From positions 124,001-188,000 of IMG/VR virus record IMGVR_UViG_3300042907_001080: a stretch of 64,000 nucleotides of DNA, one strand, 5' to 3'. The notes under the pieces were generated by a model. It was not told the DNA's origin and did not search any database. It worked only from the letters and a program-made list of their open reading frames with translations. Both the position numbers and the translations under genes were made by a program. Within the stretch, counting starts at the first letter, position 1; each line of letters starts with the position of its first letter. Positions 1-64,000 of this stretch are shown one piece after another.

Positions 1-2
1 TC

Positions 3-3000
3 TATATTGGCCCTCCGGTGATTATTACCGGAGATGGTTTGAATGCCACAGCAGTGTGTCACATTGACGGTCAAGGCAGAGTAATAGCTGTGGTGGTCAC
101 CAATCGCGGTAAAAATTACGGTGTCATCAAAGTTGATGTTAGATATTTTTCTGTTTTAGTAAACAATGATGCAACTTTAAATAATTTCTGGAGTATATAT
201 TCTTGGGACGATCTACGTAAGACGTATTTCCGTAGTAGGTCACAGGCTTACGACACCACCAAGTATTGGAATAAAGTGGATTGGTTTAGATCCGGATATA
301 ATGATACTCAACGTGTTGTTAAAGAGTATTCTAACATTTATGAAGTTGTAGATAGCCTTGTGACGATTGGTGACATAATCAAAGTCAAAGAATATGCTGC
401 CGGCGGCTGGGCGAAATTCCAAAAAACTCAAGAAATAGGTCAAACGTTTTTAGACAAGTATCTATTGGTCGGTAGACAAAACGGTACAATACAATTTGAT
501 TCTATACTATATAACACCAGTGCAGTTGGAGTAGGATTCGATAATACACAGGCGTTTGATACCACAACCTATGACATTGAAAATTCACAAGAACTTAGAA
601 ATATTTTTGCAGCAGTAAAAGAAAATATTTTTGTAGGTGATTACGCAGTAGAATGGAACAAATTATTTTTTGCTTCAATAAGACATGTATTCAGCGAACA
701 ACAGTATGTAGATTGGGTGTTTAAAACCAGTTTCCTAAATGCCACGCATAACATTGGCACATTAGCAAGCCCACCGAATTACAAAAATGATAATTTATCA
801 AGTTATCAAGATTACATCAACGAAGTTAAACCATTTAGAACCACAGTTAGAGAGTATATCAGCCGTTATGATCAACCAGAATCATACGCATCGGCAGCGA
901 TCGATTTTGATTTGCCACCGTCGTATTCAATCTTTGACGGTCGTGCCAATCCTGTTAATGCATCATCACTAGAAATATCACAGTATCCATGGAAATGGTG
1001 GGCAGATAATAAAGGCTATGCAGTCACCGCTATAGAGGTATATCAGCAGGGCACAGAATATTTAACTCCGCCTAGAGTTTTGATAGAAGGAGACGGCACC
1101 GGCGCTACTGCTAGAGCATTTATCTCGAATGGTAAAGTGGCAGGCATACAAATGTTAACTCAAGGTTCAGGATATATCAAAGCTCCGACAGTGACATTGG
1201 TAGGAGGAAATTCATCTACTGCTGTACAGGCCAAAGCCACTGCAATCATAGGAAATTCTCAAGTTCGTATGTTTGATGTTGCTTTGAAATTTGATAGACT
1301 TTCAGCTAACGGCATCTATGAAAATTTTTCGCAGACACAGACATTTATTGCCGGTGGCAGCAGTGCTGTATTCTTTTTAAATTATGCACCGACTAATGAT
1401 AAAACTCGAATCAAGGTAACTAGAAAAATATTTGCCACGCAAAAAACACAAGTTGTGTTAGCTAGTGACTATCAGGTATCTCTGTATTATCAAGCCACCG
1501 GTGGTTATAATTTGCTTCGTGGAAAACTGATATTTAATACTGCTCCGACTATAAATGATGAAATTATAGTGACTTATGACAAGAACATTTTGTTATTGGA
1601 TGCTGTAAATAGAATAGAAAAGTCCTATAACCCAAAAACAGGAATGGCAGGCAAAGAAATAAATCAACTCATGACTGGTATTGATTTTGGCGGAGTGAGA
1701 ATACAAGGCACGACATTTGATGTCACCGGTGGTTGGGATGCCTTGCCTTGGTTCACCGACAGTTGGGATTCAGTAGAGATCAGCTCAGATTATTATCACG
1801 TAGCGGACGGAAGCACCGGATCAGTGACGTTACCATATATACCAGCAGCTGGACAGCAAATCAACATATATATCAAACGTAAAAACACAAACATCACTGT
1901 GCGTATAGATGATGAAAATTACTCATCGGCACAAGATTCAAGCACAGGTGTTAATCCTGCAGCAGAAATGCCAACGTTTGTAGGTGATGGCGTAAATGCT
2001 GTAGTATTAATAGGCCCGTATATCAGCACTCAAGATGGTGATATCCTTATTTTCCGTCCTACAGACAGTGATGGATCTGTAGTAATTACAGATGATAATA
2101 TACTTGATACCAAACTCAGCGGTGGCTCGTTGTCAGCTATAAGTTCTGCTTACGCCACAGCTACAGGCAAAACTGCAGAAGAGATATCTATCTTGGGCGG
2201 AACATTCATTGACAAAGATAACGTTCCGGCACCTGAAGAAAACATACCAGGACAAGTAATAGACAGTGTTTCGATAAAAGTATATAACAACAAAACATCC
2301 GGAGCAGCTGCGTTACAATCAAAGATTACTATTTCCAATGGTCAAGACACTGCGTTTGCTATAGGTCAGACAGTTTTAGAAAACTCCTCAGTATTTGTTT
2401 ATGTTGATAACACTGCAAAAGCGTTGAATCAACACTACACCATAGACCGTTCAGCTGCAACTGTGAATTTTATTTCAGCCCCAGCAATAGGCGAACTAGT
2501 GGAAATATTAAGCATAGGAATTGGCGGCCTCGGCATATTAGATTATCAAAGTTACATAGCAGATGGCACTACTGGATTATTTCTTACCAATGCAGACTAT
2601 GATGCTACTAGTGGTGTATTTGTTACACTAAATGGATCTCGAGTTGATGTAGGCTTCCGCAACAGCACAGATATCATAGATGCTGTAGGAAAAACTTTAG
2701 TTGAATTTGCAATAAAACCTCAGCTTGGCGATGTAATTAAAATAGCATGTCTAGCAGCATCGTCGGATGTGGATTCATTAGGACTGTCCCTAGTAAATGT
2801 AAATACTCAGACATTTTATTACGAAGGTAGCACACGCAGTTTTGATCTCGATGGATTTAGTGAATTAGCCAGAGGATCGTCTCTAAGTTCTGCGATTGTG
2901 GAAGTCAACGGGCAATTACTTAGAGGTCCAGACACTAACTACGTAATATATGACGGCACTAATAATCAGTTCATACTTGGAGTAGATCCGTTTGAATCAG

Positions 3001-4292
3001 GAGGCAGCATATTACCTTCTAATCTAAAAGTTTACATTAATGATGATCCCAGCACGTTTGTGATTGATTACACATTCAACGGTCCTACCAAGGAATTGAT
3101 CATCAAACCAGAAAAGCTATCACTGGGCGATAAAATCAAAATTGAAAACGATTTAAATGCACAGTATTTTATACAAGGAAATAATGTAATTATTGACAGT
3201 GAATTTGATTTTGGATTTCCTGGAGATTCTACAATATCCGATTCAACATATCCTGCAATCAATGTTACTTGGTTTGGTGAATATCCTTCTATGGATATTA
3301 TTCAAGATGAAATCAAAGGCGGCAAAGTGAATTATCAATTGGCTAGATCTCCTATATCGGCCAGTTATGTATGGGTATACTTAAACGGCATCAGACTTCA
3401 ACAAGAAAAAGATTACTTTGTGAGCCTGCCAAGAGCAGTGGTGTACCTCAATGTCACGACCACACTTGACGATGATATCAAAATAATTACTTTTGGAAAT
3501 GATATTTTTAAATTGCCCTCAGCTTACGAAATCCATAAAGACATGTTAAATGTATATCACTTTAACAGATTTTCAAAAGCATCATGCAAATTAACAAAAC
3601 CTTTGAGATATTTTGATACGACCATAGAAGTATCAGATGCTAGTTTGTTAGGGCATCCGATTATGTCTAGAAATTTACCAGGAACTATATTCATTGAGGG
3701 CGAACGCATTGAATATATGTTGAAGACAGGAAATGTGTTGAGCCAGCTGCGTAGAGGAGTGCAAGGAACATCGATCGCAGAAACATATGCTATAAACACT
3801 GTGGTTGCTGATGTAGGGTATAGTGAAACGATTCCTTACAATGAAACACAACAGCGGATTGATTTTACCAGCGACGGTAGCACATTACTGATTGGGCCAT
3901 TGGATTTTACTCCTGTAAAAGGCTCACGAAGCGGTCTCTGGTATAGAAAATCTATTCCGCTAACTTATGGACCGTGCGACCAACTTGAAGTTTTTGCAGC
4001 AGGCCGTAGATTAAAAAAAGATCCACAGGATGTATACACCGAAATTAATGGAGCGGCAAGTCCTGAGGCAGATCAAACACAAGAAGCTGAGTTTAGTGTG
4101 GACGGTGTTTCACAGCAAATTAGATTAACCGCTGCGTTACCTGCTGGAACTAGGGTTACCGTACTTAAACGACTAGGACAAACTTGGTATACGAGGGGCA
4201 ATACTACAGCAGCAGATGGTGTGAGTCTAATAGACAGTTTGACGCCGGTGGCTAGATTCATTGTGGAAAAGACCACTGACATCCCTGAATAA
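3..4292 (+). CDS. Very large virion structural protein (baseplate wedge-like), 5'-truncated by the window edge
   Basis: Frame is open from position 3 (>1424 aa). Beta-rich, with repeated 'GxGATA.A.I..G.V..I.....GSGY...P.V' motifs typical of baseplate proteins of large myoviruses. Lies upstream of the tail-fibre cluster. Confidence 0.7.
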   Translation, partial: YIGPPVIITGDGLNATAVCHIDGQGRVIAVVVTNRGKNYGVIKVDVRYFSVLVNNDATLNNFWSIYSWDDLRKTYFRSRSQAYDTTKYWNKVDWFRSGYNDTQRVVKEYSNIYEVVDSLVTIGDIIKVKEYAAGGWAKFQKTQEIGQTFLDKYLLVGRQNGTIQFDSILYNTSAVGVGFDNTQAFDTTTYDIENSQELRNIFAAVKENIFVGDYAVEWNKLFFASIRHVFSEQQYVDWVFKTSFLNATHNIGTLASPPNYKNDNLSSYQDYINEVKPFRTTVREYISRYDQPESYASAAIDFDLPPSYSIFDGRANPVNASSLEISQYPWKWWADNKGYAVTAIEVYQQGTEYLTPPRVLIEGDGTGATARAFISNGKVAGIQMLTQGSGYIKAPTVTLVGGNSSTAVQAKATAIIGNSQVRMFDVALKFDRLSANGIYENFSQTQTFIAGGSSAVFFLNYAPTNDKTRIKVTRKIFATQKTQVVLASDYQVSLYYQATGGYNLLRGKLIFNTAPTINDEIIVTYDKNILLLDAVNRIEKSYNPKTGMAGKEINQLMTGIDFGGVRIQGTTFDVTGGWDALPWFTDSWDSVEISSDYYHVADGSTGSVTLPYIPAAGQQINIYIKRKNTNITVRIDDENYSSAQDSSTGVNPAAEMPTFVGDGVNAVVLIGPYISTQDGDILIFRPTDSDGSVVITDDNILDTKLSGGSLSAISSAYATATGKTAEEISILGGTFIDKDNVPAPEENIPGQVIDSVSIKVYNNKTSGAAALQSKITISNGQDTAFAIGQTVLENSSVFVYVDNTAKALNQHYTIDRSAATVNFISAPAIGELVEILSIGIGGLGILDYQSYIADGTTGLFLTNADYDATSGVFVTLNGSRVDVGFRNSTDIIDAVGKTLVEFAIKPQLGDVIKIACLAASSDVDSLGLSLVNVNTQTFYYEGSTRSFDLDGFSELARGSSLSSAIVEVNGQLLRGPDTNYVIYDGTNNQFILGVDPFESGGSILPSNLKVYINDDPSTFVIDYTFNGPTKELIIKPEKLSLGDKIKIENDLNAQYFIQGNNVIIDSEFDFGFPGDSTISDSTYPAINVTWFGEYPSMDIIQDEIKGGKVNYQLARSPISASYVWVYLNGIRLQQEKDYFVSLPRAVVYLNVTTTLDDDIKIITFGNDIFKLPSAYEIHKDMLNVYHFNRFSKASCKLTKPLRYFDTTIEVSDASLLGHPIMSRNLPGTIFIEGERIEYMLKTGNVLSQLRRGVQGTSIAETYAINTVVADVGYSETIPYNETQQRIDFTSDGSTLLIGPLDFTPVKGSRSGLWYRKSIPLTYGPCDQLEVFAAGRRLKKDPQDVYTEINGAASPEADQTQEAEFSVDGVSQQIRLTAALPAGTRVTVLKRLGQTWYTRGNTTAADGVSLIDSLTPVARFIVEKTTDIPE

Positions 4293-4296
4293 ATAC

Positions 4297-4971
4297 ATGA
4301 TGGAACAAAAAGAGATAAAAATGCCTAAAAATCAAGATCAATCAGCTCAAAATACACAATCTCGACCCAACGAAACGGGCGGATTTAATTTTGAAGGTCA
4401 TATCAAGATTCACGATCCTGAGACCAAAGAAATTTTTGTAGACAAACGCAATGCTATTCACTATGAAAATATGAGTGTGGCCATGGTCAACAGTCTTAGT
4501 AATCAAGGATACGGTACAGTATATCAGATGATTTTTGGTACAGGCGGAACCACAGTCGATCCTACAGGTCTTATCACTTATCTTACACCCAATACTGTTG
4601 GTGTTAATTCTAGCCTCTATAATCAAACCTACCAAAAAGTAGTGGATCAAAATGCTATTGAAAACCAAGATCCTGTAAGAAATAAAATGGAAATTAGACA
4701 TATCAGCGGAGCGACTTATAGTGATATTGTGATCAGCTGCTTGTTAGATTATGGAGAACCATTAGAACAAGAAGCATTTGACAACAGTGTTGACATGAAT
4801 GGTGAATTTGTGTTTGATGAATTAGGATTAAAAAGCATCGGCCAAAACGGTGCTGAGGGAAAACTATTAACACATGTGGTGTTTCACCCTGTGCAGAAAA
4901 GTCTTAACAGACTGTTACAGATTGACTACACTATCCGTGTGCAGAGTTTAACCGGATTCACTGAGATATAA
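4297..4971 (+). CDS. Conserved virion/baseplate structural protein
   Basis: About 224 aa in the structural operon, preceded by TAAATA (4290-4295). C-terminal 'LLTHVVFHPVQKSLNRLLQIDYTIR' resembles phage baseplate/tail-fibre connector proteins. The start could alternatively be 4321. Confidence 0.55.
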   Translation: MMEQKEIKMPKNQDQSAQNTQSRPNETGGFNFEGHIKIHDPETKEIFVDKRNAIHYENMSVAMVNSLSNQGYGTVYQMIFGTGGTTVDPTGLITYLTPNTVGVNSSLYNQTYQKVVDQNAIENQDPVRNKMEIRHISGATYSDIVISCLLDYGEPLEQEAFDNSVDMNGEFVFDELGLKSIGQNGAEGKLLTHVVFHPVQKSLNRLLQIDYTIRVQSLTGFTEI

Positions 4972-4973
4972 TC

Positions 4974-7091
4974 ATGCCATACATAGTTAATTTTACAGAT
5001 AAAGAAAACAAAAGTCCTATCACGGTGTTTGATAATACTTCTAGTACAGACACTAGTCTCAAATTTCCAGGTCGTAATGTTACCGGCTACGGTCAGATTA
5101 TCGCAGAGAATTTTTTATCACTGCTAGAAAATTTTGCATCTACTAGTCAACCAGTTAACCCTGTAGAAGGACAGCTTTGGTATGATAGTACAAGTGGAAC
5201 ACAAACCCTAAAAATATGGGATAATACTGCATGGAAAGCAGCATCCGGAATACAAAAAGGAGTTAGTCAACCTTCAGTAGAAACTAGTAAAGTAGGAGAA
5301 TTATGGGTAGACACTACCAATCAACAACTACGGATATTCACAGGCACACGATGGATATTAGTTGGGCCGGTTGAGAGTTCAGTTGGTGGCTTGAGATATG
5401 GACCGGTTATAGAAAAAATATCAGATTCTGATAACTTAGATAGATTTATTTTAACATTTTATATTGCAGATATTCCTGTAATTATTTTTTCCAAAGACAG
5501 TTTTACACCGAAGACTTTGATCACTGGATTTGCTCTGATAAAATCAGGCATCAACATCAGTGCTCCTGCAACGTCAGGTGAAATTGCAAATTTTGTAGGG
5601 GGATTTTTACCTGTGCTAAATGGCACAGCAAGAAATGCTCAAGCATTGTTAGTAGGGGGAGTAGAAAAAGCTGCGGGAACATTCCTTAGATCAGATACCA
5701 TCAACACCACTAATTTTGAAATAAAGATCAAAAACAATAACGGTATCTCTATAGGTGCTGATGAGACATTCAAGTTATCAGCTACAACAACATCTAGTAA
5801 TATCTATAACTCTGCTGCAGGCAGTTCTATAGATCTACAGACAAATCGCAACGGTATTCCAGCAACGGTTTTAAGAATTGTTGACAACAAAGTTGGTATA
5901 AATCAAAGCAATCCACTAGAAGCGTTAGACATTCAAGGCAATGCAAAAATCACAGGTTCTTTTTTTACTACCAGTAGCTTAGCCAGCACCAATTTAAATA
6001 ACGGCAGTATTGTTACTCAAGGTGGAATTGCAGTTGCAAAAAACATAATTGTCGGCGACGGCATCGATGTTACCGGTCCACTGCAAACTGCGTTTATATT
6101 ACCAAAAATTACAAACACATATGATATAGGCACTGCAACAAGACGCTTCAATAATATACGTGCCAAAACAATCATCGCAGATACTATACAAGGAGTGCTT
6201 GACGGAAACATCAGTGGCAATGCTAACACTGCGACATCTCTCAGCACAATTACTAGTTTTCAATTAGCAGGTGATGTGATTTCACCGGCTGTGCAATTTG
6301 ACGGGCAAGTAGGCAGTTCTACTAAAATTCTTAATGCCACACTCACAGCAAATATTATTGCAGGTAAAGAAACTCCGGTGCCTAATCGTGGCAAAAAAGG
6401 CGATTTTATTTTAACCTACAGACCTAGTGAAAGCACTCTAGCTAGTTCTGGTCTTCTTAAACAAACCAGAGAAGTGTTTCTTGGTGATCTAGCAGTGCCG
6501 ATAGGAGCTATTCTGCCGTATGCAGGTATTACTGCTCCTGATGGTTACTTGTTTTGTGACGGTTCAGAAATTGAAAGGGTAAAGTTTACAGATCTGTTTG
6601 ATGTGATCGGCAATGTATATAATGGAGCCACACCATTACTAGGAGTAAACACATTTAGATTACCTGATCTTAGAGGTAGATTTGCACTTGGTAAGGATAA
6701 TATGGATAATGCTGGCACCGTGCCGACTATTGCAGGTCCTTATGTAGATGCTGGCGGCGGCGTTGCAGGCCGAGTTCCGGATGTGCAGGCCACAATACTT
6801 GGGGGGTCAGCAGGACAAAGTTCTGTAGCGTTGACATTGCCGAACCTACCAGAACACAGTCATACACTGTCAACTCCCACTCAAGACTATTCTGCAGTTG
6901 CACTTACAACAACACTCGATCCGTTAGCCACTTCCGGACCTGGCCCAACAGCCCCAGGTCAGGCACAATATCTCAAAGACAGCGGCGGAGTAAAAAAAGC
7001 CGTGGGAGTAACACTAGCAACACCAGTAGGTTTAATGAATCCTTTCTTGGCAATGAATTATATTATAAGATCTGGACCACCAGCTTTCTAA
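4974..7091 (+). CDS. Tail fibre protein with C-terminal phage tail-collar domain
   Basis: Tail-collar signature 'PIGAILPYAG..APDGYLFCDGS...FRLPDLRGRF...MNPFLAMNYIIR'. N-terminal 'GRNVTGYGQ..ENF..LLENFA...P..P.EGQLWYD' domain shared with the next three genes. Confidence 0.8.
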   Translation: MPYIVNFTDKENKSPITVFDNTSSTDTSLKFPGRNVTGYGQIIAENFLSLLENFASTSQPVNPVEGQLWYDSTSGTQTLKIWDNTAWKAASGIQKGVSQPSVETSKVGELWVDTTNQQLRIFTGTRWILVGPVESSVGGLRYGPVIEKISDSDNLDRFILTFYIADIPVIIFSKDSFTPKTLITGFALIKSGINISAPATSGEIANFVGGFLPVLNGTARNAQALLVGGVEKAAGTFLRSDTINTTNFEIKIKNNNGISIGADETFKLSATTTSSNIYNSAAGSSIDLQTNRNGIPATVLRIVDNKVGINQSNPLEALDIQGNAKITGSFFTTSSLASTNLNNGSIVTQGGIAVAKNIIVGDGIDVTGPLQTAFILPKITNTYDIGTATRRFNNIRAKTIIADTIQGVLDGNISGNANTATSLSTITSFQLAGDVISPAVQFDGQVGSSTKILNATLTANIIAGKETPVPNRGKKGDFILTYRPSESTLASSGLLKQTREVFLGDLAVPIGAILPYAGITAPDGYLFCDGSEIERVKFTDLFDVIGNVYNGATPLLGVNTFRLPDLRGRFALGKDNMDNAGTVPTIAGPYVDAGGGVAGRVPDVQATILGGSAGQSSVALTLPNLPEHSHTLSTPTQDYSAVALTTTLDPLATSGPGPTAPGQAQYLKDSGGVKKAVGVTLATPVGLMNPFLAMNYIIRSGPPAF

Positions 7092-7102
7092 CAGAGTAAA
7101 AC

Positions 7103-8917
7103 ATGGCATATCAAATAAACAAAACTGACGGCACAATTGTAGCAACTGTAGCAGACGGCCAGATCGACGATCTTTCCACTGATATCACTCTTATAGGAAA
7201 GAATTTCAGCGGTTTCGGCGAAGCATTTAACGAGAATCTTATTAAATTGCTAGAGCATTTTTCTAGTAATACAGCCCCCATACACCCCATTAAAGGTCAA
7301 ATATGGTTTGACGCTAGCCAGTCAAAATTAAAAGTTTACAACGGTATTACTTTTGTTCCGGTAAGTTCGGCTACGGTATCGAGCTCCCAACCAAGCACAC
7401 TGGCCACCGGTGACCTTTGGTATGACGATATCGGAAAACAACTATACTTTTTTGATGGGGTTACAGCGGTGTTACTTGCACCGGCGTATAGTAGTGTGCA
7501 AGGTCTTAGCGGACTGAGAGTAGATACTATTTTAGATACACTAAATCAAACTAGGGTAGTAACTAGTCTTTATAATAATGGTGTGTTACTGGGAATTTTT
7601 TCCAAAGACAGTTTTACACCCAAAGTAGGAATCATAGGATTTAATGGCAATATAGAACCTGGTTTCAATGCAGGCACATTATCTAATTTTAAAATACGTG
7701 CGACTTGTATAAACAGCGATAGTTTAGGCGGAGCTCCGGCAACCACCTATGTTAGAACTGACACTTCTAATAGCATAAATGGGCAACTGCAGATTACTAG
7801 TGATTTAGGTATCACAGTAGGTTCAGCAGGCCAGGCAAATCTATTTGTTAGTGCAGGAGATGTATTGATAAGCAATGCTGCAACTGATAGGAATATTCAG
7901 TTGAGTGTTCGAAAGGGTATTACACAAGAAGCAGCTATCACGATTAATGCAGCAACAAGAAACATCGATCTATATTCTGGATTTACCAACAGCACAGTGG
8001 TCGCCGGCGGCGATCTAATAGTCAATGGTAATCTCACAGTCGAAGGAACGACTACAACTATTAATACCACAACAGTGGCGATAGAAGACAAAAATATTGT
8101 TATAGCTAATGTGGTTAGTCCTACAAACATCACGGCCGATGGTGCAGGTATCACAATCAAAGCGTCTACAGATAAAACTATAACTTACAACAACAGTAGT
8201 AATTGGCTTGATATATCCGAGACACTGAATTTAGCCGCAGGACGAGCAGTATATATTGGCGGAACTAAGGTAATAGATGGCAACAGTCTGGGTTCGGCTA
8301 TTACAAGTATTCCAGGAGTTAGTTCCTTTGGTACACAGACTGTAGTTAACATAGGTCCGGGTGCTCCTGCAGTCACTCAGATGAGACTGGAAAATCACAG
8401 AATCAGCACGGTGAGTACGAATTTTGATATTGAGTTAGAACCAGACGGCTCAGGAAATGTTGCATTGATCGGGTCTCCAAGAATCACCGGCATGCAAGAT
8501 CCTGTGGCAGCTCAAGATGCTGCCACCAAAGAGTATACAGATAACAGGGTGGAATCAAGACCTGTGATTTTTACTATTGATTTATCCGATGGCAAATCTA
8601 ATACATATATTATTACAAACATATTGAATAATCTTGCTCCTGTGAGCGAGTATAGAGCATTCACATATGCTAGAATTTTATGTAATTTGATAAGCAATAA
8701 CGCTCAATCTTTAAGTATAAATTCATTGCCACCGTCAATTTCCACAGCAGCATTTTTAACCAATCTTGGTGGAGCCAGCAGCCAAGCAATCACAAACATT
8801 AGTTTCCCCACAGCAACTATAGCTGCGGCAAGTGTCTCGGTAACAAGAATTATCAAAGTATTTCGAATAATCGGAGGAGTGTGGACATGGCAGTCGGATC
8901 TACCACTACCTCCATAA
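7103..8917 (+). CDS. Tail fibre-like protein (paralog 2)
   Basis: Same N-terminal domain (MAYQINKTDG...GKNFSGFGE..NEN..LLEHF). Gly/Thr/Ser-rich beta repeats; 'QDAATKEY' fibre motif. Confidence 0.7.
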   Translation: MAYQINKTDGTIVATVADGQIDDLSTDITLIGKNFSGFGEAFNENLIKLLEHFSSNTAPIHPIKGQIWFDASQSKLKVYNGITFVPVSSATVSSSQPSTLATGDLWYDDIGKQLYFFDGVTAVLLAPAYSSVQGLSGLRVDTILDTLNQTRVVTSLYNNGVLLGIFSKDSFTPKVGIIGFNGNIEPGFNAGTLSNFKIRATCINSDSLGGAPATTYVRTDTSNSINGQLQITSDLGITVGSAGQANLFVSAGDVLISNAATDRNIQLSVRKGITQEAAITINAATRNIDLYSGFTNSTVVAGGDLIVNGNLTVEGTTTTINTTTVAIEDKNIVIANVVSPTNITADGAGITIKASTDKTITYNNSSNWLDISETLNLAAGRAVYIGGTKVIDGNSLGSAITSIPGVSSFGTQTVVNIGPGAPAVTQMRLENHRISTVSTNFDIELEPDGSGNVALIGSPRITGMQDPVAAQDAATKEYTDNRVESRPVIFTIDLSDGKSNTYIITNILNNLAPVSEYRAFTYARILCNLISNNAQSLSINSLPPSISTAAFLTNLGGASSQAITNISFPTATIAAASVSVTRIIKVFRIIGGVWTWQSDLPLPP

Positions 8918-8936
8918 TGAATCAGGAGCGGCATAA

Positions 8937-11039
8937 ATGGCCTATGTAATAAACAAGTTCAACAAGGAACAATTAGTGGTGTTGCAAGATGGCACCATTG
9001 ATACTACTACTAGTCTAGGATTGGTTGGTAGAAACTATGTAGGCTATGGCGAAATACAGAATGAAAATTTTGTGTTCCTCTTAGAAAATTTTGCTAATAC
9101 AGCTCCTCCATCAAGACCGTTGACTGGACAGATATGGTTTAATACCACAAACGACATAGCTCATGCCTATGATGGCACACAATGGAATCCTATAGGATCT
9201 GCTATTGTGAGTGCAACAGTCCCATCCAGTGCTAGCCCGGGATCGTTATGGTTCAAGACTCCTATCAATCAATTGTTTACATATACCGGTACATCATGGA
9301 GATTGATAGGTCCAGAGGCCGTAGAAGGATTTGGATCTACCAAAGCAAGATCAGGAACACTGGACGACAATACCGGTAATCCTCGTCCAGTGATATTCTT
9401 AGAAACCAATGGCGTGATATTTGCTATCTGCACTGCGGCAGCTTTTACTATCAACACAAACAATCAAGTTGAGGGGTTCGGCAACAGTCTATTGGTGGGA
9501 ATCAATCTTTCTAGCACAGCCAAGATCAATGGCAGTGTAACCGGCAATGCTGCCACAGCTGATCAGTTATCAACACCTAGACTAATCAATGGAGTACCAT
9601 TTACAGCTGCGTCAAATATCACAATCACAGCAAATACTACCAATACATTGAAAAAAGGTGATTATATTGTAGGATCAGATTTCAATGGTGCGGTGGAAAG
9701 AACATGGAACGTAGACGCATCGTCTGCCAATCTTATAGGCAAGATAGTTGCCAGAAATTCACAGGGCGGGTTTTCAGCAGGTATCATTACAGCAGATTTC
9801 GTTGGCAACCTTACCGGAAATGTCACAGCAACCAGCGGAACCAGCACATTTAACATAGTTCAGGCCACCCAATTTATTGGTGAACAGTTGTCCGGAAATG
9901 CAAACACTGCTACTAGATTAGCTACTGCTAGAACTATTAATGGTGTGAATTTTGATGGTTCTAACAATATCACAGTCACAGCTGATGCTGCAACCTTGAC
10001 GGGAAGCAGTCTTAATAATTCTGTGACACTGAGTGGACTCACACAGCTAGGAACACTGAGTTCGTTGAATGTCAGTGACACTGGAATATTGTTAGGCAGT
10101 GGAAATCAACTGAGGTTGTTTGTTCATTCGAGTGGTCCTACGATAAGATCTACTAGCGGAAAATTAAAATTTGATATGTTAGGAATAGGACCCGAGTTAT
10201 CGTTTATAGATGCTCCGGAATCATTGTCTTTAGGCGGTCCTAACGAGCCTGCAATTATTTCTGATAATACATCAAATTTAGGTATTCCAGGTCATAAATT
10301 TAAGAATGTGTATGCAACATATTTCAAGGGCACTAATGTTGAAGTTAATAGCATAACGTCGGCAGACCCTGGTAATGATATAACAGCTAACGGCAATTTA
10401 ATTGTAACTGGAAATTTAACAGTTCAAGGAAATGTAACAGCAGTCAATTCTACAGAACTTACAATCGAAGACAAATTAATAACATTGGCCAGCGGAGCAG
10501 CTACAGCAGCTGAAGCTAACGGTGCTGGTATATTTATTAATGGGTCTGGCGCTTCGGTTATGTATTCAAGCATTGGTAACAAGTGGGTTTTAAACAAAGT
10601 TTTAGATACAGGTAGTAATGATATTTTTACCACCGGGTTATTTAGAGGAACAGCAACAACTGCTCAGTATGCGGATCTAGCAGAAAATTATGTAGCTGAC
10701 AGAGAATATGAACCTGGCACAGTTTTGGAAATTGGCGGAGAATATGAAGTTACTTTAGCTCACCCAGAAACTAATAAAATTGCTGGTGTTGTTTCTACTA
10801 ATCCTGCGTATTTAATGAATTCCTTGTGTGCAGGCAACAATGTAGTTGCTGTAGCATTGCAAGGGCGAGTTCCGTGTAAAGTTACAGGAAAAATTAATAA
10901 AGGTGATATGTTAGTCAGCGCCGGTAACGGGTTTGCTAAAGCAACTAATCAACCGAAGTTCGGTAATATAATAGGTAAATCTTTAGAAAATTTTGACGGA
11001 ACTGAAGGAATTATTGAAGTTTTAGTTGGAAGAAACTAA
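8937..11039 (+). CDS. Tail fibre-like protein with putative C-terminal intramolecular chaperone domain (paralog 3)
   Basis: Shared N-terminal domain; 'ATARTINGVNFDGSNNIT' fibre repeats; C-terminal 'YADLAENY..D..YEPGTV..IGG..EVT...GVVST.PAY.MN...VAL.GRVPCKV' domain. Confidence 0.75.
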   Translation: MAYVINKFNKEQLVVLQDGTIDTTTSLGLVGRNYVGYGEIQNENFVFLLENFANTAPPSRPLTGQIWFNTTNDIAHAYDGTQWNPIGSAIVSATVPSSASPGSLWFKTPINQLFTYTGTSWRLIGPEAVEGFGSTKARSGTLDDNTGNPRPVIFLETNGVIFAICTAAAFTINTNNQVEGFGNSLLVGINLSSTAKINGSVTGNAATADQLSTPRLINGVPFTAASNITITANTTNTLKKGDYIVGSDFNGAVERTWNVDASSANLIGKIVARNSQGGFSAGIITADFVGNLTGNVTATSGTSTFNIVQATQFIGEQLSGNANTATRLATARTINGVNFDGSNNITVTADAATLTGSSLNNSVTLSGLTQLGTLSSLNVSDTGILLGSGNQLRLFVHSSGPTIRSTSGKLKFDMLGIGPELSFIDAPESLSLGGPNEPAIISDNTSNLGIPGHKFKNVYATYFKGTNVEVNSITSADPGNDITANGNLIVTGNLTVQGNVTAVNSTELTIEDKLITLASGAATAAEANGAGIFINGSGASVMYSSIGNKWVLNKVLDTGSNDIFTTGLFRGTATTAQYADLAENYVADREYEPGTVLEIGGEYEVTLAHPETNKIAGVVSTNPAYLMNSLCAGNNVVAVALQGRVPCKVTGKINKGDMLVSAGNGFAKATNQPKFGNIIGKSLENFDGTEGIIEVLVGRN

Positions 11040-11052
11040 TAGTATTTGAATA

Positions 11053-11060
11053 GATAAATA
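11053..11060 (+). promoter_or_regulatory. Late promoter-like GATAAATA
   Basis: Intergenic, upstream of a tail fibre gene. Confidence 0.6.
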
Positions 11061-11087
11061 TAAAACATAGCAGAGGTTCTTACTAAC

Positions 11088-12890
11088 ATGGCATATGAAG
11101 TCAACAAATTTAACGGTGTATTTTTAACGTCTGTAGCCGACGGCACCATCGACACCAATACCGACCTAAGGCTAGTAGGTAAAAATTACGCAGGTTACGG
11201 CGAAGTGCAGAATGAAAATTTTGTGCACCTATTGGAAAATTTTGCCAATACAACAGCACCACCAAAAGCCATAACCGGACAAATTTGGTTTGATACAGCA
11301 ATTAAAAAACTAAAATTTTATGATGGCGCTAAGTTTAAAACAGCCGGTGGTGCTGAAGCCAGCGCATCAGCACCTAGTGGATTATCTATCGGTGATTTTT
11401 GGTGGGACACAGCGGCTAAACAGTTGTATACATACACCGGGAATGATTTCACACTCATTGGTCCTATAGCTAGTCCCGATCTAGGCACATCAATTATTAG
11501 TCCGGCAGTGGTATATGGAACATTGGCTACTGCAGAAGGTCCTCATACTATACTTAAAGTCATAGCAGACAACAAAACCATAGCTGTGATCAGCAAGACT
11601 GCTTTTACTCTCGACACTAGTAAAAACCCCATTGACGATTTCACAGTGATTAAGAAAGGTGTAACATTAGTAAAATCACAGACTGGTGTTTCTACGGATG
11701 ATTTTACCTTTTGGGGCACCGCAAGCAATGCTACCAAGCTAGGCGGGTTCACCGCTGATCAATATATTAAAACAGGTGAAAGTGCATTTATTTCTGAAGT
11801 GAATTTTGGTGATCCTGGATTTCAATTGGGCGATGGCAACGATCTCAGAGTCAGGGTTGAAAACGGTACTGATGTAATTGTAGAAAATCGTTTAGGCAAT
11901 GATATAACATTTAGGATCACAGTAGACGATGTTATCGATGAGAGAGATATTGCGATTATAAAACGCACAGGCGTAGAACCTGGTATCTCTAATGCATACA
12001 CATTAGGATCAACTACAAAGCGGTGGAGCAATGTTTTTTCTACAGCATTCACCGGTGCATTAACCGGAGCAGTGACCGGAAACACCACAGGAGTTCATAC
12101 AGGTAATGTGTTAGCCAATGACAGTACAGTTCTGATAAACGCTACGACGAAAGAAATAGGATTTGCCGGTGCTAATATTATTGGTACTCTTACTGGGTCA
12201 GTTACTGGGTCTGCGTCAACAGCGGTAAATGCCAGTAAACTAAACAATTTAGATCCGAGTGCTGTTATACCTGGATTAGCAATTTCGACAATAGCTGTGC
12301 GAAACTCCAACGGCGATATATTAGCCAATCAATTTGTAGGTATAGCAGACAACGCTGATAGAACGTTCATCGATAGAACCAACGCAAGAATTGATCCTAC
12401 GTGGGCGGATGGCACAGCCAGCACTCAATATAGAACTGCAAGAATCACAGCCACAGCTTACAGTATAGCAGCTAGAGATGTCAGCGGTAACATCACCGCA
12501 AATATTTTTAATGGCACAGCCACAGCTGCTCGTTATGCAGATTTAGCTGAAAAATATCTTGCTGATAAAGAATACGAAGCAGGAACAGTGATGATAATAG
12601 GTGGAGAAAAAGAAGTTACAGCCGGTGATGTTAATACTCGTGCTATAGGAGTCGTTAGTGCAGATCCTGCTTTTATGATGAACAAAGATCTCGAAGGTGG
12701 GATATATGTTGCTCTCAAAGGAAGGGTTCCATGTAAGGCATACGGTTCAGTAACAAAAGGAGATAGACTGATAGCTGGCCCAAGCGGCACAGCTATGGCA
12801 GCCCACGGTAATTATGCCAATGTGTTTGCAGTTGCTCTAGAATCAACCGGAACACGAACTGGCAATATCATTGAAGTATTGGTGCTGTAA
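11088..12890 (+). CDS. Tail fibre-like protein with putative C-terminal chaperone domain (paralog 4)
   Basis: Shared N-terminal domain and the same 'YADLAEKY...GRVPCK' C-terminal domain as 8937-11039. Confidence 0.75.
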   Translation: MAYEVNKFNGVFLTSVADGTIDTNTDLRLVGKNYAGYGEVQNENFVHLLENFANTTAPPKAITGQIWFDTAIKKLKFYDGAKFKTAGGAEASASAPSGLSIGDFWWDTAAKQLYTYTGNDFTLIGPIASPDLGTSIISPAVVYGTLATAEGPHTILKVIADNKTIAVISKTAFTLDTSKNPIDDFTVIKKGVTLVKSQTGVSTDDFTFWGTASNATKLGGFTADQYIKTGESAFISEVNFGDPGFQLGDGNDLRVRVENGTDVIVENRLGNDITFRITVDDVIDERDIAIIKRTGVEPGISNAYTLGSTTKRWSNVFSTAFTGALTGAVTGNTTGVHTGNVLANDSTVLINATTKEIGFAGANIIGTLTGSVTGSASTAVNASKLNNLDPSAVIPGLAISTIAVRNSNGDILANQFVGIADNADRTFIDRTNARIDPTWADGTASTQYRTARITATAYSIAARDVSGNITANIFNGTATAARYADLAEKYLADKEYEAGTVMIIGGEKEVTAGDVNTRAIGVVSADPAFMMNKDLEGGIYVALKGRVPCKAYGSVTKGDRLIAGPSGTAMAAHGNYANVFAVALESTGTRTGNIIEVLVL

Positions 12891-13792
12891 TGACTAGCGG
12901 AACACAAATATTTGCTTCGCAGTATGTGGCCATACAGGACAAGGCCGAATCTTTGTTAGGCATAGGATCTGCTACTAGGGGATATGGGCAAGCAGTGCAA
13001 TCTTCGGATGTCTTCATCGGCAACTCGATCACCAAAGCACAGTGGGATCTATTGAGATTTGATATCATCAATATAAGATTACATCAAGACGGTGTGATGC
13101 CCAATGTGGTGCAAGTTAATGTCGGCGATGCAATTGGATTTGGACCAAGTTCTCCAAATACCAATTACGATATATTGTTAGAACAGGCTATTACAAATAG
13201 ATTCAATCTTGCCGACAATCAATCCGTAGTCTCAGCTAAAGCCACACAGACATTCAGTTCTCCGTGGACAACACAAGCCCAGACAGTATTGACCTGTAAC
13301 TTTGCTGATGCTACCACAGCCAGATATTTTTTCAATAGTGGTGGAAAAATCAGAATTACATCGGCGTTGACAGCTGGTGTATCAACCGCGCAGGTTACAG
13401 CTTGGGTAAACTTTTTGAACAGTGTTGGAACACGAAGCTTTGGTGCCGGCACGGATCCTACAGTTAATTACTACACTCTGACAAATTCTTATCAGACATT
13501 CTATCAAGATTCTCTCAGCAGCCCTTATTCTGCAAATAATTATAGACTTGAAGCCAAGACCGATGTAGCAAATAACTCCACAGGAACAGCTACGCAAGTT
13601 CAGATACGTATTACACTGACAGACACGTATACTGATCCTGGACCAGAACCTAGTCCACCTCCAGGAGATTCTGTATCGGGCACGTTGACAGTAAATGTGG
13701 CAGAAGTCAAAGCTTCTGGACTGCTACAGCCATCAGGCAATTTTACAGTTACAGGACCGACATATTCACTTTCAAGCATTGTAGCATCATAA
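12890..13792 (+). CDS. Virion structural protein (paralog A)
   Basis: Thr/Ser-rich, with 'GYGQ', 'W..LRFDIIN', 'ARYFFNSGGKIRI' and 'SSPY..NNYRL.A' shared with the next gene. Confidence 0.6.
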   Translation: MTSGTQIFASQYVAIQDKAESLLGIGSATRGYGQAVQSSDVFIGNSITKAQWDLLRFDIINIRLHQDGVMPNVVQVNVGDAIGFGPSSPNTNYDILLEQAITNRFNLADNQSVVSAKATQTFSSPWTTQAQTVLTCNFADATTARYFFNSGGKIRITSALTAGVSTAQVTAWVNFLNSVGTRSFGAGTDPTVNYYTLTNSYQTFYQDSLSSPYSANNYRLEAKTDVANNSTGTATQVQIRITLTDTYTDPGPEPSPPPGDSVSGTLTVNVAEVKASGLLQPSGNFTVTGPTYSLSSIVAS

Positions 13793-13797
13793 TCTCT

Positions 13798-13803
13798 TAA
13801 ATA
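13798..13803 (+). promoter_or_regulatory. Late promoter-like TAAATA
   Basis: 5 nt before the ATG at 13809. Confidence 0.5.
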
Positions 13804-13808
13804 TTCTC

Positions 13809-14789
13809 ATGCCAGCTGTTAACAGTACAATAGTCCAAGCAGACTACAATTCGATAAGAAACAAAATCGTTGCTGTGTTAGGCAACGGCAGTGGAAACTC
13901 TGGATATGGTCAACAGGTCAGAATAGTCTCTACAGAAGTTCTTGAAGGACAACGAGTCACCATTAACGAATGGGCAAATCTACGATTTGACATCATCAAT
14001 GCCTACAAGCACATCAACGGATCTAATCCGACTACGGCTGTGGTCGCAGACGGTGATACTATTAGATATACCAGTTCATTTACTCCTGATACCGGAACTC
14101 TCGACGTACCGCAAAAGCAATATGATGATTGGGCCGATAATATCACAACTAATAGATTTACGATAGCCACTAGTGAATCAGCTACCACAGCAGCGACCAC
14201 ATCAAGCAGAACCGGAGCATGGATCAGCCAGTGTGAATGCGTCATACAGTTTTATTGGACCAATGCCAATGATGCTAGATACTGGTTCAATAGTGGCGGT
14301 AAAATTAGGATCAGTGCGAGTCGAACCGGTGGGGTGCTTGGCACCCAGCAAAACACTAGTTGGACTAGTCTTCTCAGTGCTGCAGGTACACAGAACTTTG
14401 GCGGTGCTGTGCCTAGTGCAGGAACTTCTCCTAACGATGGCACCAATTGGTATAAAACCACTAATACTTTTCAAACATTTTATACAGCCACAGCCAGTAG
14501 CCCTTACGGATCTAACAACTATCGATTACAAGCTAGATGTGTTGATGTACCTTCGAACAGCGGAGGCACATCGGCTAGCGGTGAAATACGAGTGTTGTTC
14601 ACAGACGGATACACCGACTCGGGTGCAATAGGTCCTCCGTTTTTAAACCCACCCCCGGGTGATGACATAGATGGTACTCTCACAGTGAGTGTTTCGACAT
14701 TATTTGCCACGGGTATCATGGCTCCTAGCAGCGCAGTATTCACCGTAACTCAACCCACAGTTTCTATTGGGGCTGTCACTGGCTCGTAA
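13809..14789 (+). CDS. Virion structural protein (paralog B)
   Basis: Collinear paralog of 12890-13792 ('ARYWFNSGGKIRI', 'PPPGD...GTLTV'); preceded by TAAATA. Confidence 0.6.
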   Translation: MPAVNSTIVQADYNSIRNKIVAVLGNGSGNSGYGQQVRIVSTEVLEGQRVTINEWANLRFDIINAYKHINGSNPTTAVVADGDTIRYTSSFTPDTGTLDVPQKQYDDWADNITTNRFTIATSESATTAATTSSRTGAWISQCECVIQFYWTNANDARYWFNSGGKIRISASRTGGVLGTQQNTSWTSLLSAAGTQNFGGAVPSAGTSPNDGTNWYKTTNTFQTFYTATASSPYGSNNYRLQARCVDVPSNSGGTSASGEIRVLFTDGYTDSGAIGPPFLNPPPGDDIDGTLTVSVSTLFATGIMAPSSAVFTVTQPTVSIGAVTGS

Positions 14790-14813
14790 TTTATTTCACA
14801 CCACATAGTTCTC

Positions 14814-14821
14814 TATAAATA
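14814..14821 (+). promoter_or_regulatory. T4-type late promoter TATAAATA heading the GT/radical SAM operon
   Basis: Exact T4 late consensus in the intergenic gap. Confidence 0.7.
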
Positions 14822-14848
14822 AACTACGCAGTTTATCAAGGAGAACTC

Positions 14849-15199
14849 ATGAACGCACAGTTAAAAGCTGTATTGGATTTTGCCAATTATCAGCAGACTT
14901 TTTCAATCCACAAAAAAATTCTCAAAGAACGCACAGCTGCCAAACTGATGTACGGTTTCTCCGGCGGGCTGTTTGCCATTGATAGAAATCTGTTGACATT
15001 TGTTGAAATGCTGTGTAGCAAAGGCAGAGTTTCTGGAACGGTGCTGTTAGACGTCAATGAAAATCCCATATTGATAGAAAATCTAGAAGCTTTTCGTGAT
15101 GAAATCTTCAGCAGATATTTCGAAGTCACTAATGAATACTTTCAAGAATTTGATAAAATCAAGAAATCTAGATCTGTAGAAAAACTTATCACACAATGA
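14849..15199 (+). CDS. Hypothetical protein (first gene of the GT/radical SAM late operon)
   Basis: 116 aa, strong SD (AAGGAG), downstream of TATAAATA; ATGA overlap with the next gene. Confidence 0.6.
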   Translation: MNAQLKAVLDFANYQQTFSIHKKILKERTAAKLMYGFSGGLFAIDRNLLTFVEMLCSKGRVSGTVLLDVNENPILIENLEAFRDEIFSRYFEVTNEYFQEFDKIKKSRSVEKLITQ

Positions 15200-16056
15200 C
15201 CAATGGCATTTTAATTTTCGCACACAATAATCGTGAAGTAGATTATGGATTATTAGCAGTGATCAGCGGCGGTCTTGCAAAAAAACATCTTAATGTTCCA
15301 GTTTCATTGGTCACAGATCTCAGCACCAAGGAATGGTTGATTGAATCACATACATGGCAGCAGGTTGAAACAGTATTCGAGCATGTGATAATTGTAGATA
15401 AACCTGTCACAGATAATCAACGTGGATTACACGACGGTGTAATCAATAAAAAAATACCATTTTGTAATACCAATAGACACTCTGTATGGGACCTCACACC
15501 CTACGATAGAACGCTACTGATAGACAGCGATTTTTTGATATTCAGTGATAATCTAAACAAATATTGGAATGTGGAAGCTGACGTAATGATAGGTGATTCG
15601 ATCAACGATATCTACAGTGAAGAAAGATTAGGCTACCTTGATAGATATGTCTGTGAAACCAGCTGTAAAATGTATTGGGCAACCACAGTGATGTTCACGA
15701 AAAATCCACAATCTAAACTGTTTTTTGATACTGTGAATTTAGTCAAAGAAAATTACAAGCACTATGCTGATGTCTTCCGATTCGATCACAGACAATATCG
15801 AAATGACATAGCGTTTAGTGTTGCCAAACACATGCTAGATGGATTTGAGAACATGCACACACCAACACTCCCACCCGTGTTATCAGTCATGGACAAAGAC
15901 ATACTCACTGCTGTCGACAAAGACAAATTAACATTCTTGATTGATCATCGATTAGATGCCACATATTGTGCAGCATCTGTGACTGGAGTTGATATACATG
16001 TGATGAATAAACAAAGTATATTGAGACATCGACAACAGTTAATGGAGTTGATATGA
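15196..16056 (+). CDS. GT-A fold nucleotide-diphospho-sugar transferase-like protein
   Basis: DxD motif in 'TPYDRTLLIDSDF'; 'YRNDIAFS' and late 'HVMNK' resemble GT8-like enzymes. Confidence 0.65.
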   Translation: MTNGILIFAHNNREVDYGLLAVISGGLAKKHLNVPVSLVTDLSTKEWLIESHTWQQVETVFEHVIIVDKPVTDNQRGLHDGVINKKIPFCNTNRHSVWDLTPYDRTLLIDSDFLIFSDNLNKYWNVEADVMIGDSINDIYSEERLGYLDRYVCETSCKMYWATTVMFTKNPQSKLFFDTVNLVKENYKHYADVFRFDHRQYRNDIAFSVAKHMLDGFENMHTPTLPPVLSVMDKDILTAVDKDKLTFLIDHRLDATYCAASVTGVDIHVMNKQSILRHRQQLMELI

Positions 16057-16892
16057 ACTTTGGATATCTGTTGTTTGTAGCACACTATGATGACATTGAT
16101 TATCTCAAGTGCGCCTATGCTCTAGCTTTGAGTATAAAAACCACTCAAAAACCAGGGTATGACAGGGTGGCACTGGTAATTGACAACAAAGAATCACTTG
16201 CAAAATTATCAAGTCCGTGGGTGTTTGACACAGTGATCGAATGGGACCAAGAGAAATATTGGGATGGCAGATCATGGATGGACCAACTGTCTCCGTTTGA
16301 TCACACAGTATGCCTTGATGCTGATATGTTATTCCTACGAGATTACAGTCATTGGATTGATTATTTTATTGCCAACAGCGAATTGTATGTGGCCAATCAG
16401 GTCTATACCTATAGAGGCGAAACAATCACAGATCGCACATATAGAAAAACCTTTGACAGAAATTGTCTGCCGGATTTATACTCCATGTGGACTTTTTTCT
16501 CTAAAGGATCTGTGCTATGCCAAGAATTTTTTGAATTAGGTCGACAGATTATAAAAAATCCCCGCGAATTCGCCAATCAGTTTTTAAGTGAACACAGGCC
16601 TAAGGTAATTGGCACAGATGAAGCATTCGCATTGGCTGCTAACATACTAGACATCACTGACGACATTGCCTACGATTTACCATTTCCTCGAGTAGTGCAT
16701 ATGAAACCAATGCTGCAAAAATGGCCATGGCCGGCTGATACTTGGAGCGATCATGTGGGATTTTATCTTAATGCAGACGCTAGACTAAAGATAGGAAATT
16801 TTCAACAGAATGATATTGTGCATTACGTAGAGAAAAATTTAATCACAAATGAGTGTATACATATCTTGGAGACTAAAGCATGGAAACTATAG
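16053..16892 (+). CDS. GT-A fold (GT8-like) glycosyltransferase
   Basis: 'SPFDHTVCLDADML' DxD motif, 'GTDEAFA', 'VHMKP', 'HYVEK'; paralogous to the previous gene. Confidence 0.7.
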   Translation: MNFGYLLFVAHYDDIDYLKCAYALALSIKTTQKPGYDRVALVIDNKESLAKLSSPWVFDTVIEWDQEKYWDGRSWMDQLSPFDHTVCLDADMLFLRDYSHWIDYFIANSELYVANQVYTYRGETITDRTYRKTFDRNCLPDLYSMWTFFSKGSVLCQEFFELGRQIIKNPREFANQFLSEHRPKVIGTDEAFALAANILDITDDIAYDLPFPRVVHMKPMLQKWPWPADTWSDHVGFYLNADARLKIGNFQQNDIVHYVEKNLITNECIHILETKAWKL

Positions 16893-17497
16893 AAGATTTT
16901 GATAAATGGCTGAGAGAATACAAGCCACCAATTACACAGTATGTAGCGGTGTTTGATCCAAATACGGGTCAAGTTATCAGCGTGGGGCCAGATCATGCTT
17001 TTGCAGATCAAAAACATATAGTGCAGATATCACAAGAAATTGCTGAATCCATAATCACAGCTGAAATACAGATACACAACTGTCAAATAAATGTAGAGTC
17101 AGGACAGTTAGACATAGCTGAAAAAAAGACACTAAACAAATTAGATGATGTGTTGCATAGAATTCCTGATATCAAATATTCAGATCAAATTGAATCGGAT
17201 ATACATATAACATATAATTCAAAAAACAAATATTTGAAAATTCAACTGTCTACAGAATACGGCGGAACCAAAAAATACAAAGGCAACGACGGAACAAGAA
17301 AATTTATTTGGGATGGTAGCACCGATCTGGATTTTTTAATCACAGATTACAACGATCCCAACTTGATTTTTCAGATGTTTTCTGTTAAACTAAATGAACT
17401 AATAGGGCATAATGTAACAATTAAAAATATTGACTATGATAAGTTTAGTGTGTATACAAGACGCCTATTTAAAAATTATGTGATTGAATATAAATGA
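16880..17497 (+). CDS. Hypothetical protein
   Basis: 205 aa ORF translationally coupled on both sides. Confidence 0.6.
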   Translation: METIEDFDKWLREYKPPITQYVAVFDPNTGQVISVGPDHAFADQKHIVQISQEIAESIITAEIQIHNCQINVESGQLDIAEKKTLNKLDDVLHRIPDIKYSDQIESDIHITYNSKNKYLKIQLSTEYGGTKKYKGNDGTRKFIWDGSTDLDFLITDYNDPNLIFQMFSVKLNELIGHNVTIKNIDYDKFSVYTRRLFKNYVIEYK

Positions 17498-18411
17498 AAG
17501 TAATTGAATTTGATGTAGTTTTTTTAAGTTACGACGAACCTAACGCAGATCTGCATTATGCTGACTTGTGTAATAAAGTACCTTGGGCTAAACGTATTCA
17601 CGGAGTCAAAGGATCAGACCACGCCCATAAAGCCGCAGCAGAAGCCAGTGAAACAGATTGGTTTATCACTGTTGATGCTGATAATATTGTAGATCCTAGA
17701 TTTTTTAATATCGACCTTGACATGAGTGATCCCAAGATACAGGTCTATGGTTGGTGCGGCCGCAATGCAATTAATGGTCTTCGATATGGCAACGGTGGAT
17801 TGAAAATCTGGCGTAAAGATTTTGTTCTTAACATGAAAACGCATGAAAACTCCAACAGTGATCGCGGCCAAGTAGACTTTTGTTGGGAAGATGGGTATAG
17901 AAATTTTCCATTGACGTTCAGTGAAAGCGTTATCACAGGATCACCATTCCAAGCATGGAGAGCAGGATTCCGTGAAGGTGTTAAGATGACTTTGCTAGAC
18001 GGGGTCAAAGTTCCTCCTATGGAAATTAAAGAACGCATATGGTGGCACAATATCCATAGACTGCGCATGTGGTCAACTGTGGGTGCTCACGAAGAAAACG
18101 GAATTTATGCAGTATATGGTGCTAGATTAGGAACATGGATGGCTAATTGCACACAGTGGAATTATGTCGATGTTCGAGATTTTGAAATACTCAGAGATAT
18201 ATGGAATCAATACGGTAAACCGTATGAAGATGTAAACGGTGATGGTCTAGTAGATGAGATTAAAAATTTAGGCGAAAAAATAAAAATGAGTTTGGGATTA
18301 GATTGGCCGTTTCTTGATGCGCAGCAAAGTAAATTTACTTTAGATTTGTATAATGAAACCATGAATCTCAACGACACTTATTTTAAGATGCCGGTGCCAG
18401 CCAATGTATGA
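17494..18411 (+). CDS. GT-A-like glycosyltransferase/nucleotidyltransferase family protein
   Basis: 'DVVFLSYDEPNAD', 'RIHGVKG', 'FITVDADN' (DxD), 'NGLRYGNGG.K', 'AWRAGFRE'. Confidence 0.6.
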   Translation: MKVIEFDVVFLSYDEPNADLHYADLCNKVPWAKRIHGVKGSDHAHKAAAEASETDWFITVDADNIVDPRFFNIDLDMSDPKIQVYGWCGRNAINGLRYGNGGLKIWRKDFVLNMKTHENSNSDRGQVDFCWEDGYRNFPLTFSESVITGSPFQAWRAGFREGVKMTLLDGVKVPPMEIKERIWWHNIHRLRMWSTVGAHEENGIYAVYGARLGTWMANCTQWNYVDVRDFEILRDIWNQYGKPYEDVNGDGLVDEIKNLGEKIKMSLGLDWPFLDAQQSKFTLDLYNETMNLNDTYFKMPVPANV

Positions 18412-20713
18412 TATTTTTTATGTTTCAAAAGGCGAAGGAAATACTAAAGATTGGAATGCAATAAAGTCTAGGTATCCCCTTGCTCAAAAATTAACAAACA
18501 TAAAGTCTTACGAAGAAATTCGATCTAAATCTTTTACAAAAATGTTCTGGGTAATCTGGGACGATATAAATCTTACAGAATTTAATTTATTAGATTATAA
18601 AGCCACTAAGTGGGATGACATGTATGTTCACGTTTTTAAAAACGGAGAACACTATGATGGTATTTGTTTGTTTCCTAAATCGTTGACGATTTCTCAGCGT
18701 GAATTTCATCATAGATTTTTTACAGCTAAAAAAGAAATTGATATTGTTGCTAGTATTCCAAAACAATATAAAACATACAGTCCTAATACATTCAACGAAT
18801 ACCAACACATAACCGACGACATGTTTTGGCTAGTATGGCCAGAAGTTACTGTAACTGACAAATCAATTTTTGACATATATTTTAGTCATCATAATAGTTA
18901 TGACCGCAGAGAAAATCATGTATTTAAAAATCTCTGCAATAGTGTTGAATCTTATCTCAGCGGAGTAATCCTTTGCAGCAAATATAAACCTTTATCAAAT
19001 CGAGAGTTTGATAAACAGTATGCTGTAGATAAAAAAGAGCACAACAAAGTTGTCAGCAAATATCAATACCCAGTTTATAAAATTAATTCTTATGCTGATT
19101 ATTTAGAGATTATTGACAATGAAAAACAACAAATGTTTTGGTGTCAGTGGCCTAGTATAGAAATTATTGACGATACAATATTTGATTTTTATCTTGATCC
19201 TAACAATGGTGCATTAGATTATGATAGGCAAGAAAATCATGTATTTAAAAATTTATGCAATGATAAAGAATCATATCTAAGCGGAGTTGTTTTATTTTCT
19301 AAATCTAAAATTATTTCTAAGAAAGAATTTGATAGAAAATATTTAATTGACAAAAAAGAACATACCCGCATAGTTAGTAGGTATAGATATAATCGATACA
19401 ATATTTCCAGTTACGAAGAATATAAACAAATTATAGAAACAGAAACTCAACCTTTATTCTGGGGTATCTGGCCCGAAATAGCTGTTACAGATAATTCTGT
19501 TTTTGATTTATATTTTGATCCCAATGACGGAAAATACGATCAAGATAGAAAAACAAATCATATGTTTAAAAATTTGTGTAACGATAAAGAAACTTATCTT
19601 TGTGGATTAGTATTGTTTTCAACAACACAAGTTATTTCACAGAAAGAATTTAATAGAAGATATTTAATAGATAAAAAAGAACATGCAGAAGTTGTAAGCC
19701 GTTACAGATATAATAGATATGTGTTATCGTCATATGACGAGTATACCGACATTGTTAAAAAAGAAACCCAACCACTATTTTGGGGAATCTGGCCCGAAAT
19801 AGATATTATCGACGAATCGATATTTGATTTATATTTTGATCCCAATGACGGAAAATACGAACACGATCGAAAAGAAAATCATACATTTAAACACTTATTC
19901 AATGAAAAAGAAATTTTTGTTAACGGTGTAGTGTTATTGTCTAAAGATAAAATAATTGGTCAAAGAGAATTTAAACACAGATTTTTAATTGAGAAAAAAG
20001 AACATGATAGATTAGTATCTAAACATTCTTTATATGATGTTGTTTTTATTTCTTATAACGAACCCAATGCCGATGAAAACTGTAACAAGTTATTAGAAAT
20101 GTGTCCAAGAGCAAAACGTATTCACGGAGTTAAAGGAATTCACCAGGCGCATATACAAGCAGCTAAAATGTGCAATACTGACATGATATGGATCGTTGAC
20201 GGTGATGCTATTGTCGAAAATGATTTTAATTTTAATTTAGTTATGAGTAGTTACGACATAGACTGTGTTCATGTTTGGAAAAGCCGCAATCCTATTAACA
20301 ATCTAGAATACGGCAACGGAGGTGTTAAGTTATTACCAAGACAATTAACAATATCTGTTGATGTTAATTCGCCCGATATGACCACTAGCATATCGAAAAA
20401 ATTTAAAGCTATGAATACTGTGTCTAACACGAATTCATTTAACACAGATGAATTTGCTACATGGAGATCAGCATTTAGAGAATGTTGTAAACTAGCTAGT
20501 CGTGTAATCGAAAGACAATACGAGGAAGAAACTACACATCGTTTAGATGTATGGTGCTCAGTTGGTGTTGATAAACTATTTGGCAAATATGCAATTAAAG
20601 GTGCTCAGGCAGGTAGAGAATACGGCGAAACTAACAAAAACAATCCAGAGGCCCTTAAGAAAATTAATGACTTTGATTGGTTAAAGGAACAGTTCAGTGG
20701 AATACAATCGTAA
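18404..20713 (+). CDS. Repeat-expanded GT-A-like protein: about 5 degenerate ~107-aa units plus a C-terminal domain paralogous to 17494-18411
   Basis: C-terminal 'DVVFISYNEPNAD..RIHGVKG..WIVDGDA..YGNGGVK..WRSAFRE'. Internal repeats 'FW..WP.I...D..IFD.YF.......YDR..NH.FKNLCN..E.YL.G..L.....KKEH..VVS'. Confidence 0.7.
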   Translation: MYDIFYVSKGEGNTKDWNAIKSRYPLAQKLTNIKSYEEIRSKSFTKMFWVIWDDINLTEFNLLDYKATKWDDMYVHVFKNGEHYDGICLFPKSLTISQREFHHRFFTAKKEIDIVASIPKQYKTYSPNTFNEYQHITDDMFWLVWPEVTVTDKSIFDIYFSHHNSYDRRENHVFKNLCNSVESYLSGVILCSKYKPLSNREFDKQYAVDKKEHNKVVSKYQYPVYKINSYADYLEIIDNEKQQMFWCQWPSIEIIDDTIFDFYLDPNNGALDYDRQENHVFKNLCNDKESYLSGVVLFSKSKIISKKEFDRKYLIDKKEHTRIVSRYRYNRYNISSYEEYKQIIETETQPLFWGIWPEIAVTDNSVFDLYFDPNDGKYDQDRKTNHMFKNLCNDKETYLCGLVLFSTTQVISQKEFNRRYLIDKKEHAEVVSRYRYNRYVLSSYDEYTDIVKKETQPLFWGIWPEIDIIDESIFDLYFDPNDGKYEHDRKENHTFKHLFNEKEIFVNGVVLLSKDKIIGQREFKHRFLIEKKEHDRLVSKHSLYDVVFISYNEPNADENCNKLLEMCPRAKRIHGVKGIHQAHIQAAKMCNTDMIWIVDGDAIVENDFNFNLVMSSYDIDCVHVWKSRNPINNLEYGNGGVKLLPRQLTISVDVNSPDMTTSISKKFKAMNTVSNTNSFNTDEFATWRSAFRECCKLASRVIERQYEEETTHRLDVWCSVGVDKLFGKYAIKGAQAGREYGETNKNNPEALKKINDFDWLKEQFSGIQS
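18770..20030 (+). repeat. Intragenic tandem repeat, 321-nt (107-aa) period
   Basis: 'agaaaatcatgtatttaaaaat' at 18910 and 19231; 'tttgatttatattttgatcccaatgacggaaaatacga' at 19502 and 19823. Both offsets are 321 nt. Boundaries are approximate. Confidence 0.85.
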
Positions 20714-22130
20714 TATAAAAGGCAACGAACTTAAAGAGATTAACGGTAGATATGAATCTCGATATCTTGCTGATGCTGACTACGTGTATAAAGAACTAAA
20801 CAAAGTTAGTCCGAGCTTTTGTCTTGCTAAATGGTATAATGTTAGTCTACACATTCCTACGGGAAAAACACATAGTTGTTATCATCCTAGGACACATCAA
20901 GTTCCTTTAGAAGAAGTTCGAATTGATGTTAGTGCATTACATAATACAAAATATAAAAAAGAACAACGCAAATTAATGTTAGCTGGAGAACGTCCTAAAG
21001 AATGTGAATTTTGTTGGCAGATAGAAGATAGTGGTACGCAGTTAAGTGATCGTGCATATCGAAGTAAAGATGTTTACGAACACGGTTTAATAGAAGAAGC
21101 ACAGTTAGTAGAAAATCCTAATCCACGCTACGTTGAAGTAAATTTTAATCAAGCCTGTAATTTTAAATGTAGTTATTGCAGCCCTCATCTAAGTACAGCA
21201 TGGCACAACGATATTCAACATAACGGTGCGTTTATTTTAAAAGATCGTTGGCACAATGATATTAATTGGATGAAGAGTCTTAACATAGATAACGGGCCAA
21301 ACAATCCTTACTTGCTAGCGTTCTGGGAATGGTTGCCACAGATATATCCAACACTACATACATTCCGTATGACTGGCGGTGAGCCATTGATGGATAAGAA
21401 CACGTTCCGTATGTTTGACTATGTTAAAGAACATCCTAAAGAAGATCTGCATCTAAGTATTACTAGTAACTGTTGTCCGCCGGGTGATCAGTGGGCTAAA
21501 TTTATGACTAGTCTTAAAGAGATTACAGATGTAGATGCAATTGATCATTTTATGTTGTATTGTAGTTTAGACTCTTGGGGTAATCAAGCAGAATATATTC
21601 GCAACGGTATGGATTTTAATCTACTGTATAATAATGTATGTGATTATTTGCAAAATAGTGATAAACACAGTTTAACATTTATTATAACTTTTACCGCATT
21701 AAGTTATACAGGATTTTATTCTTACATAGAAAATATTTTAAAACTTAGAAAACAATATAACAAAGGACGTCAATTAGTTTGGTTTGATGTTCCACAGTTA
21801 TTAGATCCTGATTTTTTAAATCCTAAATTATTACCAGAAATGGTTAGTGAATTAGAACGCACTATAGAATTTATGAAATACAATCCTGAAACACGCTGGA
21901 ACGAATTTAAAGGATTTAGTGATTTTGAAATTAGTAAGGTTCAGCGTTTAATTGATTGGATTAAATCGGATACAGGTTTTAATCGTGAGCTGGCGATGGA
22001 AAATTTTTATTTGTTCTTTAGCCAGCATGATGCACGTAGAGATACAAATTTTTTAAATACTTTTCCAGAGTTAGAAAATTTCTGGAAAGAATGCGAGGTA
22101 AAATGCAAGAAAGCAATACACAAGCAATGA
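20697..22130 (+). CDS. Radical SAM protein with N-terminal Cys-rich (twitch/SPASM-like) domain
   Basis: CxxxCxxC 'CNFKCSYC', 'TGGEP'; N-terminal 'FCLAKW...HSCYH...CEFCW'. Confidence 0.9.
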   Translation: MEYNRNIKGNELKEINGRYESRYLADADYVYKELNKVSPSFCLAKWYNVSLHIPTGKTHSCYHPRTHQVPLEEVRIDVSALHNTKYKKEQRKLMLAGERPKECEFCWQIEDSGTQLSDRAYRSKDVYEHGLIEEAQLVENPNPRYVEVNFNQACNFKCSYCSPHLSTAWHNDIQHNGAFILKDRWHNDINWMKSLNIDNGPNNPYLLAFWEWLPQIYPTLHTFRMTGGEPLMDKNTFRMFDYVKEHPKEDLHLSITSNCCPPGDQWAKFMTSLKEITDVDAIDHFMLYCSLDSWGNQAEYIRNGMDFNLLYNNVCDYLQNSDKHSLTFIITFTALSYTGFYSYIENILKLRKQYNKGRQLVWFDVPQLLDPDFLNPKLLPEMVSELERTIEFMKYNPETRWNEFKGFSDFEISKVQRLIDWIKSDTGFNRELAMENFYLFFSQHDARRDTNFLNTFPELENFWKECEVKCKKAIHKQ

Positions 22131-22807
22131 CGATTTTCATATACGGTGATAGTTTTAGCATGTCTAGTGAAGTGAGATGCACTTCGTGGATTGATCAATT
22201 ACATGGAAAACATCAACTAATAAATCGATCAATTGCAGGTGCAAGCAATCATTATATATTTTTAAGATTCATGGAAGACTTAGACCGTATAACACCTGAC
22301 GATTTAGTTGTTTTTTGTTGGTCTGAGAATCAAAGATATTATCAGAAAGATTCTAAGAAGACACAAGAAATTCACCAGTTGTATCATAAACACTTTTATA
22401 ATCAACGTCTTCTTGAAATGCAGTCTGATATGTATTTGGATAAGATCGAAGCGGTTGTTAAAGAACGAAAGATCCGCATGTTGTTTTTCTGGGCTTTCCC
22501 TTCCGGATACGGTGATTCGAGCAATTGGGTATCTACTAAATTTGTATCCGAGGATAGCTTAGTTTATTCGCACACATTTGAAAACGAAGTTAGGCCAGCT
22601 CTGATATATTTCTCTAGAATAGAAATACCAAAAAAATATTTAAACACAGAAGAAAAACTGCTTGAGTTTGCCTCTAAAGATATGAGACCTAATCATATGG
22701 CTAACCAAAAATTGCACGACGAACTATTTAAAATAGTAGATGATGTTTTTCATCATAGACTAGCAGGTCAAATTAATTTAAAAAACAGGTTACATAATGA
22801 GTCATAA
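22127..22807 (+). CDS. SGNH/GDSL hydrolase-like protein
   Basis: Block I 'IYGDSFS', 'AGASN', C-terminal 'DMRPNH'. ATGA overlap supports the start at 22127. Confidence 0.6.
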   Translation: MTIFIYGDSFSMSSEVRCTSWIDQLHGKHQLINRSIAGASNHYIFLRFMEDLDRITPDDLVVFCWSENQRYYQKDSKKTQEIHQLYHKHFYNQRLLEMQSDMYLDKIEAVVKERKIRMLFFWAFPSGYGDSSNWVSTKFVSEDSLVYSHTFENEVRPALIYFSRIEIPKKYLNTEEKLLEFASKDMRPNHMANQKLHDELFKIVDDVFHHRLAGQINLKNRLHNES

Positions 22808-24155
22808 ATTACAATATATTAAAAACGTAAGAGATAGATTAAACAAAGTCGGTACGGGATTCTGTGCAATGAAGTGGTTGCACCAAACTCTGTATCTACA
22901 CACCGGTGATAATCACAGTTGCTATCATCCGCGCCCACATCATATTGGTTTAGATGAAATTGCAGCAGATCCTAGTGCATTACACAATACAAAATGGAAA
23001 AAAGAACAGCGTAAAACCATGTTAGAAGGCGGTCGCCCTAACGAATGCCAATATTGTTGGAATATTGAAGATCTACCAGGCGAGCATATCAGTGACAGAA
23101 TGATACATAGTTCCAGTGATTTCAGCGAACCACTGATTGAAAAACTAGCAGAATTACCTTGGGATGCTCCGGTTAATCCTCGTTACTTAGAAGTGAGTTT
23201 TGGTAACGGATGTAATTATCGTTGCGGTTATTGCTGCCCACAAGCAAGCACCATGTGGACAGAAGAAATCAAGAAGCATGGCAATTACGATCTAACCTAT
23301 AATCAGTATGGCATTGAGTTTATGACCAACGGAACATACTACGGTCCTAAAGACGAAAATCCCTACATTGAAGCATTCTGGAAATGGTGGCCAAGTTTAA
23401 AAAATGACTTACATACTCTGCGTATTACTGGCGGCGAACCTCTAATGAATCCAGGGGCTATGCAGTTTTTTGATTTGCTAGAAACAGAACCAAGTCCTCA
23501 TTTAGAAATTACATTAAACAGTAATCTAGGTGTAACCTTTGATCGTGTTGACAGACTTATTCAAAGAGTAACTAGTCTTGTTCGTCAAAAGAAGATCCGT
23601 AAATTTAGTTTCTTTACAAGCATTGATAGTTGGGGCGAGCAAGCAGAATATATGCGTACAGGACTTAAATGTGATCACTGGGAACGCAATATGATAGAAG
23701 TAATCAAGGCAGGTGCTACTGTAAATTTGATGTGTACCTATAATGTCTTGTGCGTTACTAACTTTCAACAACTATTAGAAAAGGTAATCGAATGGCGCGA
23801 GAAGTTTGGATTTGAGTCAGTGTCTTTTGATACACCGTACTTGAAAGAACCACCACATTGGATGATTAACATTCTCACAGATGATTTTATAGCACATCAA
23901 GAACGTCAATTACAATTTATTGTAGACAATAAAAAATGGTTCACCGACGTCGAATATGAAAAAATGCTTCGTGTTACAGACTATATGAAAGAGAATCCGG
24001 TAAGCAAAGAAAAGATTCATGCTGGCAGAAGAGACTTTTATAGTTTTTTTAAAGAAAATGACAAACGTCTAGGTACAGATTTACTAAAGACATTTCCAGA
24101 ATACACAGAATTTTATAATCTGTGCAAACAAATTTACGAAAATTATGACAAATAA
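22797..24155 (+). CDS. Radical SAM protein (close paralog of 20697-22130)
   Basis: 'CNYRCGYC', 'ITGGEPL'; N-terminal 'FCAMKW..HSCYHPRPH..SALHNTKWKKEQRK..CQYCW'. Confidence 0.9.
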   Translation: MSHKLQYIKNVRDRLNKVGTGFCAMKWLHQTLYLHTGDNHSCYHPRPHHIGLDEIAADPSALHNTKWKKEQRKTMLEGGRPNECQYCWNIEDLPGEHISDRMIHSSSDFSEPLIEKLAELPWDAPVNPRYLEVSFGNGCNYRCGYCCPQASTMWTEEIKKHGNYDLTYNQYGIEFMTNGTYYGPKDENPYIEAFWKWWPSLKNDLHTLRITGGEPLMNPGAMQFFDLLETEPSPHLEITLNSNLGVTFDRVDRLIQRVTSLVRQKKIRKFSFFTSIDSWGEQAEYMRTGLKCDHWERNMIEVIKAGATVNLMCTYNVLCVTNFQQLLEKVIEWREKFGFESVSFDTPYLKEPPHWMINILTDDFIAHQERQLQFIVDNKKWFTDVEYEKMLRVTDYMKENPVSKEKIHAGRRDFYSFFKENDKRLGTDLLKTFPEYTEFYNLCKQIYENYDK

Positions 24156-25347
24156 ATCCACTTACTGTGTGAATCCATACATGAATCTAAGTATTCATCC
24201 TAAAGGCATAGTTAAAACATGCTGCATGAGTACTCGAGAATTGGTTACTGACTCAGGGAAGACTACCATTAATAATGCTAGTATTTTGGAGTTTTGGAAT
24301 AGTAAAGATCGTCAACAAATGATTAGCAATCTTAATAACGGGGTTAAAATACCGGAATGCACATTTTGCTGGCAAGAAGAGGAAGCCGGCAAGGAAAGCA
24401 AACGAATTAGAGACAATAAAACGTATGCAAGTATTATTACTGATAGTGACATGTTACCAGTAGTTGTAGACCTAAGTATGGGAAATCTATGCAATATAAA
24501 ATGTAGGATATGTAGCCCAACACACTCTACTCCTTGGATGATTGAAGAAGCTAGTATACATTTTCCAAATAATAAACAAGCATATTTAAAACAACCGAGG
24601 TGGCAAACTGTTAAAGATAGTTTTGATTACGAAAATAAATTTCTGTGGGATGATATTACTGCATTATTGCCCAATGTAACTAAATTTGATTTTGCCGGAG
24701 GCGAACCTTTTTATATCGAAAAACACTGGAGTATTGTAAACAAATGCGTTGAGGAAGGGTGGAGTAAAAAACAACACATTCATTATAACACTAATGGCAC
24801 TATCTACCCAGAGAAATATATGTCATTGCTAGAAGAGTTTAGACTTGTGGATATACAAATCAGCAGTGATGGTGTCGGTAAGAAATTTGAATATTGCCGT
24901 CATCCAGCTGTTTGGGAAGAAGTAGAAGAAAATATTGATAAGTTTATTTCTGCAAAAAATAATAGCAAAACTGAATGGTTGCTATCTGCTTGTATTTCTG
25001 TTTCAGCATTTAATGTATATGATTTTTTTGAAACATTTGAGCATTATGCCAGCAAGGGCATCGGTATATATGTTAATATGGTGCACGATCATCATAGTAT
25101 CAAAGTGTTGCCTTGTGAATTAAAACAATCAATAATTAATAGACTCAATGCATCTGAATCTAAATATCTGCCACAACAGTGGAACAATGATAGAAATATG
25201 GTTATACAATACCTATCTAACACAGAATTTTTTGAATCAGACTGGATTAATTTTTGGGCAGAACTCGAAAAGCGAGATACAATAAGAAAAGAATCTTTCA
25301 AAGAGATCTTTCCTGAATATTTCAACGAAATTAAAAAATACTTATAG
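24145..25347 (+). CDS. Radical SAM protein with N-terminal twitch/SPASM-like domain
   Basis: 'CNIKCRIC', 'AGGEPF', 'YNTNGT'; N-terminal 'C..P...VKTCC...CTFCW'. Confidence 0.9.
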   Translation: MTNKSTYCVNPYMNLSIHPKGIVKTCCMSTRELVTDSGKTTINNASILEFWNSKDRQQMISNLNNGVKIPECTFCWQEEEAGKESKRIRDNKTYASIITDSDMLPVVVDLSMGNLCNIKCRICSPTHSTPWMIEEASIHFPNNKQAYLKQPRWQTVKDSFDYENKFLWDDITALLPNVTKFDFAGGEPFYIEKHWSIVNKCVEEGWSKKQHIHYNTNGTIYPEKYMSLLEEFRLVDIQISSDGVGKKFEYCRHPAVWEEVEENIDKFISAKNNSKTEWLLSACISVSAFNVYDFFETFEHYASKGIGIYVNMVHDHHSIKVLPCELKQSIINRLNASESKYLPQQWNNDRNMVIQYLSNTEFFESDWINFWAELEKRDTIRKESFKEIFPEYFNEIKKYL

Positions 25348-25355
25348 GATATAAT

Positions 25356-26582
25356 ATGTGGAATGATGCAGTAACACAGGTTCATTGGGAACCAACAGAC
25401 AAATGTAACAGTGGATGTTCTATGTGTCCAAGATATGATTCAAAAGGTTTTGAGATAAGCACATTAGAAAATAAAGAATGGACTTTAGAAAGTTTTAAAA
25501 AAGCATGGTCTGTAAAATTTTTATCGCAATTGCAAAAGATACTTGCTTGTGGTAACTTTGGTGATCCTTGCGCCTGTAGAGAATTTGTAGACATATATGA
25601 ATACTGCAGAGAAATCAATCCAGGCATGGGGCTTGCCTGTAACACTAACGGTAGCCTTAGAAATCCAGCATGGTGGAGTCGGTTAGGGGCTGTGATGCGT
25701 GAAGATCAAAATCTAGGTAACTACTGTACGTTTAGTCTAGATGGACTTGAAGACACAAATCATCTTTATCGTCGAAATACCAACTGGAAAAAAATCATGG
25801 AAAACGCCAAAGCATTTATTGATGCTGGCGGTGTTGCTCATTGGGATTTTATTGTATTTGAGCACAATGAACATCAAGTTGAGGAAGCTAGAGAACTAGC
25901 ACGTTCTATGGGCTTTAAGAACTTTAACGTTAAAAGAACTACCCGTTGGGCAAAATACAAAGACGGTGTTGGGTCATATCCTGTTTATTCCAAAGGCATA
26001 CACTTGTATGATCTTAAACAACCCAATGAAGATAAATTCAAACACAACTTTGAAGATTCGCAATACTTCAAGCAGAGCAAATATCAAAGTATCACGCTGA
26101 ATGATTTTAAAAATATGGTAGGTATCAAGAATGGGGACATGAGATTTGTAAATGGAAAATGGGAAACTATTGATCTAGATTCACTTAACATAGCGTGCCG
26201 CGCAGTCAAAGATGCTAGAATGCATCAACCGCACAATGAAATATTTGTAAGTGCAGGAGGACATGTTGCTCCTTGTTGTTTTTTAGGTTCCGAGCCTATG
26301 ATAGATACCAAAGTTAAAGACCGAGACGAAAATTATATCAGTATGATTAATGCTCAAGGTGGACTACATAGACTTAATATGCATATCAACGATATCTACG
26401 ACATACTGCAATTAGATATTTTCCAGAAATGGATTCCCGACACGTGGGATAACGAAAATGGTAATACTTCAATGCGTCCAGCGAAATGCGGACAATGCTG
26501 TGGTGTAGAATTTAATGGTCTCGATTTTGGAGAACTTGGAAACAAAAAAGATTCATACATTATCAAGGAAAACAATGAATAA
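25356..26582 (+). CDS. Radical SAM protein with C-terminal SPASM-like Cys cluster
   Basis: 'CNSGCSMC', 'GNFGDP', 'NTNGS', 'FSLDGL'; C-terminal 'VAPCC...CGQCC'. Confidence 0.9.
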   Translation: MWNDAVTQVHWEPTDKCNSGCSMCPRYDSKGFEISTLENKEWTLESFKKAWSVKFLSQLQKILACGNFGDPCACREFVDIYEYCREINPGMGLACNTNGSLRNPAWWSRLGAVMREDQNLGNYCTFSLDGLEDTNHLYRRNTNWKKIMENAKAFIDAGGVAHWDFIVFEHNEHQVEEARELARSMGFKNFNVKRTTRWAKYKDGVGSYPVYSKGIHLYDLKQPNEDKFKHNFEDSQYFKQSKYQSITLNDFKNMVGIKNGDMRFVNGKWETIDLDSLNIACRAVKDARMHQPHNEIFVSAGGHVAPCCFLGSEPMIDTKVKDRDENYISMINAQGGLHRLNMHINDIYDILQLDIFQKWIPDTWDNENGNTSMRPAKCGQCCGVEFNGLDFGELGNKKDSYIIKENNE

Positions 26583-27774
26583 TTTATGTGTCTTACCTTT
26601 TAATAGCATAAGCATAGATGCAGTCGGGCAATTTAGAGCTTGTTGTAGCAGTGGAACCAATGGATTCAAATTATATGCCAAGGATTTAACTCCTGAAGAA
26701 TTCATTAATAATAAAAAAATTGTAGAACTAAGACAGGATTTTTTAAATGGACAAAAGCCTAGTAACTGTGATCGATGCTGGAACATGGAGGCTATCGGGA
26801 ATCCTAGTTTTAGACACGTAGCAAATGAAAATCAATCTTATGGAATAAAAAATAACAAGACGATTGAATTTAAAAGTCACATAGGTTTTGAAAATATACA
26901 GTATCTTGATATTACACTAGGAAATAAATGTAATCTCGCCTGTCGAATGTGCAGTCCTTATAGCAGTTCTTTAGTTGCCAAACAATGGAATATCATTAAT
27001 AAATCACAGGGTCACAAGGAAATCATCGAATTTGATAGATCTACCAAAGACAAAATACTTGACACAATCAACAAATCTGTTAACTTAACAGAAATATACA
27101 TGTTGGGAGGAGAACCACTGGTATCTGAATTTCACGATGAGATTGTTGAACTGCTCATTGCGAACGGTAGATCAAAAAATTTAATCTTGCATTACAATAC
27201 AAACCTACAAATTGATGCTGAACGTAAATTAGAAGTATGGGAAAAATTTAGAAATATAGATTTAAGCATCAGTATAGACGGCCATGGTGATACTTATGAG
27301 TATATAAGGTGGCCTGGAAATTGGGCTAAATTACATAAAAATATAAACCTTGTAATTGATTATTCTAAACAGAATAAGAATATACTACCTGGAATAGCCA
27401 CCACTGTGCAAAATTTAAATGTTGATAACTTAGACCAACTTATTGATAGCATGCATGAACTATCAGATAATAAACTCAGCTTTTATTTTATTCCGGTAGT
27501 TCAATTCAATGAGCTTGACATAACACCCTTGCATGTTTTGGAAGAGTCACACAGCAAATTACAAAAGTATAGAAATACATCGTTGCATCGAGCAGATGAA
27601 TTATTAAATATGATTAAGGAAGCAATAGATAAATCTAAAAATGTGGACTCTAAAAGGGTGGTCGAATTTTTTAAAATGCAAAAAAACTATGATATGATAC
27701 GTAATCAAAATTTATTCAAAATCAAACCTCATTTTATAGAATACGCAAAACAATTCAAGGTAAACACATGGTAA
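26575..27774 (+). CDS. Radical SAM protein with N-terminal twitch/SPASM-like domain
   Basis: 'CNLACRMC', 'LGGEPL', 'YNTN', 'SIDG..YEYIRWP'; N-terminal 'CVLPF..RACC..CDRCW'. Confidence 0.9.
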   Translation: MNNLCVLPFNSISIDAVGQFRACCSSGTNGFKLYAKDLTPEEFINNKKIVELRQDFLNGQKPSNCDRCWNMEAIGNPSFRHVANENQSYGIKNNKTIEFKSHIGFENIQYLDITLGNKCNLACRMCSPYSSSLVAKQWNIINKSQGHKEIIEFDRSTKDKILDTINKSVNLTEIYMLGGEPLVSEFHDEIVELLIANGRSKNLILHYNTNLQIDAERKLEVWEKFRNIDLSISIDGHGDTYEYIRWPGNWAKLHKNINLVIDYSKQNKNILPGIATTVQNLNVDNLDQLIDSMHELSDNKLSFYFIPVVQFNELDITPLHVLEESHSKLQKYRNTSLHRADELLNMIKEAIDKSKNVDSKRVVEFFKMQKNYDMIRNQNLFKIKPHFIEYAKQFKVNTW

Positions 27775-28610
27775 AACTTACTATCAAAGAAAATACATTT
27801 AATGTAAAAAGAATCGTAGCATTCGGTTGCAGTTTTACAGCCGGGACCGAAATACTAGATTATCAATTAAATCCCTATTTTGTAGATTTAAAAAATAAAT
27901 TAGATGCGTATCAGTGGTGGGAAAAACTTAAAAAAGATCCAGATCAGATGAAGCTACAGCTAGAAATTCGAAAACAAGAACCCAACCATTCTTGGCCGGC
28001 ACATCTAGCTTCTTACTTGGGTGTGAACTTTATAAATTATGCAAAGCCTGGTAATAGTAATGAACTCATGTGTTGGCAGATAGAACAAAAATTAAATTCG
28101 GGAGAAATTACCGATGACGATTTAATTTTGGTCGGAACAACCGGAACCCAGCGATCTATGTTTTTCTCTAGTACCTATCCAGAACCTGTGCCGTTTTTAC
28201 TTTCAAATATCGAATCGTACAAAGTCGAACTATCAGAACATATAACAAAATATTTCACAGACGATAGACTCTTGTGGAATTATTATAGAGATTTAAAAGT
28301 ATTCGAATCAATAAAACAGAAAATAAATGGCAGATTGTTTGTGATCCCTATGGAACAAATTCGTGAAGAATTATGTCTTTGGCCCAGCACACACGCTTAC
28401 GGCACATATCGGGTAGCGTCACTTGAGAATGCTTTATTTTTTAACAAAATAATAAATCAATTACATAATTCTCAACTATTTGCAACTACAGATTGTTGTT
28501 TATACGATTTTAAAACGGAAAAAACTACATTACCACATGGACATTTAAATGAGGATGCTCATAAATCTTTCGCCGAACAGCTTTACAAAGAGCATGTTAT
28601 TATCAACTAA
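27768..28610 (+). CDS. SGNH-like hydrolase-fold protein
   Basis: 'VAFGCSFTAG', 'NYAKPGNSN', C-terminal 'PHGHLNEDAH'. Confidence 0.55.
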   Translation: MVKLTIKENTFNVKRIVAFGCSFTAGTEILDYQLNPYFVDLKNKLDAYQWWEKLKKDPDQMKLQLEIRKQEPNHSWPAHLASYLGVNFINYAKPGNSNELMCWQIEQKLNSGEITDDDLILVGTTGTQRSMFFSSTYPEPVPFLLSNIESYKVELSEHITKYFTDDRLLWNYYRDLKVFESIKQKINGRLFVIPMEQIREELCLWPSTHAYGTYRVASLENALFFNKIINQLHNSQLFATTDCCLYDFKTEKTTLPHGHLNEDAHKSFAEQLYKEHVIIN

Positions 28611-28611
28611 C

Positions 28612-28632
28612 CAGAATAGAGAAATTGTTCTG
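28612..28632. terminator. Possible hairpin at the convergent strand switch
   Basis: cagaata-N7-tgttctg between two convergent stop codons; weak stem, no U-tract. Confidence 0.25.
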
Positions 28633-29298
28633 CTATAATTTAATTAATGGATTTGTTATTATTGCACATAGATCAAGTTTCCAGAGTCCGTTGTGTTCGA
28701 TATTAAAATAGACTAATTCTAAATGATGTTCTTTGGCAAATCTGTTGGCACACTTGTTAATATGTTCATACATACAATCGTCGACAAATATAATACCGGG
28801 CTTCATGTTCGCATAACAATATTCTAAGTCAGTTTTTAAAACTTCGTCCTTATGGCTACCATCGAGTATTATACAACTCATTTGAGAAATATCAACATTA
28901 TGCACTACATCTGTAATTAACGTAATATTATCGCACTCTTTTTTATACAATTTTTGAATATGTCTAAAAGATGCGGGCTCTAACATAAGTTCGGGATACT
29001 TCGATCGTAGGTGCATTAAATGATCTGAGAGACCTTTCATTGCGAAGTATTCTTCAAAGTTGCTAGGGTCAACGGTTGTTATTGAATTGCTTGGGAATTC
29101 TTTTGCTAGTATATATGTAGTGCCGCCTGCAAATGTTCCAATTTCTAATATTTGTGTTAACTTATAATCATTGATTGCTTTGATAATAGGTGTTAACTTA
29201 TTCATGGGCATCAACGACATTGGTCGAGATGTTAAAATCTCTATTACTTCTTTTTCTACAGATGAATCATCGACTCTATACATAAGTAAATCTAACAA
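28633..29298 (-). CDS. Class I SAM-dependent methyltransferase (Methyltransf_24-like)
   Basis: 'ILEIGTFAGG' motif I, 'ILDGSH', 'KPGIIFVDD'. Confidence 0.8.
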   Translation of the reverse strand: MLDLLMYRVDDSSVEKEVIEILTSRPMSLMPMNKLTPIIKAINDYKLTQILEIGTFAGGTTYILAKEFPSNSITTVDPSNFEEYFAMKGLSDHLMHLRSKYPELMLEPASFRHIQKLYKKECDNITLITDVVHNVDISQMSCIILDGSHKDEVLKTDLEYCYANMKPGIIFVDDCMYEHINKCANRFAKEHHLELVYFNIEHNGLWKLDLCAIITNPLIKL

Positions 29299-29311
29299 TG
29301 CTTTTAATCAT

Positions 29312-29617
29312 CTAGAACAATTTATTAGTTTCGCTGGCAATATCAGTTTTCAAGCGGGTCACATCAACTTTAAAATCGATCTTTTTGATTTCATCCTTGT
29401 ATTCTTGGAGTGTGTTAAGCAATACGTCAGCGATGCTTTCGGAAGTTTGTTTAGTCAATTCATTTTTTACATCGATTTCCCATACTCTGCCATCTATAAA
29501 ATCCAGTCGTACTGAATCCAGATAGGCTACCGGCATGGTATTCATGTAGAGATCTTCAAAAACCTCCGGCCATTCTTTTACAAGATGGCGCGGAGGTTTG
29601 AACAAGGGATTAGGCAT
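29312..29617 (-). CDS. Hypothetical protein
   Basis: 101 aa, coupled to the upstream gene. Confidence 0.6.
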   Translation of the reverse strand: MPNPLFKPPRHLVKEWPEVFEDLYMNTMPVAYLDSVRLDFIDGRVWEIDVKNELTKQTSESIADVLLNTLQEYKDEIKKIDFKVDVTRLKTDIASETNKLF

Positions 29618-30260
29618 CAGCAGTTTCTTCTACCTTTTTAACTTTTTTAACAGTGGGATCGAGTTCTTCCGCTTCTTTGCGTAATCTTGCTGCTTCTTTA
29701 TACATAGCATCAGCTTGGCTACGATATGATTTTGCTAGATCCTTGTCAGTTAGTACAGCATCGGTTGCGGCCTGCGCTCGTATAGGAGCAGGTATATCTG
29801 AATCTACCGCAGGAATCGTATCATTTACTGTGGCTGCATTTTTAACTTCAGCTTTAGCAGACGGAGCACCTGCTACAAATGTGCATAGATCATCTACGGT
29901 GCAGTTTTTCTGTTCTGCTATCAGCGTGTTAAGATTAGCCAACAGCACAGTATCGTTGGTAGTAGGTGTCATCATTACAGCATCTGTGGCTACTTTAATC
30001 AATCTGCCATCTGCTTGCATGGCCCGCAACATAGGTCTACCATCCGGGAATGGGCGTATGTGCATGATTTCGCCAAACTCAAATGCATCCTGCGCTTGTT
30101 CTGTTTCTACCAAAGTCATAATCGAATCATGATATTGATCTGGCAGTTGAGCTACAGGTAATACTAGAGCCATGTTTGACTCTCCGGGCAACGTTCTAAA
30201 CACTACCAATACCTTGGCACCTGTGTTTTGAATTCTACCTATGTGTTTAAGGCTTTTCAT
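29610..30260 (-). CDS. Hypothetical phage protein
   Basis: 216 aa with a coiled-coil C-terminus. Confidence 0.65.
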   Translation of the reverse strand: MKSLKHIGRIQNTGAKVLVVFRTLPGESNMALVLPVAQLPDQYHDSIMTLVETEQAQDAFEFGEIMHIRPFPDGRPMLRAMQADGRLIKVATDAVMMTPTTNDTVLLANLNTLIAEQKNCTVDDLCTFVAGAPSAKAEVKNAATVNDTIPAVDSDIPAPIRAQAATDAVLTDKDLAKSYRSQADAMYKEAARLRKEAEELDPTVKKVKKVEETADA

Positions 30261-30500
30261 TTAGGCTTCCTTTTTAGATACAGCTTCAAGGAAGGAATTT
30301 AGTTTGTTGAAACTTTTACCAACTGCTTCCAATTCTGCTGCTTTGAACGCTCCTCTGCTTGTTGCAACTTCGATGATATTTTTTACGGCTAACAGATCGC
30401 TGATATTTAAATCAGGACCTTGTGCTGCAGGTGCTTCTGTTGCCGCAGGCGCTGCTTGGGCTGGTGTCTCTACGACTTGATCTTTAACTTCTTCTGACAT
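30261..30500 (-). CDS. Hypothetical protein
   Basis: 79 aa; SD AAGGAG and TAATG overlap support the start at 30500. Confidence 0.65.
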   Translation of the reverse strand: MSEEVKDQVVETPAQAAPAATEAPAAQGPDLNISDLLAVKNIIEVATSRGAFKAAELEAVGKSFNKLNSFLEAVSKKEA

Positions 30501-30769
30501 TAGTTTCTCCTTAGATGTGGGCATGCAAGCATGAAATAGGTTAATTCTTTTTGATCTTCAAAACCTACGAAATGCGAAGATCTTAAATTTCCACTCTGGT
30601 CTAGAGCAGGTTTTTTGCAGATATAATATCTGCCCTTGAGTTTGACTTTGATCCAATCTTCGATGCCTTCAAATATTTCAGATTCTGAAATATTCAATTC
30701 AGTGAAATGTGGGGCCACAGTCTTCAGCTTTCGCTGTTGTAGTACGTCCATTGGATTAAGGTCAAACAT
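30500..30769 (-). CDS. Hypothetical protein
   Basis: 89 aa, 8 nt downstream of TATAAATA. Confidence 0.6.
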   Translation of the reverse strand: MFDLNPMDVLQQRKLKTVAPHFTELNISESEIFEGIEDWIKVKLKGRYYICKKPALDQSGNLRSSHFVGFEDQKELTYFMLACPHLRRN

Positions 30770-30777
30770 AGTGAAAA

Positions 30778-30785
30778 TATTTATA
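30778..30785 (-). promoter_or_regulatory. Late promoter TATAAATA
   Basis: Exact consensus, intergenic. Confidence 0.65.
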
Positions 30786-30793
30786 CAGGGGGA

Positions 30794-31192
30794 TTACTCG
30801 GGGGTAGATTCTTGGCTAAGTCTTTTACTCATGGCTCGATTGTGTCCTAGCTTTCTAACATCTCCACTAAGAAGATATAACTCAAATGCAGCTTTTTCTT
30901 TCATTACTATAATGTGTTTTTTATTAACAAAGAAAGGAGAATCAATGTAGTTATCTAACCAAAGCAGCACCTGCGGAGTGAATGCAAATTCTTTGGGAAA
31001 TTCTATTTTGTAGGTTTTAATTTTGGCATATTTCTCAATGAATTCGAGAGCCTGTTCAGTTAATCTTAAACCACCTTGATCTTTTTTCCTAAAACTCCAC
31101 CACCATACAGCTTTGTAGTCTTTGATGTTTTTTTCATTAACCGGTAATTCTGCTGCCTGCAAGAACGCCTTGGTGTAGGCATCTTTGTTCAT
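30794..31192 (-). CDS. Hypothetical protein
   Basis: 132 aa from the ATG at 31192; tightly packed. Confidence 0.6.
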   Translation of the reverse strand: MNKDAYTKAFLQAAELPVNEKNIKDYKAVWWWSFRKKDQGGLRLTEQALEFIEKYAKIKTYKIEFPKEFAFTPQVLLWLDNYIDSPFFVNKKHIIVMKEKAAFELYLLSGDVRKLGHNRAMSKRLSQESTPE

Positions 31193-31193
31193 G

Positions 31194-31478
31194 TCATTTA
31201 ATCTCTTCACCTGCAGTGAGTTTATATACAGCAAAGTCTTTGGTCTTGAACAATCGATTTAATTTCTTTGCCAGATTATGTGCATGACCTGGATTTGAAA
31301 ATGAGACTTTTTTATATTTTGGTCCGGGATAGCTGGCTACCAAACTACCGCTCTTGAGATTGAAAGGTTGGCCGTTATAGAACACAGCCCAGATAGCTTC
31401 TGAATCGAGAATTTGCTCAACCTTGTAGGTTTCTTTGTTAGCATATTCTAAAAGAATTTTAGGTTTGGGTCTACTCAT
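31194..31478 (-). CDS. Hypothetical basic protein
   Basis: 94 aa; SD (TAGGA) and upstream TATAAATA. Confidence 0.65.
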   Translation of the reverse strand: MSRPKPKILLEYANKETYKVEQILDSEAIWAVFYNGQPFNLKSGSLVASYPGPKYKKVSFSNPGHAHNLAKKLNRLFKTKDFAVYKLTAGEEIK

Positions 31479-31505
31479 ATACGTGTTCCTAATTAACCAC
31501 GTATA

Positions 31506-31513
31506 TATTTATA
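31506..31513 (-). promoter_or_regulatory. Late promoter TATAAATA
   Basis: Exact consensus, intergenic. Confidence 0.65.
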
Positions 31514-31518
31514 TCTTT

Positions 31519-31767
31519 TTAGAACTTGCCGCCGTCGAATTTTACGTCTATTTGAGTGGTTGATTCTTTGATTGCTGCCAGCATTTGATGTATTTCGCCC
31601 ACAGTCTTGCTTAGTTTAGCAGACATGAGTGCCAGTTCTGTGGTCAGATCACGTGCTTCTTGTAAACTAATGCGTATTTCTTTTTGTTGACTGCGTTCAG
31701 CTACTTGAATTCTCTGCAACAGTTTCTGTATAGTGGGCAGTGTATCTGGTAGATTATTTTGCAACAT
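31519..31767 (-). CDS. Hypothetical coiled-coil protein
   Basis: 82 aa. Confidence 0.55.
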   Translation of the reverse strand: MLQNNLPDTLPTIQKLLQRIQVAERSQQKEIRISLQEARDLTTELALMSAKLSKTVGEIHQMLAAIKESTTQIDVKFDGGKF

Positions 31768-32230
31768 TAGCCAATACCTGTTTCATTTCTAATTCTGTTT
31801 TGAACGGACCTTTATATGGATATCGTTCCAGTGTGATTTTTTTTGGACAAAAACTTTTAACCCATCCTTTGTCAAATTTTATACAGTAGTAACCTGCACA
31901 GTATAGACTCTTGGAATCGCTGCTCTTGGTGAATAGCGGCAGTTTCTTACGAATATCAAACATGGCATTGTGAGGTTCGGCACTGGTGGAGTATCCATGA
32001 ACCTCATTAGGTAGAGCTGTGTCGGCTTCCTTGACAATTTTTACTGTGAAAAACTTTTTACCAAACTGACGAGTTAGACTGTCTTTGGTTTCGTAAATTT
32101 TCACACCCGACTCGTTGCTCATAAAAAATCTATTGTCGTCGTCTTTTCTCAGAGTGGCAATCTTCTCACCGTTCTCCTCTACGATCCAAAATTTATTTGC
32201 TATGATAGGTTTAGCATGTATATCTGTCAT
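31754..32230 (-). CDS. Hypothetical protein
   Basis: 158 aa, ATGA-coupled to the RNase H gene. Confidence 0.65.
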   Translation of the reverse strand: MTDIHAKPIIANKFWIVEENGEKIATLRKDDDNRFFMSNESGVKIYETKDSLTRQFGKKFFTVKIVKEADTALPNEVHGYSTSAEPHNAMFDIRKKLPLFTKSSDSKSLYCAGYYCIKFDKGWVKSFCPKKITLERYPYKGPFKTELEMKQVLANVAK

Positions 32231-33213
32231 TGTGTATACCTCGCATTAAGTGGTTCTGCATAACTCTGTGCCTGATCAGCAATCTTTTTCAAGTCCCACA
32301 AATTACAGAACTTGATCAATCTTATACCTACTTGACTCACATTCTTTTGTTCGGCGGTTGCAGTAGAAATGGTATTTGTAATTATTTCTTTGATGTTATC
32401 TGGCTGATGACTTAGATCAATCAGTCGACGATTGCGTTCATAATCTTCTAAGACTCTATGTTCTTTGCCTTCGTGATCGGACCATCTCTGTAACATGAGA
32501 TTGTTCCACGCAAATCCTTTGCTTTTACGATCTTCGAACGCTTCACTAAGACCCACTTTTTTGCTTGTGCCTTTAGTACGCACACCTGGATACGCTGAGA
32601 AGACATTATCACTGGTATCACCACGCATGCATTTTTCGAACAACAGCCATTCTGGGTTAGGTGCAGGCTTAGGCTCTTGTGTTTTTTTGTCAATGATGGG
32701 CTTGCCTTTGTCATCAAAAATTCCTTTGTCAGTGATAACATGTTCCATAACACCATTGTATTGTGTGACATTGGGTGCAATCAATTGAACGAAGTCTGTG
32801 TCTGTGCTGATGATCACATGTTTGTCATTTGGATGTGTTTGTATCCACCCTGCAATTAAATCATCAGCTTCTAGTTGCGGATTTTGCAAAACAGTGCAGT
32901 TAGTCTTTTCTGCAATAAATTCTTTGAACGTGTCAAATGCTTCCCAGAAGATTTTGTCTTCTTCTTGTTCTTTTTCTGTGTGTGCGGCACGAGCATCTGA
33001 ACGATTACGCTTGTAAGGAGCATAGTAGTCCTTGCGCCACGATCTACCCTCTAAACAGAAGATAACATGACTACCTTCGAACTGCTGCCATGCTTTGCGA
33101 ATACTGTTTAATGTGATGTGAAATGCCATGCCTAGTTTGATATCAGCGTCACCGTTGATAACGTGACGAGCACGAAAGAATGTGTTTGCTGTATCAACTA
33201 AGATATAATTCAT
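32227..33213 (-). CDS. rnh: T4-type RNase H / 5'-3' (flap) exonuclease
   Basis: FEN/PIN acidic motifs 'ILVD', 'WRKDYY..YK.NR', 'LEADDLIA', 'ISTDTDF.QL', 'GDTSDNV...PGV', 'YERNRRLIDL'. Confidence 0.9.
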   Translation of the reverse strand: MNYILVDTANTFFRARHVINGDADIKLGMAFHITLNSIRKAWQQFEGSHVIFCLEGRSWRKDYYAPYKRNRSDARAAHTEKEQEEDKIFWEAFDTFKEFIAEKTNCTVLQNPQLEADDLIAGWIQTHPNDKHVIISTDTDFVQLIAPNVTQYNGVMEHVITDKGIFDDKGKPIIDKKTQEPKPAPNPEWLLFEKCMRGDTSDNVFSAYPGVRTKGTSKKVGLSEAFEDRKSKGFAWNNLMLQRWSDHEGKEHRVLEDYERNRRLIDLSHQPDNIKEIITNTISTATAEQKNVSQVGIRLIKFCNLWDLKKIADQAQSYAEPLNARYTQ

Positions 33214-33653
33214 AGATTATCTTTCTTCACTGTTTTAATATCAATTACGCCTGTGTTTACAGGACCGCCGAAATCGCCATCGACTACTACATTGGCACAC
33301 AGTTCACGGAACCAACGATCTATAATTTCTTCGTCTTTGTCTCCGTCCTCACCATATCCCTCTTGCTTTAATTTTAACACAAAAAGGTCGTTCCAGTCAA
33401 GCTCAAAAAAGCCATTACGAACATTATCTTTGTTGACATGTGTTTCGATTACGCCTACCCACGGTTCTTTTTTACGTGTTGCACGTTCTTTTGGAGATAA
33501 TTTGGCCTGTGCCTCTGCTTCTGTAGCACGTTCGGCAGCTTCAGTGGCTGCTTTGGCTGTTTCAGAGGCTTGTGCTGCAATGCCTATTGATCGTTCTGCT
33601 TCTGCTCTGATCTTGTCAATACCAAATAATTTTTCAATCCATTTATTCATCAT
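33210..33653 (-). CDS. Hypothetical phage protein
   Basis: 147 aa, ATGA overlaps at both ends. Confidence 0.65.
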   Translation of the reverse strand: MMNKWIEKLFGIDKIRAEAERSIGIAAQASETAKAATEAAERATEAEAQAKLSPKERATRKKEPWVGVIETHVNKDNVRNGFFELDWNDLFVLKLKQEGYGEDGDKDEEIIDRWFRELCANVVVDGDFGGPVNTGVIDIKTVKKDNL

Positions 33654-34504
33654 GTTCCCCATTCATTTTTAAACAATGGCACCTGCAATCTGTCTGAATA
33701 TCTCAGTCCATGTTTCATTGCCAGTTCTGCTACTCTGCGGTTATTTAGTGTGTATACACTTTCAACCCCGCCCACAGGCATGAGATAAACATTACCAGTG
33801 AAACCTTCTGCACGATAGATATCCACAGCTTCTAGAGCTTCTTCTGCATCACCTTCAGTGGCCACTACTAATTTGAGATATACATGACCAGCTTCTTGAT
33901 ATTCACAGACTATGTCTGGGCGTATAGCTTCACTAGGCTGTTCTCCTGAACAACTGAGTTTGGCACTGACCGAGAATGTAACTTCTCTACTGGCAAAAGG
34001 AGGATTCTGTGCCCATTCTTGTAGATATTTTTTAAACTCCGGAGTTAGCTTTTGAGTACCGTTGGTTTCAAAAGTAATTTCTTTAAGACCTGTCATACTC
34101 AGATGATTCAACAGATCCGGATAAGCACGTTGCCAACCTAACAACGGTTCACCGCCAGTGATAACCAAGTGTTCATCTTCCCAACGCTTGTAAGGTAATA
34201 TTTCCATGATGCGTTCTGCAATCGCATCAGTTGTTAGCATGGGCGAAAGATCTTTGAATCTAGGATCCCAGCTGGCATAGCTATCACAACCTGTGCTTAC
34301 TAATGGTAAGTCTTGATATTTAAAAAACTTCTTAATATCGGCCGCAATAAAATCACGCTCCTTGCTTTGTTCACCACGTGACATACCAAAGCCGTCACAA
34401 GTAAAGTTACATCCAAACGTGCGTAAGAACACACTAGGGACACCCATATATCGGCCTTCGCCTTGTATGCTGTAAAAAAGTTCTGCTATTTTTATTTTGC
34501 TCAT
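33650..34504 (-). CDS. queE: 7-carboxy-7-deazaguanine synthase (radical SAM)
   Basis: 'ELFYSIQGEG...G.PSVFLRTFGCN', 'GCDS', 'VITGGEPLL', 'FETNGT', 'SAKL', 'YLMP', 'RLQV.L'; lies near folE, queD-like and dpdA. Confidence 0.9.
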   Translation of the reverse strand: MSKIKIAELFYSIQGEGRYMGVPSVFLRTFGCNFTCDGFGMSRGEQSKERDFIAADIKKFFKYQDLPLVSTGCDSYASWDPRFKDLSPMLTTDAIAERIMEILPYKRWEDEHLVITGGEPLLGWQRAYPDLLNHLSMTGLKEITFETNGTQKLTPEFKKYLQEWAQNPPFASREVTFSVSAKLSCSGEQPSEAIRPDIVCEYQEAGHVYLKLVVATEGDAEEALEAVDIYRAEGFTGNVYLMPVGGVESVYTLNNRRVAELAMKHGLRYSDRLQVPLFKNEWGT

Positions 34505-34509
34505 AGTTT

Positions 34510-34538
34510 ATTATACACTCTTTTTTTGTAATTGCCAA
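34510..34538 (-). promoter_or_regulatory. Sigma70-type promoter for queE (probably leaderless)
   Basis: TTGGCA-17 nt-TATAAT; ATG is 5 nt after the -10 box. Confidence 0.65.
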
Positions 34539-34675
34539 GAGCCATTGCCCTGATCTAGCCATTCTAATGTGTCGCCTTCGCCCCAACCTTGCAGATCCAA
34601 TACTTCCTGTGGTATTGGCATAATGAGATCACCAGTATCGGGATCTTCTTCAAGAGTAACTGTCCATCGAGTCAT
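34511..34675 (-). CDS. Small AbrB/MazE-like (swapped-hairpin) protein, 54 aa, absent from the ORF track
   Basis: MTRWTVTLEEDPDTGDLIMPIPQEVLDLQGWGEGDTLEWLDQGNGSWQLQKKSV; 'L..P.P.E.L...GW.EGD.LEW' pattern; ATGA overlap. Confidence 0.7.
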   Translation of the reverse strand: MTRWTVTLEEDPDTGDLIMPIPQEVLDLQGWGEGDTLEWLDQGNGSWQLQKKSV

Positions 34676-34854
34676 GTTATCATTCCTGGTTGTGATCTAC
34701 GCTTACGACATTCTTGTTTTACTTCATTAGGAACATCAGGATGCCATTCGGATATACTGCAATCGTATACCTTATATTCTGGCACGTCTACTTGAGAAAG
34801 AAAGAGAATCCAAAGCACACAGGCAACAACAAACCCAATGATGTATTTCTTCAT
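34672..34854 (-). CDS. Small membrane-anchored protein
   Basis: N-terminal hydrophobic helix followed by 'YDCSISEWHPDVP..VKQECRK'. Confidence 0.6.
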   Translation of the reverse strand: MKKYIIGFVVACVLWILFLSQVDVPEYKVYDCSISEWHPDVPNEVKQECRKRRSQPGMIT

Positions 34855-35057
34855 ATTCTGTCGCTTAACAATATTTTGCACAGCATGGCATCATGTTCGT
34901 GATAAAATTTAAATGTCATTTGATCTGTTTCTGGATGACTAGTGTATCGATCGCCTGGCAAGCCAAAGTGTTCCAACACCATGGCACAGGTTTCATTCCA
35001 CCAAAATCCAGTTTGTTCTTTTTTCCAAGGAACTAAAATTGTTTTTAGATCAGACAC
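34851..35057 (-). CDS. Hypothetical protein
   Basis: 68 aa, GTG start. Confidence 0.55.
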   Translation of the reverse strand: MSDLKTILVPWKKEQTGFWWNETCAMVLEHFGLPGDRYTSHPETDQMTFKFYHEHDAMLCKILLSDRI

Positions 35058-35067
35058 AATATCTCAC

Positions 35068-35445
35068 TCATTTTTTATAATTACCTTTTTCTGGAATAAC
35101 ATGTCTGACACCGCCTGTGGGGTCTTCCATGTCACCTTTGCGTCGAGGAATCAAATGAACATGTGGATACGGCACAGTCTGTCCAGCAGCTTCGCCCCAA
35201 TTAAGGCCAATATTGAATCCATCCCACTCACCATTTTTAACCTTTGCCTGCCCTACTCTCAGAGCATCAGCAAAACAATCTTCAATAACTCCCACAGCTG
35301 AATATTTAGGCACAAACAACAAGTGACCGTCTGTTACAGGATACTTGTCTTTAAAAACAACCACATGAAAGTCGTCTTGTACAACATCGTTCCATGGTGC
35401 CTGCCCTGCATCACGTGCATCGTCTAACGAATAATGTAAGTTCAT
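35068..35445 (-). CDS. HIT family nucleotide hydrolase
   Basis: 'DKYPVTDGHLLFVPK', 'GFNIGLNWGEAAGQTVPYPHVHLIPRRKGD'. Confidence 0.9.
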   Translation of the reverse strand: MNLHYSLDDARDAGQAPWNDVVQDDFHVVVFKDKYPVTDGHLLFVPKYSAVGVIEDCFADALRVGQAKVKNGEWDGFNIGLNWGEAAGQTVPYPHVHLIPRRKGDMEDPTGGVRHVIPEKGNYKK

Positions 35446-35669
35446 CGTTTATATTCCTTTCTTTCTGTAGGTAGGTCATCTTCTCGTACAACAAACTCAC
35501 GGCCGCCTAGACTGCCTGCAAATGCTTTAGTGCGTTCCATATAAACTAATCGTAGTTTAAGAGTTTGAAATGCAACATCTAAAAATGCCTTGGGCTTATA
35601 ACCTAGAACATGCATATCAAAATCTTTACCTGCGTCAGTGCAATGAACTTTAATCTTAGAATCGATCAT
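35442..35669 (-). CDS. Hypothetical protein
   Basis: 75 aa, ATGA overlaps. Confidence 0.55.
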   Translation of the reverse strand: MIDSKIKVHCTDAGKDFDMHVLGYKPKAFLDVAFQTLKLRLVYMERTKAFAGSLGGREFVVREDDLPTERKEYKR

Positions 35670-36205
35670 TTTGTCCACCAATCTTCCCAAGGAAAATCAA
35701 TCCATACATCCTTCTCTGCCTTGTTAACTTCCATGCCAACGAAATCCATCTTAACATTGCACTTGCTGGCGAGATTATCTACTAACACAGCAAATTTAAC
35801 ATTGTTATTCCACACTTCTTCCCAGGCTGGATCATCTGGAAAGCAACCACTTGGCCAATCTTTCATGATCCAGTTAAGTGTGGTGCCTTGATCGTTGATA
35901 TCATCTACAATTAAAATGTTTTTAAAAGCAGTATCGCTATCAACTGCACGATCCTTGGACAACGGTCCTAGAGCATCTTCAGCCATCCATAAATTACTCT
36001 CCGGACCAATCTCACTATCTCGTAGACTTACATTGAGAGTATGTAACGGAATATTAAAATATTGACTGATCATAACAGCAGGAATCAATCCCCCTCGAGT
36101 AATTCCTACAATATAATCGGGCCTCCACGTTCCTATAGCAAGCTCTCTACAAATCTTGCCGACTAGTCCGGTTACTTCATGCTGGTTGATTTTGAGTTTG
36201 TTCAT
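35666..36205 (-). CDS. Type I phosphoribosyltransferase (Gpt/Hpt-like purine PRTase)
   Basis: 'VGITRGGLIPA', PRPP loop 'ILIVDDINDQGTT', C-terminal 'WIDFPWE'. Confidence 0.85.
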   Translation of the reverse strand: MNKLKINQHEVTGLVGKICRELAIGTWRPDYIVGITRGGLIPAVMISQYFNIPLHTLNVSLRDSEIGPESNLWMAEDALGPLSKDRAVDSDTAFKNILIVDDINDQGTTLNWIMKDWPSGCFPDDPAWEEVWNNNVKFAVLVDNLASKCNVKMDFVGMEVNKAEKDVWIDFPWEDWWTK

Positions 36206-36644
36206 TTCTATCCTTGAGATATTGTTCGTGTTGTATCCATTTGTTGTTGACTAAAAATCCCCATTCACGTTTATGCGGGCCAGGCATGAATAGGGTCCAA
36301 GCAGTTATTCCAGGTTGAAGTTCGATGCGATGATAGCTATTAGAACCACAAATACGGAAGTGACCAGGACCCCGCCAATGCTTGGTCTCTCCAATCATTT
36401 GGCCATTTTCGAAATTAGGAGTATATTCATAGTATCCACCTTTTAGTATCAGTGTAGCATAGGGCCACGGATGATCATGAACATCGTCAGGATCACCTTT
36501 GAGGAATTTATGTAAAAATACGTTGAATGGAAAACGATCTCTTTCTTTCAAGAAGAGATAATACCGTTCGAGATACGGTTCGTTATTAACACGATCATAA
36601 ATGATACGCTTGCGGCCCAGTCGTTCAAGCAGTTTCAAAAACAT
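36177..36644 (-). CDS. Cupin-fold protein
   Basis: 'HDHPW....IL.GGY.E' and 'YHRIEL' metal-binding cupin motifs. Confidence 0.75.
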   Translation of the reverse strand: MFLKLLERLGRKRIIYDRVNNEPYLERYYLFLKERDRFPFNVFLHKFLKGDPDDVHDHPWPYATLILKGGYYEYTPNFENGQMIGETKHWRGPGHFRICGSNSYHRIELQPGITAWTLFMPGPHKREWGFLVNNKWIQHEQYLKDRNEQTQNQPA

Positions 36645-37044
36645 TATTAACTTCTTCCTTGAGATATCTTATCAGTTCTTTATCTGTGGGCGATACACTA
36701 TAATTGTTCTTGTAAAAAATCTCATAGCTGTCGCTGCCGTATTTTCCAATGCCATATAACATTGTAGCATCATTTCCGTCCCAAGTCAAATAGTCTTGAC
36801 TCATTCTAATCAATCGAGTATAACGAACATTAACCATTCCGAGTGGTTGGATTATGCTTTTGACAAACTCTTCGTCTGCTTGTAGCAATGCCAGTGCTGT
36901 AGGAAACCAATATAGAAATTCTGGCAGAGTGGTCTTCACAGCTTTGCGACCAGTTTGATTTAACATAATTACCCCAACAAAATGCTGCCAAGCATTGTCA
37001 ACTTGTTGTTGCACCATTAGATCGTCACGTAGAGGTTTAATCAT
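36625..37044 (-). CDS. MBD4-like HhH-GPD DNA glycosylase
   Basis: 'W...V..IMLNQT', 'FPT', 'IQPLGM', HhH 'LYGIGKYGSDSYEIF' and catalytic-Asp region 'PTDKEL..YL', paralleling the MBD4 glycosylase domain. Confidence 0.8.
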   Translation of the reverse strand: MIKPLRDDLMVQQQVDNAWQHFVGVIMLNQTGRKAVKTTLPEFLYWFPTALALLQADEEFVKSIIQPLGMVNVRYTRLIRMSQDYLTWDGNDATMLYGIGKYGSDSYEIFYKNNYSVSPTDKELIRYLKEEVNNVFETA

Positions 37045-37259
37045 TCTACATCCTCGTCAAACCATTCATCAACTTGACGTTCTGCTTCTTCTCGGGTCAT
37101 TGCATGAACAAAGATTCTAGCAGGTTCTCCGACAGTGTGCTGAATATTAAACTTTATCACACCAGCGGGGATAAGATTCCAATCTCGTTCTACAACAAAC
37201 TCTTGTAGATGCTTCATTCTGTGTATTAAATTATCTGTAAGATCTTTGGCTGTGTTCAT
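37041..37259 (-). CDS. Hypothetical protein
   Basis: 72 aa from the ATGA-overlapping start. Confidence 0.55.
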   Translation of the reverse strand: MNTAKDLTDNLIHRMKHLQEFVVERDWNLIPAGVIKFNIQHTVGEPARIFVHAMTREEAERQVDEWFDEDVE

Positions 37260-37450
37260 TGCTGTCCCCGAACTATATTCTTGTTCTCTGTTTCGGCATC
37301 TTGACGCAGTTGATCTTCCATCCACAACATTTTTTGATGTTGATACATTTCTTCTGAAAGTCCATGCCATCCACAGCATTTACCAGTCGGGCTTCGGCCG
37401 CATCCGCATTTACCAAATTCTTCTGCATTTTCTTTAACTCTTATTTGCAT
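37256..37450 (-). CDS. CDGSH-type iron-sulfur/zinc-finger-like small protein
   Basis: '[15 protein letters not shown]' follows the C-x-C-x2-S...C-x-G-x-H pattern. Confidence 0.6.
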
Positions 37451-37458
37451 AATATTCC

Positions 37459-37944
37459 TTAAGTTGGGAAGGGCCACGCTTTACTTGGCTCTGGTCGAGT
37501 TTTTAATTTTACATTCTCTTCAATAACGTCACCTGTTATTTCATCACACAGGTCAACTTGATACGGTGCAATGATATGCACTGCACAATCTTCTTCTGAC
37601 CAATCATGTTCGCCGTCATAGAGCCAACCTGCACCACCTTCGTAGTAGAGTTCTTTGAGTTCTTGTTGCTCTAATTCGCTAATGTCATCACTGAATTCCC
37701 ACTCAACACTGACACTGTCGTCAAACTCACAACCCCAACCACAATCGGTTCGAGCATAGGCAACAGGATCACCTTCCCAGGGAAGATTGCAATCTAAATC
37801 ACCTTCAACAAAGCCTTGTCCCCAACGATAGGTTTCGTCAATGTTAAACCAACTGATGCTATCATCTGGATTCTTACGATACATTTCTACATGGTAGACA
37901 ATGCTTTTCTTTTCCAGTGGTTTGATTACATATACTTGACTCAT
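37459..37944 (-). CDS. Hypothetical acidic protein
   Basis: 161 aa, Trp/Glu/Asp-rich. Confidence 0.6.
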   Translation of the reverse strand: MSQVYVIKPLEKKSIVYHVEMYRKNPDDSISWFNIDETYRWGQGFVEGDLDCNLPWEGDPVAYARTDCGWGCEFDDSVSVEWEFSDDISELEQQELKELYYEGGAGWLYDGEHDWSEEDCAVHIIAPYQVDLCDEITGDVIEENVKLKTRPEPSKAWPFPT

Positions 37945-38118
37945 TTAAATTCCCTTGTAAGCATCAAGAATAAGAGCACCGCCAATTGTAAATCCTACAA
38001 TAGCAAGTCCGTAGTTACCGTTAACTAACGCACTCAATCCAGATAGTAAGTTTAGTCCGCCGATTGTAAGGCTAATTTCTTTTCTGTTACGGCCAACCCA
38101 TATAAAAAATTTATCCAT
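37945..38118 (-). CDS. Small membrane protein (57 aa), absent from the ORF track
   Basis: MDKFFIWVGRNRKEISLTIGGLNLLSGLSALVNGNYGLAIVGFTIGGALILDAYKGI; SD AAGGA; abuts both neighbours. Confidence 0.6.
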   Translation of the reverse strand: MDKFFIWVGRNRKEISLTIGGLNLLSGLSALVNGNYGLAIVGFTIGGALILDAYKGI

Positions 38119-38231
38119 TATATTTCCTTAATAAAGTATTTTGATGCAGGGTATTGCACCTGCAACCACTCTAACAAGCCCGCTTCAACTGGTAAGCGAA
38201 CGCTATCAAACTTGTTAGTAATGTATCTCAT
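38118..38231 (-). CDS. Microprotein (37 aa), absent from the ORF track
   Basis: MRYITNKFDSVRLPVEAGLLEWLQVQYPASKYFIKEI; ATGA overlap with the folE stop and TAATG overlap downstream. Confidence 0.55.
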   Translation of the reverse strand: MRYITNKFDSVRLPVEAGLLEWLQVQYPASKYFIKEI

Positions 38232-38974
38232 CGTGGCGAAAATTCTTGCTGCATTTTAATATTGTCAAAGAATTCTTTCTTTGTTCCTGGATCATCTTTA
38301 AATGCACCTTTGAGTACAGTGGTCTGTGTTAGACTCGAATGCGCCATAATGCCACGATTCTCACAGCAACCGTGAGTGGCTTGTATGTATACTCCGATGT
38401 TTTCACTATCTGTAGCTCGACTTATTTCTCTTGCAATATCATTGCAGAGTTCTTCCTGGAGAGTGCCACGCCTAGCGCACCACTGAGCAATACGAGTATA
38501 CTTGCTAAGGCCAATAAGTTTGTTGGCAGCAATGATACCAATATAAGCCACCCCAGATACAGGCTGGTGATGATGACTACACATACTACGCAATTCACTT
38601 CTAACAACCAACATTCCTTCATATCTATCCTCACTATCATTCGGAAACGCTGTTGCATCTGGAGCAGGGTCGTATCTACCTGACATGATTTCATTAAAAT
38701 ACATTTTAGCAAGTCTACGTGCTGTGCCTTTACTGTTGGGATCATTTTCACGATCAATAAGCAAACTGTCTAGCACTTGTTCAAATGCAGGAGTTGCTTC
38801 GTCAATTAATTTTTCTAAGTCGCCGTCATGCAGATAATCACTGATGTTGTCACCGGCCCAGAAACGCTTGCCTTCACGTTTCATCTTAAAACGAATGTGA
38901 TCACCTAGATATGCTTCTTTATATCCGCCATCGCCTGCCATTGCGTCCAGGCCTGTTTCTGTTTTATTTGTCAA
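38228..38974 (-). CDS. folE: GTP cyclohydrolase I
   Basis: 'TARRLAKMY', 'SMCSHH', 'IGLSKY.RI', 'LQEEL', 'ATHGC...RG'; TTG start with SD GGAG. Confidence 0.93.
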   Translation of the reverse strand: MTNKTETGLDAMAGDGGYKEAYLGDHIRFKMKREGKRFWAGDNISDYLHDGDLEKLIDEATPAFEQVLDSLLIDRENDPNSKGTARRLAKMYFNEIMSGRYDPAPDATAFPNDSEDRYEGMLVVRSELRSMCSHHHQPVSGVAYIGIIAANKLIGLSKYTRIAQWCARRGTLQEELCNDIAREISRATDSENIGVYIQATHGCCENRGIMAHSSLTQTTVLKGAFKDDPGTKKEFFDNIKMQQEFSPR

Positions 38975-39013
38975 TTTATTCTCCGAGTTAATGACGTGGA
39001 TGTCATATAATAG

Positions 39014-40078
39014 TTATTTTAACATCTCTAATAGTTTATTACAACTAAAAAAGTTTTCTTGTAGTATAGCTACCTGTTTATTTAGGCTAGGCAGTCGAGT
39101 TTCGTAATTATCCATATGCTGGATTATTTCTCTACAAATATCTGGACGATATACAGTATATGCATCGTAGCTCTCAGTCCATTTGCTAGGATACTTAAAT
39201 GTATCTAAAGCCATTTCACTATAGCTGAGTCTATCAGGAACCATAGGAATGGCACCTACAATAGCACCTTCATACCAACTGATGCCTAGGGTTTCTTGCA
39301 GGTTTGCACTAAACACCAATTTGGCTTCGCCTAGCAAATTATGATATTCGTTTTTTGTTAGTTGTTGATCTTGACAGACGACAAATTCATATTGCGGTAA
39401 GTGTTCTTTCAAGTCACGAAAGATTTCAACCTGTTTCTCTGGAGCGATACGATGCGGGAACAAGATAAGATCACGTTTAGTCATGTTTTTATACATTGTT
39501 AACGTGTCCTCCATATACTCCATAGGCCAACCTGTGCGCACAATCTTAGTATCATATAGTTTTTTTGCTGGAGTAAATCCTAACAAATTTTCACAAAACA
39601 TGTCAATATGAAACTGTGTAGCAAAGTAGTTGTGATCAAACGCATGATAGAAACTTTGTTCAGCATTTCTAACCCAGGGTTTATTTCCTACAAGGCGTCC
39701 TAAGAAGTCTTGCGGATCATATGAGCCAGCATGCCAAAGACCATGTGTAGTTACTGGAATTCCCAGTAGCTCACTCATATACTTTAAATTTATGATACCA
39801 GGATGCCAAGCATCAGTAAAGATAAAGTGATCGCCGGGATGAATGGATCCGTTACAAAATAACCTACCCATTTGTTCAATTTGACTAGCCTTGTAGATAT
39901 TCGTGCCGCCAAAGTTGAGAAATGCTCCAGGAGTGGTAGCACTAGGAATGTCCGTAGGACCTGATATAATGTTGACATGGTGCCCTGCTTTTTTAAGGAT
40001 TGCCGGCACGTGAGTTTTCCACTGACCCGTATATCTAGTCTCTACTGCTTCAAGATCAATGAGAAAAACTCGTGCCAT
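39014..40078 (-). CDS. GT-B (GT4-like) glycosyltransferase within the deazaguanine locus
   Basis: C-terminal 'FPHRIAPEKQ', E-x7-E motif 'QETLGISWYEG', 'VPDRLSYSE'. Confidence 0.8.
   Translation of the reverse strand: MARVFLIDLEAVETRYTGQWKTHVPAILKKAGHHVNIISGPTDIPSATTPGAFLNFGGTNIYKASQIEQMGRLFCNGSIHPGDHFIFTDAWHPGIINLKYMSELLGIPVTTHGLWHAGSYDPQDFLGRLVGNKPWVRNAEQSFYHAFDHNYFATQFHIDMFCENLLGFTPAKKLYDTKIVRTGWPMEYMEDTLTMYKNMTKRDLILFPHRIAPEKQVEIFRDLKEHLPQYEFVVCQDQQLTKNEYHNLLGEAKLVFSANLQETLGISWYEGAIVGAIPMVPDRLSYSEMALDTFKYPSKWTESYDAYTVYRPDICREIIQHMDNYETRLPSLNKQVAILQENFFSCNKLLEMLK
39016..39044 (-). promoter_or_regulatory. Possible sigma70-type promoter for folE
   Basis: TTGTAA-17 nt-TAAAAT. Confidence 0.4.
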
Positions 40079-40081
40079 TAA

Positions 40082-40306
40082 TTAACCTCTTTTTTGAAAG
40101 TGTGGTCTGTTGCCTTGATATGGACGTCTTGGCCGTTTGCTGGCAAGATAGGATCCATAGTTTTGACTATCCCTGCGATAGAGATCTGCAGGATTAAAAT
40201 CGCAGAGTTGAAATCTGCACCAATCGTGGTAGGCCTCGAGGTCCTCCCACACCTTTACAACGTCAGGACGATTTTCAAAGTACCTGTAGTCCTTGTAGTT
40301 TTTCAT
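40082..40306 (-). CDS. Hypothetical protein
   Basis: 74 aa, SD AAGGA. Confidence 0.6.
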   Translation of the reverse strand: MKNYKDYRYFENRPDVVKVWEDLEAYHDWCRFQLCDFNPADLYRRDSQNYGSYLASKRPRRPYQGNRPHFQKRG

Positions 40307-40317
40307 CGATGTTCCTT

Positions 40318-40707
40318 TTAGTATTTGATGAATGAACCATTTTCTCCGTCTTCGGAGACCTCAATCCAAATCTCGCGACCTGGATACTTTTTGCTAATGA
40401 CGTCATATAAGTCGCCTGACATCATTTCACAACTCTTATAATCTAAACTTAGTGTAGCATCTTTGTAGAGATTTAGCAACCATCGTTTAAACTGAATAAA
40501 CTCAATATCACGATCATCGTGTGTAACGCCAATCCAAACTTTGAAGTGAAAGATGTGACGATGCGGATAACCTAGAAAACTTACATCATATTCATCACCT
40601 GTAGCAAGTGCTGGGTCTGTAAGTGCAGCTGGATATTTGTGCATACCTTCTTTCTGAAAGGTAACCCAAATCATTTTGTTAGGTCTAACGTCTTGTCGAA
40701 TGTTCAT
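40318..40707 (-). CDS. queD: QueD/PTPS-like T-fold protein (probable 6-carboxytetrahydropterin synthase)
   Basis: 'EGMH', 'HRH.FHF', 'RDIEF..FK', 'SCEM', 'VSEDGENG' are consistent with the PTPS/QueD fold; context next to folE. Confidence 0.65.
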   Translation of the reverse strand: MNIRQDVRPNKMIWVTFQKEGMHKYPAALTDPALATGDEYDVSFLGYPHRHIFHFKVWIGVTHDDRDIEFIQFKRWLLNLYKDATLSLDYKSCEMMSGDLYDVISKKYPGREIWIEVSEDGENGSFIKY

Positions 40708-41078
40708 CTTAGTTGTTCCATGGTTATAATTTTAGATAATTCTTCACCGAGATCTTTATCTTCAGTGACCACATGTAGACTGTGTCGATTCTCATCGTTC
40801 TTTCGGTCATACTTGGTAGTTTCAATGATAGTACCGCCACTAGCGCCATAGACATTTAGTCGAAAACCTTGTGATGCAATGTTTGGGCCTTCGCTGTCAA
40901 CTGAAATAAGCTGATTACTGTAATCTTCTTCGTCGTTCATTAGCCAGTTGCGAATTTTTTGTTTAAATGTTAATTTCATAGGTTTCTTTTCTACTACACT
41001 TCTTGCACGATTAATTTTATTAGCACCGCGGATTCTTGGAACCTTTGTCACCGATGCTACTGCGTAGCCACCACTCAT
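40704..41078 (-). CDS. Hypothetical protein
   Basis: 124 aa, ATGA-coupled. Confidence 0.6.
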   Translation of the reverse strand: MSGGYAVASVTKVPRIRGANKINRARSVVEKKPMKLTFKQKIRNWLMNDEEDYSNQLISVDSEGPNIASQGFRLNVYGASGGTIIETTKYDRKNDENRHSLHVVTEDKDLGEELSKIITMEQLR

Positions 41079-41608
41079 TTGATAATCTCATCTTTACCAT
41101 ATTGATCCCAACTAGTAAACTTATTTCTATCTAGTAGGTCATGGAGGTTATGGCACCACACTCCGTGATTAGTTGCTTTAAAGTCTTTGTCATCAATTTT
41201 CAGCGTAGCGTTATAGCCTAGTTGATTAATATAAGGTAATTTTACACTAATCTGCGGAATAAATCTACGCTTTTCGGTAAGACCACTTTCAAGCAATCCT
41301 TCCGTTTCACGAACATCAAAGTCTAAGGTACACCAAAATTCGTCCTCTGCATCTAAGCAGACATAGATCATATCTTCCCAAGGACGCCATGTTTCTGTAT
41401 CGTTAACACCATTAGTCTTAAAACTTTGATTAGCACCAAAGTAAATATGTTTGCACCTGTTGTTACGAGCCAATTCCATAATAATATATGGATCATGCAC
41501 ACCTACAACAAACAGTGTTTTCATTCCGTAGGCAGGAGTATGTTCAATCTCTACGCCGGTGAAGAAGGTAATGCTATCAGCAACACCTGAATCGTAATTT
41601 CTTTTCAT
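41075..41608 (-). CDS. Hypothetical enzyme-like protein in the dpd locus
   Basis: 177 aa alpha/beta pattern ('FFTGVEIEHTPAYGMKTLFVVG', 'HIYFGANQSF'). Confidence 0.65.
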   Translation of the reverse strand: MKRNYDSGVADSITFFTGVEIEHTPAYGMKTLFVVGVHDPYIIMELARNNRCKHIYFGANQSFKTNGVNDTETWRPWEDMIYVCLDAEDEFWCTLDFDVRETEGLLESGLTEKRRFIPQISVKLPYINQLGYNATLKIDDKDFKATNHGVWCHNLHDLLDRNKFTSWDQYGKDEIIK

Positions 41609-41751
41609 TTTTTAAATAAATTTTGAATTGATCGGATTAGATTAAGAAATCGAAAATGATAGTCGGTTAAGAATGGAGTTCGATGCGGACAACGACCTTG
41701 TTGCCAATCACAGTTAACTGTGATTTCTTGCCTGCATGTGTCGCATTTCAT
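41605..41751 (-). CDS. Cys-rich microprotein (48 aa), absent from the ORF track
   Basis: MKCDTCRQEITVNCDWQQGRCPHRTPFLTDYHFRFLNLIRSIQNLFKK; ATGA overlaps at both ends. Confidence 0.6.
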   Translation of the reverse strand: MKCDTCRQEITVNCDWQQGRCPHRTPFLTDYHFRFLNLIRSIQNLFKK

Positions 41752-41975
41752 AGTTCTAGTCCATTTCTTCTTGCTTCTTGTTCTGCCTGCGCTTCTTGCA
41801 TCACTGCTTCGTGCTTGTGTTTAAGTATAACAATATCATCCTTTAAACGCAACCTTTGTTTCTTCAATTCTTCTATTTTTAGGTCATCAAAGATACCAGT
41901 TTTTTCCATACTGTCTATCTGTTTGTCCAAAGCACGGTGAGCTTCTTCTAGATGCTTGATTCTATTTTGATACAT
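41748..41975 (-). CDS. DUF465/YdcH-like coiled-coil protein
   Basis: 'L...H..LD..I........DD..I..LKK.RL.LKD.I' pattern. Confidence 0.7.
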   Translation of the reverse strand: MYQNRIKHLEEAHRALDKQIDSMEKTGIFDDLKIEELKKQRLRLKDDIVILKHKHEAVMQEAQAEQEARRNGLEL

Positions 41976-41984
41976 ATCAACTCC

Positions 41985-43595
41985 TTATTCTACAACCAAA
42001 CTGTTTAATTCGTCATCGTCTGGATTGGCAAAATCAATTTCGCCTGCTTTCTTGCCATCATCGAAATCAAATAAGTTACCAAATGTGTTAGCAGCAGGAC
42101 CGCCTTGTAAACGTGAACCTTCTAGTGATTTCAAGAACTGCGCACCAGTTTCAATCATATCAAACGCTTCTGCTTTGGTTTTGGTATTGAATAGTTCTTC
42201 AACAAATGTACCGAAGTAAAGAATTTTATTTGGAACCCAATCGCTGAATTCAATTTCTTTCTTGCCTTCAATGCTCTTCATACGCCAGTCTGGAGTAAAC
42301 CTAGCACATTCAATATCCATTAACTGTTGAGCACGTTGCACCGCTTTGATATGACATTCGACATTATGCCCCATCATTAGTGCGTAACTGAAACTATCCC
42401 AACTAGTCTTGTTTGGAATCTTACCTAGCTTGTTAAGTCTCGGAACTTCGTGATAGTGTTCTGGATTCAAGTGATTAAACTTAACATCTCCGAGTTCGGC
42501 ATCTGTCTTACGAACACCGTAATTGTAATATGCAATATCGCCCATGGTCAAACGGCTTCCGAATTCACTTTCAAAAGGAAACGGAATATCAAATCGTCCT
42601 GAAAGTGCTTTATTATCAGGAGCCTTGTCCATGATCACTGACCAACGCTTGTTGGTATGTTGTGCATTTGTGTAAACAAGTCCGTGAGCAGTAGCAATGA
42701 ACGGGCTTGCACAGTCAAAACTGATTGTGAGTTCTGGATTGATGTGTTTACGGATCTGACGTTGAATTTGAGTTAGATAGCATGACCAATCTAATTGTGC
42801 TGTGCCCAAGAAGTGAATCCAGTTCTTGCCGTCTAGCATTCCTTCGTCACGCATGGTCATTAGACGTTTGAGTGTGATATCCATCTTACACATATTAGCA
42901 CCACCAAATGCCCAACCTTCTGCTTCTTTTCCTGCAAATGGTCCTTTGGGATCGCTGAACTCTACAACGCCACGATACCACTTTTCTGCAGTATCCCAAT
43001 CACCGCCTTGCAATACATTAAGCCACTTGGTAGCTCCCAACCGATTATCTAGAAAATACTTGTTATTATAACGAGTCTTTTCTAAACAGTCTTCGAATGT
43101 TTTCAATCCAGTCTTCGGACTGTGGATGTGATCACAGGCCCATGTAGGCACGTCTAACATCATTGACCAATCAGCAGTTGCTTCTAGCCATTCAAGAATC
43201 TTTTGACGTGTCTTGGTAGCTTCTGCACCTTCAAAGTTCAACCAATCAAACTTGAGAACACCTTTACCGATCTGATAACCACCGGAGTCGCCTAAAATCA
43301 TTGTTTGTCCGCGATCACGCTGTTGTATCATGGATTCTTGATCCTGTGCTTTGATAACATCAAGTTGAGCGTGTCCTGCTGAATACAGAGCATACTTATA
43401 GGTAAAGTATCCTTGATCTGGATTAAGAAAGTTCATTCCTTCAATTCCTTGATCAAAGCCTGCAGGAATACGATCCTTTGGTACAAACTCTTCTAGTCGC
43501 TGTTTTGCAACATAGGTAGAATAAAAAGAACTAATTGCCGGCAGATATACTGCATAGTCCTTTTGTAATGGTGTTAGATTAACTGGTGGTTTCAT
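41985..43595 (-). CDS. dpdA: DpdA-like DNA 7-deazaguanine transglycosylase (TGT superfamily)
   Basis: TGT motifs 'DSGGYQI', 'MMLDVP', 'LNVLQG', 'GWAFGG', 'IHFLG', 'SFDCASP'; adjacent to replication genes and near folE, queD-like and queE. Confidence 0.85.
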   Translation of the reverse strand: MKPPVNLTPLQKDYAVYLPAISSFYSTYVAKQRLEEFVPKDRIPAGFDQGIEGMNFLNPDQGYFTYKYALYSAGHAQLDVIKAQDQESMIQQRDRGQTMILGDSGGYQIGKGVLKFDWLNFEGAEATKTRQKILEWLEATADWSMMLDVPTWACDHIHSPKTGLKTFEDCLEKTRYNNKYFLDNRLGATKWLNVLQGGDWDTAEKWYRGVVEFSDPKGPFAGKEAEGWAFGGANMCKMDITLKRLMTMRDEGMLDGKNWIHFLGTAQLDWSCYLTQIQRQIRKHINPELTISFDCASPFIATAHGLVYTNAQHTNKRWSVIMDKAPDNKALSGRFDIPFPFESEFGSRLTMGDIAYYNYGVRKTDAELGDVKFNHLNPEHYHEVPRLNKLGKIPNKTSWDSFSYALMMGHNVECHIKAVQRAQQLMDIECARFTPDWRMKSIEGKKEIEFSDWVPNKILYFGTFVEELFNTKTKAEAFDMIETGAQFLKSLEGSRLQGGPAANTFGNLFDFDDGKKAGEIDFANPDDDELNSLVVE

Positions 43596-44333
43596 TTAAG
43601 CAGCCTGTGCTGGGATAATATATTTGTAAGTTGCTAGTCCGCTATCTAGAGTGATCTGAATAGCACCTTCATTGCTCAACGACATCTTAGCAGTGTTGGT
43701 ATCTGAAATCTTAAGTATGCTCAAGATCGGAGCAACTGGCCAAGTCCAACCGCGATCTAATTTGCCTGCAACATTCTGTGCAAACACAAACTCACCACCG
43801 TGTGTTGATGCATCACCGAATGTAAATTTAAGATTACCGCCTTCAGTTTTAGCAAGGAATGTGGGATGCTCTGAGTTAGCACCTGCTTGAAAGTTAAAAC
43901 GAATCACAGAAGTCACTGATGGTTCGATTTCAACATCCCACTTAACACCACGAAACTTCACAGTCTTCATCTTTTCATTGATGATTTCTTGATTCATGAA
44001 GCGATAGTCGTTCTTGAAGTCGCCGTCTTTGTTTTCAAAGTGTAGACCTACTGGCAAAGTTTCGCCATTGCGTTCTGCTGTGGTGATACTGATCTTTGCA
44101 CCTTCTTTGTATTCTGCACCTTCCAACAGATATTTCAACTTGTTCAGTTGCGGCATGCCAAACACACCAATCATATCTGGATACGGATTAGCAGTTTCTG
44201 CTTCCATGATCACTGAACGGTCATCTGCCATTGAGTTAATAGTTGTGCCTTTGTCTGTGCCTGTGACTTTAACTGTGGTCAAGAAGCCGAGGTTCTGTGT
44301 GTGGCTAACGATGTCTTGTAAAATATCTTTCAT
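43596..44333 (-). CDS. Putative DNA sliding clamp (gp45/PCNA-like)
   Basis: 245 aa two-domain beta-alpha pattern ending 'GAIQITLDSGLATYKYIIPA'; directly downstream of the polymerase; clamp loader is in the window. Confidence 0.7.
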   Translation of the reverse strand: MKDILQDIVSHTQNLGFLTTVKVTGTDKGTTINSMADDRSVIMEAETANPYPDMIGVFGMPQLNKLKYLLEGAEYKEGAKISITTAERNGETLPVGLHFENKDGDFKNDYRFMNQEIINEKMKTVKFRGVKWDVEIEPSVTSVIRFNFQAGANSEHPTFLAKTEGGNLKFTFGDASTHGGEFVFAQNVAGKLDRGWTWPVAPILSILKISDTNTAKMSLSNEGAIQITLDSGLATYKYIIPAQAA

Positions 44334-44356
44334 TAAGAATTCTCCTGTATATTAAG

Positions 44357-44385
44357 ATTATATTTAGATCTTGAGAAAAAATCAA
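44357..44385 (-). promoter_or_regulatory. Sigma70-type promoter with overlapping late TAAATA, upstream of clamp-dpdA
   Basis: TTGATT-17 nt-TATAAT; TAAATA at 44361-44366. Confidence 0.6.
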
Positions 44386-44393
44386 CCTAGAAA

Positions 44394-47063
44394 TCACTCA
44401 AAATCAAACAGTTTGTTAAATGTATTATCCGACCTTGTTGAACTGATGTCCCATTCCAAAACACCAATAAGGTTTCCTAACTTCTCATCTATCACAGTGG
44501 TTTCCATTTCTGCATCGTTGAAAGGAAGATCCTTGAACCACTGCGGCAATCTCAGTTCATCCACAGGATAGGCCACGGAAGTATGCCCCATAGGATTGTC
44601 TTTGATCTTGCATACAATTACTTTCATGCCATCTACAATCTGCATGGAGTATTTGTCATCCATCATACGCCGGAGAGTGTTCCAATTCAATGAAGCTCTA
44701 ACATGCCCGGGCATGTTAGTCTTGCCTGCTTTTTTTTCTTTGGCAGCGTATTCTGTGATATTGTTGGCTCGCTTAGGCGAGCCCTTTTCCCAACCCGGTC
44801 GAGTTTTAAATTCTGTGCGAAAATCAGTGATATATTGCAGGATCTCTTCTTTGGTCACACCAGTTAGTGTCTTAGTCAGCACCTCACTCAAGAAGTCTTG
44901 TATAACAACCGGGGTATCTGAACGCTTGAGATCAAGCCCCATCGCTTTAATTTTTCCTGGTTTGCCTTCTGTGTCTGCTCGTTTGCCTTCTTTGTCGTAG
45001 TAGAGAACTGCGTATCGCTTTTTGGTGATGAACAGTCCTTTGCTTGCAACAATTTCGCGACCTGCTTTGATGACCTCGGCTCTGGTTCGAGGGACATGAA
45101 ATGCGTCCTGCATGAATTTGACAAATGTGCCATTGACCGTATCTCCTATGGTATCGTAAAGTTCGACCACTGATTCTCTGTTCCAGGGAATCAGTCCCTT
45201 CTCAATGTCTTTTTTCAAGGTAGTATACGCTGAAAAATAACAAGAGTCTGTGTCACCGTAGATTACTGCTCGACCGATGTGATCATACTCTCCAGTGATA
45301 ATTTCGTTTACTTTTGATGCCATGTGTTTGGCAATTTGTCTTCCGGTGAGAGTTGTGGACTGTCCAATTCTGTTATCAAAGAATCTACAGCCTGGATTTA
45401 AAATTGCACCATACAGACTGTTTAGTAGAATCTTCTTGACCAACTGTCGCTTGTCCCAGTATTCTTCTTCAATCTTGTTGCCGGCCTGGATACATTCTCG
45501 CAGTTTGGCCTGCATTTCTTTACGTTCTTTATACCAACGTGCTAGCAGTCCGGATATAACACCCTCAGTTTCATATGTGAATATAGTGCCGTTGGCTGAG
45601 ATCATCCAAGGTTGATTGCTGTCAAATATAAGATCATAGGCCTGAGCCGCACTTAGCGTATCCGAGCCGCCACCTTCCCAATCGACAGTGACTTCACGAC
45701 CCACTTCTCGATTCATCACAGCGGAATATTCAAGACTACCAAATATGCCTTCCCAAGCGGACGCAAATGATTTTCCTTTTGACATTTCTGCTGCAATAAA
45801 ATCCTTGGTCCCATCCTGTCTCAACTGACCTACGATGGTTTCAGGACCCATATTCAAAGCCCGAATAGCACTAGGATACAGTGAGTTAATATCTAGCGAG
45901 CCGATCCACTCATGTATACCTTTCTTGGGATATGCAACGTAGGCACCAGCAGCTTGAGTGTCTCCGTGCTCTTCCATTTTTTTGCGATTAGGAACTATCA
46001 TACCTCTGCGATGAGCTTCGTTGATGATAGCTTGTTCAGTCACAGCCACTGCACCCATAGTAGTTGCTAACAGCACTGTGTTTTCGTGTGCAATTGTATT
46101 GGCTAAGTCAATAAATTTCAGTTTCTTATCTAGATCATCTAACAGTTTACAATCGTTGATATTGTATTCAACGAATGTTTTAAAATCGTTGTTGTATAAT
46201 TGATCCAATGTGCCTTCATACTGAGTCTTTCTCTGACCTAGTTCATATTCGGCAATAGCATCTAATCGATAGGTGTGACGTTCTTCATAGGTATACTTGC
46301 GATAAAGTTCAAGACTGTCTATATGCACACGGCCAATGAAGTCATATGTAGTGGCAGTTTTACCGAACTTTTCATATTCTCGTTTCTTAGGCAAACAATT
46401 CCATAGACAAAAACGTTTGGTATCTTCTTTACTGAGAACCTTGGTAACACGATTAACAGTATATGGAATATCAAAGCCTTCCGAGTTCCAACCACTCAGC
46501 ACATCAGCATCTTGTATGAGATCCAAGAATGTGTTTAGCATGTCTGCTTCGTTGTCAAACAGCATGGTATTGGGAAATTCTTCAACCTGCTTGGTGGCTT
46601 CTGCCATGCTGAGTGTTTTGGGAGGTATGGCTAGACACACCATGGTCTCCATCCATTGTAGGTAGACAGCAATCGCAGTAATTGGCATGAACGCATCATC
46701 TGGTGATGCATAGCCACGTTCTGGATCAAAGTCTACCTCAATATCGAAAAACGCTACATTTAGCTTAGGTGCATCTTGATTGAGATAATTGTCTTCTAAA
46801 CAACGATATATGGGATTAATATCGCTTTCGTGAAGTTTTTTGTTTGAATGTATGGCAAGTTCTTTGCGATGTTCTTTGACATTCTTTGAACTTACACGGC
46901 TAAGAGGTTCACGCTTAATGGATTGGAACTTGCCTTTGGGGTCGTTGTAATAGAATATATGTCTGGCAGGATAGTCTTTGAAATGCCTCTGCCCTTTGTC
47001 GTCACGCTCAACAACACGTATCATGTCATCGTCGCGATCGTAGTATGCGTCCACGAAACTCAT
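44394..47063 (-). CDS. Family B DNA polymerase (gp43-like)
   Basis: ExoI 'FFDIEV', ExoII 'GWNSEGFDIPY', ExoIII 'YNINDC'; polymerase motifs 'LDINSLYPS', 'KILLNSLYG', 'YGDTDS', 'KKRYA'. Confidence 0.97.
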   Translation of the reverse strand: MSFVDAYYDRDDDMIRVVERDDKGQRHFKDYPARHIFYYNDPKGKFQSIKREPLSRVSSKNVKEHRKELAIHSNKKLHESDINPIYRCLEDNYLNQDAPKLNVAFFDIEVDFDPERGYASPDDAFMPITAIAVYLQWMETMVCLAIPPKTLSMAEATKQVEEFPNTMLFDNEADMLNTFLDLIQDADVLSGWNSEGFDIPYTVNRVTKVLSKEDTKRFCLWNCLPKKREYEKFGKTATTYDFIGRVHIDSLELYRKYTYEERHTYRLDAIAEYELGQRKTQYEGTLDQLYNNDFKTFVEYNINDCKLLDDLDKKLKFIDLANTIAHENTVLLATTMGAVAVTEQAIINEAHRRGMIVPNRKKMEEHGDTQAAGAYVAYPKKGIHEWIGSLDINSLYPSAIRALNMGPETIVGQLRQDGTKDFIAAEMSKGKSFASAWEGIFGSLEYSAVMNREVGREVTVDWEGGGSDTLSAAQAYDLIFDSNQPWMISANGTIFTYETEGVISGLLARWYKERKEMQAKLRECIQAGNKIEEEYWDKRQLVKKILLNSLYGAILNPGCRFFDNRIGQSTTLTGRQIAKHMASKVNEIITGEYDHIGRAVIYGDTDSCYFSAYTTLKKDIEKGLIPWNRESVVELYDTIGDTVNGTFVKFMQDAFHVPRTRAEVIKAGREIVASKGLFITKKRYAVLYYDKEGKRADTEGKPGKIKAMGLDLKRSDTPVVIQDFLSEVLTKTLTGVTKEEILQYITDFRTEFKTRPGWEKGSPKRANNITEYAAKEKKAGKTNMPGHVRASLNWNTLRRMMDDKYSMQIVDGMKVIVCKIKDNPMGHTSVAYPVDELRLPQWFKDLPFNDAEMETTVIDEKLGNLIGVLEWDISSTRSDNTFNKLFDFE

Positions 47064-47074
47064 TTTTTCTCCTA

Positions 47075-47119
47075 TGCAATTTTAGGCTTGCAAATACCAA
47101 TGTGCGGTTTATGGCCCGC
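47075..47119 (-). promoter_or_regulatory. Twin hairpin in the polymerase 5' leader (putative translational operator)
   Basis: On the - strand: GCGG-GCCATAAA-CCGC, then TGCAA-GCCTAAAA-TTGCA abutting the SD TAGGAG. Confidence 0.55.
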
Positions 47120-47136
47120 CTACCTTCTTACTTTAT

Positions 47137-47427
47137 TTAATTAATTAGCATTCTTGCTAGGCCGAATGTGTCAATTGCGGTTAGCAAGATGTAGTTAGCC
47201 AACATGCCAAACGATTTCCGAGTATAAGCAGCCCAAGCATACATGGCACAGCCAGCGATCCAAATAGGATACAACACAAGTAAAGGCGGATTGGGAACTG
47301 TAAGCGCCATAGTGATTGAGCAGCCGATACTAACAGCCCAGGCAAGCAGCTCAACAACAAAACGGAAGCGATTGCTGTGCCAGTCATCTCTGATCCAATC
47401 AAAAGTTGGTTTTAATAATTCATTCAT
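47137..47427 (-). CDS. Small integral membrane protein (about 3 TM)
   Basis: 96 aa with three hydrophobic segments. Confidence 0.65.
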   Translation of the reverse strand: MNELLKPTFDWIRDDWHSNRFRFVVELLAWAVSIGCSITMALTVPNPPLLVLYPIWIAGCAMYAWAAYTRKSFGMLANYILLTAIDTFGLARMLIN

Positions 47428-47684
47428 TCAGGAAGTTTTTTAGTAACACCGAGAATCATTTCAATCTCGCTCCACTCTGCCTCATGGTCTTTCCAATTGT
47501 CTTTGTGTGCGATACGTATGGCTTTGTTGATCCAACTGGGTTTGATTTGTAATTCTTCTGCGACAGCTTTAACAGTTTCTTTAAGACCTTCATTGAGATC
47601 TTCTACTTCACGAAGCACATTAGATCCTTCGTTGATTAATCTTTCGAGTTTGGCTTTTTCTTCCGGTCCATACATTTTTGACAT
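47424..47684 (-). CDS. T4 DsbA/GapR-like dsDNA-binding protein
   Basis: 86 aa helical pattern 'L..LI.E....L.E...L...LKE.....AEE......I.K..R..H'; strong promoter and SD. Confidence 0.55.
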   Translation of the reverse strand: MSKMYGPEEKAKLERLINEGSNVLREVEDLNEGLKETVKAVAEELQIKPSWINKAIRIAHKDNWKDHEAEWSEIEMILGVTKKLPE

Positions 47685-47704
47685 TTGTTCTCTCCTATAC
47701 GACT

Positions 47705-47733
47705 ATTATATAGTCATAAAAAAAGCCAGTCAA
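47705..47733 (-). promoter_or_regulatory. Sigma70-type promoter
   Basis: TTGACT-17 nt-TATAAT upstream of the dsbA-like/polymerase genes. Confidence 0.8.
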
Positions 47734-47750
47734 TGATAGACTGGCTTTTT
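47718..47750. terminator. Intrinsic terminator (bidirectional-type)
   Basis: aaaaagccagtc-aatgata-gactggcttttt, with A/T tracts on both sides. Confidence 0.85.
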
Positions 47751-47767
47751 AACACTTTTTGGTTGAA

Positions 47768-48625
47768 TTACTTTTGTGCTTCGCTTAGTACATCATACAT
47801 TTCAAATACGCCACCGTTGCGTTCATAGACCAACCCTGCGTATAAGTCTGCTTTCATGCCTTCGCCTAGTTTGTTACGAGCTACACGCTCTGCCCATGTA
47901 AACAGAGCTTTGTCTACAGGATCAATTTGTTGCTGGCCGCCACTTTCTTGAACCAGTTGAACCATTTGTTTGAAAGATAATTTTGTTTCTACTGATTCAG
48001 CAACTACTTTCTTAGAAGTTGTTACTGATTCATTTTTCTTACCAAAGTATTTGGCCTGCTTGTCGCTCATACCTTTCTTGCTAGCTGGCTTGTCGCCGCC
48101 CTTTTCACCGGCAGCTTTCTTCATTGGCTCTTTCTTGTCGCCGTCTTTGTCGAGGTCTAGGAAATCTGGCTTAGATCCTTCTGCCATTTTTTCTTTCTTG
48201 GCCATTTTCTTTTTCTTATCAGCAGCTTCATCTTTCTTGGCTTCTACCATTTTCATGAATTTGCTTTTAAATTCTGGTTCTACACTTTCTTTTTTGGCTT
48301 TTTTCTTTGGCTTGTCTTCGTCATCAGCTTCTTTTTCTTCACTGCCACCATAGGCCTTGCTGCTCTTGTGAACAATGCCTGTTTTTGTTTTTTCAACAGT
48401 GCCAGTAGCAATGTTTTTCTTATCGCCTACTTTCATGTCGTCCGCTTCTTTAACGTCTTCTTCAGCTTTTTTCTTAGCTTCAGCAACGTAGGTAGTGCGG
48501 CCACTTAGAACACGCAGTTGTGCGTCTTCATTTAATTGCACAGATTTTGGCAGCTCTGGTGCTTTTGGAGTATCGATTTTGCCGTCGATACTTTCTATTT
48601 TGCTGATTAACGATTTGAAGTCCAT
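47768..48625 (-). CDS. Lys/Glu-rich putative internal head/scaffold-associated protein
   Basis: Low-complexity K/E segments, many [ILV]xE sites, 'KPDFLDLDKDGDKKEPMKKA' module; late promoter upstream. Confidence 0.55.
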   Translation of the reverse strand: MDFKSLISKIESIDGKIDTPKAPELPKSVQLNEDAQLRVLSGRTTYVAEAKKKAEEDVKEADDMKVGDKKNIATGTVEKTKTGIVHKSSKAYGGSEEKEADDEDKPKKKAKKESVEPEFKSKFMKMVEAKKDEAADKKKKMAKKEKMAEGSKPDFLDLDKDGDKKEPMKKAAGEKGGDKPASKKGMSDKQAKYFGKKNESVTTSKKVVAESVETKLSFKQMVQLVQESGGQQQIDPVDKALFTWAERVARNKLGEGMKADLYAGLVYERNGGVFEMYDVLSEAQK

Positions 48626-48651
48626 GTTCACATTCCTAAAAGTGTATTATG

Positions 48652-48659
48652 TATTTATC
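48652..48659 (-). promoter_or_regulatory. Late promoter-like GATAAATA
   Basis: Overlaps the upstream stop codon and precedes 47768-48625. Confidence 0.55.
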
Positions 48660-48840
48660 TTTTTACCAAAGACCCACCAGTTAACAGATTAGTTCCCTTG
48701 AGATCTAATGCGTTTTTTGCGGTTCCGTCTTTGTTTTTTGCCGTTTTTCCGGGTTTATTTTTGTATACCGCACCTATAGCTACGTTACCAGCACTGGTAG
48801 CGCCTGCTGTTGCTGATTCTACAATTTCACGTATTTTCAT
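48655..48840 (-). CDS. Small putative internal head protein
   Basis: Starts MKIREIVE, then 'SATAGATSAGNVA'. Confidence 0.55.
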   Translation of the reverse strand: MKIREIVESATAGATSAGNVAIGAVYKNKPGKTAKNKDGTAKNALDLKGTNLLTGGSLVKR

Positions 48841-48844
48841 ACTA

Positions 48845-49165
48845 TTATTTATTCTTCTTAGCACGACCTGCTTTCATGTTAGCTAGCCAGTGCGCTAGTT
48901 GTCCTTTGCGCCCGCCTTGTTTCGCAGTTTTACGTAGACTACTTACTGATGCTTTGGTATTAATGCCGTGTCGTTTGCTGTCGCCTTTGTCCTGAGGATT
49001 CTTGCCATCCGCAAAGTTTTCTCCTACACCTCCACCATCTCCTCCACCATCTCCACTATAACCTACAGCATAGCCATAACCGCCGTAAGGACCCGGACCG
49101 TAAGCAGCCCAACGTGGCTTTTTACGTTTCTTTTTTCTTTCAACTATAAATTCACTTGCTCTCAT
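48845..49165 (-). CDS. Putative internal head protein, Gly/Tyr-rich and basic
   Basis: Starts MRASEFIVE; 'ENFADGK.P..KG.S.R' and 'AHW.ANMK.GR' modules. Confidence 0.6.
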   Translation of the reverse strand: MRASEFIVERKKKRKKPRWAAYGPGPYGGYGYAVGYSGDGGGDGGGVGENFADGKNPQDKGDSKRHGINTKASVSSLRKTAKQGGRKGQLAHWLANMKAGRAKKNK

Positions 49166-49239
49166 ACTGGGCTATAAGGATTCTTTGGAGTGTCGTATCC
49201 GTCATCATCTGGATACACTGGATAATTGTTTGGGTTCAT
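49162..49239 (-). CDS. 25-aa micropeptide, absent from the ORF track
   Basis: [25 protein letters not shown]; exactly fills the gap, with ATGA overlaps at both ends. Confidence 0.6.
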
Positions 49240-49562
49240 ACTGAAAAACTTGATCCACACCCGCAGGTAGATTGTGCATTGGGATTACTAATAACAAACT
49301 GACTGCCCATGGCTTCTTCTTTGTAATCAATAACAGCACCTTGTAGATATTGCATACTCATTGCATCAACAAACACGTTGTATTGTTCGTTGATAGGAAA
49401 TTCAAAGTCGTCTTCGTTCTTTGTTTCGTCAAAGGTAAAGCCATAACTGAAGCCACTGCAACCGCCACCTTGCACAAAGGTGCGCAATGCCAGCTTGGGA
49501 TTATTTTCTTCTAGCAGCAAATCCATAATCTTTGATTTCGCTGATTGTGTTATTTCAACCAT
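49236..49562 (-). CDS. A-type Fe-S carrier (ErpA/IscA/HesB family)
   Basis: '[17 protein letters not shown]', 'VDAMS..YL.GA.IDY', '[13 protein letters not shown]'. Confidence 0.93.
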
Positions 49563-49770
49563 TTTGTTTTCCAATAGGCTTTTCGCCTGTTAAGTAAGGC
49601 AAACTAAACCATAGCTTAAACCATTCTTCGGTGCCTGGTCTTATATCATGTTTTTTCATAAGTTCACCTTTTTCATTACCAGTTATACTTATGTTACTGC
49701 CAGCATATGGTTGATATCCTTGATATTCTGTGATACCAGCTAATTTTTTCAGTTCATCTAGTTCTGACAT
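49555..49770 (-). CDS. Hypothetical protein
   Basis: '[13 protein letters not shown]...[13 protein letters not shown]'; SD AAGGAG. Confidence 0.6.
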
Positions 49771-50122
49771 TTTTAGCTGCTCCTTTGCGATTGGCATTGG
49801 GGTCTTCACGACGTTTGCGAGCAGCAGCAGTGGCACGACCTTTCTTGCCTAGTGCGTGAGCCTTGCTCTGTGGTAGACACTTAGGCTTGCCTTCTTTCTC
49901 ACTGTCTCTAGCACAGTCGCCACGTATCTTGCCATCTGGTCCAAAGCGGACCCATTTGTCTTTGAACCACTGACGCAGATTTTCATCTATGGGTGCTATG
50001 TCTTCTGATTTTTTACGACCTTGGCAGTGAGCTCGTTGACTAAACCCTTTGGGGTTAGAACAGTTTATGGACTTTTTATATTTTTTAGTCCACTTCTCAG
50101 TGACAAACTCATATGCTCTCAC
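49754..50122 (-). CDS. Putative internal head protein, basic and Cys-containing
   Basis: Starts MRAYEFVTE; modules 'KW.KKYKKSINCSNPKGFSQRAHC' and 'LRQWFKDKWV...KPKCLP'. Confidence 0.6.
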   Translation of the reverse strand: MRAYEFVTEKWTKKYKKSINCSNPKGFSQRAHCQGRKKSEDIAPIDENLRQWFKDKWVRFGPDGKIRGDCARDSEKEGKPKCLPQSKAHALGKKGRATAAARKRREDPNANRKGAAKNVRTR

Positions 50123-50499
50123 TTCTTCTTGCCCTTGCCATAATTAGCAGCACCTGCTTTGCGACACTGTACCAATCGTCCTGACGCATAGGCACTGGGC
50201 CAAACCTTGGACGAAGCTTTGATCTTGTGATAGCAGGCATCTTTCTTGCCTTCTTCAAGTTGGTCTTCTGAGACCATGTCTCCGTGACATATAGGGCATA
50301 CACCTGCTTCTATGTAGTCTTGAAGACTTTTACCTTCCGCTACATCTTGCTCCATAGGAATCAAATCTTTCTTATGTTTAGTGTCGCCCTGTTTCTCTGC
50401 CCGCTTTTTATCTTTGTGAGCGCCAGCACCTGCGCTTTTAGAATTTTTAGCAACAAAGTTTCTAGGCCGGCTGGCTGGTATAATGTCTTTGGCTCTCAT
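50119..50499 (-). CDS. Putative internal head protein
   Basis: Modules 'RNFVAK...AGAHKDKK', 'CPIC' and 'DACYHKIK..KVWPSAYASGRLVQCRK', separated by VAE/LEE. Confidence 0.6.
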   Translation of the reverse strand: MRAKDIIPASRPRNFVAKNSKSAGAGAHKDKKRAEKQGDTKHKKDLIPMEQDVAEGKSLQDYIEAGVCPICHGDMVSEDQLEEGKKDACYHKIKASSKVWPSAYASGRLVQCRKAGAANYGKGKKK

Positions 50500-51641
50500 A
50501 CTGTAATACCTCTTGATCGTATTCCGCCCTTGCTTTTGATTTTACCTAGCTCTTCGAGCGCATGACGAATTTGTTCCATGTTCATTTTCAGTTCTTCAAA
50601 CTGACGAGCCATGATTTGCCATTCACCCGGACTGGCGTTTTCTGCCCGAGCTGCAAGATCTTTTAATTGACCAGCAGCACGTAGCATACGATATTTTAAT
50701 TTAGCAGGATTGCTGCCAGTACCATATATCATTGGATCCATGGGATCGCTGGGATCCATTTCAATTGGAGCTTCTTTGACTTCTTCTTTCTTTTTAGGAT
50801 ATCCGTGTTTGATATTTAACGTATATCCCTGCAGTCCTTGTTTATCTAAAACTCCGCTGATAAATTTTTCTGCTTCTCTAGCATTATCGAATTTATCACC
50901 TAAATTATATTTTCTAACCTCGCCGTCAATCATTACATAGGCAATGGTGATAGGCTTAACAGGTTCTTCTGCTGCCTGAGCAGGACTTCCTAAAAGATTG
51001 GCGGCGGCCAATGCTGCACCAGCAGCTTTGCTTTTCCAGCCTTCTTCTACTTCGCCCTTGATTCCCATGCCTTTTCTCACAGCAGCGAACAACGGTTTGG
51101 ACAACTCGCCTGCGCCAGTGGATTCTTGGAATGCTTCGAAATCATTATTAGCTGCTGCTGCTCTTGCACCGCTGGCGCTGACTCCTGCTACACCTTCGGC
51201 ACCGTCTTCACGGTCTCCGCTGCTGGCAAAATCAATTACGTCAAACTTATAAAAACCATGTGCTTTGCCTTCGACACCGTTGTATTGTGTGAGAAGGCTT
51301 TTCATGTCTTCTAGGCGATCTGAGCCTGCTACGAAGGTAACTGCGTTGTAACCCTGCTCATGTAGGTAGCTGGCCACCTTGCCGATGGTGTTTAATGCTG
51401 CATTCTCTACAACATCCTTGGCATACTGGGGGAACATTTCCTTAATGAATTTGATCTTGGTAGCATAGTCCAATGGGTTTTTCTTTTTGTCTTGACTTTG
51501 GCTGACAAAAATTTTCATTTCTCCGCCTTGGCTTTTCATGGTATCTAATACCTGTTTGTGACCAATGGTAGGTGGATTCATTCTGCCAAAGCAGAATGTC
51601 ACATGTTTGGTTCCGGCTTCGAACAATTCATTTAACAGCAT
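50496..51641 (-). CDS. Cytidylyltransferase-like (HIGH) nucleotidyltransferase with modular C-terminal extension
   Basis: 'FGRMNPPTIGH', 'KNPL', 'VAGSDR', 'VSAS.AR'; N-terminus MLLNELFE. Confidence 0.8.
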   Translation of the reverse strand: MLLNELFEAGTKHVTFCFGRMNPPTIGHKQVLDTMKSQGGEMKIFVSQSQDKKKNPLDYATKIKFIKEMFPQYAKDVVENAALNTIGKVASYLHEQGYNAVTFVAGSDRLEDMKSLLTQYNGVEGKAHGFYKFDVIDFASSGDREDGAEGVAGVSASGARAAAANNDFEAFQESTGAGELSKPLFAAVRKGMGIKGEVEEGWKSKAAGAALAAANLLGSPAQAAEEPVKPITIAYVMIDGEVRKYNLGDKFDNAREAEKFISGVLDKQGLQGYTLNIKHGYPKKKEEVKEAPIEMDPSDPMDPMIYGTGSNPAKLKYRMLRAAGQLKDLAARAENASPGEWQIMARQFEELKMNMEQIRHALEELGKIKSKGGIRSRGITV

Positions 51642-51976
51642 TAATCGTAGTCGCCTTTTTCTATGTGTTTTTCTTGCTCACCGGCAATACGTTTGGCCAA
51701 GTCTATGAGCTTGTCTTTGGGAAACTTTTGTTCCGCATCGTCGATATCGTATTTGTCGCAATAATGACCCATGCACTTTTCTAATGGTCGGATGTAGACC
51801 TTGAATACATTGGGATTGCCTCTGTGCTCGCGATGACGTTTCACCGCAGGGAAAAAATACTGGTCCAGCATTTTTGAATCGTTGTCGATGAAAAATTTTA
51901 AATCATCCAACCAATCGATTTCTTGTTGTTCGTCTTTGGGTGCGCCAATGGCACTGAACATTTCTTTTAATAACAT
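51641..51976 (-). CDS. Hypothetical protein
   Basis: 111 aa starting MLLKEMF; TAATG overlaps. Confidence 0.6.
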   Translation of the reverse strand: MLLKEMFSAIGAPKDEQQEIDWLDDLKFFIDNDSKMLDQYFFPAVKRHREHRGNPNVFKVYIRPLEKCMGHYCDKYDIDDAEQKFPKDKLIDLAKRIAGEQEKHIEKGDYD

Positions 51977-53052
51977 TACCAGCTCCGGCAAGACCAGTAT
52001 CTGGCTTTATGACGAGGTCCTGGATTAGCACAATTATGACGAGCACGGAATGATTTTCTACGTGCAGGATTGGATTTTTTGATACGCATTTTCTTGTCAC
52101 CGAAGTTTACTTTGACAATGTTACCATTAGGCTTGCGAACATATACTTTGGATTTCTTGACATCACCAGCCATCTTTTTACCTAATGGAACTTCGCGGCC
52201 TTGATACTTTGCTTCGTCAACATCTCCTTCTGCTACACCTTCTTCGTATTTCTGTGCTTTCATATAATCACGAGCTGTGTCAATATAGTCCACAGCTTTG
52301 GTGATCTTACTCTGCACCCATTCTGGAAGATTGTCGTCCGCTTGTAGAATACTGTATAGTTCTTCGGCAGCACTGTCTATGGTGCGTAGATCATCCTTGG
52401 CCATGTCGCCTTCGCGATCATATTCGCCGTAGTTCACAGGTGCATCTGGATTCTCGGGACCGTGATCTTCTTTTTTTAGATACTTGTCCTTGATACGACC
52501 TTTTTCTTCTTCGTCAGCACCCTCACGCCCTGCTTTCTGTAGTGCTTCAAATCCATCTTTGCCGTATTTTTTAATACCTGTATATCTTTGTAATCCGCTT
52601 TCACCTATCTTTGTGCAGTCGTTCTTGCCGACTCTGCGATAGCCTTTCCAACAGGCCTTGCCGTGTGTGCCTTTGACTTTGTCTTCTACTAGTTCACCTT
52701 CTAAGAATTGTAAGCCTTCATTAGTCAGCATCTCTAGTGCGGTGTCATCTAATTCGATTACAATGCCATCTTCTAGAATATCTACAATAGTAGTGGCAAT
52801 CTCGTGATCTTCTGAAAAGCTGATACCAAACTCGTCACCTACTTCAAATGATTCTGCAAATCCTTTAGATTTGGCCTCTTTTTCGAGATCTGTTTTTCTT
52901 TGTGTAATTGCACTGCTGATTTCTGGATCGGTGCTAGCCACAGGATCTTTTTCAAGATCTGCCAGGGCTTTGCGTTTGGCCTGAAGATCTTCAGGATTTT
53001 TTAATGCTGTTTCGCTTACTATAGCGTCTAATTTAGATAACAGGTCTCTCAT
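51976..53052 (-). CDS. Modular putative internal head protein
   Basis: Modules separated by xxE sites; C-terminal 'KVNFGD..M.IK...P.RRKSFRARHNC...KARYWSC'; late promoter and SD. Confidence 0.6.
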   Translation of the reverse strand: MRDLLSKLDAIVSETALKNPEDLQAKRKALADLEKDPVASTDPEISSAITQRKTDLEKEAKSKGFAESFEVGDEFGISFSEDHEIATTIVDILEDGIVIELDDTALEMLTNEGLQFLEGELVEDKVKGTHGKACWKGYRRVGKNDCTKIGESGLQRYTGIKKYGKDGFEALQKAGREGADEEEKGRIKDKYLKKEDHGPENPDAPVNYGEYDREGDMAKDDLRTIDSAAEELYSILQADDNLPEWVQSKITKAVDYIDTARDYMKAQKYEEGVAEGDVDEAKYQGREVPLGKKMAGDVKKSKVYVRKPNGNIVKVNFGDKKMRIKKSNPARRKSFRARHNCANPGPRHKARYWSCRSW

Positions 53053-53076
53053 AGTATTCCTCTCGAGGTCATACTA

Positions 53077-53084
53077 TATTTATC
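53077..53084 (-). promoter_or_regulatory. Late promoter-like GATAAATA heading the internal-protein cluster
   Basis: Intergenic; context GACGATAAATA also occurs at 61427-61437. Confidence 0.65.
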
Positions 53085-53096
53085 GTCTCAAACAGT

Positions 53097-53462
53097 TTAG
53101 TGATTATACCGAACTTCGGTGATTATGCCCTGTTCCAGCTGATACGCCACACGTATGAACACAAATTTACCAGTGAATGTGCAGGCAGCGTTAGTAGTAA
53201 CAGGTGTGCTATCTATAGCAGTTAACACAGTGTCTGAACTATCGAGAACTACATCAACCCAGTCGTTGACACCGGGATTTAGGTCTAGAGTGGCCTGTAT
53301 TTTAATGCTGCCCTTGAAATTATTCAGCTCAAAAGTCATAGTATGCACACCGTTACCGTTTTTGTAATAGCCTGCACCTATGTGTTTTTCGCCGTATTGC
53401 CACGTAGAGGGCTGACTATCGTCAGTGATATTTGATAATAATACTATGGTTTCTCTGCTCAT
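53097..53462 (-). CDS. Hypothetical beta-rich late protein
   Basis: About 121 aa, 4 nt after GATAAATA. Confidence 0.6.
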   Translation of the reverse strand: MSRETIVLLSNITDDSQPSTWQYGEKHIGAGYYKNGNGVHTMTFELNNFKGSIKIQATLDLNPGVNDWVDVVLDSSDTVLTAIDSTPVTTNAACTFTGKFVFIRVAYQLEQGIITEVRYNH

Positions 53463-53465
53463 CAA

Positions 53466-54149
53466 CTATTTATCGCATACTATAAAGTTATATACTCTGC
53501 CCACAACGTCAGCACCACGCAGTTTCATCATTAGCAGTGTGGATTCATCTTCAACTAATACATATCTACGGTCCCAATTCCAATCTGTGGTCAAGAACCA
53601 ACGTTCGATCGCAGGAGTGCAGGTTATTCTAGGGGCTTGTGATTTCAGCCAGGCTAGATATTTCTGTTTGCCTTCACGATCTTTGGCCATTTTATGCGGC
53701 ATGAGATACACGCGATAGCGATATCTGTCCTTGGGCAGTTTACTCACTGTGATACAGTTCTGTGAATTATTCAACACATCGAGATTGTTGATGTTGGGTT
53801 CAAATCTATGCACCAAGTAATCTTGGCTAGCTAGGCTGAGTTTTTCGTAGAACTCAGGATCGTTGGTATAAACATCTAGTCTATTCCTTTCAACCCTTGT
53901 TGCGTATGCATCTTCGTCGTAGGAACTAAAAAAGTCACAAACGCTGCTTATTATTTCTTTATTAGCTGTGGCCCTACGCCAATTATCATAATGATATCCG
54001 CTGTCACTGTTAGAATTTTCTAACCAGTCCTTGATATTTGAAATAGGCTGTGTGCGAAATATCACACAGCCGTCTATTTGCAGGCTGATTTTATATAACC
54101 ATTTGTTGTAGAACTTACGACTGGTCGATTTGGTTTTCAGTTGTAGCAT
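53466..54149 (-). CDS. Hypothetical protein
   Basis: About 227 aa overlapping the clpA 3' end. Confidence 0.6.
   Translation of the reverse strand: MLQLKTKSTSRKFYNKWLYKISLQIDGCVIFRTQPISNIKDWLENSNSDSGYHYDNWRRATANKEIISSVCDFFSSYDEDAYATRVERNRLDVYTNDPEFYEKLSLASQDYLVHRFEPNINNLDVLNNSQNCITVSKLPKDRYRYRVYLMPHKMAKDREGKQKYLAWLKSQAPRITCTPAIERWFLTTDWNWDRRYVLVEDESTLLMMKLRGADVVGRVYNFIVCDK
53467..53474 (-). promoter_or_regulatory. Late promoter-like GATAAATA
   Basis: 4 nt before the ATG at 53462. Confidence 0.55.
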
Positions 54150-56472
54150 CTTGTTCTTGTGTATTTGCTGCTTCAGCAATTCGTTGCGCCCTAAGAGCTT
54201 TTCTTTCTTCCTTGGTCAACGGTTTTGGTATCTCAACCACTGTGAAATCCAATTTGTCATCGATGATATCCACGGTAACTCTTCCACCATTTACTAGATC
54301 ACCGAACAGCACTCTGCGACTTAGTGGGCTCTTGATTTCATTGTCGATGATTCGTGCCAATGGTCTAGCACCCATCTTCTTGTCGTAGCCTCGATCTGCT
54401 AGCCAACGTGTGGCCTTGGCGTTAACCACGATCTCAATGCCTTTGTCTTTTAATTGACTGTTGAGATCAGCCACAAACTTCTTGACGATCTGGATCACAG
54501 TATCGCCACTGAGTTTAGAGAACTTGATTACAGCATCTAGTCTATTGCGGAATTCTGGGCTGAAATGTTTCTTAATGGCTCTGTCATCTTCGCCATCACG
54601 TTCTAGTTCGCCAAATCCGATGGTGTTGAGTTCGTTGTCAGCGGCTCCGAGATTTGACGTCATAATCAAAATAGTATTACGACCGTCTGCTACTTTGCCA
54701 TTGGATCCGGTGATAAAACCATTGTCCATGAACGCTAGAAGAATATTCATAACATCCGGATGAGCTTTTTCAACTTCGTCTAATAGTAAGATAGCGTTGG
54801 GTGTTTCTTGTAGTTTGGTGATCAACATACCAGCATTATCTTCGTAACCAACATAACCCGGAGGAGCACCAATTAATCTTGCTACTGAATGCTTTTCCTG
54901 ATACTCACCCATGTCAAATCGGATTAACTGCATACCCATTTTATCTGATAATTGTTTAGCAGTTTCGGTTTTGCCACAGCCTGTGGGTCCCAAGAATAGG
55001 AATGACCCAATAGGCTTGTTAGGTGCCTTCATGCCAGCCTGACTCACAAAGATTTTATCTAACAATGTATCTACAGCATTATCTTGTCCGTAGACCACAC
55101 CCTTCATCTGAGTGTCTAACTCTGAAAGATTTTTGCTTTCTTTTTGCGCCACGGTTTCTAATGGCATGTTAATCATCTTACTGAGTTCGTAGGTGACCTG
55201 TTCGATGTCTACAATCTGTGTAACACCTTCCATGCCCTCATCATCTTTGAGCTTATATCTAGCACAGGCACAGTCAATAATATCAATAGCCTTGTCAGGC
55301 AGTTTTTTATCACTCATATATTTGACACTGAGCTTAACTGCTTGTTCGATGGCTGCATCGGATATTTTTACATTGTGATGTTGCTCGTAGTATTTCTTTA
55401 GACCTTTAAGGATCTTCACAGCCATTTCTGGTGTAGGCTCTTCAACGGTCACACGTTGGAATCGACGCATCAGCGCACGATCGCCTTCGAAGTGCTTGCG
55501 ATATTCTTCCCATGTGGTAGATGCTATCAGCTTGAGAACACCTTTGGTAAGTATGGGTTTCAACATATTGGCCATGTCGTTTGAACTGCCATTTGCAGCA
55601 CCCGCACCGTTCATCATGTGTGCTTCGTCGATGAACAAGATGATCTTGCCTTTTTTCTCTAGTGCAGCCAACACCGCTTTAACTCGTTCTTCGAAATCAC
55701 CACGATACTTTGATCCTGCTAGGAGAGCACTGATGTCCAAAGTATAGACTTGATGGTCCTTGATAAATTTAGGAACCTTGCCTTCGTGAATCTTACGAGC
55801 AATGCCCTCAGCAATAGCAGTTTTACCCACTCCGGGATCACCTACCATTAACACGTTGGCCTTGTTTCGACGTGCCAATACCAATTGTATTTTTTCTATT
55901 TCGTCATCACGGCCTATTACAGGATCAAGTTTTCGCTGTTTGGCCTTGAGACTGAGATTGGTACAAAACTGATTCAATATTCGATCTATTTGATTTGAGT
56001 TCACTATTCTTGTTTCAACTTCGGCGTCTTCGGTAACCTGCACATTTTCTTGGAAATACTTTACAAACTTTTCTTTAGTCACCCCGGCCTTGGTAAGAAA
56101 GTAGTAACCGAAACTGTTTTTCTCTGACAGCACACTGATAATGATATCTGCTATCTCCATGCGCTGTCTACCGCTAAACAACACCTGTGTAAAGCAACGA
56201 TTCAACACACGTTCTACGCTGTTGGTCTTTTTAGGTTTTGCGTTGGCATTGGTAGTTTTAATATCATTGAGATTGTTTTTTAAGTAGTGTTCTATATTTG
56301 TTTTAACAAATTTAGCATCAGCACCAAAACTTTCTAATAGTTTATAAGAATCCTCATCATCCATAATGCCATAGATAATATGTTCAATGGTTATGTACTC
56401 GTGACTCAAAGTCTTGGCCATCTCTATAGATTTTTCAAAAATTTCTTGTAGGCTCTTACTGGGTTCAATCAT
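54115..56472 (-). CDS. clpA: ATP-dependent Clp protease ATPase subunit ClpA
   Basis: N-domain 'HEYITIEH'; Walker A 'GDPGVGKT' and 'GPTGCGKT'; Walker B 'LFIDEAH' and 'LLDEVEKAH'; pore loops 'KYRG' and 'GYVG'; IGF loop 'TIGFG'; no ClpB middle domain. Confidence 0.92.
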   Translation of the reverse strand: MIEPSKSLQEIFEKSIEMAKTLSHEYITIEHIIYGIMDDEDSYKLLESFGADAKFVKTNIEHYLKNNLNDIKTTNANAKPKKTNSVERVLNRCFTQVLFSGRQRMEIADIIISVLSEKNSFGYYFLTKAGVTKEKFVKYFQENVQVTEDAEVETRIVNSNQIDRILNQFCTNLSLKAKQRKLDPVIGRDDEIEKIQLVLARRNKANVLMVGDPGVGKTAIAEGIARKIHEGKVPKFIKDHQVYTLDISALLAGSKYRGDFEERVKAVLAALEKKGKIILFIDEAHMMNGAGAANGSSNDMANMLKPILTKGVLKLIASTTWEEYRKHFEGDRALMRRFQRVTVEEPTPEMAVKILKGLKKYYEQHHNVKISDAAIEQAVKLSVKYMSDKKLPDKAIDIIDCACARYKLKDDEGMEGVTQIVDIEQVTYELSKMINMPLETVAQKESKNLSELDTQMKGVVYGQDNAVDTLLDKIFVSQAGMKAPNKPIGSFLFLGPTGCGKTETAKQLSDKMGMQLIRFDMGEYQEKHSVARLIGAPPGYVGYEDNAGMLITKLQETPNAILLLDEVEKAHPDVMNILLAFMDNGFITGSNGKVADGRNTILIMTSNLGAADNELNTIGFGELERDGEDDRAIKKHFSPEFRNRLDAVIKFSKLSGDTVIQIVKKFVADLNSQLKDKGIEIVVNAKATRWLADRGYDKKMGARPLARIIDNEIKSPLSRRVLFGDLVNGGRVTVDIIDDKLDFTVVEIPKPLTKEERKALRAQRIAEAANTQEQDATTENQIDQS

Positions 56473-57308
56473 TACATATTTCCTTGTTTGATCTGTTGTA
56501 TTAGGTCGATTTGCTCGGGTTGTAGAATTTTTGGGATTGATACTTTAATTTTTATCAATAAGTTACCTCGCTGCCTTGTGCGCATATTGGGCAAACCTTC
56601 ACCTCTGCAACTCATTACTGTATCCGGTTGTGTACCGGGTGGCAAGTTCATTGATAATGTTTTACGATCTAGTGTTTGTATTTCTATACTAGCTCCCAGC
56701 AATGCATCCCATACACTTACTTCTCGTTCTACGATCAACGATGTGCCTTCTCGTCGGTATATGGGGTGTTCACGCACTATGACATTAACCAATAAATCTC
56801 CTGGTTTGAGACTGGGTATTGAATCATCACCCATGCCTTCGTATCTAATTTGTTGTCCATGCTCTATGCCCGGAGGAATCTGAATGTTGATCATCTTATT
56901 CTTACCAGGGATTGAAACTTCAGCGGTAAAGTCTTTGCCGTTAAGCACATCTTCTAAGGTAATTTCTACATTGATGTTTAGGGATCTATTTCTGCGTTGA
57001 GGCTGGCGACCAAATCCGCCAAAGCCAAAGTTACCGAAAATGTCATGCATATTACCAGTGTCGAAATGAAACTCAAACGGATTTTGACCTCTACCCATGC
57101 CCGGCTGTGCATTAGGATCACCGCCAAGGTCTATGATTTGTTTTTTCTGGGGGTCGCTAAGAAATTCGTAAGCCTGTGATATTTCTTTGAACTTCTTTTC
57201 ATCACCGCCTCGATCTGGGTGATATTTCATGGCCATGCTTCGGTATGCCTTTTTTATTTCGGCATCACTGGCGTTTCGTTTTAGTCCTAGGGTAGCGTAG
57301 TAATCCAT
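56472..57308 (-). CDS. Class B J-domain co-chaperone (DnaJ/CbpA-like, no zinc finger)
   Basis: J domain with HPD ('KYHPDRGG'), G/F linker, DnaJ_C repeats; no CxxCxGxG. Confidence 0.9.
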   Translation of the reverse strand: MDYYATLGLKRNASDAEIKKAYRSMAMKYHPDRGGDEKKFKEISQAYEFLSDPQKKQIIDLGGDPNAQPGMGRGQNPFEFHFDTGNMHDIFGNFGFGGFGRQPQRRNRSLNINVEITLEDVLNGKDFTAEVSIPGKNKMINIQIPPGIEHGQQIRYEGMGDDSIPSLKPGDLLVNVIVREHPIYRREGTSLIVEREVSVWDALLGASIEIQTLDRKTLSMNLPPGTQPDTVMSCRGEGLPNMRTRQRGNLLIKIKVSIPKILQPEQIDLIQQIKQGNM

Positions 57309-57314
57309 GTTTAT

Positions 57315-57343
57315 ATTATATGATAAAAAAAGGACTGTGTCAA
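57315..57343 (-). promoter_or_regulatory. Perfect sigma70 consensus promoter for dnaJ-clpA (probably leaderless)
   Basis: TTGACA-17 nt-TATAAT; ATG is 6 nt after the -10 box, with no SD. Confidence 0.85.
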
Positions 57344-57354
57344 GCAGTCCTTTT
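57325..57354. terminator. Intrinsic terminator after the lysis operon
   Basis: aaaaggactg-tgtcaag-cagtcctttt with a T7 tract on the - strand. Confidence 0.85.
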
Positions 57355-57378
57355 ATTTAATTAGAAATTTACTGAGCT

Positions 57379-57603
57379 TTATTTTTTCTTTTCAGGAACT
57401 GCTGTGCCTTCATGTTTTTCACGCACTTTGACTTCTTTGCAGTTTTGTTTTGGTTTGTTGGTCTTAGGATCTATTACAGGCTTACCATCTTTGCCCTGTT
57501 GATCCACACAGACTTTTTTAGTTTTTGGTTTGGTATCATCGGCTGCATATATAGGGAATGACATCGCTAATGCAAGTCCTGCTACAAAAATAATGTTCTT
57601 CAT
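57379..57603 (-). CDS. Small secreted/periplasmic protein
   Basis: Sec signal 'MKNIIFVAGLALAMSFPIYA'; Lys-rich mature part with two Cys. Confidence 0.7.
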   Translation of the reverse strand: MKNIIFVAGLALAMSFPIYAADDTKPKTKKVCVDQQGKDGKPVIDPKTNKPKQNCKEVKVREKHEGTAVPEKKK

Positions 57604-57604
57604 A

Positions 57605-57727
57605 TTAGTCTCCTTTTTTAGCTATCATAGCTTGAATTTTTTCTTGAATAATCTTTGCCCAAAATGGCTGTGGAAAATTCCATCCTACAAATGCTCCTAC
57701 TGCTATCCATAGTAATGTATCTAACAT
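57605..57727 (-). CDS. 40-aa single-TM microprotein, absent from the ORF track
   Basis: MLDTLLWIAVGAFVGWNFPQPFWAKIIQEKIQAMIAKKGD; SD AAGGAG upstream. Confidence 0.65.
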   Translation of the reverse strand: MLDTLLWIAVGAFVGWNFPQPFWAKIIQEKIQAMIAKKGD

Positions 57728-57739
57728 ATCCTGCTCCTT

Positions 57740-58282
57740 TTAAATTTCCGGCTGCTCTGGCTGTGCAGGCATTGGTTTGCCACTGCTAGAAACGCCTACT
57801 GATGGTTTAGCCGCTGGCGTTCCGAATCCTGGACTGCCACCAAAGCTGCTCGGTGCTGGAGTAGTAGATGTGCTTCCAAAGCTGCCTCCGAAACTGCCAC
57901 TTGATGCTGGAGCACTGAAGCTTCCTGCCTGTGCACCAAATCCTGGTTGAGGTGCGCCATATGTTGTTGTGACGCTCTGTGCCACTGGTTGCATGCCGCC
58001 ATTGTTTGCTCCATTTAGTTTTTCTTGTGTGCGACCAAATGCCGCAATACCTAAAACAGCACCCATTGCGATGTGAAACAAACCAGCACCTTGTAGTGTT
58101 AATGGATTCCATTGAGTGATTGGAGTATGAGTTGCTGTTTGTAACAAACTCCATAGTACTGGGAATAAGATCATGTCAAACATACATACCAACATATACA
58201 TCCAACCCATCATTGGACGCCACTTGCTGTTCATCCAATCTTCTTTCTTTTGTTCGCTTTCGCTTTTCACTGCTTCTGACAT
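57740..58282 (-). CDS. Putative holin (3TM/GTA-holin-like) with Gly/Ser/Pro-rich tail
   Basis: 'KWRPMMGW.Y' and 'MGAVLGIAAFGRT.EK' motifs; TM helices; lysis-cassette context. Confidence 0.7.
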   Translation of the reverse strand: MSEAVKSESEQKKEDWMNSKWRPMMGWMYMLVCMFDMILFPVLWSLLQTATHTPITQWNPLTLQGAGLFHIAMGAVLGIAAFGRTQEKLNGANNGGMQPVAQSVTTTYGAPQPGFGAQAGSFSAPASSGSFGGSFGSTSTTPAPSSFGGSPGFGTPAAKPSVGVSSSGKPMPAQPEQPEI

Positions 58283-58308
58283 AGTTCGCTCCTATTTGTC
58301 TTTACTAT

Positions 58309-58872
58309 TTAAAACCAAAGGTATAAACCGTTTAGGCTTAATAATATTCCAAATCCTGCTACAGCAAAGCTGCCCCAGAACATGGCCATACTAACTGCAA
58401 GAATACTTGCTGATAACACAACGATTGCTAATTGATATGCTGTTGATGCATAACCGATCCATGGACTAGACTTTTTAGCCTCTTCACGTGCTGCTTCCAT
58501 GGCACGAGCCTTTTCGGCAATTTCTTTCTTGTCAGCATCCATGCGTTCTTTTTCAGCCATGAACTCTGCTTTGATCTTTGGATCGGCTGTTGTCTTAGCC
58601 GCAATTTCGTAGCTAACACCGCGACCTGCTTTGGCTTGATACTGTGCCCAAGTATTGTTAGCACCTAGTGTATTGTTTAATACTGTGCTGGACAACTTGC
58701 CGCCGTACCATGCGTTAACTGCTAACAACAAAGCAAATACGGAAATAACCATACCTGCTTTGTCTTTTAATTTTGCTTCACGCTCTGAACGTGAGCCAAC
58801 TGGTGGCTTTGGTGCGTCTGGATCTTTTGGTTGTTTGTTAACTAAATTTAATACTGAATCTATTAATGCCAT
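58309..58872 (-). CDS. DUF4337-like membrane protein
   Basis: TM, then 'N.WA.YQAK', coiled coil, 'Q.AIVV.SASIL' and two TMs. Confidence 0.6.
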   Translation of the reverse strand: MALIDSVLNLVNKQPKDPDAPKPPVGSRSEREAKLKDKAGMVISVFALLLAVNAWYGGKLSSTVLNNTLGANNTWAQYQAKAGRGVSYEIAAKTTADPKIKAEFMAEKERMDADKKEIAEKARAMEAAREEAKKSSPWIGYASTAYQLAIVVLSASILAVSMAMFWGSFAVAGFGILLSLNGLYLWF

Positions 58873-58896
58873 TTTTCGCTCCTACTTAATGTCCTA

Positions 58897-59523
58897 TTAT
58901 TTAACTGATTCGAAGATTTTCTTCTGTTCTCGATACCATTCCTGCCACATTCTCAATTTTTCTGCATTTTCGTGGCAGGCACCGTAGTTTTCAACGACTC
59001 TGTCGAGGAGCCGACTGGCTTCAATTCCGCTGGGGGTTCCATCAGTTGCGGCGGCACGTTCGGGAACTTCATTACGACTGGCGCTGTCGTGCAAGCTGAC
59101 AGTAGACTTAGGCAAAGTACACTGAGCATCCAATTGCTTACCCGCAACTTCTTTGATAATTTCTCTGTTGACATAGACATTTTCCTTGACTACTTTAATT
59201 TTTTCTACAATTTTAGTTTCTATTACTGTGTTTACTTGCTGACTCTTTTCTTCAGCGGCTTTTACTTTTGCTTCTAATTCTTTAACACGTTCGCGCCAAG
59301 CCATTTCTGTTCCATGGCTTCCGAACAAATAACTACCTGCTACCAGTAATACAACTCCAACTAGTTCTGCAGGTAGTTTGTATTGAGATATTAGAGGAAT
59401 CCATGTAACCAACTTGCTGGCCACATACAATCCAACTCCAACAGCAATCAATAGGTAAGTGATCCAGAGAAAAAAACTATCTGGAATCAGCGCCAGCACC
59501 CATTGAATCTGCCACACGATCAA
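58897..59523 (-). CDS. Inner-membrane spanin (Rz-like)
   Basis: N-terminal TMs and periplasmic coiled coil; follows the endolysin and contains an embedded lipoprotein ORF. Confidence 0.7.
   Translation of the reverse strand: MIVWQIQWVLALIPDSFFLWITYLLIAVGVGLYVASKLVTWIPLISQYKLPAELVGVVLLVAGSYLFGSHGTEMAWRERVKELEAKVKAAEEKSQQVNTVIETKIVEKIKVVKENVYVNREIIKEVAGKQLDAQCTLPKSTVSLHDSASRNEVPERAAATDGTPSGIEASRLLDRVVENYGACHENAEKLRMWQEWYREQKKIFESVK
58953..59129 (-). CDS. Embedded outer-membrane lipoprotein spanin (Rz1-like)
   Basis: Alternative frame inside the Rz-like gene: MLSVLCLSLLSAC (lipobox LSAC) followed by Pro-rich 'PVVMKFPNVPPQLMEPPAELKP'. Confidence 0.75.
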   Translation of the reverse strand: MLSVLCLSLLSACTTAPVVMKFPNVPPQLMEPPAELKPVGSSTESLKTTVPATKMQKN

Positions 59524-60149
59524 TGTGCTCCGAATATATGCAGAGCGTGTTCGTAGTGTTTGATTCTATCCTCAAGACCAATAGTGCCACCGTTGATACG
59601 CTTGGTCAATGTGAGAATATCACCCTTATCTGCCCATTGGTTGAGATTGTTTTGATCCCAGAAGAAGCATGCGCTTTGTACAGCACCTTCAAATGTCTGA
59701 AGATATTCTGATGCTTCTTCTACAGGTACCTCAATACTGGCCGCAAAGAATGTATAGTTGTCTTTGCCAGTGAGCTGTATCAGCCCACGACCGCAGTATT
59801 TGAATCCGTCGCCACTTGCTTCGTCTCCGTTACCCATGCGATTAGCATATACTCTGTTGGCAATTTTTTCGGGCTTGTTAGCGTATGCGGCTGCAATAGC
59901 ATCATCTGGAAAGTATTTGGGAAACACTTTTCTAAGACTGGCTGCTTTGTAGTTTAAATTTTCTTTGAGGAACACAAATCCACCGCTTTCGTGAGCGCAT
60001 TGTGCTAGGAAAGCTGCCACACGCTGTGGAGTATTGATATCATATTCTGGAAGTATGGCATTTAGTGCATCATACCAGTTCTGTAGATACGGATTCTTTG
60101 GCAGCATTTCTTTCAGCTGCTCTTTGGTAAAATCAAATGTAAAGCTCAT
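59520..60149 (-). CDS. Glycoside hydrolase family 19 endolysin
   Basis: 'AAFLAQCAHESGGF', 'ENLNY', 'GDGFKYCGRGLIQLTGKDNY', 'TKRINGGTIGLEDR'. Confidence 0.92.
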   Translation of the reverse strand: MSFTFDFTKEQLKEMLPKNPYLQNWYDALNAILPEYDINTPQRVAAFLAQCAHESGGFVFLKENLNYKAASLRKVFPKYFPDDAIAAAYANKPEKIANRVYANRMGNGDEASGDGFKYCGRGLIQLTGKDNYTFFAASIEVPVEEASEYLQTFEGAVQSACFFWDQNNLNQWADKGDILTLTKRINGGTIGLEDRIKHYEHALHIFGAH

Positions 60150-60151
60150 TA

Positions 60152-60904
60152 TCAGATCCTTTTTAATAACATTGAACGTTCGCCGTTGTTGAACACGAAT
60201 GTGTCACCTACTTTGTTTATAGTGTAGTCTCCTAACACCTTTGTAAGCCAAAATGCTTCGCTGGTAGCTGCTTGATCTACACTGTATCCATCTGTGATGC
60301 CTTCTAAGATAGATTCTGTGTTGCCGTCTTTGACAATTTCTAATCGCACTTGAGAACCAAACGGTTTAATTATAGTTATCACGTTGCCGTCGAGATTCAG
60401 ATCGTCCATCAATGTCTTTGAAAAGAATCTTTTTACATCTTCGGTGCGATTTTTATTTATAAAATCTCGATATTCATTGACACTTGAGGGAATCTTATCC
60501 TTGAGATTGCCTGTGCTGGCTTCATGCACATGATTTTGTTTATAGTATTTAAATTTAAATTCATCTAATCCAGTAAGTCTTTTCACACCATAGGTTAGTT
60601 CCTGAATGTGTTCTGCTAGTTTAGGTGTCCTGCCAATTTCTACAAATACAGAATATTCGCCGTTGTTGTCCTCGCCACTACTGACATCTGCATCTAGCAC
60701 GAAATTGTAGCCCTTTTCGATAAACTCCATGAGATCCTTGGCAGGAGATCGATCTTTGACTTTGAAGCTGACTACGCAGACATCTTGATCCTCGCCCATT
60801 TTTGATCTAAAGGCATCTACTTCAAATACATCGTGGACCATCTCTTTCAGGTCTGTGGGTCTCAGCCCTTCGTTAAGCTGCTGGTTGTTCTGCTGGTTGT
60901 GCAT
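60152..60904 (-). CDS. Hypothetical phage protein
   Basis: About 250 aa ('SKMGED', 'VLDADVSSGE'); start with SD AGGA. Confidence 0.65.
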   Translation of the reverse strand: MHNQQNNQQLNEGLRPTDLKEMVHDVFEVDAFRSKMGEDQDVCVVSFKVKDRSPAKDLMEFIEKGYNFVLDADVSSGEDNNGEYSVFVEIGRTPKLAEHIQELTYGVKRLTGLDEFKFKYYKQNHVHEASTGNLKDKIPSSVNEYRDFINKNRTEDVKRFFSKTLMDDLNLDGNVITIIKPFGSQVRLEIVKDGNTESILEGITDGYSVDQAATSEAFWLTKVLGDYTINKVGDTFVFNNGERSMLLKRI

Positions 60905-61412
60905 TTGCCATATCCTGTGCTTGTTGTTCTGCTGGATCGATCGAAGCATTGATGCTGTTGGCATTTACGATGTCTTCAATCTTATTCTTATCAAGTTCTG
61001 TGTAGCCTCGGTTGATATCACTCATGAGTTTCTTGGGCATGCTAATCTTTATCATCCATATGTCTTTGTGATCGATTTTGCCTTTGCGTGTGCCTGGCCT
61101 AATATCATCCGGAGTTTTGATCTTCCGCACTGTCGCAATCTTGCTTTCTGCTACTTGCACTCTACACCCGTATTCTAACAGACGTTTTCCGCCTGCGGGT
61201 TCAGGTAGCTGATCGTGTGGCCACATAAATGTGCATTCCACATAATATCTGCTTTCTCTCGGACCTTCTACAATTTCTCCGTCGATCCAGTTATCGAACA
61301 CGTATACATCTAATTCATCTAGTACACGCTCGAAGTCTTTGAGCAGTTGTAGGCTGTTGTTAGACCCGTAGATCTGTTCAATATTGCTGATTATGTCTTT
61401 GATATCTGCCAT
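60873..61412 (-). CDS. Hypothetical late protein
   Basis: 179 aa, SD GGAG, upstream GATAAATA. Confidence 0.65.
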   Translation of the reverse strand: MADIKDIISNIEQIYGSNNSLQLLKDFERVLDELDVYVFDNWIDGEIVEGPRESRYYVECTFMWPHDQLPEPAGGKRLLEYGCRVQVAESKIATVRKIKTPDDIRPGTRKGKIDHKDIWMIKISMPKKLMSDINRGYTELDKNKIEDIVNANSINASIDPAEQQAQDMANAQPAEQPAA

Positions 61413-61426
61413 AGTATCTCCCGTTG

Positions 61427-61482
61427 TATTTATCGTCAAAATACAAACATAACATATAACTTTTAGATCCGGGAGTTAAATA
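61427..61482. promoter_or_regulatory. Divergent pair of late promoter-like motifs
   Basis: GATAAATA on the - strand (61427-61434) and TAAATA on the + strand (61477-61482). Confidence 0.55.
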
Positions 61483-61552
61483 CACATGTGTTCGGTCACG
61501 GACACTACGGTTTGAGGTCCGTGCCTAACACTTACAGGAGGGCTAACCTTAT

Positions 61553-62293
61553 ATGAAGCGAAAAAGAGCGCAAGTTCAGCAAAACGAGCAATATGATCCA
61601 CGATTTAACACAAACGTAATAAATATTGATCATAGGTTAAATGAAAAACGCAGAAGAGTACAGATTTATCCCAAGAGTCTAAGCCAAGAGACTTATCTAC
61701 TTAAACTAAACGATCCCAACAAAATGATTGTATTCGCCATCGGTCCAGCCGGTACGGGTAAAACCATGCTGGCGGTTCAGTGGGCCATAGATCAACTCAA
61801 ATATGGATCTGCAGATAAAATCATAATTACTCGACCTGCTGTGAGTGTTGATGAAGAACACGGATTCTTGCCCGGGGACCTAAATGAAAAAATGGCCCCT
61901 TGGACCAAGCCAATATTTGATGTAATCGCAGAAAATTTCAACGCCAGAGAGATAGAAAATTTTATCAAAGAAGGAGTGATAGAAACCAGTCCTTTGGCAT
62001 ATATGCGAGGTAGAACTTTTAAAAACGCAGTGGTTGTAGCTGATGAGATGCAGAATGCTACACCTAGTCAGATGAAGATGTTGCTGACGAGACTAGGACA
62101 GAACAGCAAGATGGTAGTTACAGGAGACCTACAACAGGCTGATCGTCCTAGCAACAATGGCTTACTAGAATTTTTGGGATTGTATAATAACTTCCAGGGC
62201 CACAGATATGTGGATCTAGTAAAATTTGATGTGCAGGATGTTGAACGTCACGAAGCTGTTAAGGAGATATTAGCAATCTACGGCGACGATTAA
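61553..62293 (+). CDS. phoH: PhoH-family ATPase
   Basis: 'GPAGTGKT', 'ITRPAV', 'GFLPG', 'LAYMRGRTF', 'DEMQN', 'LTRLG', 'TGD..Q.D'. Confidence 0.95.
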   Translation: MKRKRAQVQQNEQYDPRFNTNVINIDHRLNEKRRRVQIYPKSLSQETYLLKLNDPNKMIVFAIGPAGTGKTMLAVQWAIDQLKYGSADKIIITRPAVSVDEEHGFLPGDLNEKMAPWTKPIFDVIAENFNAREIENFIKEGVIETSPLAYMRGRTFKNAVVVADEMQNATPSQMKMLLTRLGQNSKMVVTGDLQQADRPSNNGLLEFLGLYNNFQGHRYVDLVKFDVQDVERHEAVKEILAIYGDD

Positions 62294-62532
62294 TCTTTAG
62301 GGAGGTAGGGGGTCAAGCGATCCCCTAACATTCTTTTATAAAACTCGATCATGTCATCATATCCTGCATCAGGATTGAGCCCGTTTTTGATCACAGTTTT
62401 CTTTTCAAAGTCTAGTATAACCTTGGAAGTCTGGATATCTGTGGTTCTGTAGTGCCTTTTGAATTCAGTGACTTCGTCGTATTTGCCATCAGGCTTCTTG
62501 ATGTATTTCACTATCATGTATCTATTATCCAT
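62290..62532 (-). CDS. Hypothetical protein
   Basis: 80 aa. Confidence 0.6.
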   Translation of the reverse strand: MDNRYMIVKYIKKPDGKYDEVTEFKRHYRTTDIQTSKVILDFEKKTVIKNGLNPDAGYDDMIEFYKRMLGDRLTPYLPKD

Positions 62533-63019
62533 TTACGCTATTTCCTTCTTGATCTATTTCCATCCAGGTGTGATCGCCCATGTATTTTACTCGAGCCTGA
62601 TATTCATAGTCTTCTGGAGCACTACTGGACCAATCGTTGGGACCATGTTGTGTTAGCAATGTATATTGCTTTCTCTTGTCCCATGCTAGCCAATAGATAT
62701 TACCCATTACCGGTTGAAACTGATACACCGCAGCATGAACAGCATCTGTGATATCTAATCTACGCTTGATAGCCTGCGCCTGTTTTTCTAACACATTAAC
62801 CAATTCCACAATTCGATCGTATTCCTGCTGTGCATACATCCTAGCATGATTGATCATTAGATCTTTCTGCTTGGTTACCGGAACTAACTCGAATTTAACT
62901 CCTCCGGCTTCCGTGGGATATTCTGATACGTTTCTATTGAAGAAAGGCACCATTGTTCCACCTATATCGGCATCAAAACTATTTCTGCCTTTGGCAAGAT
63001 TAGATTTTTTATCCGCCAT
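62525..63019 (-). CDS. DUF2452-like protein
   Basis: Coiled coil plus 'A.YQFQPV.G.IYW...P.DW...D.TW' pattern. Confidence 0.55.
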   Translation of the reverse strand: MADKKSNLAKGRNSFDADIGGTMVPFFNRNVSEYPTEAGGVKFELVPVTKQKDLMINHARMYAQQEYDRIVELVNVLEKQAQAIKRRLDITDAVHAAVYQFQPVMGNIYWLAWDKRKQYTLLTQHGPNDWSSSAPEDYEYQARVKYMGDHTWMEIDQEGNSVNG

Positions 63020-63932
63020 TAATCTTTGATAATTTTACCAGAGTAGATGCTAAATTAATTTCTGGATCGATGATCAATGTGTGATCTACCAGAGCCTGCT
63101 TAATGACATGCAAAGCCTTGTCCTGATGTTCTTCTGATCCAAAAATATCTAAATGGTTGTATAGCCACACATATACTTCTTGCATCTCTTCAGCACGTAG
63201 TTTACCGCACAACATCTTACGTGCTTCTTGGATCTTTCCTGCTCTGAACAACTCGACCATATCAAACTTCCACTCTGCAGATCCTACATCTTCCTTAGTA
63301 GCACTGTGCAGTTTGGCATCGTTGGTATTTTGTTGCAATAAATTTAGACATTTACGCAGATCAGGATATGTGGTAGACACATACATATCTAGGGTATCTA
63401 AATCAAATTCAACGTTTTCTTCAACCAACACAGTGGCAGCTCTAGCGGTAAACTCTGTTTGATCAAGTTTTGAGAAATGCCATTGTTGGCAACGACTGTG
63501 CAATGCTGGCACAATCATATTAGGATTATTACAGGTTAAAATAAAGCGAGCATAATTGCTGTATTCTTCTATGATGCCTTTTAACGAATCCTGCGCCTGC
63601 GGACTAAGACGATCTGCTTCGTCTAACAGCACCACCTTAAAGGCACCCCAAGCGATACTGCTGATAAATGGCACTATCTTGTTGCGTATGAAATCAATAC
63701 CTGTTTCTCTACTGGCGTTTACTTCTAGCACATCAGCATCGAGAATTTCGATTTCGTTGACCAGAATCTTAGCCATGGTGGTTTTACCAATGCCTGGAGG
63801 CCCGCTTAACAGTAGATGAGGAATGCTTTTTTCAGCCACCCATGTTTCGACCTGTTTACGTTGTGCAGAGTCACGCCATACATACCCTTCCATCTTTTTA
63901 GGACGATACTTCTCAACCCATAGTTCTTTCAT
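63009..63932 (-). CDS. Clamp loader AAA+ subunit (gp44/RFC small-subunit-like)
   Basis: 'LWVEKYRP', 'GPPGIGKTT', 'NAS', 'LDEAD', 'FILTCN', 'SRC', 'DLRK.LN.LQ'. Confidence 0.93.
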   Translation of the reverse strand: MKELWVEKYRPKKMEGYVWRDSAQRKQVETWVAEKSIPHLLLSGPPGIGKTTMAKILVNEIEILDADVLEVNASRETGIDFIRNKIVPFISSIAWGAFKVVLLDEADRLSPQAQDSLKGIIEEYSNYARFILTCNNPNMIVPALHSRCQQWHFSKLDQTEFTARAATVLVEENVEFDLDTLDMYVSTTYPDLRKCLNLLQQNTNDAKLHSATKEDVGSAEWKFDMVELFRAGKIQEARKMLCGKLRAEEMQEVYVWLYNHLDIFGSEEHQDKALHVIKQALVDHTLIIDPEINLASTLVKLSKINGG

Positions 63933-64000
63933 TCTTTTGCCTTGTTAATAATGTCTTGTGTAATTATACTATTTTCTGCATCATACAGCGAGAGGTTATG

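What the first reader, a model, noticed from the sequence alone, without database searches (positions are those of the whole stretch)
47768..53052. Capsid-targeted 'polyproteins': microprotein modules separated by putative prohead-protease sites
Seen: neighbouring late genes begin [34 protein letters not shown] and MLLKEMF. Their bodies are strings of short, basic, often Cys-paired modules bounded by [ILV]xE: LVE|DKVKGTHGKACWKGY..C..IGE|SGLQRY..; VDE|AKYQGREV..YWSC; LEE|GKKDACYHK..; IDE|NLRQWFK..; VGE|NFADGK... Established: T4 internal proteins have an N-terminal capsid-targeting sequence (MKTYQEFIAE-type), are cleaved by gp21 after (I/L)xE, and are injected with the DNA; IPI* blocks a restriction enzyme. 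Inference: this is a shuffled library of packaged peptides released at head maturation and delivered at infection, possibly anti-defence or DNA-condensing effectors.
Basis: partly seen in the sequence, partly recalled or inferred. Interest (0 to 1): 0.78.

Follow-up and report, generated by a model that had tools for sequence, protein, structure and literature searches.

The report
Capsid-targeted polyprotein locus of a jumbo phage
A late-expressed gene cluster in a 282-kb T4-related marine phage encodes small basic protein modules that carry T4-style capsid-targeting leaders and head-protease cut sites, so the phage most likely packs these mini-proteins into its head with the DNA. The same building blocks occur in thousands of marine phage proteins.

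Summary
Window 47768-53052 (minus strand) is a late transcription unit with ten tightly packed genes. A T4-type late promoter motif (53077-53083) opens it and a hairpin terminator (47720-47750) closes it.

- **Leaders:** Five genes start with 8-10 residue leaders ending in [ILV]-x-E, like the T4 capsid targeting sequence and the gp24 propeptide.
- **Protease:** The genome encodes a gp21-type (S77) prohead protease and a gp55-like late sigma factor.
- **Cut-site match:** After its leader, one 61-aa protein repeats the 13 residues that follow the predicted cleavage site of the phage's own major capsid protein. Only 24 of the 39 coding bases are identical.
- **Module boundaries:** Across 150 diverse relatives, three unrelated modules all begin right after h-x-E. 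'GVAE|G' linkers recur 72 times.
- **Architecture:** Modules are fused into proteins up to 1,243 aa in relatives. They are leaderless single genes in three phages without this protease.
- **Virion evidence:** Published virion mass spectrometry of cyanophage S-CREM2 detected homologues of two cluster proteins.

Cleavage, injection and function remain untested. This is a new variant of the T4 internal-protein system, apparently not yet described.

The parts
53077..53083 (-). T4-type late promoter motif ATAAATA, 24 nt upstream of the p1 start
   Evidence: Eight of ten other genes directly downstream of this motif in the genome are virion structural genes. The motif is under-represented genome-wide (47 found against about 120 expected). 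A gp55-like late sigma factor is encoded.
51976..53052 (-). p1, 358 aa. It has a 14-aa leader ending IVSE, acidic linkers, an ACWKGY two-Cys module (+5), a helical module, an EGVAE|G linker and a C-terminal two-Cys basic module (+21).
   Evidence: phrog_7595 on residues 281-358. In relative L003 the segment right after the leader is replaced (454 aa).
51641..51976 (-). p2, 111 aa, starts MLLKEMF. Acidic, two Cys, no family match.
   Evidence: Its start overlaps the p1 stop (TAATG).
50496..51641 (-). p3, 381 aa. MLLNELFE leader, a cytidylyltransferase-like nucleotidyltransferase, and a C-terminal extension that starts after VEE|G.
   Evidence: PF01467 at 1.5e-7; phrog_3041 and phrog_395. It is 38% identical to S-CREM2 gp154, which starts MKNFSSFLTE and was detected in virions. 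The extension is absent in relative L003.
50119..50499 (-). p4, 126 aa. Leader-like MRAKDIIP without a cleavable E, a basic N-terminal part, a DVAE|G linker, a CPIC knuckle and the DACYHK...WPSAYASG...CRK module.
   Evidence: The module is found in 3203 representative clusters. Relative L003 has a 126-aa insertion ending at GVAE|A.
49754..50122 (-). p5, 122 aa. MRAYEFVTE leader, then module C (KWTKKYKKSINC..C), IDE|, then module B (NLRQWF..C..C).
   Evidence: P0112 and P0117 carry extra modules inserted between the two linker sites.
49555..49770 (-). p6, 71 aa. [15 protein letters not shown] resembles the C-terminal end of the phage's scaffold protein (DIRRLAGLKV).
   Evidence: These are the only two hits of this motif in the genome.
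49236..49574 (-). p7, IscA/HesB-type iron-sulfur assembly protein, co-transcribed with the cluster. Probably not a packaged module.
   Evidence: PF01521 at 4.2e-18. Paralogue at genome 216642-216968. Conserved at the same place in L003.
48845..49165 (-). p8, 106 aa. MRASEFIVE leader, a basic Gly/Tyr-rich piece, VGE|, then a basic NFADGK module (+12).
   Evidence: L003 has a 77-aa insertion that ends at MDE|NFADGK.
48655..48840 (-). p9, 61 aa. MKIREIVE leader, then 13 residues identical to the major capsid protein just after its predicted cleavage site, then a basic tail.
   Evidence: Only 24 of 39 nt are identical and every difference is synonymous.
48652..48658 (-). Second late promoter motif ATAAATA, followed by TTTTAGGAAT as upstream of the head-proximal leader gene at genome 100098
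47768..48631 (-). p10, 287 aa. Lys/Glu-rich, no Cys, N-terminus MDFKSLISKIE similar to that of p1. Scaffold-like composition.
   Evidence: conserved in L003
47720..47750 (.). 12-bp palindromic hairpin flanked by A and T runs. A two-way terminator that ends the unit 18 nt after p10.

Best explanation
This is the internal-protein locus of a T4-superfamily jumbo phage.

Proposed sequence of events:
1. The genes are transcribed late from T4-type late promoters.
2. The short N-terminal leaders act like the T4 capsid targeting sequence. They are amphipathic, with an aromatic or hydrophobic residue near position 4-7, and end in [ILV]-x-E. They bring the proteins into the scaffolding core of the prohead.
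3. The gp21-type serine protease cuts after Glu. This removes the acidic leaders and linkers and, at least in part, separates the precursors into small, strongly basic modules (+5 to +21), most with one Cys pair.
4. The modules stay with the packaged DNA and leave the head with it at infection.
5. A second signal is a copy of the capsid protein's own N-arm placed right after the leader. It most likely docks the protein to whatever partner recognises the capsid protein at maturation, whether protease, core or inner shell.

Shown: gene structure, late promoter motif, the protease gene, leader and site statistics, module shuffling, and virion presence of homologues in another phage.

Inferred: targeting, cleavage, retention and ejection in this phage.

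Most likely role of the basic modules: DNA-bound internal proteins for charge neutralisation or condensation, possibly with early functions in the host. One packaged enzyme, the cytidylyltransferase-like p3, rides the same route, as Alt does in T4.
For: Leaders and protease:
- The leaders match the T4 CTS MKTYQEFIAE and the gp24 propeptide MAKINELLRE. The genome also has MKTFKEYLVE in the exact T4 register behind a late promoter.
- The gp21 rule is L/I-x-E, and Asp does not substitute for Glu.
- The S77 protease scores E 6.8e-25 and aligns with T4 gp21 through the conserved HP and GVSSRG motifs.

Capsid N-arm mimic:
- The capsid protein aligns with gp23, and LAE|S falls at the propeptide/mature junction.
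- p9 repeats the next 13 residues with 15 synonymous base differences.
- In S-CREM2, internal protein gp160 repeats that phage's own, different capsid N-arm. S-RIM2 has a third case.

Module boundaries:
- Three unrelated modules begin right after h-x-E in 32/32, 38/41 and 21/21 distinct contexts. Glu is never replaced by Asp, and there is no conservation further upstream.
- GVAEG occurs 72 times, and [ILV]xE has z of about 26.
- Indels between close relatives end at these sites.
- The predicted fragments split into acidic leaders and linkers and basic modules.

Comparative pattern:
- The modules are stand-alone, without leader or h-x-E prefix, in three phages that lack S77. They are fused with a leader in S77 phages.
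- A 172-kb relative has one 1111-aa fused protein at the syntenic place next to DNA polymerase, behind ATAAATA.

Virion evidence:
- S-CREM2 virion MS found gp154 (the p3 homologue) and gp160 (modules B, A and D) (PMC10665884).

Late expression.
Against: - There is no direct evidence of packaging or cleavage for this phage.
- The S-CREM2 data give only presence (3 and 7 peptides), not termini.
- T4 IPs are cut only once although the motif is short, so motif presence does not prove cutting.
- Two conserved sites lie between the CPxC knuckle and the DACYHK part of what looks like one four-Cys unit.
- p4 and its many MKAKEFIP relatives lack the Glu of the leader.
- S-RIM2's fused protein has no leader, and its junctions read VQxE rather than h-x-E.
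- The locus sits among replication genes, not in the head module.
- Structure models are of modest confidence, and no fold or solved relative was found. The activity of the modules is therefore unknown.
Confidence: 0.62

Rival explanations
1. The proteins are packaged and lose only the N-terminal leader, as T4 IPI-III do. The internal h-x-E sites are not cut, so multi-module proteins stay intact in the head.
For: T4 IPs are cleaved only once. Sites between CPxC and DACYHK lie inside a probable single folded unit. The S-CREM2 MS result is compatible with intact gp160.
Against: The Glu at the first residue before three unrelated modules is invariant, and the GVAE|G linkers recur. Both are hard to explain if the sites are never used. 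The same modules are free-standing genes in protease-less phages.
Confidence: 0.2
2. They are accessory core or scaffold proteins, like T4 gp22, gp67 and gp68. They are cut to pieces and mostly expelled before DNA packaging. They help head assembly or size control and are not delivered to the host.
For: The scaffold protein itself has a leader-like start. p10 and the first third of p1 are charged, helical and Cys-free. p6 copies the scaffold C-terminal motif. T4 core proteins carry many sites.
Against: The conserved modules are strongly basic and would bind DNA rather than leave. Homologues are still present in mature S-CREM2 virions. Podoviruses without protease or T4-type core keep the modules.
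Confidence: 0.1
3. They are cytoplasmic late proteins, for example metal- or DNA-binding factors helped by the co-transcribed IscA-type protein. The N-terminal motif and the h-x-E sites are coincidental helix features.
For: The locus lies among replication genes next to DNA polymerase. An Fe-S assembly gene is in the operon. Every module has paired Cys.
Against: Leader enrichment is about tenfold over shuffles. The capsid N-arm mimic is kept by selection in three phages. Homologues are detected in virions. The prefix is absent in protease-less phages.
Confidence: 0.05

Closest known systems
T4 internal proteins IPI, IPII, IPIII and Alt with the capsid targeting sequence
   Same: A leader of about 10 residues ends in L/I-x-E. 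A gp21-type protease is present. The genes are late, the mature parts are basic, and the bodies vary between relatives. One enzyme (p3, compare Alt) uses the same route.
   Different: The bodies are unrelated to the T4 IPs. Here they are strings of reusable mini-modules with internal sites and standard linkers. Some leaders are one residue shorter or of a 14-residue type. A capsid-protein N-arm mimic follows the leader. The family spans marine myoviruses and a jumbo phage rather than T-even coliphages.
T4 prohead core proteins gp22, gp67, gp68
   Same: They are cut at many L/I-x-E sites by gp21 and have leader-like starts (MLKEQLIAE, MLLIPE). gp68 has a basic tail.
   Different: Those are assembly proteins that are mostly expelled. 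The modules here are conserved, Cys-paired, basic and also exist as independent genes.
Inner-body and ejection proteins of phiKZ, 201phi2-1 and SPN3US, processed by gp175/gp245-type proteases
   Same: Many head-internal proteins are processed after Glu by a diverged gp21 homologue. Propeptides carry several sites.
   Different: The site rule differs and the proteins are large rather than shuffled mini-modules. No sequence relation was seen.
Polyvalent proteins of phages and conjugative elements (Iyer et al. 2017)
   Same: Many domains sit in one polypeptide that is thought to be delivered with the DNA and processed into units.
   Different: Those carry enzymatic anti-defence domains and their own MPTase peptidase. 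None of these domains was found here, and processing would be by the prohead protease in trans.
Pfam DUF6321, DUF3008, DUF5872, DUF7230 and PHROGs 727, 3477, 38880, 23735, 12753, 7595
   Same: These families cover individual modules. The S-RIM2 fused protein hits DUF6321 at 1.4e-22. p4 and p5 hit the PHROGs at 1e-13 to 5e-21.
   Different: All are of unknown function. The window proteins fall below the Pfam cut-offs. No paper in the held library links these families to capsid targeting.

Membership tests
T4-type CTS-bearing internal head proteins | N-terminal leader of about 10 residues with hydrophobic or aromatic residues near positions 4 and 7 and L/I-x-E at its end | tested here: met
   p5, p8, p9 and p3 in the window; MKTFKEYLVE elsewhere in the genome in the exact T4 register. 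p4 lacks the Glu.
T4-type CTS-bearing internal head proteins | The same genome encodes a gp21-type (Peptidase_S77) prohead protease with the catalytic His and Ser | tested here: met
   E 6.8e-25, above the Pfam cut-off. It aligns with T4 gp21 through the HP and GVSSRG motifs.
T4-type CTS-bearing internal head proteins | Late expression together with the head genes | tested here: met
   At motif level only. ATAAATA lies before p1 and p10. The motif precedes structural genes in 8 of 10 other cases. A gp55-like sigma factor is present. No transcript data.
T4-type CTS-bearing internal head proteins | Protein physically present in the mature head | not testable with these tools
   Indirect only: homologues gp154 and gp160 were detected in S-CREM2 virions by MS.
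T4-type CTS-bearing internal head proteins | Leader removed by cleavage after Glu | not testable with these tools
   Indirect only: p9 copies the residues after the capsid protein's predicted cut site.
T4-type CTS-bearing internal head proteins | Sequence homology of the mature part to T4 IPI, IPII or IPIII | tested here: not met
   No Pfam family matched other than PF01467 and PF01521, even at E up to 10. The kinship is functional, not by descent of the bodies.
Polyvalent proteins (Iyer et al. 2017) | Known conflict domains (MuF, ART, ParB-like and others) and an MPTase or similar own peptidase in the same polypeptide | tested here: not met
   Pfam and PHROG scans found none.
Pfam DUF5872 / DUF7230 (modules of p4) | Score above the curated cut-off | tested here: not met
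   13.6 and 14.5 bits against cut-offs of 27.5 and 27. Related at best at superfamily level.
Protease-processed viral polyprotein (functional class) | Independent functional units joined by recurrent sites for one protease; the units are separate genes in relatives | tested here: met
   h-x-E prefix on three unrelated modules and GVAE|G linkers. The modules are fused in L014 and S-RIM2, split into coupled genes here, and are single genes in podoviruses. Actual cleavage was not tested.

The most novel reading that the evidence does not exclude
Marine T4-superfamily phages run a general cargo system. Any module that carries a short leader, often followed by a copy of the phage's own capsid N-arm that co-evolves with the capsid gene, is loaded into the prohead. 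The head protease then dissects long polyproteins at standard GVAE|G-type joints into disulfide-stabilised basic microproteins of 3-9 kDa. These travel with the DNA into the host. The N-arm mimic would be a second, previously unrecognised capsid-targeting or protease-docking signal.
Probability: 0.45. Interest if true: 0.85.

Novelty: new variant of a known kind. Interest (0 to 1): 0.72.

Why it matters
- **Reach of the T4 mechanism.** It would extend the targeting and processing logic of T4 internal proteins from a few coliphages to a very large group of ocean phages. Module D alone occurs in 3203 clusters at 50% identity.
- **Function for unknown families.** It would give several domain-of-unknown-function families a concrete, testable cell-biological role.
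- **Unexplained virion proteins.** It would explain why 'non-structural' proteins such as a cytidylyltransferase turn up in cyanophage virions.
- **New docking signal.** The capsid N-arm mimic suggests a docking signal that could be tested by cryo-EM and used to load cargo into phage heads.

Tried and rejected
- **Near-identical DNA in the phage collection:** none found.
- **Structure prediction:** p5 and p4 with custom alignments gave only pLDDT 63 and 67.
- **Fold and sequence searches against solved structures:** Foldseek against PDB gave nothing below E = 1. Profile searches of PDB sequences gave only spurious hits. The ESM Atlas gave unnamed viral clusters.
- **RNA families:** Rfam found no RNA family in the region.
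- **Plus strand:** its ORFs are short and lie opposite low-complexity coding sequence, so they were not pursued.
- **Alignment error:** the first D-module alignment (A2) misplaced the N-terminal segments and was discarded for A3.
- **Local-alignment starts:** these are about twofold enriched within a few residues of h-x-E sites, but the peak is blurred. The module-specific context tables are the better test.
- **Recent duplication of the capsid gene as the source of the p9 match:** rejected, because 15 of 39 bases differ, all synonymously.
- **h-x-E prefix as part of each module's fold:** rejected as the main explanation. Three unrelated modules share it, Asp never replaces Glu, and stand-alone copies in protease-less phages lack it.
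- **Literature:** no paper in the held library links these DUFs or cyanophages to capsid targeting. That library is incomplete.


Full report
**What is there**

The window is bases 124001-188000 of a 281,658-bp viral record. Its DNA polymerase is closest to those of the jumbo phages Phosso (50%) and Atu_ph07 (47%).

The finding's span holds ten minus-strand genes.
- p1 to p5 are translationally coupled, with TAATG, ATGA and GTGA overlaps.
- An ATAAATA motif lies 24 nt before p1 (53077-53083). A second lies before p10 (48652-48658).
- A 12-bp hairpin with flanking A and T runs ends the unit 18 nt after p10 (47720-47750).

The motif is a credible T4-type late promoter.
- It is under-represented in the genome.
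- Eight of ten other genes directly behind it are baseplate, tail tube, adaptor, tail fibre or virion structural genes.
- A gp55-like late sigma factor is encoded.

So 'late genes' is supported at motif level.

**The leaders**

The quoted N-termini are real.
- A leader pattern fits 11 of 339 crude genes, against 1.1 +/- 1.0 after shuffling residues 2-13.
- Besides the four in this cluster, the hits include two genes next to the head module (MRINELLTE, MKIRDIVVE), the scaffold protein, MRAKEFINE, and MKTFKEYLVE behind its own late promoter.
- The T4 CTS is MKTYQEFIAE. The T4 gp24 propeptide reads MAKINELLRE.
- T4 gp21 cuts after L/I-x-E. In the CTS, residues 4 and 7 matter for targeting, and residues 8 and 10 for processing. 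Asp at position 10 blocks processing.
- Three leader-coding segments were also picked up as a DNA repeat family (D2).

**The protease and the capsid protein**

The genome has a Peptidase_S77 gene (E 6.8e-25). It sits in a T4-like head module of portal, acidic protein, protease, scaffold and capsid protein. It aligns with T4 gp21 through the HP and GVSSRG motifs.

The capsid protein aligns with gp23. Its LAE|S site falls at the junction between propeptide and mature protein.

p9 reads leader, Glu, then the same 13 residues that follow that site in the capsid protein. Only 24 of the 39 coding bases are identical, and all differences are synonymous. Selection on the peptide keeps the match, not a recent copy.

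Other phages show the same arrangement.
- In cyanophage S-CREM2, the internal protein gp160 carries, after an h-x-E site, a stretch of about 25 residues matching that phage's own, different capsid N-arm.
- S-RIM2 has a third such protein.
- Many metagenomic relatives start with a leader followed by a TAGATSSGSVA-like stretch.

**The modules**

- p4 and p5 hit long PHROG profiles at different internal positions.
- An exhaustive HMMER search with p4 found 3203 representative clusters. The DACYHK...WPSAYASG...CRK module sits at any position in proteins of 77-1243 aa.
- p5 has 1990 relatives in the 90% clusters.
- One S-RIM2 protein of 456 aa joins four modules that the window spreads over p1, p4 and p5.
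- Its last module is Pfam DUF6321 and another is near DUF3008. The window proteins reach only sub-threshold DUF5872 and DUF7230 scores.

**Are the boundaries protease sites?**

In 150 representatives:
- [ILV]xE occurs 1214 times against 659 +/- 21 in shuffles.
- GVAEG is the commonest pentamer outside the query module, at 72 times. Long proteins read like polyproteins with QGVAE|G joints.
- Three unrelated modules begin directly after h-x-E: ACWKGY in 32/32 distinct contexts, NLRKWF in 38/41 and KWTKKYK in 21/21.
- In these contexts P3 is hydrophobic, P2 is variable, Glu is never replaced by Asp, and there is no conservation further upstream.
- In several proteins the leader's own Glu is the residue before the module.

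Between close relatives:
- Extra modules are inserted between the two linker sites of p5.
- In syntenic contig L003, p1, p3, p4 and p8 differ by 77-184 residues. The differences end at h-x-E sites.

The predicted fragments of the window proteins split into acidic leaders and linkers and basic modules of +5 to +21.

**A natural control**

In three phages without S77, the same modules are tiny stand-alone genes. They start MAKK.. or MPAKK.., with no leader and no h-x-E prefix. These phages are the T7-like P-SCSP1g, Pra-JY27 and CRP-901. In P-SCSP1g the module genes sit right after the capsid gene.

S-CREM2, which has S77, has the fused, leader-bearing form. A 172-kb metagenomic relative has a single 1111-aa fused protein behind ATAAATA, next to its DNA polymerase. 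That is the same place as the cluster here.

**Virion evidence from the literature**

The S-CREM2 virion proteome lists two relevant proteins (PMC10665884).
- gp154 is a cytidylyltransferase (3 peptides). It is 38% identical to p3 and starts MKNFSSFLTE.
- gp160 (7 peptides) carries modules B, A and D.

The authors noted possible encapsidation. In the passages I read they did not mention a targeting leader, the modules or cleavage.

**What remains open**

- Nothing here shows cleavage, retention or ejection for this phage.
- Two conserved sites lie between a CPxC knuckle and the DACYHK part. These are nearly always adjacent, and the model packs them together at pLDDT 70-84. A cut there may not separate the pieces.
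- p4-type proteins lack the leader Glu.
- S-RIM2's fused protein has no leader, and its joints read VQxE.
- No fold or solved relative was found.
- The very high conservation of the modules (18 invariant columns in 87 copies), and their presence in podoviruses, make a DNA-associated housekeeping role more likely than an arms-race effector role. This is inference.

**Verdict**

It is best filed as a new variant of the T4 CTS/internal-protein system with three additions:
- a polyprotein architecture;
- standard linkers;
- a capsid N-arm mimic.

I found no description of this in the held literature. That library is incomplete.

Noticed in passing
window 49236-49574 (-); paralogue at genome 216642-216968: An IscA/HesB-type iron-sulfur assembly gene is co-transcribed inside the cluster of Cys-pair modules and is conserved at the same place in a relative. 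The phage has a second copy. Whether it serves the Cys-rich modules is open.
   Followed up: partly
window 54115-56472 (-), with 53466-54179 and 53097-53465: A 785-aa ClpA/ClpB-like double AAA+ chaperone lies just upstream, followed by two unknown genes. The second of these has an ATAAATA motif at its start (53467-53473). The same order is kept in contig L003.
   Followed up: no
window 49555-49770 (-) and genome 89371-90465 (-): p6 carries ELKKLAGI, close to the last residues of the scaffold protein (DIRRLAGLKV). These are the only two such motifs in the genome. One metagenomic relative has DRLKKLAGL near its end. This may be a scaffold-type shell-binding tag.
   Followed up: partly
window 50496-51641 (-), residues 201-381 of p3: The cytidylyltransferase-like protein has a 180-residue C-terminal extension that starts after VEE|G. 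It is missing in a relative of the same phage lineage (L003).
   Followed up: partly
genome 41968-42564 (-), outside the window: A 198-aa protein starts MKTFKEYLVE, the exact register of the T4 CTS, directly behind a late promoter motif. It has no PHROG match.
   Followed up: partly
genome 98705-100098 (-) and 94598-97564 (-), outside the window: Two further leader-bearing genes (MRINELLTE, Ala/Pro-rich 323 aa; MKIRDIVVE, 141 aa) sit just upstream of a 988-aa Gly-rich and coiled-coil protein and the portal gene. The first shares the promoter and TTTTAGGAAT 5' region with p10.
   Followed up: partly
L013 6561-6995 and L014 14489-14929: In two unrelated metagenomic contigs a ferritin-like gene lies close downstream of the long polyprotein gene. 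This again links the Cys-rich modules to a metal-handling gene.
   Followed up: no
window 48846-48852 (-): A third ATAAATA lies only 5 nt before the p9 start codon, inside the last codons of p8. It is too close for a normal 5' leader, so it may be chance.
   Followed up: no
L011 1552-2969 (S-CREM2): In S-CREM2 the virion-associated cytidylyltransferase gene directly follows the late sigma factor gene. Three neighbouring hypothetical proteins (gp155, gp156, gp160) are also virion-detected, which suggests a comparable internal-protein locus.
   Followed up: partly
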